Origin: Bdellovibrionota bacterium FG-2
Lineage (GTDB): Bacteria > Bdellovibrionota > UBA1018
Direction of reading: 5' to 3'
DNA length: 16,810 nt
NCBI GenBank assembly: GCA_051382305.1
Contig: JBBCAV010000120.1
Coordinates: 1-16,810, forward strand
Of the stretch, positions 1 to 16,810 are shown in pieces. The notes under the pieces were generated by a model. That model saw only the letters and a list, made by a program, of their open reading frames with translations. It did no database searches and was not told where the DNA came from. Position numbers and translations under genes: made by a program. The first letter of the stretch is position 1; each line of letters starts with the position of its first letter.

Positions 1-98
1 GTTTTACGAAAAACCCAGCAACCGCGACAGTGGCGGTGAGCGGGACCCCGCCCCACAAAACCTTTTTTTTCATGCGGGCCACCCTCGAAAGAAAAAAA

Positions 99-917
99 TT
101 AACCCCCCCCGACTGCCCTGAACGACCCAACCCCCCCCCCCCCCCCGCCGTTATTTAGAAGGCTAATGAGGAGACCTAAAAGAAACCCCCAAAACCCCTC
201 ATCGCCAGAGGTGCGCCCATAAGGGCGCGCACCAAAGGGGCTTGGCCTATACCAACCTTTGTTCGTGAAATGCGCTTCGCGTGCCGACAAGGAGCGTGCA
301 ACGGCCGCAAAAACCAAAATTCCAACGACCAGCCAAATCCAACTGCCCAATGGCGACCGGTGCACCACACGCGCTCGCGACGAATGTCTAAATCCCCCGC
401 CCTCTAAAATCTGAAGTGCGCGACCATTGGCAATCAGCGGGCTCTCAATCGTCTTCAATATTTCCAAGACCCCGAGCGATAGCGCACGCCCTGGCGTCCC
501 ACCTCTCAACTCAGGTGCAATCACTTCGGAGAGAATCGTTTTAGATTTTGCATCAGTTAGAAGGTGCTCGAGACCATACCCCACCTCGACGCGCATCTTG
601 TGCTCTTTCCAATACAGCGCCAAAAGCACACCGTTGTCTTTACCCTTCTTGCCAATCTTCCACGCCGAAAAAATCCGATTCGTGCGATCCGCTACCTCGC
701 CGTCACCTAGCGAATCAAAAATCGCGACGACGAATTGTTCAGTGGTAGTGCGCTCGTGCTCTTCCAAAATAGAATCAAGAGCCGAAAATGTTGGCGCATC
801 CAAAACATGCGCCTGATCCGAAATATGCTGTGTGGGCGCCGGAGGAAACGGCGCGTCGCCTGCTGCGAAACAAATTCCACTCAAAAAAAATGAGAGGGCA
901 AAAATCCCAGCCCGCAC
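99..917 (-). CDS. TPM domain-containing membrane protein (YgcG-like)
   Basis: Signal peptide, TPM motifs (ISDQAHVL, WKIGKKGKDNGVLL, RVEVGYGLE), TM helix and Gly-rich tail. GTG start overlaps the lemA TAG by 1 nt. The 3' end is uncertain because of homopolymer-rich sequence. Confidence 0.9.
   Translation of the reverse strand: MRAGIFALSFFLSGICFAAGDAPFPPAPTQHISDQAHVLDAPTFSALDSILEEHERTTTEQFVVAIFDSLGDGEVADRTNRIFSAWKIGKKGKDNGVLLALYWKEHKMRVEVGYGLEHLLTDAKSKTILSEVIAPELRGGTPGRALSLGVLEILKTIESPLIANGRALQILEGGGFRHSSRARVVHRSPLGSWIWLVVGILVFAAVARSLSAREAHFTNKGWYRPSPFGARPYGRTSGDEGFWGFLLGLLISLLNNGGGGGGVGSFRAVGGG
131..146. repeat. C16 homopolymer (G16 on the coding strand) in the Gly-rich tail of the TPM gene
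   Basis: 16 consecutive C read directly from the sequence; may be a sequencing artefact. Confidence 0.8.
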
Positions 918-1510
918 TAGAACTCCACTTTAGGAGCCACCTTAGCGCCGGCAGCAGCCTCGAAGTACGCCTTTTCCTTAAACCCTCGCATCCCCGCAAT
1001 AAAGGACTGAGGGAACTTACGAAGGAAGGTGTTGTACTCTCGCGCCGCCTCGTTGAAACGCATGCGCTCAACTGTAATTCGGTTTTCCGTTCCTTCAAGC
1101 TGAGATTGCAACTCCAAGAACCCCTTGTCGGCCTTAAGTTCGGGGTACTTTTCCGTAATCACCATGAGTCGAGAAAGGGCCGAAGACAGCTGCCCCTGGG
1201 CTTGATCAAATTTCTTTAAATCTTCAGGACTTTGAACCTTGATGTTACCGACTGACGCACGCGCTTTAGTCACTTCTTCCAAAACCGTTGCTTCATGCTT
1301 GGCGTAGCCCTTAACGGTATTAACGAGATTCGGAATCAAATCCGCTCTGCGTTGATACACGTTTTCGACCTGGGACCATTTCTCTTTGACGCTCTCATCC
1401 ATTCCGACGAGTGAGTTATTGACTGAAACGCCCCACATTATCGCCATTGCAGCCAGAAGAAGCATTGACCCAAAAATCCCGCCCACAATTAACAAAACTT
1501 TGTTGTTCAT
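917..1510 (-). CDS. lemA: LemA family protein
   Basis: Motifs WSQVENVYQRRADLIPNLVNTVKGYA, EKYPELKA and QLEGTENRITVERMRFNE; N-terminal TM helix. Start moved to the ATG at 1510 because the track's TTG at 1546 is part of a TTGACA -35 box. Confidence 0.95.
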   Translation of the reverse strand: MNNKVLLIVGGIFGSMLLLAAMAIMWGVSVNNSLVGMDESVKEKWSQVENVYQRRADLIPNLVNTVKGYAKHEATVLEEVTKARASVGNIKVQSPEDLKKFDQAQGQLSSALSRLMVITEKYPELKADKGFLELQSQLEGTENRITVERMRFNEAAREYNTFLRKFPQSFIAGMRGFKEKAYFEAAAGAKVAPKVEF

Positions 1511-1517
1511 ACCCTGC

Positions 1518-1546
1518 ATAGTGGGGACGATTTTGGGCACTGTCAA
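1518..1546 (-). promoter_or_regulatory. Sigma70-type promoter for lemA, probably leaderless
   Basis: TTGACA (1546-1541), 17 bp, CACTAT (1523-1518), 7 nt, then ATG (1510). Confidence 0.65.
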
Positions 1547-1560
1547 ATGGAATAAATCCC

Positions 1561-1589
1561 TTGCCGTACGCCTAAAACCTCGGTAATAA
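1561..1589 (+). promoter_or_regulatory. Sigma70-type promoter for the rpsB operon
   Basis: TTGCCG (1561-1566), 17 bp, TAATAA (1584-1589), directly upstream of the S2 leader RNA. Confidence 0.55.
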
Positions 1590-1600
1590 CCTAGTCAGTA

Positions 1601-1698
1601 AATCCACACACCCTGAGTCTCGTGGTGCTGGTCCCATTGGGGGGCCAGAAGGTCGGGGTGGAGGGAGACGGAAATTTTTTTCGTCTCAAAACCGCGGG
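1601..1698 (+). ncRNA. rpsB 5' leader (t44 / S2 autoregulatory RNA)
   Basis: ACACACCCTGA...TCGGGGTGGAGG outer stem motif, GGTGC motif and inner CTGGTCCC/GGGGCCAG hairpin. Also a GAGACG/CGTCTC hairpin and pseudoknot-type pairing of CTCGTGGT (1619-1626) with ACCGCGGG (1691-1698). Position upstream of rpsB fits. Confidence 0.8.
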
Positions 1699-1799
1699 AA
1701 GCACGTCAGCTCCTTATAATCCAAGGGTCCTCCTTCGGGTTTCAAGATTCTGTCTCAGCCTTCCGCACAGACCAGAAAATATAAACTAAGGAGTGAATC

Positions 1800-2747
1800 A
1801 TGCCTGCAATTACAATGAGAGAGCTATTAGAAGCCGGTGTCCACTTTGGACATCAAACCCGCCGCTGGAATCCCAAGATGAAGCCGTATGTTTTCGGCGC
1901 ACGTAACGGGATCTACATCATCGATCTTCAAAAAACCGTAGATCAAACCCGCGCTGCTTGCACATTTGCCGCTCAAATCGCCGCCGAAGGAAAACGCATT
2001 TTGTTCGTCGGCACGAAAAAACAAGCTAAAGATGTGATCGAAGAAGAAGCGCGCCGCTCGGGCATGTATTTCGTCAACAACCGTTGGTTAGGCGGAATGC
2101 TCACTAACTATCAAACCGTGAAAGCTTCGATCGATCGTTTGAAAAAAATCGAAACCATGAAGACTTCCCCCGAGTGGAACGAGATCTCCAAAAAAGAACA
2201 ATCTCGTATCGATCGCGAATACGACAAGCTCAAGAAGTCCTTGGGTGGAATCCAAGACATGAAAAAACTTCCTGGCGCGATTTTCGTGATCGACACCGAG
2301 AAGGAACACATTGCGGTGAAAGAAGCCAAGAAACTTGGAATCCCAACCATCGCTGTCGTAGACACTAACTGTGATCCTTCAAATATTACCCACGTGATTC
2401 CAGGCAACGATGATGCGATTCGCAGCATTCGCCTATTCTCTCGCTTGATCGCCGATAGTTGCCTGGAAGGCACCAAGACCTTCCAAGAAAAATTGCGCGC
2501 CCAAGAAGTGAGCGACGCGGCCGCCAAAGAAGACGCTGAAACCGAAAAACGCGTCTCTCGCTTTGAAGGCGACATCGACCTTCAAGGAGTGGATGAAGCG
2601 GATCTTGCGGCTCAGGAAACCGCTGAAGTGACTGAAGAAGCCGCAGTGACCGCTGCAGGGACTGAAGTCCCCGCTGTTGCGACACCCGTTATTGAAGCTG
2701 CTCCCGCTGTTCCAGCGCCTAAAGCGGCCAAGAAGAAAACCAAGTAA
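1800..2747 (+). CDS. rpsB: 30S ribosomal protein S2 with long acidic, Ala/Pro-rich C-terminal extension
   Basis: [53 protein letters not shown] at 1788-1793. Confidence 0.99.
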
Positions 2748-2778
2748 CCTTCATTCGGCATTAACTAAGGAGTTTAGA

Positions 2779-4115
<1,337 letters not shown>

Positions 4116-4141
4116 GAACTCACAAATATAAGGAGACCGGT

Positions 4142-4699
4142 ATGTCAAAAGCGATTATCGATTCAATGGCTCAGGAGATGGACAAAAGCATTCAATCTCT
4201 TAAACAGGAGTTATCGAAACTTCGCACAGGCCGCGCTTCCACTGGACTTGTCGATACCGTACATGTCGATTATTACGGCTCCAAAGTTCCCATGAACCAA
4301 GTGGCAAACGTCACCACACCTGACGCGCGTACGATCCAAATTACTCCCTGGGAAGGCGGAATGGTCGGCGCAATTGAAAAAGCCATTCTAGCCGCAAACA
4401 TTGGCCTGACCCCACAAAATGACGGAAAAGTAATCCGTGTCTCCCTTCCTCCATTGACCGAAGAACGGCGCAAAGACATGGTGAAAGTCGTCAAGAAGAT
4501 GGGCGAAGAAACCAAGGTTGCTATCCGAAATCATCGTCGTGACGCCAACGAAAACGTTAAGAAACAGGAAAAAGGCAAGGCCTTAACTGAAGATGATGCC
4601 AAAAAAGCAATGGACTTAGTTCAAAAGAAGACTGACGAAAAAACGGGAGAAGTTGATAAAATCGTCGCGGCCAAGGAAAAAGAAGTTCTTACCGTCTAG
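4142..4699 (+). CDS. frr: Ribosome recycling factor
   Basis: LRTGRAS, VDYYG, PPLTEERRK, AIRNHRRDAN; SD AAGGAG; synteny. Confidence 0.99.
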   Translation: MSKAIIDSMAQEMDKSIQSLKQELSKLRTGRASTGLVDTVHVDYYGSKVPMNQVANVTTPDARTIQITPWEGGMVGAIEKAILAANIGLTPQNDGKVIRVSLPPLTEERRKDMVKVVKKMGEETKVAIRNHRRDANENVKKQEKGKALTEDDAKKAMDLVQKKTDEKTGEVDKIVAAKEKEVLTV

Positions 4700-5442
4700 T
4701 GCAGCCGCCAAAACATGTAGCCATCATCATGGACGGGAACGGGCGCTGGGCTCAAAACCGGCACCATCCGCGGGTATTTGGCCACGTTCGCGGCGCCTCT
4801 CGCATCAAGCCTGTTGTTCGCGAAGCTGAACGCCTCGGCATCCAAGCGCTTACGCTGTATGCATTTTCAACCGAGAACTGGTCACGGCCCGAAGAAGAGC
4901 TTGGCGTTTTGTGGAAAATTCTAAAAAAATTCCTCAAACGTGAGGCCGATGAGCTGGCAGCGCGAAACGTAAGACTGCGGGTCATAGGTGAGGTTGAGCG
5001 GCTGGGGCGCGATGTCCGCGAGGTTTTAGACCCAGTGCTAGAACGACTTTCGAAAAACACCGGACTTCAACTCACTTTTGCCGTGTCTTACGGATCGAGG
5101 CGAGAACTTGTGCGAGCTGCACGTCTTTTTGCCGAAGATTGTGTTGCCGGAAAACGAAAGCCTGAAGAGCTCCAAGAACGCGGCGATTCACTTTTCGGTG
5201 AATACCTCTGGACCGCCGACCTAGGCCCACTCTCTCAGGTGGATCTTGTCATTCGCACAAGTGGCGAGAAAAGAATTAGCAACTTTTTACTGTGGCAAGC
5301 CGCGTACGCTGAGTTCGTATTCCTTGATTTATGCTGGCCTGATTTTGAACCGCGCCATCTTGACGAGGCGGTCCTAGAATTTTCAAATCGCGATCGCCGC
5401 TTTGGTGGATTGAATGATAAAAAAGGGGGAGGGCGTCCATGA
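4699..5442 (+). CDS. uppS: Undecaprenyl diphosphate synthase (cis-prenyltransferase)
   Basis: PKHVAIIMDGNGRWA, LYAFSTENWSRP, DLVIRTSGEKRISNFLLWQ; TAGTG overlap with frr. Confidence 0.98.
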   Translation: MQPPKHVAIIMDGNGRWAQNRHHPRVFGHVRGASRIKPVVREAERLGIQALTLYAFSTENWSRPEEELGVLWKILKKFLKREADELAARNVRLRVIGEVERLGRDVREVLDPVLERLSKNTGLQLTFAVSYGSRRELVRAARLFAEDCVAGKRKPEELQERGDSLFGEYLWTADLGPLSQVDLVIRTSGEKRISNFLLWQAAYAEFVFLDLCWPDFEPRHLDEAVLEFSNRDRRFGGLNDKKGGGRP

Positions 5443-6272
5443 CAAAGAAAACCGCGTCAGAGTTAAAGAAACGGGTGATCACAGGTCTGATTGGGAGTAC
5501 TGTTTTGCTCACTATTCTGATTTTTGGGGGCTGGGTCGGAATTTTATTCATCTCCGTCGTCATCAGTTTGGGAATGGTTGCTGAGTACGCAAACATCACT
5601 CTGTCGCTTTCAGACAAAGCGGAGAAAAGACTCGTCTTGCTGTGCATGGCCTGGTTTGTCCACCTCGCAAACTTGCTCGCTGCAACGGCTAAAGCCGAGA
5701 TTGCCGTTCTGTGCTTCTTGGCTGTTTTTACCTATTTCCTGGTGACAGCCGTTCGTTTTGATGGCGAGGACTTTGCCGGGCACTTCAAAGAGCTCACGTT
5801 CGTGGTTTTCGGAGCTGCCTATCTCATTTTTATGCCGCTCTTTTTCCCCTTAATTCATCAAAGTATCAACGGTGTGAACTGGACAATTTTGTTTCTTCTC
5901 ATTGTATGGTCGGGCGATACGGGCGCCTATTTTGCCGGCAAGAAGTACGGGAAGATGAAGCTTTATCCCAAAATCAGCCCCAAGAAGACTGTCGAGGGCG
6001 CCGTCGGGGGCCTTGCGGCCGGGCTCGTAGTCGCCTTCATCTATAAGCTTCTCATTTTTAGAGCATTAAGCTGGGGAAGCGTCTTTTTAGTTCCCCTTAT
6101 TATTGGCTCTGCGTCACAAGCGGGTGATTTGTGCGAAAGCTTTGTGAAGCGAGCGTTTGGCGTCAAAGACTCGGGCTCCATTCTCCCAGGGCACGGGGGA
6201 TTCCTCGATCGCTTCGATGGGGTGGTGTTCAGTTTGCCGGTCATGTATGCTTGTACGAGACTCTTTGGATAA
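5439..6272 (+). CDS. cdsA: Phosphatidate cytidylyltransferase
   Basis: Polytopic membrane protein with DTGAYFAG, ISPKKTVEG, GDLCESFVKR and KDSGSILPGHGGFLDRFD; ATGA overlap. Confidence 0.98.
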   Translation: MTKKTASELKKRVITGLIGSTVLLTILIFGGWVGILFISVVISLGMVAEYANITLSLSDKAEKRLVLLCMAWFVHLANLLAATAKAEIAVLCFLAVFTYFLVTAVRFDGEDFAGHFKELTFVVFGAAYLIFMPLFFPLIHQSINGVNWTILFLLIVWSGDTGAYFAGKKYGKMKLYPKISPKKTVEGAVGGLAAGLVVAFIYKLLIFRALSWGSVFLVPLIIGSASQAGDLCESFVKRAFGVKDSGSILPGHGGFLDRFDGVVFSLPVMYACTRLFG

Positions 6273-6308
6273 ACCTAATTAAGTAAGCGACTGCGCTAAG
6301 GAGAGGCC

Positions 6309-7943
6309 ATGCTTTCACTTCTCGGTTTTTTAATCATGCTAGGACCACTCGTCATCGTGCACGAGTTTGGTCACTATATTTTTGCTAAGATCTTCGGCGT
6401 AAAAGCTGAAATTTTCTCCGTGGGTTTTGGTCCCAAGGTCTTTTCGCGGCAATGTGGAGAGACTGAGGTTCGAATTTCGGCGATTCCCCTGGGCGGCTAC
6501 GTTAAACTCTTAGGTGAGGAGCGCGAGGCTGAACTGAAGCCTGAAGACAAGCCCCGCGCACTTCATGCGCAAGCCGCTTGGAAACGTTTTTTTATCTTCT
6601 TTGGCGGCCCTTTGTTTAATTTCGTATGGGCCATAGTTGTATTCATGGTGATGATGGCTCTAGGCGAGCAGCAAATTGCAAGCGTCGTGGGCCGAGTACT
6701 ACCGGGGTCTGTCGCATCCCAGATTGGCTTTCAACCCAATGACAAAATTCTTGCCGTCGAAGGCAAACCGGTGCGCACTTTCGAAGACGTTCAGCTTGAA
6801 ATCCTCAATCATCCCGATCAAAAAATTCGCTTTGACCTTGCCCAAAACTCTGGAACGCGAACACTCCTTGTGCCGACTTCTGCCGAAAGCGGGTACAGTG
6901 AATACGGTGAAGAGACCAAAGTCGGCCGGGTTGAAGGACTTTTGCGAGACGGTCGCGGAACCCTCATCGGAATCTCAAACTCCAAATCCATCGCAGGTCT
7001 TGCCGGAGTAAAAACGGGCGATCAGATTCTGGAGATCAACGGCACCCCCATTAAGTCATGGGAGGAAGTTGAAGCATTGTTTGAAAAAGCGGGCGCGGGA
7101 GCGGTTTTTCAATTCAAAACAGGAAAAACGGGCGTCCAAAGTCCAACCGATGCGCATGCCTTTGCGTACACGAAGGGCCAAAATGCACGAAGTCTTGGCG
7201 AGGAAACCGGACTTTATTCTTCGGAGCTATTCGTAGACTCAACTCCGGCTAAATCTCCCGCCGAAGTCGCGGGTGTTAAAGCTGGGGATCGATTGGCCGC
7301 AGTGGGGAAAACCGAAATTCGCAGTTTTTTTGAACTTCGTGAAACGATTCAAAAAGCGGGAGAAACCGAAGGGAAAGTGAGTCTCACCTGGGAACGAGAT
7401 GGCCAGCGCATCACGCAGCAAATGGTTCCCACGGCCACTTCTCAACGCGATCCACTTCTGAACAAGAAGACCCAATACACCATTGGGGTCTTCCCGAAAG
7501 TCTCTTTTGCCGAGCCTGTTTTTATCATTGAACGTGTTCTCAACCCCTTTAAACTTCTTTATCGTAGCACCGCGCGCGTTGCTGATTTCACCCAGAAGAA
7601 TTTCACAGTTATTCGAAAAATGATTGTCGGGGATGTCTCGGTCGCGACACTGGGCGGTCCCATCATGATTGGTAAAATTGCGGGCGAATCTCTGGCGCAC
7701 GGAATTAATGCGTTCCTAGGGACCATGGCGATCTTGTCCATTGGCCTGGGCGTTTTGAATATTCTGCCGGTCCCTGTTTTAGACGGCGGGCATTTGATGC
7801 TGCTCGGGATTGAGGCCATTCGTCGCAAACCCCTTACCATTCGTCAGATGGAAGTCATTCAACAAGTGGGGCTTTCGCTTATTCTGCTTTTGATGATTGT
7901 GGTTATTCGAAACGACCTGGCGAGATTACCATTTTTTCAGTAG
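6309..7943 (+). CDS. rseP: RseP-like site-2 (M50) metalloprotease with three PDZ-like domains
   Basis: HEFGH zinc motif, IPLGGYVK, GGPLFN, NILPVPVLDGG; three PDZ-like blocks; synteny after cdsA. Confidence 0.97.
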   Translation: MLSLLGFLIMLGPLVIVHEFGHYIFAKIFGVKAEIFSVGFGPKVFSRQCGETEVRISAIPLGGYVKLLGEEREAELKPEDKPRALHAQAAWKRFFIFFGGPLFNFVWAIVVFMVMMALGEQQIASVVGRVLPGSVASQIGFQPNDKILAVEGKPVRTFEDVQLEILNHPDQKIRFDLAQNSGTRTLLVPTSAESGYSEYGEETKVGRVEGLLRDGRGTLIGISNSKSIAGLAGVKTGDQILEINGTPIKSWEEVEALFEKAGAGAVFQFKTGKTGVQSPTDAHAFAYTKGQNARSLGEETGLYSSELFVDSTPAKSPAEVAGVKAGDRLAAVGKTEIRSFFELRETIQKAGETEGKVSLTWERDGQRITQQMVPTATSQRDPLLNKKTQYTIGVFPKVSFAEPVFIIERVLNPFKLLYRSTARVADFTQKNFTVIRKMIVGDVSVATLGGPIMIGKIAGESLAHGINAFLGTMAILSIGLGVLNILPVPVLDGGHLMLLGIEAIRRKPLTIRQMEVIQQVGLSLILLLMIVVIRNDLARLPFFQ

Positions 7944-7952
7944 AATTTTCGT

Positions 7953-8780
7953 ATGAAACTCCTGGCGTGGGATACTTCTTCAAAAGTCGGTGCAATCGTG
8001 GCCATCGAATGGGATCAAAACTCGCGCGAGGGGCGTGAGGGCCTTAAACTGCGTTCCGAGTGGTCGTTAGATGTGGATATTACACATTCGGATGGCCTTT
8101 TGTGGGGCATTGACCAGATGCTCTCGTCGTGTCGATGGAAACTTTCCGATATCGATGTTTTGGGAGTGGGCGTTGGGCCAGGGAGTTTTACGGGACTTCG
8201 CATCGGCGTGACGCTTGCGCGAACGCTGGGCCATGCGCTCAAAAAACCTCTGGTGGGAGTTTCATCCCTTGCGGTTCTAGCAAGGCCGCTGGCGGATGTC
8301 ATGAAGGGTCGCAAGGCCGTCGTCATTGCCGCAACCGATGCATGCAAGGGCGAGCTTTTTTCTCTTTTTGGAAACGCGCGAAGTGTTTTGGATTGCGTGA
8401 GTGCCGCGCAAGGGGATTTTCCGGGAGTTTGGAAACGCGGGGTAGAAGAGAGTGTGCTTGCACCCGAGGCTTTAGCCAAAGCAATTAAGAAGAAATTAAC
8501 TGAGGGCGGGACTTCTTGCGTGTGGTCCGTGGTAGGAGAGGGGCGTCTCCGTTATCCCGAAGTGTGGAAGGCGCTTCCGGTTCGCAGGCGAATGGAGTCA
8601 TTAATTCCTTTTGCAGATCAAATTCAGCCCCGCGCGCTCGGCATAATTTGTTGGGAAGCTTACCAGGCCGGGCTCGCTCGCGACGCCCTCATTGTTCATC
8701 CTCGCTACCTGCGAGCGCCAGATGCGGAGCTGAAGCTGAAAGCCGGGAAGCTGCCGGCGGGTCCGACTCGGGGGGATTAA
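7953..8780 (+). CDS. tsaB: tRNA threonylcarbamoyladenosine biosynthesis protein TsaB
   Basis: LLAWDTSS, HSDGL, GVGPGSFTGLRIG, VGVSSL and C-terminal PRYLR. Confidence 0.95.
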   Translation: MKLLAWDTSSKVGAIVAIEWDQNSREGREGLKLRSEWSLDVDITHSDGLLWGIDQMLSSCRWKLSDIDVLGVGVGPGSFTGLRIGVTLARTLGHALKKPLVGVSSLAVLARPLADVMKGRKAVVIAATDACKGELFSLFGNARSVLDCVSAAQGDFPGVWKRGVEESVLAPEALAKAIKKKLTEGGTSCVWSVVGEGRLRYPEVWKALPVRRRMESLIPFADQIQPRALGIICWEAYQAGLARDALIVHPRYLRAPDAELKLKAGKLPAGPTRGD

Positions 8781-8786
8781 GGACCG

Positions 8787-9151
8787 TTACTTGCGTAGTA
8801 TCTGGCAGATCCCCTTTTTCCACGGTAAACAGCGAAACTCCTCAACTGGCAGTTCCCGCTCGCCGCGATACAAGACGAAAGCTTCACACTCTCCAACATC
8901 TTTCTTAAAGCTTTGAACTAGAGTACGATCGAGCGTTCGCTTTACTCCTAGATCAAAAAAATAGAATTTCGGTTTTAAGCTCTCCCGTTTTCGAACTGAG
9001 GGATGAAATGAATCGAGTCGAACAAATTGAACCTGATCGCCGACTCACTACCAAAAAACAGCGCATTAAGGAGCGTGCCTTTGCCGGTTCCTCGGGCTCC
9101 GAAGATGAAAAAGTTTTGATCTTTTATCAACTTAGACAATCATCCTATCAT
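8787..9151 (-). pseudogene. Remnant of an AAA_14 + DUF4143 ATP-binding protein gene
   Basis: Manual translation. Frame A from ATG 9151 reads MIG*LSKLIKDQNFFIFGARGTGKGTLLNALF, with Walker A at 9100-9074 and TGA at codon 4. Frame B reads RLDSFHPSVRKRESLKPKFYFFDLGVKRTL...FRCLPWKKGICQILRK* and ends at 8787. Confidence 0.85.
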
Positions 9152-9383
9152 ATGAGTATATTGTACGCCATTTTACTATCGTACACAGAAAAATGCGCAA
9201 TTAGCACCACCCCCAAGGCCCAAGGCCTAACGCCCTTAACTTCCGAAATCGTGAAATTACGCGGCTTAGGGGGGCACCCTTGCGCCAGTTTCTTCACTTT
9301 TTGAGAAGTCACTGCCCGAAACCCCTGCCTGCGACCCCCGCGCGCACTCCAGTCGCTCCGCGACACGGCAATTACCCGCGCGT

Positions 9384-9412
9384 TTGCCCCCCAGCCCCCC
9401 CTCATGTATAGT
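9384..9412 (+). promoter_or_regulatory. Sigma70-type promoter for pssA, probably leaderless
   Basis: TTGCCC (9384-9389), 17 bp, TATAGT (9407-9412), 6 nt, then ATG (9419); no SD. Confidence 0.7.
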
Positions 9413-9418
9413 CGCAAT

Positions 9419-10222
9419 ATGCGAAAGATCTACATTGTCCCAAATATCGTCACGACAGCGAACATGTTTTGCGGATTCTATTCTGTCATCGCCTCTATGC
9501 ATGGAGATTTTGTCACGGCCGCTTGGGCGATAATGGCAGCTGGAATTTTCGATATGCTCGATGGCCGCATCGCCCGCATTGCCAAAGCCACCAGTCTCTT
9601 TGGCGTGGAGTATGACAGCCTCTCGGATTTGATTTCATTTGGGATGGCCCCTGCTATTCTTCTTTATCAATGGGCTTTGGAACCCTTTGGTCGGTTGGGT
9701 TTTATCTCCGCATTCTTGTTCTTGGTTTGCGGCGGCCTGAGGCTTGCTCGATTCAATGTGACGACCTCAAATCTTCCCAAGGGCTTTTTTCAAGGTCTCC
9801 CAATCCCAATGGGCGCAGGAATTCCCGCAACGTTTGTTATCTTCTACCAATTCCTTTGCTCCGATTCTGCGGCCGGGGGTCCTGAAGAATTTGCCCGAAT
9901 CCCGATTCTGATCATGACACTTGTGATGGCAGCCCTGATGATTAGCACGATTCGTTTCCCCTCCTTCAAGGAGCTCAATTGGCGCTCACGCGCAAGTTTC
10001 GGGTATCTGATGATCGGCGTAGTGTCGATGGTCCTCATCGCGATAAAGCCAGAAATCACACTATTCCTGCTCTTAGGTGGTTACATCGGGGTCAGCTTGA
10101 TTTGGAATCTCGTCTCGCTGATTAGAAAAATTCCCATGGTCTCTCCTCAACTAGAGGTGGACGACGGTCCCCAACCCGAAACTGAGACGGACCATGAGAC
10201 ATTACATGAAGAAAAAACTTAA
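9419..10222 (+). CDS. pssA: CDP-diacylglycerol--serine O-phosphatidyltransferase (type II)
   Basis: PNIVT, CDP-alcohol phosphotransferase motif DMLDGRIAR...FGVEYDSLSD, LRLARFN and FQGLPIP. Start set to 9419 because the ATG at 9404 lies inside the promoter. Confidence 0.95.
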   Translation: MRKIYIVPNIVTTANMFCGFYSVIASMHGDFVTAAWAIMAAGIFDMLDGRIARIAKATSLFGVEYDSLSDLISFGMAPAILLYQWALEPFGRLGFISAFLFLVCGGLRLARFNVTTSNLPKGFFQGLPIPMGAGIPATFVIFYQFLCSDSAAGGPEEFARIPILIMTLVMAALMISTIRFPSFKELNWRSRASFGYLMIGVVSMVLIAIKPEITLFLLLGGYIGVSLIWNLVSLIRKIPMVSPQLEVDDGPQPETETDHETLHEEKT

Positions 10223-11264
10223 GGTCGCCGTTGTCGGTGCCACGGGTGCTGTTGGGAGGATTCTTCTCTCGATATTGGAAGAGCGTCGTTTTCCACTCAC
10301 TGAGCTTGTACCTTTCGCCTCTTCGCGATCGCTGGGGAAAATCGTCACCTATCAAGACAAGCCGTTAACCTGTCAAGTTCTGGCGCTAGGCTGCTTTCAA
10401 GATGTCGACCTCGCCTTTTTTGATGCTTCAGACGCCGTTTCAAAACAATGGGTGCCCGTTGCTCAAGCCGCAGGGACTTGGGTGGTGGATAATTCAGCAA
10501 CTTTTCGCTACGACCCCTCCATTCCGTTGATGGTTCCTGAGCTCAATGCCGAAAGCCTCTCCCTTGCGCTCGCTTCGGGGAGTAAGGTGATTACAGGTCC
10601 CAACTGCTCTACCGTCCAGATGGTAATGGCGCTCAAACCCATTCAAGACCTGTGGGGACTTAAACGCGTGGTCGTTTCGACCTATCAAAGTACAAGCGGC
10701 GCCGGGGCCGCGGCGATGCAAGAACTTCAAGATCAAACGGCGGAATTTCTAGGCGCCCCCGCCCGCCACTCCGCGAACGAACCTTCCATTTTTCCACATC
10801 CCATCGCCTTCAATTGCATCCCACACATCGGGGGGTTCGCCTCAGAACCTGGTAGTCCCTTCGAAGGCTATAGCAGCGAAGAACGCAAAATGATTCTGGA
10901 GACCCGGAAAATCCTGGGCCTCCCTGAGCTCGCGATCACCGCGACTGCAGTTCGAGTTCCCACTTTGGCTTGCCACGGAGAATCCATCAACATCGAGACT
11001 CTCAAGCCCTTCGAGCTGCATGAAGTTCGATCCGCACTCAAGGCCCAGACAGGAATCACGCTTGTCGATGACCCTCTTCAGAAGCAATATCCGCTCGGAC
11101 GAAACGGAGCAGGGAAGGACGCGGTATTTGTCGGGAGACTCCGACGCGATTCTTCTATCGAGAATGCTTTGAACCTTTGGGTAGTTTCCGATAATCTACG
11201 CAAAGGAGCAGCTCTAAATGCCGTGCAAATTGGTGAACTCTTGGTTCAGTGTTTTTTTACTTAG
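10206..11264 (+). CDS. asd: Aspartate-semialdehyde dehydrogenase
   Basis: VAVVGATGAVG, VVDNS, catalytic PNCST, STYQSTSGAG, VRVP, DNLRKGAALNAVQI. Alternative start at 10194; overlaps the pssA end. Confidence 0.96.
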   Translation: MKKKLKVAVVGATGAVGRILLSILEERRFPLTELVPFASSRSLGKIVTYQDKPLTCQVLALGCFQDVDLAFFDASDAVSKQWVPVAQAAGTWVVDNSATFRYDPSIPLMVPELNAESLSLALASGSKVITGPNCSTVQMVMALKPIQDLWGLKRVVVSTYQSTSGAGAAAMQELQDQTAEFLGAPARHSANEPSIFPHPIAFNCIPHIGGFASEPGSPFEGYSSEERKMILETRKILGLPELAITATAVRVPTLACHGESINIETLKPFELHEVRSALKAQTGITLVDDPLQKQYPLGRNGAGKDAVFVGRLRRDSSIENALNLWVVSDNLRKGAALNAVQIGELLVQCFFT

Positions 11265-13701
11265 CACCTCTCTTTTTTGGGTCTTTTCCCCTTTCGCCAG
11301 AGCGACCATGACTGTTGTTCCGGTCAACGGCGGCAATCTGATCAAAGATACCGTTTTTTATGCCCTCATTGATCCCAAGACAGGTCTCGCCCCTACAAAC
11401 GACTCGATATTCTTGGATTCTGATCCCACGTTTCCCTTTAAGATATTTGATGTTCGCGTGGACCAAGCGACCGATACCTCGGGACGGCCAGAGATGTTTC
11501 TCTTCGATGTCTCTTCGGACAAGACCAGCTTTACCACGACGACGAATCAGATTCTCGTCCTCACGGTTTCAACGGGACCTGCTGCCGGGTCTGCAGGCGC
11601 CAAGAACGTTCCGATTACTTCGGTCAACGGAGCGGACTGTACCTCTGGGGTTTGCCACACGGCGGGGGTCAGCCTATCAGGACACTATTTTGCGACTAGT
11701 TTCGCTAAAGGCACGACTGTGCGGGTGGGGTTCTATCCTAGAGACGTTTGTAACGATTACCTCGCGCAAGCTCAAACAACGGCAGCCGGATGCGCTACGG
11801 ATCCTAGCGTCACTTCTCAACAAACTGTCGTTCCTGGAGCAGCTCCCGCGACCCTCCCCATCATGCCACTCACGTTTGCCATCAACGTGCTTCCAAGTTC
11901 TTCAGAAGCGCCAACAGGTACCGCACAGGACTCCGGGGTTTTGAATATGCGATTTCAAATTGATGCGCCAAAGTTGAACTGTCCGAATCTTGCGGGCCAG
12001 CAAATTTACATTCCAGGAGACAGAGCCATCACTCTCGATTCGTCCGGCTTTGGAATGGGAACAGACTTGGGTAGTTTTGTCGTTGATCGTGCTCCCGCGA
12101 CCACACTGCTTGTGGTCGGAAACGACGGAAAAGATCCGGATGTTTCTTCGTCTTTCGCAACCGGAAATGCGATTCTATCACGGACCCCGATTGGCTCCTC
12201 CGCCATTGTTGGAGGACTCACGAACACCACCGACCAAAGTGATCATAAATTTCAATTCTCTTTTCTGATACGAGATGCCACAGGGCTTTTGGCTGCCCCC
12301 TCGGACCTTCCAGCTTGTACCCTTAAGGATGTCCAAACCTCAACGATTCAGGGATTCCTTCAAAAAAGTAGCTGCTTCATTGCAACCGCAGCGTTTAACT
12401 CCGCCGACGCTTCTCCTGTAACTATGCTCCGTGAGTTTCGGGGAAAAGTTCTGTTAGGTTCCGCCTGGGGTCGTGCCTTCGTGCGCACCTATTATCGCTG
12501 GTCCCCGCCCGCGGCGCAATGGCTTCTAGCGCACCCGGCGGTGAGAATTCCAGTACTGTTTTGGCTTATTCCGGTAGAACTTCTGGCCTGGATTACGCTT
12601 TCGCCCGGAGTGTTTATCGTCCTTTTTCTGAGCGGTGTTTTTCTCGTGTTATTTTCTTTGGCGTTTTATTTGCGAAAGCGGTTCACACCTCTTTTCCTTT
12701 TAGCATTAGCAGCCATTCTCCTTGGATCACTTTTACCGCTAACCTCTCCGGCCCAAGAAAAAACTACGCAACCCTATATCGACGAACTAAAAAAAGGGAT
12801 GGAAGAAAAAGAAACGTCTTCCAAACCTTACACTGACCTACAAAAAGAAAAACTGCCCCCCAACTTGATCAAGCTTGGCGCTTACATCGACGAACTTAAG
12901 AAAGAGGCCCCCGAAAGTTCAAAGGAGGGCTCAACACCAACTCATGGAACCTTTCTCGAGCGCGAACAGGAGAAAATTAGGGAAAAAGACGCCGAAAATG
13001 ATGAAAAGAAACTGGGCGCAATTGAAGCTTTTAAGCAGGGAAAATCTGATCTCGAAGCAAAAAAGATCGGCCAGATACTTCACGCAACAGGCTTTCGAAT
13101 TGGGGTCTCTTCTACTCGAAACATCACCGCCCCGGCGGGTACGGGGTTAAGAAACTTTTCGGACGTCTATGGGACTTCGTGGACGCCAGAGATTAGCCTG
13201 TTCTTCGAATATCAGCCTTTTCACAGCGAATGGTTTGGGAGTTTTGGCTTATGGTATGGCTTTGGCGTTAGCTACTATCACGGCTATGGGTCATTTGAAT
13301 TTCCTCTCCGCGACGCGAATACAAATACTGATTTTAATATAAAATCCAGTACCCTTCTGCAGTTTTACGCCATCCCCGTGACCGCGGGATTGAGCTATCG
13401 ACTCAATTTTTTGAGACTCATAAGACCTTACGTCATGGTCGCTCCCACCCTTATTGGATACCTTGAAACACGAAACGACGATCAGTCGGGCTATCGAGGC
13501 GTATCAAAAGGCTTGTTCTTTAACGGCGGAGCCGCGATTCTTTTGGATTGGATGAGTCGGAGCATGGATTACGACCGCAATGCCGCGCTTGGAATACACC
13601 ACACTTATATCACCGTCGATTACACGCGAATATCGACGCTTGCGAGCACGGTGTCCTTTTCAGTTTCTTCTTTGAGCGTTGGGTTGACGTTTGAATACTG
13701 A
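11218..13701 (+). CDS. Secreted/envelope protein: exported domain, internal CFI-box-CTERM, second signal-like segment and putative outer-membrane beta-barrel
   Basis: 827-aa open frame with SD AAGGAG 9 nt before the ATG. Signal peptide ends in ARA (aa 29). CFIATAAF...LREFR...GRAFVRTYYRWSPP starts at aa 386, hydrophobic segments span about aa 444-510, and amphipathic strands end in VGLTFEY. Confidence 0.85.
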   Translation: MPCKLVNSWFSVFLLSTSLFWVFSPFARATMTVVPVNGGNLIKDTVFYALIDPKTGLAPTNDSIFLDSDPTFPFKIFDVRVDQATDTSGRPEMFLFDVSSDKTSFTTTTNQILVLTVSTGPAAGSAGAKNVPITSVNGADCTSGVCHTAGVSLSGHYFATSFAKGTTVRVGFYPRDVCNDYLAQAQTTAAGCATDPSVTSQQTVVPGAAPATLPIMPLTFAINVLPSSSEAPTGTAQDSGVLNMRFQIDAPKLNCPNLAGQQIYIPGDRAITLDSSGFGMGTDLGSFVVDRAPATTLLVVGNDGKDPDVSSSFATGNAILSRTPIGSSAIVGGLTNTTDQSDHKFQFSFLIRDATGLLAAPSDLPACTLKDVQTSTIQGFLQKSSCFIATAAFNSADASPVTMLREFRGKVLLGSAWGRAFVRTYYRWSPPAAQWLLAHPAVRIPVLFWLIPVELLAWITLSPGVFIVLFLSGVFLVLFSLAFYLRKRFTPLFLLALAAILLGSLLPLTSPAQEKTTQPYIDELKKGMEEKETSSKPYTDLQKEKLPPNLIKLGAYIDELKKEAPESSKEGSTPTHGTFLEREQEKIREKDAENDEKKLGAIEAFKQGKSDLEAKKIGQILHATGFRIGVSSTRNITAPAGTGLRNFSDVYGTSWTPEISLFFEYQPFHSEWFGSFGLWYGFGVSYYHGYGSFEFPLRDANTNTDFNIKSSTLLQFYAIPVTAGLSYRLNFLRLIRPYVMVAPTLIGYLETRNDDQSGYRGVSKGLFFNGGAAILLDWMSRSMDYDRNAALGIHHTYITVDYTRISTLASTVSFSVSSLSVGLTFEY
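12772..12903 (+). repeat. Intragenic peptide repeats (PYIDELKK / PYTDLQKEK / AYIDELKK)
   Basis: Copies at aa 519, 537 and 555, 18 aa apart. Nucleotide similarity: tatatcgacgaactaaaaaaag vs tacatcgacgaacttaagaaag. Confidence 0.75.
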
Positions 13702-14524
13702 ATTTTCTTCCAAATATGCAGCGCTCATCTCCTACACGGGCACGCGATTTTGTGGTTGGCAGAAACAAAAAGGCTCCGCTGCACAGGGTGCGCCGAGCAT
13801 TCAAGAAACAATCGAAAAAGGGCTGAGCAGGATTACTCAGGAGCCCGTAAGAATCGTGGGAAGCGGTCGAACCGATGCAGGAGTTCATGCCGTGGGACAG
13901 GTCGCTCATTTTTTTCTTCAGAAAGAGCGCTCGCCCGAAATTTTAAAAAAGGGCCTGAACTCACTGCTTGAGCCCAACATTCGCGTGCGCGCGATCCAGC
14001 CTGTCGCCATGGATTTTCATGCTCAAAAAAATGCCCTCAAAAAGCAATACAGCTACTACTTTCAACAAGGCCCCTGCGCGTTGCCCCACCTTGAGCCTTG
14101 GAGTTGGTGGATTCAAAAAAAATTGGATCGCGATGCAATGAGCCAAGGTTTAGCCAATCTCCTGGGTGAGCATGATTTTAAGCCTTTCCAGGGGGCAGGC
14201 GCAAAACCGGGATCGACGGTCCGCCGAATCTTAGAAGCACAGGTCAGTTGGGAGCCGATCGCCTTTCCAGGGGGAATCAGTGAAATAGATAACCGATTTG
14301 GGCTGGTGCGCGTTAGAATTATCGGGACAGGGTTTCTCAAACAAATGGTACGGGGAATCGCTGGAACACTCTTGCAAGTGGGGGAATCCCGGCGGTCGTC
14401 CGATTGTTTTCAGGAGATCCTGAATAGGCGGGATCGATCTCTGGTAGGGCCCACCGCACCTGGGCGAGCCCTTTGGTTAGAGAGAGTTTGGTATCCTCAA
14501 GAGACGGTTGACTTTTCGCGTTGA
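13691..14524 (+). CDS. truA: tRNA pseudouridine(38-40) synthase
   Basis: SYTGTRFCGWQKQ, catalytic GSGRTDAGVHA, FHAQ, GFLKQMVR, PTAP; TTG start overlaps the upstream gene by 11 nt. Confidence 0.97.
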   Translation: MNTEFSSKYAALISYTGTRFCGWQKQKGSAAQGAPSIQETIEKGLSRITQEPVRIVGSGRTDAGVHAVGQVAHFFLQKERSPEILKKGLNSLLEPNIRVRAIQPVAMDFHAQKNALKKQYSYYFQQGPCALPHLEPWSWWIQKKLDRDAMSQGLANLLGEHDFKPFQGAGAKPGSTVRRILEAQVSWEPIAFPGGISEIDNRFGLVRVRIIGTGFLKQMVRGIAGTLLQVGESRRSSDCFQEILNRRDRSLVGPTAPGRALWLERVWYPQETVDFSR

Positions 14525-14537
14525 ATAGAGCTAGAAA
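14508..14537 (+). promoter_or_regulatory. Candidate internal promoter for tig
   Basis: TTGACT (14508-14513, inside the truA 3' end), 18 bp, TAGAAA (14532-14537), 8 nt, then ATG. The -10 match is imperfect. Confidence 0.4.
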
Positions 14538-14545
14538 CAGGCCTT

Positions 14546-15907
14546 ATGCAATTCAATGTACAAGTCGAAAAGGTGTCCACTATTGTCCGAAAACTTACGA
14601 TCAAGATTCCAGCCGCTGAGGTGGATTCTCGTTTTCAAACCGGATTGGCCGAAATCCAAAAGACCGCAAACCTCAAGGGGTTCCGAGTCGGCCAAGCTCC
14701 GATTTCGATAATTCGCCAATTTTACGGTGAGGATGTTCGTCATCGCATGTTCCATCGGTTAGTAGACGAGTCCTTTGGCCTGGCTGTCCACCAAGAACAA
14801 CTCAAAGCCGTGGGCAGTCCTACCATTGATTCCCCAGAGCACAAGACGGGGGAAGGCGAGCATGATCACGGCGTGCAAGAGGGGAAAGATTTCACTTATA
14901 TTGCAACGTTTGAAGTTTTGCCTGAAATCGAACCCAAAGGTTACACCGGAATCCCGCTGACCCGCGACATTCACGAAGTCACTGATGCGCAGGTTGAAGA
15001 AATGGTGAAAAACTTTCTCAACTCGCAAGCCGAGCTTGTTCCTGCCACGGGAGGCCTCCTCACCGCCGACGGCTCCAACTCCTCACGCCCCGTTCGCAAA
15101 ACAGATCACGTTGACATGACCTTCAAAGGCGGCCTGGTCACTGATACGGGCATTAACTCACTCGAGGGAATGAGCGGAACACGTACCGTAGAGATTGGGT
15201 CCGGTTCTTTAATTCCTGGCTTTGAAGAGCAGTGTGAAGGAATGCGCACTGGCGAAACCAAAACCTTTCGCGTGAAATTCCCTTCTGATTATCACGAAGC
15301 CACTTTCGCCGATAAAGAAGCCGAATTCACCGTCACCGTCAATGAAATCAAGGAAAAGAAACTTCCAGAACTCAATGACGAATTTGCAAAAGGCATGGGC
15401 TATGACGATCTCAATGACCTTCGCAAAAAAGCACACGAGTATCTTGTTCATCAGAAAACCAATGAATCCGATCGCAAACTGCGCAACGACCTACTCAAGA
15501 CTGTGATCGAAAAAAATCAGTTCGAAGTTCCGCGCGCTCTGGTTGAGAGCCAAACCAAAGCCCTTGCTCAAGACATGGCCCGTGAACTCAAAAGCCATGG
15601 CTATGATGAGAAATCTCTTGAACAAGTCATTGGACAGGAGATCAGGAACCTCGAAGTTCGCGCTGAAAACCAAGTCCGCTCAAGCTGGATTCTTGAGGCC
15701 ATCTCTCAAAAAGAGAAGATCGAAGTGAGTGAGGAAGAGTTTGATTCCCATCTAAAGGGTCAAGCCGCTTCGATGAAAATGGAATACGAAAAGCTCAAAG
15801 ACTATTACGCCAAAGACCCAGGTCAGGCCGAAGACATTTCGTTTCGGCTGCGCCAGGACAAGACCGTCAAGTTTCTCTTAGACAAATCTAAAATCAAATC
15901 TAAGTGA
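14546..15907 (+). CDS. tig: Trigger factor
   Basis: Ribosome-binding signature LKGFRVGQAP, FEVLPEI, FKBP domain IGSGSLIPGFEEQ...VKFPSDYH, and LPELNDEFAK. Confidence 0.98.
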   Translation: MQFNVQVEKVSTIVRKLTIKIPAAEVDSRFQTGLAEIQKTANLKGFRVGQAPISIIRQFYGEDVRHRMFHRLVDESFGLAVHQEQLKAVGSPTIDSPEHKTGEGEHDHGVQEGKDFTYIATFEVLPEIEPKGYTGIPLTRDIHEVTDAQVEEMVKNFLNSQAELVPATGGLLTADGSNSSRPVRKTDHVDMTFKGGLVTDTGINSLEGMSGTRTVEIGSGSLIPGFEEQCEGMRTGETKTFRVKFPSDYHEATFADKEAEFTVTVNEIKEKKLPELNDEFAKGMGYDDLNDLRKKAHEYLVHQKTNESDRKLRNDLLKTVIEKNQFEVPRALVESQTKALAQDMARELKSHGYDEKSLEQVIGQEIRNLEVRAENQVRSSWILEAISQKEKIEVSEEEFDSHLKGQAASMKMEYEKLKDYYAKDPGQAEDISFRLRQDKTVKFLLDKSKIKSK

Positions 15908-16215
15908 TTAACTGAAAGCGACGTAGGGTGCGTGAACTCTAGGCCGTAACTGAAAAGCGTAAAGTCTGTTTCATTAAATAGGTCAATACCGTGCTCTTTG
16001 CGAACGACTCTTCCGACGACGGAATGGCAAACTTTGTCGTTCTCAATGAGCATGCGAAGCCATCGACGTGTGTCGATGTTCTCTGCCGTCTTCAGAAGAC
16101 AACCCCCTTGCGAAATATCCGTCAAATAACCGGAAAATTTTCCGGTATTTTCAGCGAAATAGCTCCATCTTGTTTTTGCGAGAGTAGGATAGCGTTCAAA
16201 TTTTCGTAATGCCAC
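15823..16215 (-). CDS. Single-domain PilZ protein (putative c-di-GMP receptor)
   Basis: RxxxR (RKFER), DxSxxG (DISQGG), GRVVR and YGLEF; GTG start with GGGGGA upstream. Confidence 0.88.
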   Translation of the reverse strand: MALRKFERYPTLAKTRWSYFAENTGKFSGYLTDISQGGCLLKTAENIDTRRWLRMLIENDKVCHSVVGRVVRKEHGIDLFNETDFTLFSYGLEFTHPTSLSVNHLDLILDLSKRNLTVLSWRSRNEMSSA

Positions 16216-16246
16216 TTTGTGTTCCCCCGAACTGCCAGCAGCTCTT

Positions 16247-16262
16247 AGCAGGAACTAAGCCA
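16247..16262 (-). promoter_or_regulatory. Candidate sigma54 (-24/-12) promoter for the PilZ gene
   Basis: TGGCTTAGTTCCTGCT has exact GG-N10-GC spacing and lies about 30 nt upstream of the start codon. Confidence 0.6.
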
Positions 16263-16368
16263 AACCCTTATGCAGTCTGTGGGGGCGGGGGAGAAATTTT
16301 CTATCCTCAAAAGACCGCCTTCATTGCAAAACGCGGCGTGACAACCCTGTGTGACATTGCGAGTCGCA

Positions 16369-16809
16369 CTATCCCTGAATGACCTGTACTCGAGGCGCCG
16401 CCAAGACTATTCCGGCCTCATCAAGACGATTCAAGCTTCGTGAAAGAAGCTGATCCGTAATTCGAAACTGGGTTCCGAAATCATCGATAAAGTAAAAAAG
16501 TTTCATAACCACAAATGACTCTGCGGCCTCGGAGATTGCAACAGAGGGTGCTGGGCTCTGCTGAATTCCGGAAATCCCAGAGAGGGCGTCTACCAAAACT
16601 TTTCGAACCTTCTCCGTATCGGTACCATAAGGAAACCGAAACACTTGAAGGCGCAAAATCGGATGTGCTTTTGTGCAAAAATTTGAAATCTCCGCTTGGG
16701 CCATTGCGCGATTAGGCACCGTGATCTCTTCATCGCCGAGCGCTCTTAAGACGGTACAGCGCCACGAAATCTCCTGCACACGCCCTGGCCATTTTTGCCC
16801 ACTCGTCGT
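16369..16809 (-). CDS. MscS family mechanosensitive channel, C-terminal part (5' end beyond the window)
   Basis: Frame is open to the window edge. GRVQEISWRCTVL...ITVPN...EISNF, FPYGTD, PAPSV and RLDEAGI match the MscS beta and C-terminal domains. Confidence 0.9.
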   Translation of the reverse strand, partial: TTSGQKWPGRVQEISWRCTVLRALGDEEITVPNRAMAQAEISNFCTKAHPILRLQVFRFPYGTDTEKVRKVLVDALSGISGIQQSPAPSVAISEAAESFVVMKLFYFIDDFGTQFRITDQLLSRSLNRLDEAGIVLAAPRVQVIQG

Positions 16810-16810
16810 C

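Follow-up and report, generated by a model that had tools for sequence, protein, structure and literature searches.

A single open reading frame encoding 827 aa (positions 11218-13701, + strand) joins, in the window (the whole 16,810-nucleotide stretch of DNA analysed here), two proteins that related genomes also encode as two overlapping genes. The overall explanation that we favour, and hold to be reasonably probable, is that an envelope module conserved in Bdellovibrionota, and consisting of two genes, has here been fused in frame. This module is composed of an exported Ig/FN3-like protein with a CFI-box and a membrane anchor, followed by a partner 8-stranded barrel. It is close to certain that the fusion is real and orthologous to the split pairs.

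The frame is present as the original prediction described it, and its ATG at 11218 follows a Shine-Dalgarno-like motif (Table 1). A public gene call places the start at M31 (ATG 11308), giving a 797-aa product; inspection of the sequence revealed no Shine-Dalgarno-like motif 5′ of that codon. The head of the N-terminal signal peptide, MPxKLxxxW..., is common to the aligned homologues, and the AlphaFold model (AF2) forms a helix over aa 5-22 at low pLDDT. Both signal peptides discussed here were read from the sequence and with our own crude rule. Other elements of the original prediction also hold up, namely a putative signal peptide at aa 1-29 (ending A27-R28-A29 before T30), a CFI-box at aa 386 (nt 12373), the succession of RKR, hydrophobic core and S-P-A/QEK over aa 486-515, and a beta region of about 205 residues ending in FEY (aa 622-826, 205 aa). 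Pfam searches returned nothing above cut-offs for the 827-aa protein or for either half. Chance matching is excluded by the E-values of the profile hits described below (1e-20 and 1e-25) and by conservation, with matches in 40 of 41 related genomes.

Table 1. Features of the fused locus and its neighbours (+ strand throughout; a slash marks the predicted cleavage point).
Feature	Position (nt)	Residues (aa)	Strand	Basis and details
asd, upstream neighbour	10194..11264		+	Pfam; overlaps 5′ end of the frame by 47 nt
Shine-Dalgarno-like AAGGAG	11203..11208		+	9 nt 5′ of ATG 11218; seen in sequence
N-terminal Sec-type signal peptide (predicted)	11218..11304	1-29	+	K4, hydrophobic core, A27-R28-A29/T30; read from sequence
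Exported domain, tandem Ig/FN3-like beta-sandwiches	11305..12372	30-385	+	AF2 and Foldseek
CFI-box module	12373..12573	386-452	+	C386-F-I-A-T-A-A-F, then helices; NF041770
Helix a	12544..12600	443-461	+	Hydrophobic; conserved P445, P452, E454
TM b	12607..12672	464-485	+	Predicted anchor of N-terminal half; AF2 helix 463-486
R486-K487-R488 basic cluster	12673..12681	486-488	+	Sequence; alignment to split orthologues
Segment c, signal-peptide-like	12682..12753	489-512	+	Hydrophobic 489-509, ends S510-P511-A512
Predicted signal peptidase I site	12753/12754	A512/Q513	+	S510-P511-A512, then Q513-E514-K515; sequence
Charged periplasmic linker (109 aa)	12754..13080	513-621	+	Repeats in sequence
8-stranded outer-membrane beta-barrel (predicted)	13081..13698	622-827	+	Ends F-E-Y; NF053801, NF040596, AF2, Foldseek
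truA, downstream neighbour	13691..14524		+	Pfam; overlaps 3′ end of the frame by 11 nt

The exported domain carries six Cys residues conserved in the alignment (141, 146, 178, 192, 255 and 367). On alignment A3 it is modelled by AF2 at pLDDT 91 and pTM 0.88; Foldseek returned only tandem FN3/Ig-like matches, with TM-scores of at most 0.36, and a search of the ESM Atlas gave no usable match. The CFI-box that follows is opened by the Cys-Phe-Ile signature, whose Cys is almost invariant in alignment A3, and includes helices at aa 399-410 and 416-438 with high pLDDT. Its assignment relies on NF041770: the match reaches 72.8 bits, the cut-off being 40 (E 1.4e-20), spans aa 386-452 and covers positions 1-67 of the 69 in the profile; the score is 77.3 bits when the whole genome is searched. 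The same genome also encodes a 240-aa CFI-box protein devoid of signal peptide. The CFI-box is catalogued in NCBIfam under NF041770; a literature search found the term in no paper, and we know of no sorting enzyme for it. In the window protein, 375 residues come after aa 452, so that the module is internal, whereas in 21 split orthologues it is C-terminal and followed only by a TM segment and a basic tail. That the N-terminal half is held via the CFI-box Cys, as in the original prediction, is a hypothesis.

The barrel is found as a single copy in the source genome. The barrel part alone matches NF053801, the profile of the Bd0486 family barrel, at 90.5 bits (E 1.2e-25; profile positions 136-356), below the curated cut-off of 370. 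On these scores it is a distant homologue of the Bd0486-type barrels, belonging to a different orthologue group and lying outside the narrow Bd0486 one. NF040596, the MXAN_2562 family, covers positions 15-208 of 208 at 52.3 bits (E 5.5e-14), below its cut-off of 100. AF2 folds this region into 8 strands with pLDDT above 90, and Foldseek aligns it with the OmpA transmembrane domain, Ail, OmpX and NspA, with target-normalised TM-scores of 0.62-0.69. The best E-value is that of 9fzc_A (7.6e-8; target TM-score 0.66), and 1bxw, 1qj9, 3qrc and 1p4t are similar. The fold is thus common to these proteins and the window barrel, yet sequence identity is only 10-12%, and, unlike them, the window barrel has a long periplasmic linker with repeats on its N-terminal side and a CFI-box partner to which it is genetically linked. 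The linker holds four copies of a repeat, (P/A/T)-aromatic-(I/T/L)-(D/E)-x-(L/E)-(K/Q), at aa 519, 537, 555 and 578, and is modelled as short helices (AF2 pLDDT 53-78). It had been proposed that such barrels display or export CFI-box cargo. Export through a modelled barrel of only 8 strands, resembling OmpA and OmpX, appears unlikely; display or tethering is possible, and the strand number makes anchoring or tethering the more likely role.

Strong support for a fusion of two partner proteins comes from orthologues at the same locus, which occur either as one frame or as two overlapping genes. Among the 32 loci with both halves on one contig, 11 have one open frame and 21 have two. Synteny is well kept, with truA downstream in 30 of the 32 and asd upstream in 23, in a neighbourhood of housekeeping and envelope-lipid genes (uppS, cdsA, rseP, a pssA-like gene and asd). 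Of the split pairs, 20 allowed a judgement; in every one the start that we assigned to the barrel overlaps the upstream gene, and in 12 of these 20 the overlap is exactly 4 nt (ATGA, GTGA or TTGA). With genes overlapping in this manner, a 1-nt indel would fuse the frames. Fusion is indeed recurrent: among the 150 best cluster representatives, 29 have a length of 667-867 aa and a C-terminal barrel, and in a phylum sample, whose loci were found with the narrower barrel alignment A2, 17 of 69 barrel matches lie within frames of at least 700 aa, in 6 families. On the tree, at least 24 switches between fused and split states are counted, at least 5 of which are forced by supported (starred) branches. 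A genome of the same genus carries the same fusion at 76% identity with a diverged junction. A second public assembly contains 12300-13100 in one contig with 0 differences, although it may derive from the same sample or reads. A look-up of RNA data sets covering this interval listed none.

Comparison of the junctions shows how the halves are joined. Split N-terminal proteins end in a TM segment and a basic tail, while the order in split barrel proteins is an initial M, then basic residues, then a run of hydrophobic ones and a small-x-small site, with a QPYIDxLK motif next. The window junction is exactly the end of a split N-terminal protein joined to the start of a split barrel protein. In the alignments, TM b is the counterpart of the C-terminal TM segment of the split orthologues, and segment c that of the signal peptides with which split barrel proteins begin. 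Judged from these basic ends and starts, the RKR cluster appears to have two roles, ending the anchor with a cytoplasmic tail and providing the second signal with its n-region. Hydropathy reveals three TM-like segments, helix a, TM b and segment c. In the topology that we infer, helix a probably does not cross the membrane; if it did, the barrel would land in the cytoplasm. Helix a is also retained in the fusions of family f10, which have no other membrane segment. One fused relative (G018), with helix a and a single TM segment, fits only with helix a crossing; its branch in the tree is long (1.01, the median being 0.47).

Altogether, the favoured explanation leads to a model in which the fused chain would enter the Sec pathway via its N-terminal signal peptide, and the Ig-like domain would fold in the periplasm with disulfides. 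TM b would then halt transfer, leaving RKR in the cytoplasm, and segment c would re-insert as a signal peptide, the hairpin formed by b and c leaving the topology of both sides unchanged. Signal peptidase I, which is encoded in the source genome, would cut after S-P-A512 to yield an inner-membrane-anchored N-terminal protein and a freed barrel protein of 315 aa. BAM would insert the barrel in the outer membrane, the repeat linker remaining in the periplasm, where the two products would associate.

Splitting by signal peptidase after export is plausible, given that the small -3/-1 site is kept in fused forms and that no internal ribosome-binding site was seen; we hold it to be slightly more likely than not that the chain is cut at A512/Q513. 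A small -3/-1 site followed by an acidic residue or Gln is conserved in fused much as in split forms. By our own crude rule, which picked some sites wrongly, 34 of 37 fused sequences and 68 of 75 split ones have it, with Ala at -1 in 28 of the 34 and 60 of the 68, respectively. The median distance from the site to the PY motif is 7 residues in fused and 6 in split proteins. A literature search for bacteria in which an internal signal peptide is cut by signal peptidase gave only viral and unrelated papers. The FbcH cytochrome b/c1 precursor of Bradyrhizobium is a possible precedent.

It may also be that the precursor stays uncut, with the b and c hairpin in the inner membrane, the barrel in the outer membrane and the 109-aa linker spanning the periplasm, which would make it a covalent trans-envelope tether carrying the Ig-like domain. 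In family f10, 6 of 6 genomes examined carry fusions with neither TM b nor segment c, in which the CFI-box is joined directly to linker and barrel. Covalent linkage is therefore viable and compatible with function, and in principle the protein need not be cut. A core gene that is nearly universal and syntenic, among housekeeping and envelope-lipid genes, would also suit a structural envelope role, as would a linker that is long and, in the AF2 model, partly helical. Against the uncut form, the hairpin-type fusions keep a signal-peptidase-type site at about the rate and position found in split barrels. A weak argument is that AF2 models segment c at low confidence (pLDDT below 50 at aa 503-518) and unpacked, like the N-terminal signal peptide, whereas TM b is modelled at high confidence. 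We hold the uncut tether to be a serious but rather improbable alternative to the cut precursor. The same f10 fusions devoid of TM segments, together with the 240-aa protein, lead us to argue that the CFI-box may be more than a classical tripartite tag.

Alternatively, the barrel half could be made separately from an internal start, for instance the TTG at L485 (nt 12670), so that the locus acts as two genes. This in-frame TTG lies directly 5′ of RKR and would yield a canonical signal peptide, and split relatives begin with ATG, GTG or TTG at the equivalent place. Yet none of the 4 in-frame internal GTG/TTG codons of the window has a Shine-Dalgarno-like motif 5′ of it, against 13 of 21 split barrel starts, and the 11 fused loci offer just 2 candidate internal codons with such a motif, both in one locus. 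Moreover, with no stop codon in their way, ribosomes arriving from upstream would produce the fused chain anyway. Separate synthesis is accordingly very unlikely.

Likewise, an error in assembly or sequencing, or an indel that recently inactivated the locus, could open a frame where the true state is two overlapping genes. A 1-nt indel in the NTGA overlap would be enough, the source genome is a draft assembled from a metagenome (433 contigs, 85% complete), and the second assembly may share its reads. This reading is rejected on the separately assembled same-genus fusion with its diverged junction and on the recurrence of fusions across the phylum, both halves being in addition well conserved and folded with high confidence (AF2); we regard it as highly improbable. 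An autotransporter-like reading, in which the N-terminal part would be a passenger brought to the cell surface by the C-terminal barrel, can hardly be correct and is rejected on strand number (8, against at least 12 for type V): the order of signal peptide, passenger, linker and barrel is reminiscent of type Va, most of all in the f10 forms that lack the hairpin, but an 8-stranded barrel like those of OmpA, OmpX and Ail has no pore for a polypeptide, no autotransporter family was matched in Pfam or NCBIfam, and the commonest state is two separate genes.

It is quite likely that the two halves bind each other. Complex prediction of the N-terminal half with the barrel gave weak support, with a score of 0.56 against 0.00 for the best control; runs shared at least 74% of contacts, and partner pLDDT was at least 66. 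In the benchmark, 58 of 80 solved complexes passed the mark used, as did 2 of 110 mismatched pairs; passing scores of 0.60 or less came from only 7 of the 80 solved complexes and from both mismatches that passed. These counts are only rough here because our own alignment was used. A further view takes the CFI-box as a membrane-proximal docking module, rather than a cleavable tag, in an envelope tether that would join the two membranes and belong to the core of Bdellovibrionota. In such a tether, an inner-membrane Ig-like protein would be coupled to the 8-stranded barrel via a periplasm-spanning repeat linker, non-covalently where the genes are split and covalently where they are fused. We put this forward as a speculative and unlikely proposal. 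If it were true, the repeated fusions and the disappearance of the hairpin in one family would amount to natural experiments in which only the physical link of the halves matters.

The same module is found in Bdellovibrio as a Bd0486-type barrel with an upstream CFI-box gene. At this locus (L069), a 472-aa exported protein ending in CFI-box, TM segment and basic tail comes first, and the barrel protein after it has a separate signal peptide. This pair differs in being encoded by separate genes with a GTGA overlap and in having an E/P-rich linker devoid of PYIDxLK repeats. A literature search found no paper discussing Bd0486 as such a barrel and partner pair. A look-alike pair is provided by SgmI (MXAN_2561) and MXAN_2562 (NF040596) of Myxococcus xanthus, the N-terminal domain of the window protein being likewise tandem FN3/Ig-like. 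These are, however, separate genes in another phylum, with a barrel score under the NF040596 cut-off, and an NCBIfam profile search of the N-terminal half found no SgmI-type family at E up to 1.

The myxobacterial parallels drawn in the original prediction (TraA/TraB and MXAN_2561/2562) are in print. According to Guo, Haft and Wall (2025, PMC11980579), MXAN_5598 has an adhesin region, then a MYXO-CTERM tag in an internal position, a barrel of the outer membrane and an OmpA domain. It is considered there to be probably a two-gene fusion resembling TraA plus TraB, whose ORFs overlap, and sorting tags are said to be able to act mid-protein. The MXAN_5598 tag is a MYXO-CTERM cut by the myxosortase MrtX, whereas that of the window protein is a CFI-box; its barrel has an OmpA cell-wall-binding domain, whereas the window protein ends with the barrel. 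Consistently, neither MYXO-CTERM nor an OmpA domain was matched in the window protein at E up to 1 in NCBIfam and Pfam. For MYXO-CTERM, the fusion of a cargo that carries a tag with its barrel has thus already been published, and the window adds breadth.

That the fusion has arisen repeatedly in nature argues strongly, at the genomic level, for CFI-box proteins and barrels of the Bd0486/MXAN_2562 type acting as a unit; it shows that the halves work together, not yet how. The window protein offers a test case for the cutting of an internal signal peptide in a bacterial two-protein precursor, for the destination of the halves and for modification of the CFI Cys. The hairpin-less fusions and the CFI-box protein lacking a signal peptide call into question the CFI-box as a classical C-terminal sorting tag. 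As a syntenic and near-universal core gene in this order, the module may matter for the envelope architecture of predatory bacteria and their relatives.

The frame at 11218-13701 of the window (+) is open throughout and encodes 827 aa, with a good Shine-Dalgarno motif (AAGGAG, 11203-11208) upstream of its ATG. The public gene call starts instead at M31, which yields 797 aa and loses the signal peptide (window 11218-11307). No Shine-Dalgarno motif was found when the sequence upstream of this alternative ATG was read, and an MPxKL...W head at the N-terminus is common to relatives; the motif and the conserved head favour the ATG at 11218. The original prediction had placed a signal peptide, an exported domain, a CFI-box, RKR, a signal-like segment, a linker and a beta region in this order within one frame, and this order is correct. 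The CFI-box family is matched above its cut-off. The C-terminal part matches the Bd0486 family barrel (NF053801, 90.5 bits) and the MXAN_2562 family barrel (NF040596, 52.3 bits), below their respective cut-offs of 370 and 100, and a Pfam search of the fused protein returned nothing beyond the NCBIfam matches.

Parts of the protein encoded by the fused ORF (amino-acid numbering from the ATG at 11218)
Feature	Position	Strand	Basis
Predicted signal peptide	aa 1-29, end A-R-A/T30	+	sequence
Exported domain	aa 30-385	+	Ig/FN3-like model
CFI-box	from C386; match aa 386-452	+	NCBIfam NF041770, 72.8 bits (cut-off 40)
Helix a, hydrophobic, conserved Pro and Glu	aa 443-461	+	sequence
TM b	aa 464-485	+	sequence
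Basic cluster	R486-K487-R488	+	sequence
Segment c, second signal-like segment	aa 489-512, end S-P-A/Q-E-K	+	sequence
Charged linker, four PYIDELK-type repeats	aa 513-621; repeats at aa 519, 537, 555, 578	+	sequence
Beta region, FEY at end	aa 622-826	+	AlphaFold2 and profile matches

The window's genome is a draft (433 contigs, 85% complete) with one barrel copy and two CFI-box matches; of the 41 genomes examined from its family and order, 40 gave matches. The 32 loci carrying both halves on one contig were fetched and classed stop to stop. Eleven are fused into one frame, among them the window's own locus and that of a same-genus genome, whose fusion is 76% identical to the window's protein, while 21 are split into two frames, one of them with its N half broken by a stop. 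truA lies downstream in 30 of the 32 and asd upstream in 23, the loci without them being limited by the fetched flank or by contig ends. The locus is orthologous among fused and split relatives. The original Rosetta-stone proposal, that two partner proteins are fused here, holds, as fused and split orthologues share the asd/truA locus. A second public assembly, which may derive from the same sample, carries 12300-13100 on a single contig with zero differences.

In the window, the fused ORF stands at the end of a row of housekeeping and envelope-lipid genes (1800-11264: rpsB, tsf, pyrH, frr, uppS, cdsA, rseP of the M50 type with PDZ domains, a TsaD-family (tsaB-like) gene, a CDP-alcohol phosphatidyltransferase gene and asd), with truA and tig downstream; the minus strand at 99-1546 holds a TPM-domain gene and a LemA gene. 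Among the relatives, N-half matches with one or two internal stops occur in genomes G011 (locus L016), G006, G032, G031, G026 and G024. Most of these stops reflect a match that continues beyond the N gene into the barrel gene that overlaps it; in G011, on a 3.1-kb contig, the N gene itself is apparently broken by TAG. In genome G029, the N-half match (C10:62713-64023) and the barrel match (C15:30534-31619) are on separate contigs, both far from contig position 1, which may mean that the pair is unlinked or that the assembly is wrong.

The split pairs indicate how such a junction could arise. Split N proteins end in the order CFI-box, helix a, TM b, basic tail and stop. The barrel proteins of split pairs open with M and basic residues and then have a hydrophobic core, a small-x-small site and, a few residues on, QPYIDxLK. 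With barrel starts chosen by the analyst, the two genes overlap in all 20 judgeable pairs, by exactly 4 nt (ATGA, GTGA or TTGA) in 12 and by 1-37 nt in 8. Because the genes overlap, a single-base indel would be enough to join the frames. The anchor's basic tail would thereby turn into the n-region of a signal peptide, and TM b and segment c would form a membrane hairpin that leaves the topology of both flanks as before. As read from its sequence, the window's junction has exactly such a merged arrangement.

Fusions are recurrent. With aa 516-827 as query, an exhaustive HMMER search gave 420 cluster representatives (E ≤1e-3); among the best 150, 29 (window's protein counted) are 667-867 aa long with the match C-terminal, most retaining TM b, the basic cluster, segment c and the small-x-small site, and a few lacking the hairpin. 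In the phylum sample, 68 of 151 genomes have an NF053801 match (E ≤1e-8), and frames of at least 700 aa, from six families, hold 17 of the 69 matches. Six matches exceed the cut-off, all split (frames of 357-393 aa); at locus L069, read in detail, the gene for a 472-aa CFI-box protein and a 366-aa barrel gene share a GTGA overlap. A maximum-likelihood tree on barrel columns (112 rows, 37 fused) requires 24 fused/split switches, the mean for shuffled states being 31, with five forced by well-supported branches alone, and sister pairs of one fused and one split member share 56-66% identity.

The original prediction further held that signal peptidase would release the barrel. We used a crude rule of our own, which asks for a hydrophobic stretch followed by small residues at -3 and -1, with no Pro at +1, and which mis-picks some sites. 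By this rule 34 of the 37 fused and 68 of the 75 split sequences have a signal-peptidase-type site, with Ala at -1 in 28 of 34 and 60 of 68, and a median distance to the PY motif of 7 residues in fused against 6 in split forms. Of the 21 split barrel starts, 13 have a Shine-Dalgarno-like motif upstream; such a motif is absent before all four in-frame internal GTG/TTG codons of the window and precedes only two candidate codons across the 11 fused loci. The barrel is therefore probably made solely as part of the precursor. Signal peptidase I is encoded in the window's genome, and processing by this enzyme appears the most likely fate of the precursor, with somewhat better than an even chance. 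In family f10 of the phylum, the fusions (6/6 genomes) pass from helix a directly to a small-x-small site, then to acidic residues and QPYID, and lack both TM b and segment c; covalent linkage of the halves is thus viable, and cleavage would not be a necessity. Export of the cargo through the barrel, also raised originally, is unlikely, the barrel being only 8-stranded and OmpA/OmpX-like.

Helix a is TM-like by hydropathy. Both the basic tails behind TM b and the forms of family f10 speak against its crossing the membrane. The fused ORF of genome G018 (locus L011), whose branch is long (1.01; median 0.47), has helix a and a single further hydrophobic segment, with no basic cluster; in this arrangement its barrel topology would be wrong unless helix a spans the membrane.

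The full-length AlphaFold2 model, built from an alignment (137 rows) that combines fused, N-only and barrel-only relatives, has a mean pLDDT of 87 and a pTM of 0.72. It comprises a beta-rich N domain, four helices over the CFI-box and TM b with high confidence, segment c (<50 at 503-518) and the linker with low confidence, and, as originally expected, a C-terminal barrel (8 strands, pLDDT >90). In Foldseek searches of the PDB, this barrel matches the OmpA transmembrane domain, Ail, NspA and OmpX (target TM-scores 0.62-0.69), with 9fzc_A as top match (E 7.6e-8). The linker motif, (P/A/T)-aromatic-(I/T/L)-(D/E)-x-(L/E)-(K/Q), recurs every 18-23 residues over aa 519-600 (window 12772-13020), and no family matches the repeats; in relatives the first, QPYIDxLK, is nearly invariant right behind the predicted cleavage site. 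In the Bdellovibrio-type barrel protein, an E/P-rich linker takes the place of such repeats. Modelled separately on its own alignment (pLDDT 91, pTM 0.88), the N domain matches only tandem FN3/Ig-like proteins in structure searches (TM-scores ≤0.36), so that it resembles an adhesin or structural protein rather than an enzyme. Its six nearly invariant Cys (141, 146, 178, 192, 255 and 367) are as expected for an exported, disulfide-bonded domain.

Complex prediction of aa 30-485 with aa 516-827 scored 0.56 against 0.00 for the best control, a weak support, with contact agreement between runs of at least 74% and partner pLDDT of at least 66. Of 80 solved complexes, 58 attained the score mark, as did 2 of 110 mismatched pairs; with scores of 0.60 or less, just 7 of the 80 and both passing mismatches attained it, these counts being approximate as our own alignment was used. 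Given the high prior from gene order and recurrent fusion, we take the score as modest support for binding between the two halves.

Our literature search found the term 'CFI-box' in no paper. The second CFI-box protein of the window's genome (locus L002, contig C270, 441-1163 (+), 240 aa, NF041770 52.2 bits) looks cytoplasmic because it has no signal peptide and no TM behind the box. Its gene has the last part of priA on one side and, on the other, a convergent gene for signal peptidase I (Peptidase_S26) and then lptF/G (neighbours at 74-430 (+), 1160-1933 (-) and 2029-2604 (+)), a gene order kept in 12 of 12 relatives checked. This protein argues against the CFI-box being solely an export-linked sorting tag. 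In Myxococcus xanthus, a 2026 preprint describes SgmI (MXAN_2561) as FN3 domains with a C-terminal sorting tag, co-transcribed with the barrel MXAN_2562 and similar to it in fitness profile. Myxosortase cleaves MYXO-CTERM (Guo, Haft and Wall 2025, PMC11980579). The same paper regards MXAN_5598 as a likely product of gene fusion, akin to TraA/TraB with their overlapping ORFs: its MYXO-CTERM is internal, with the adhesin part before it and a barrel and OmpA domain after it. The fused ORF is a variant of this known type, in which a sorting-tag protein is joined to its partner barrel.
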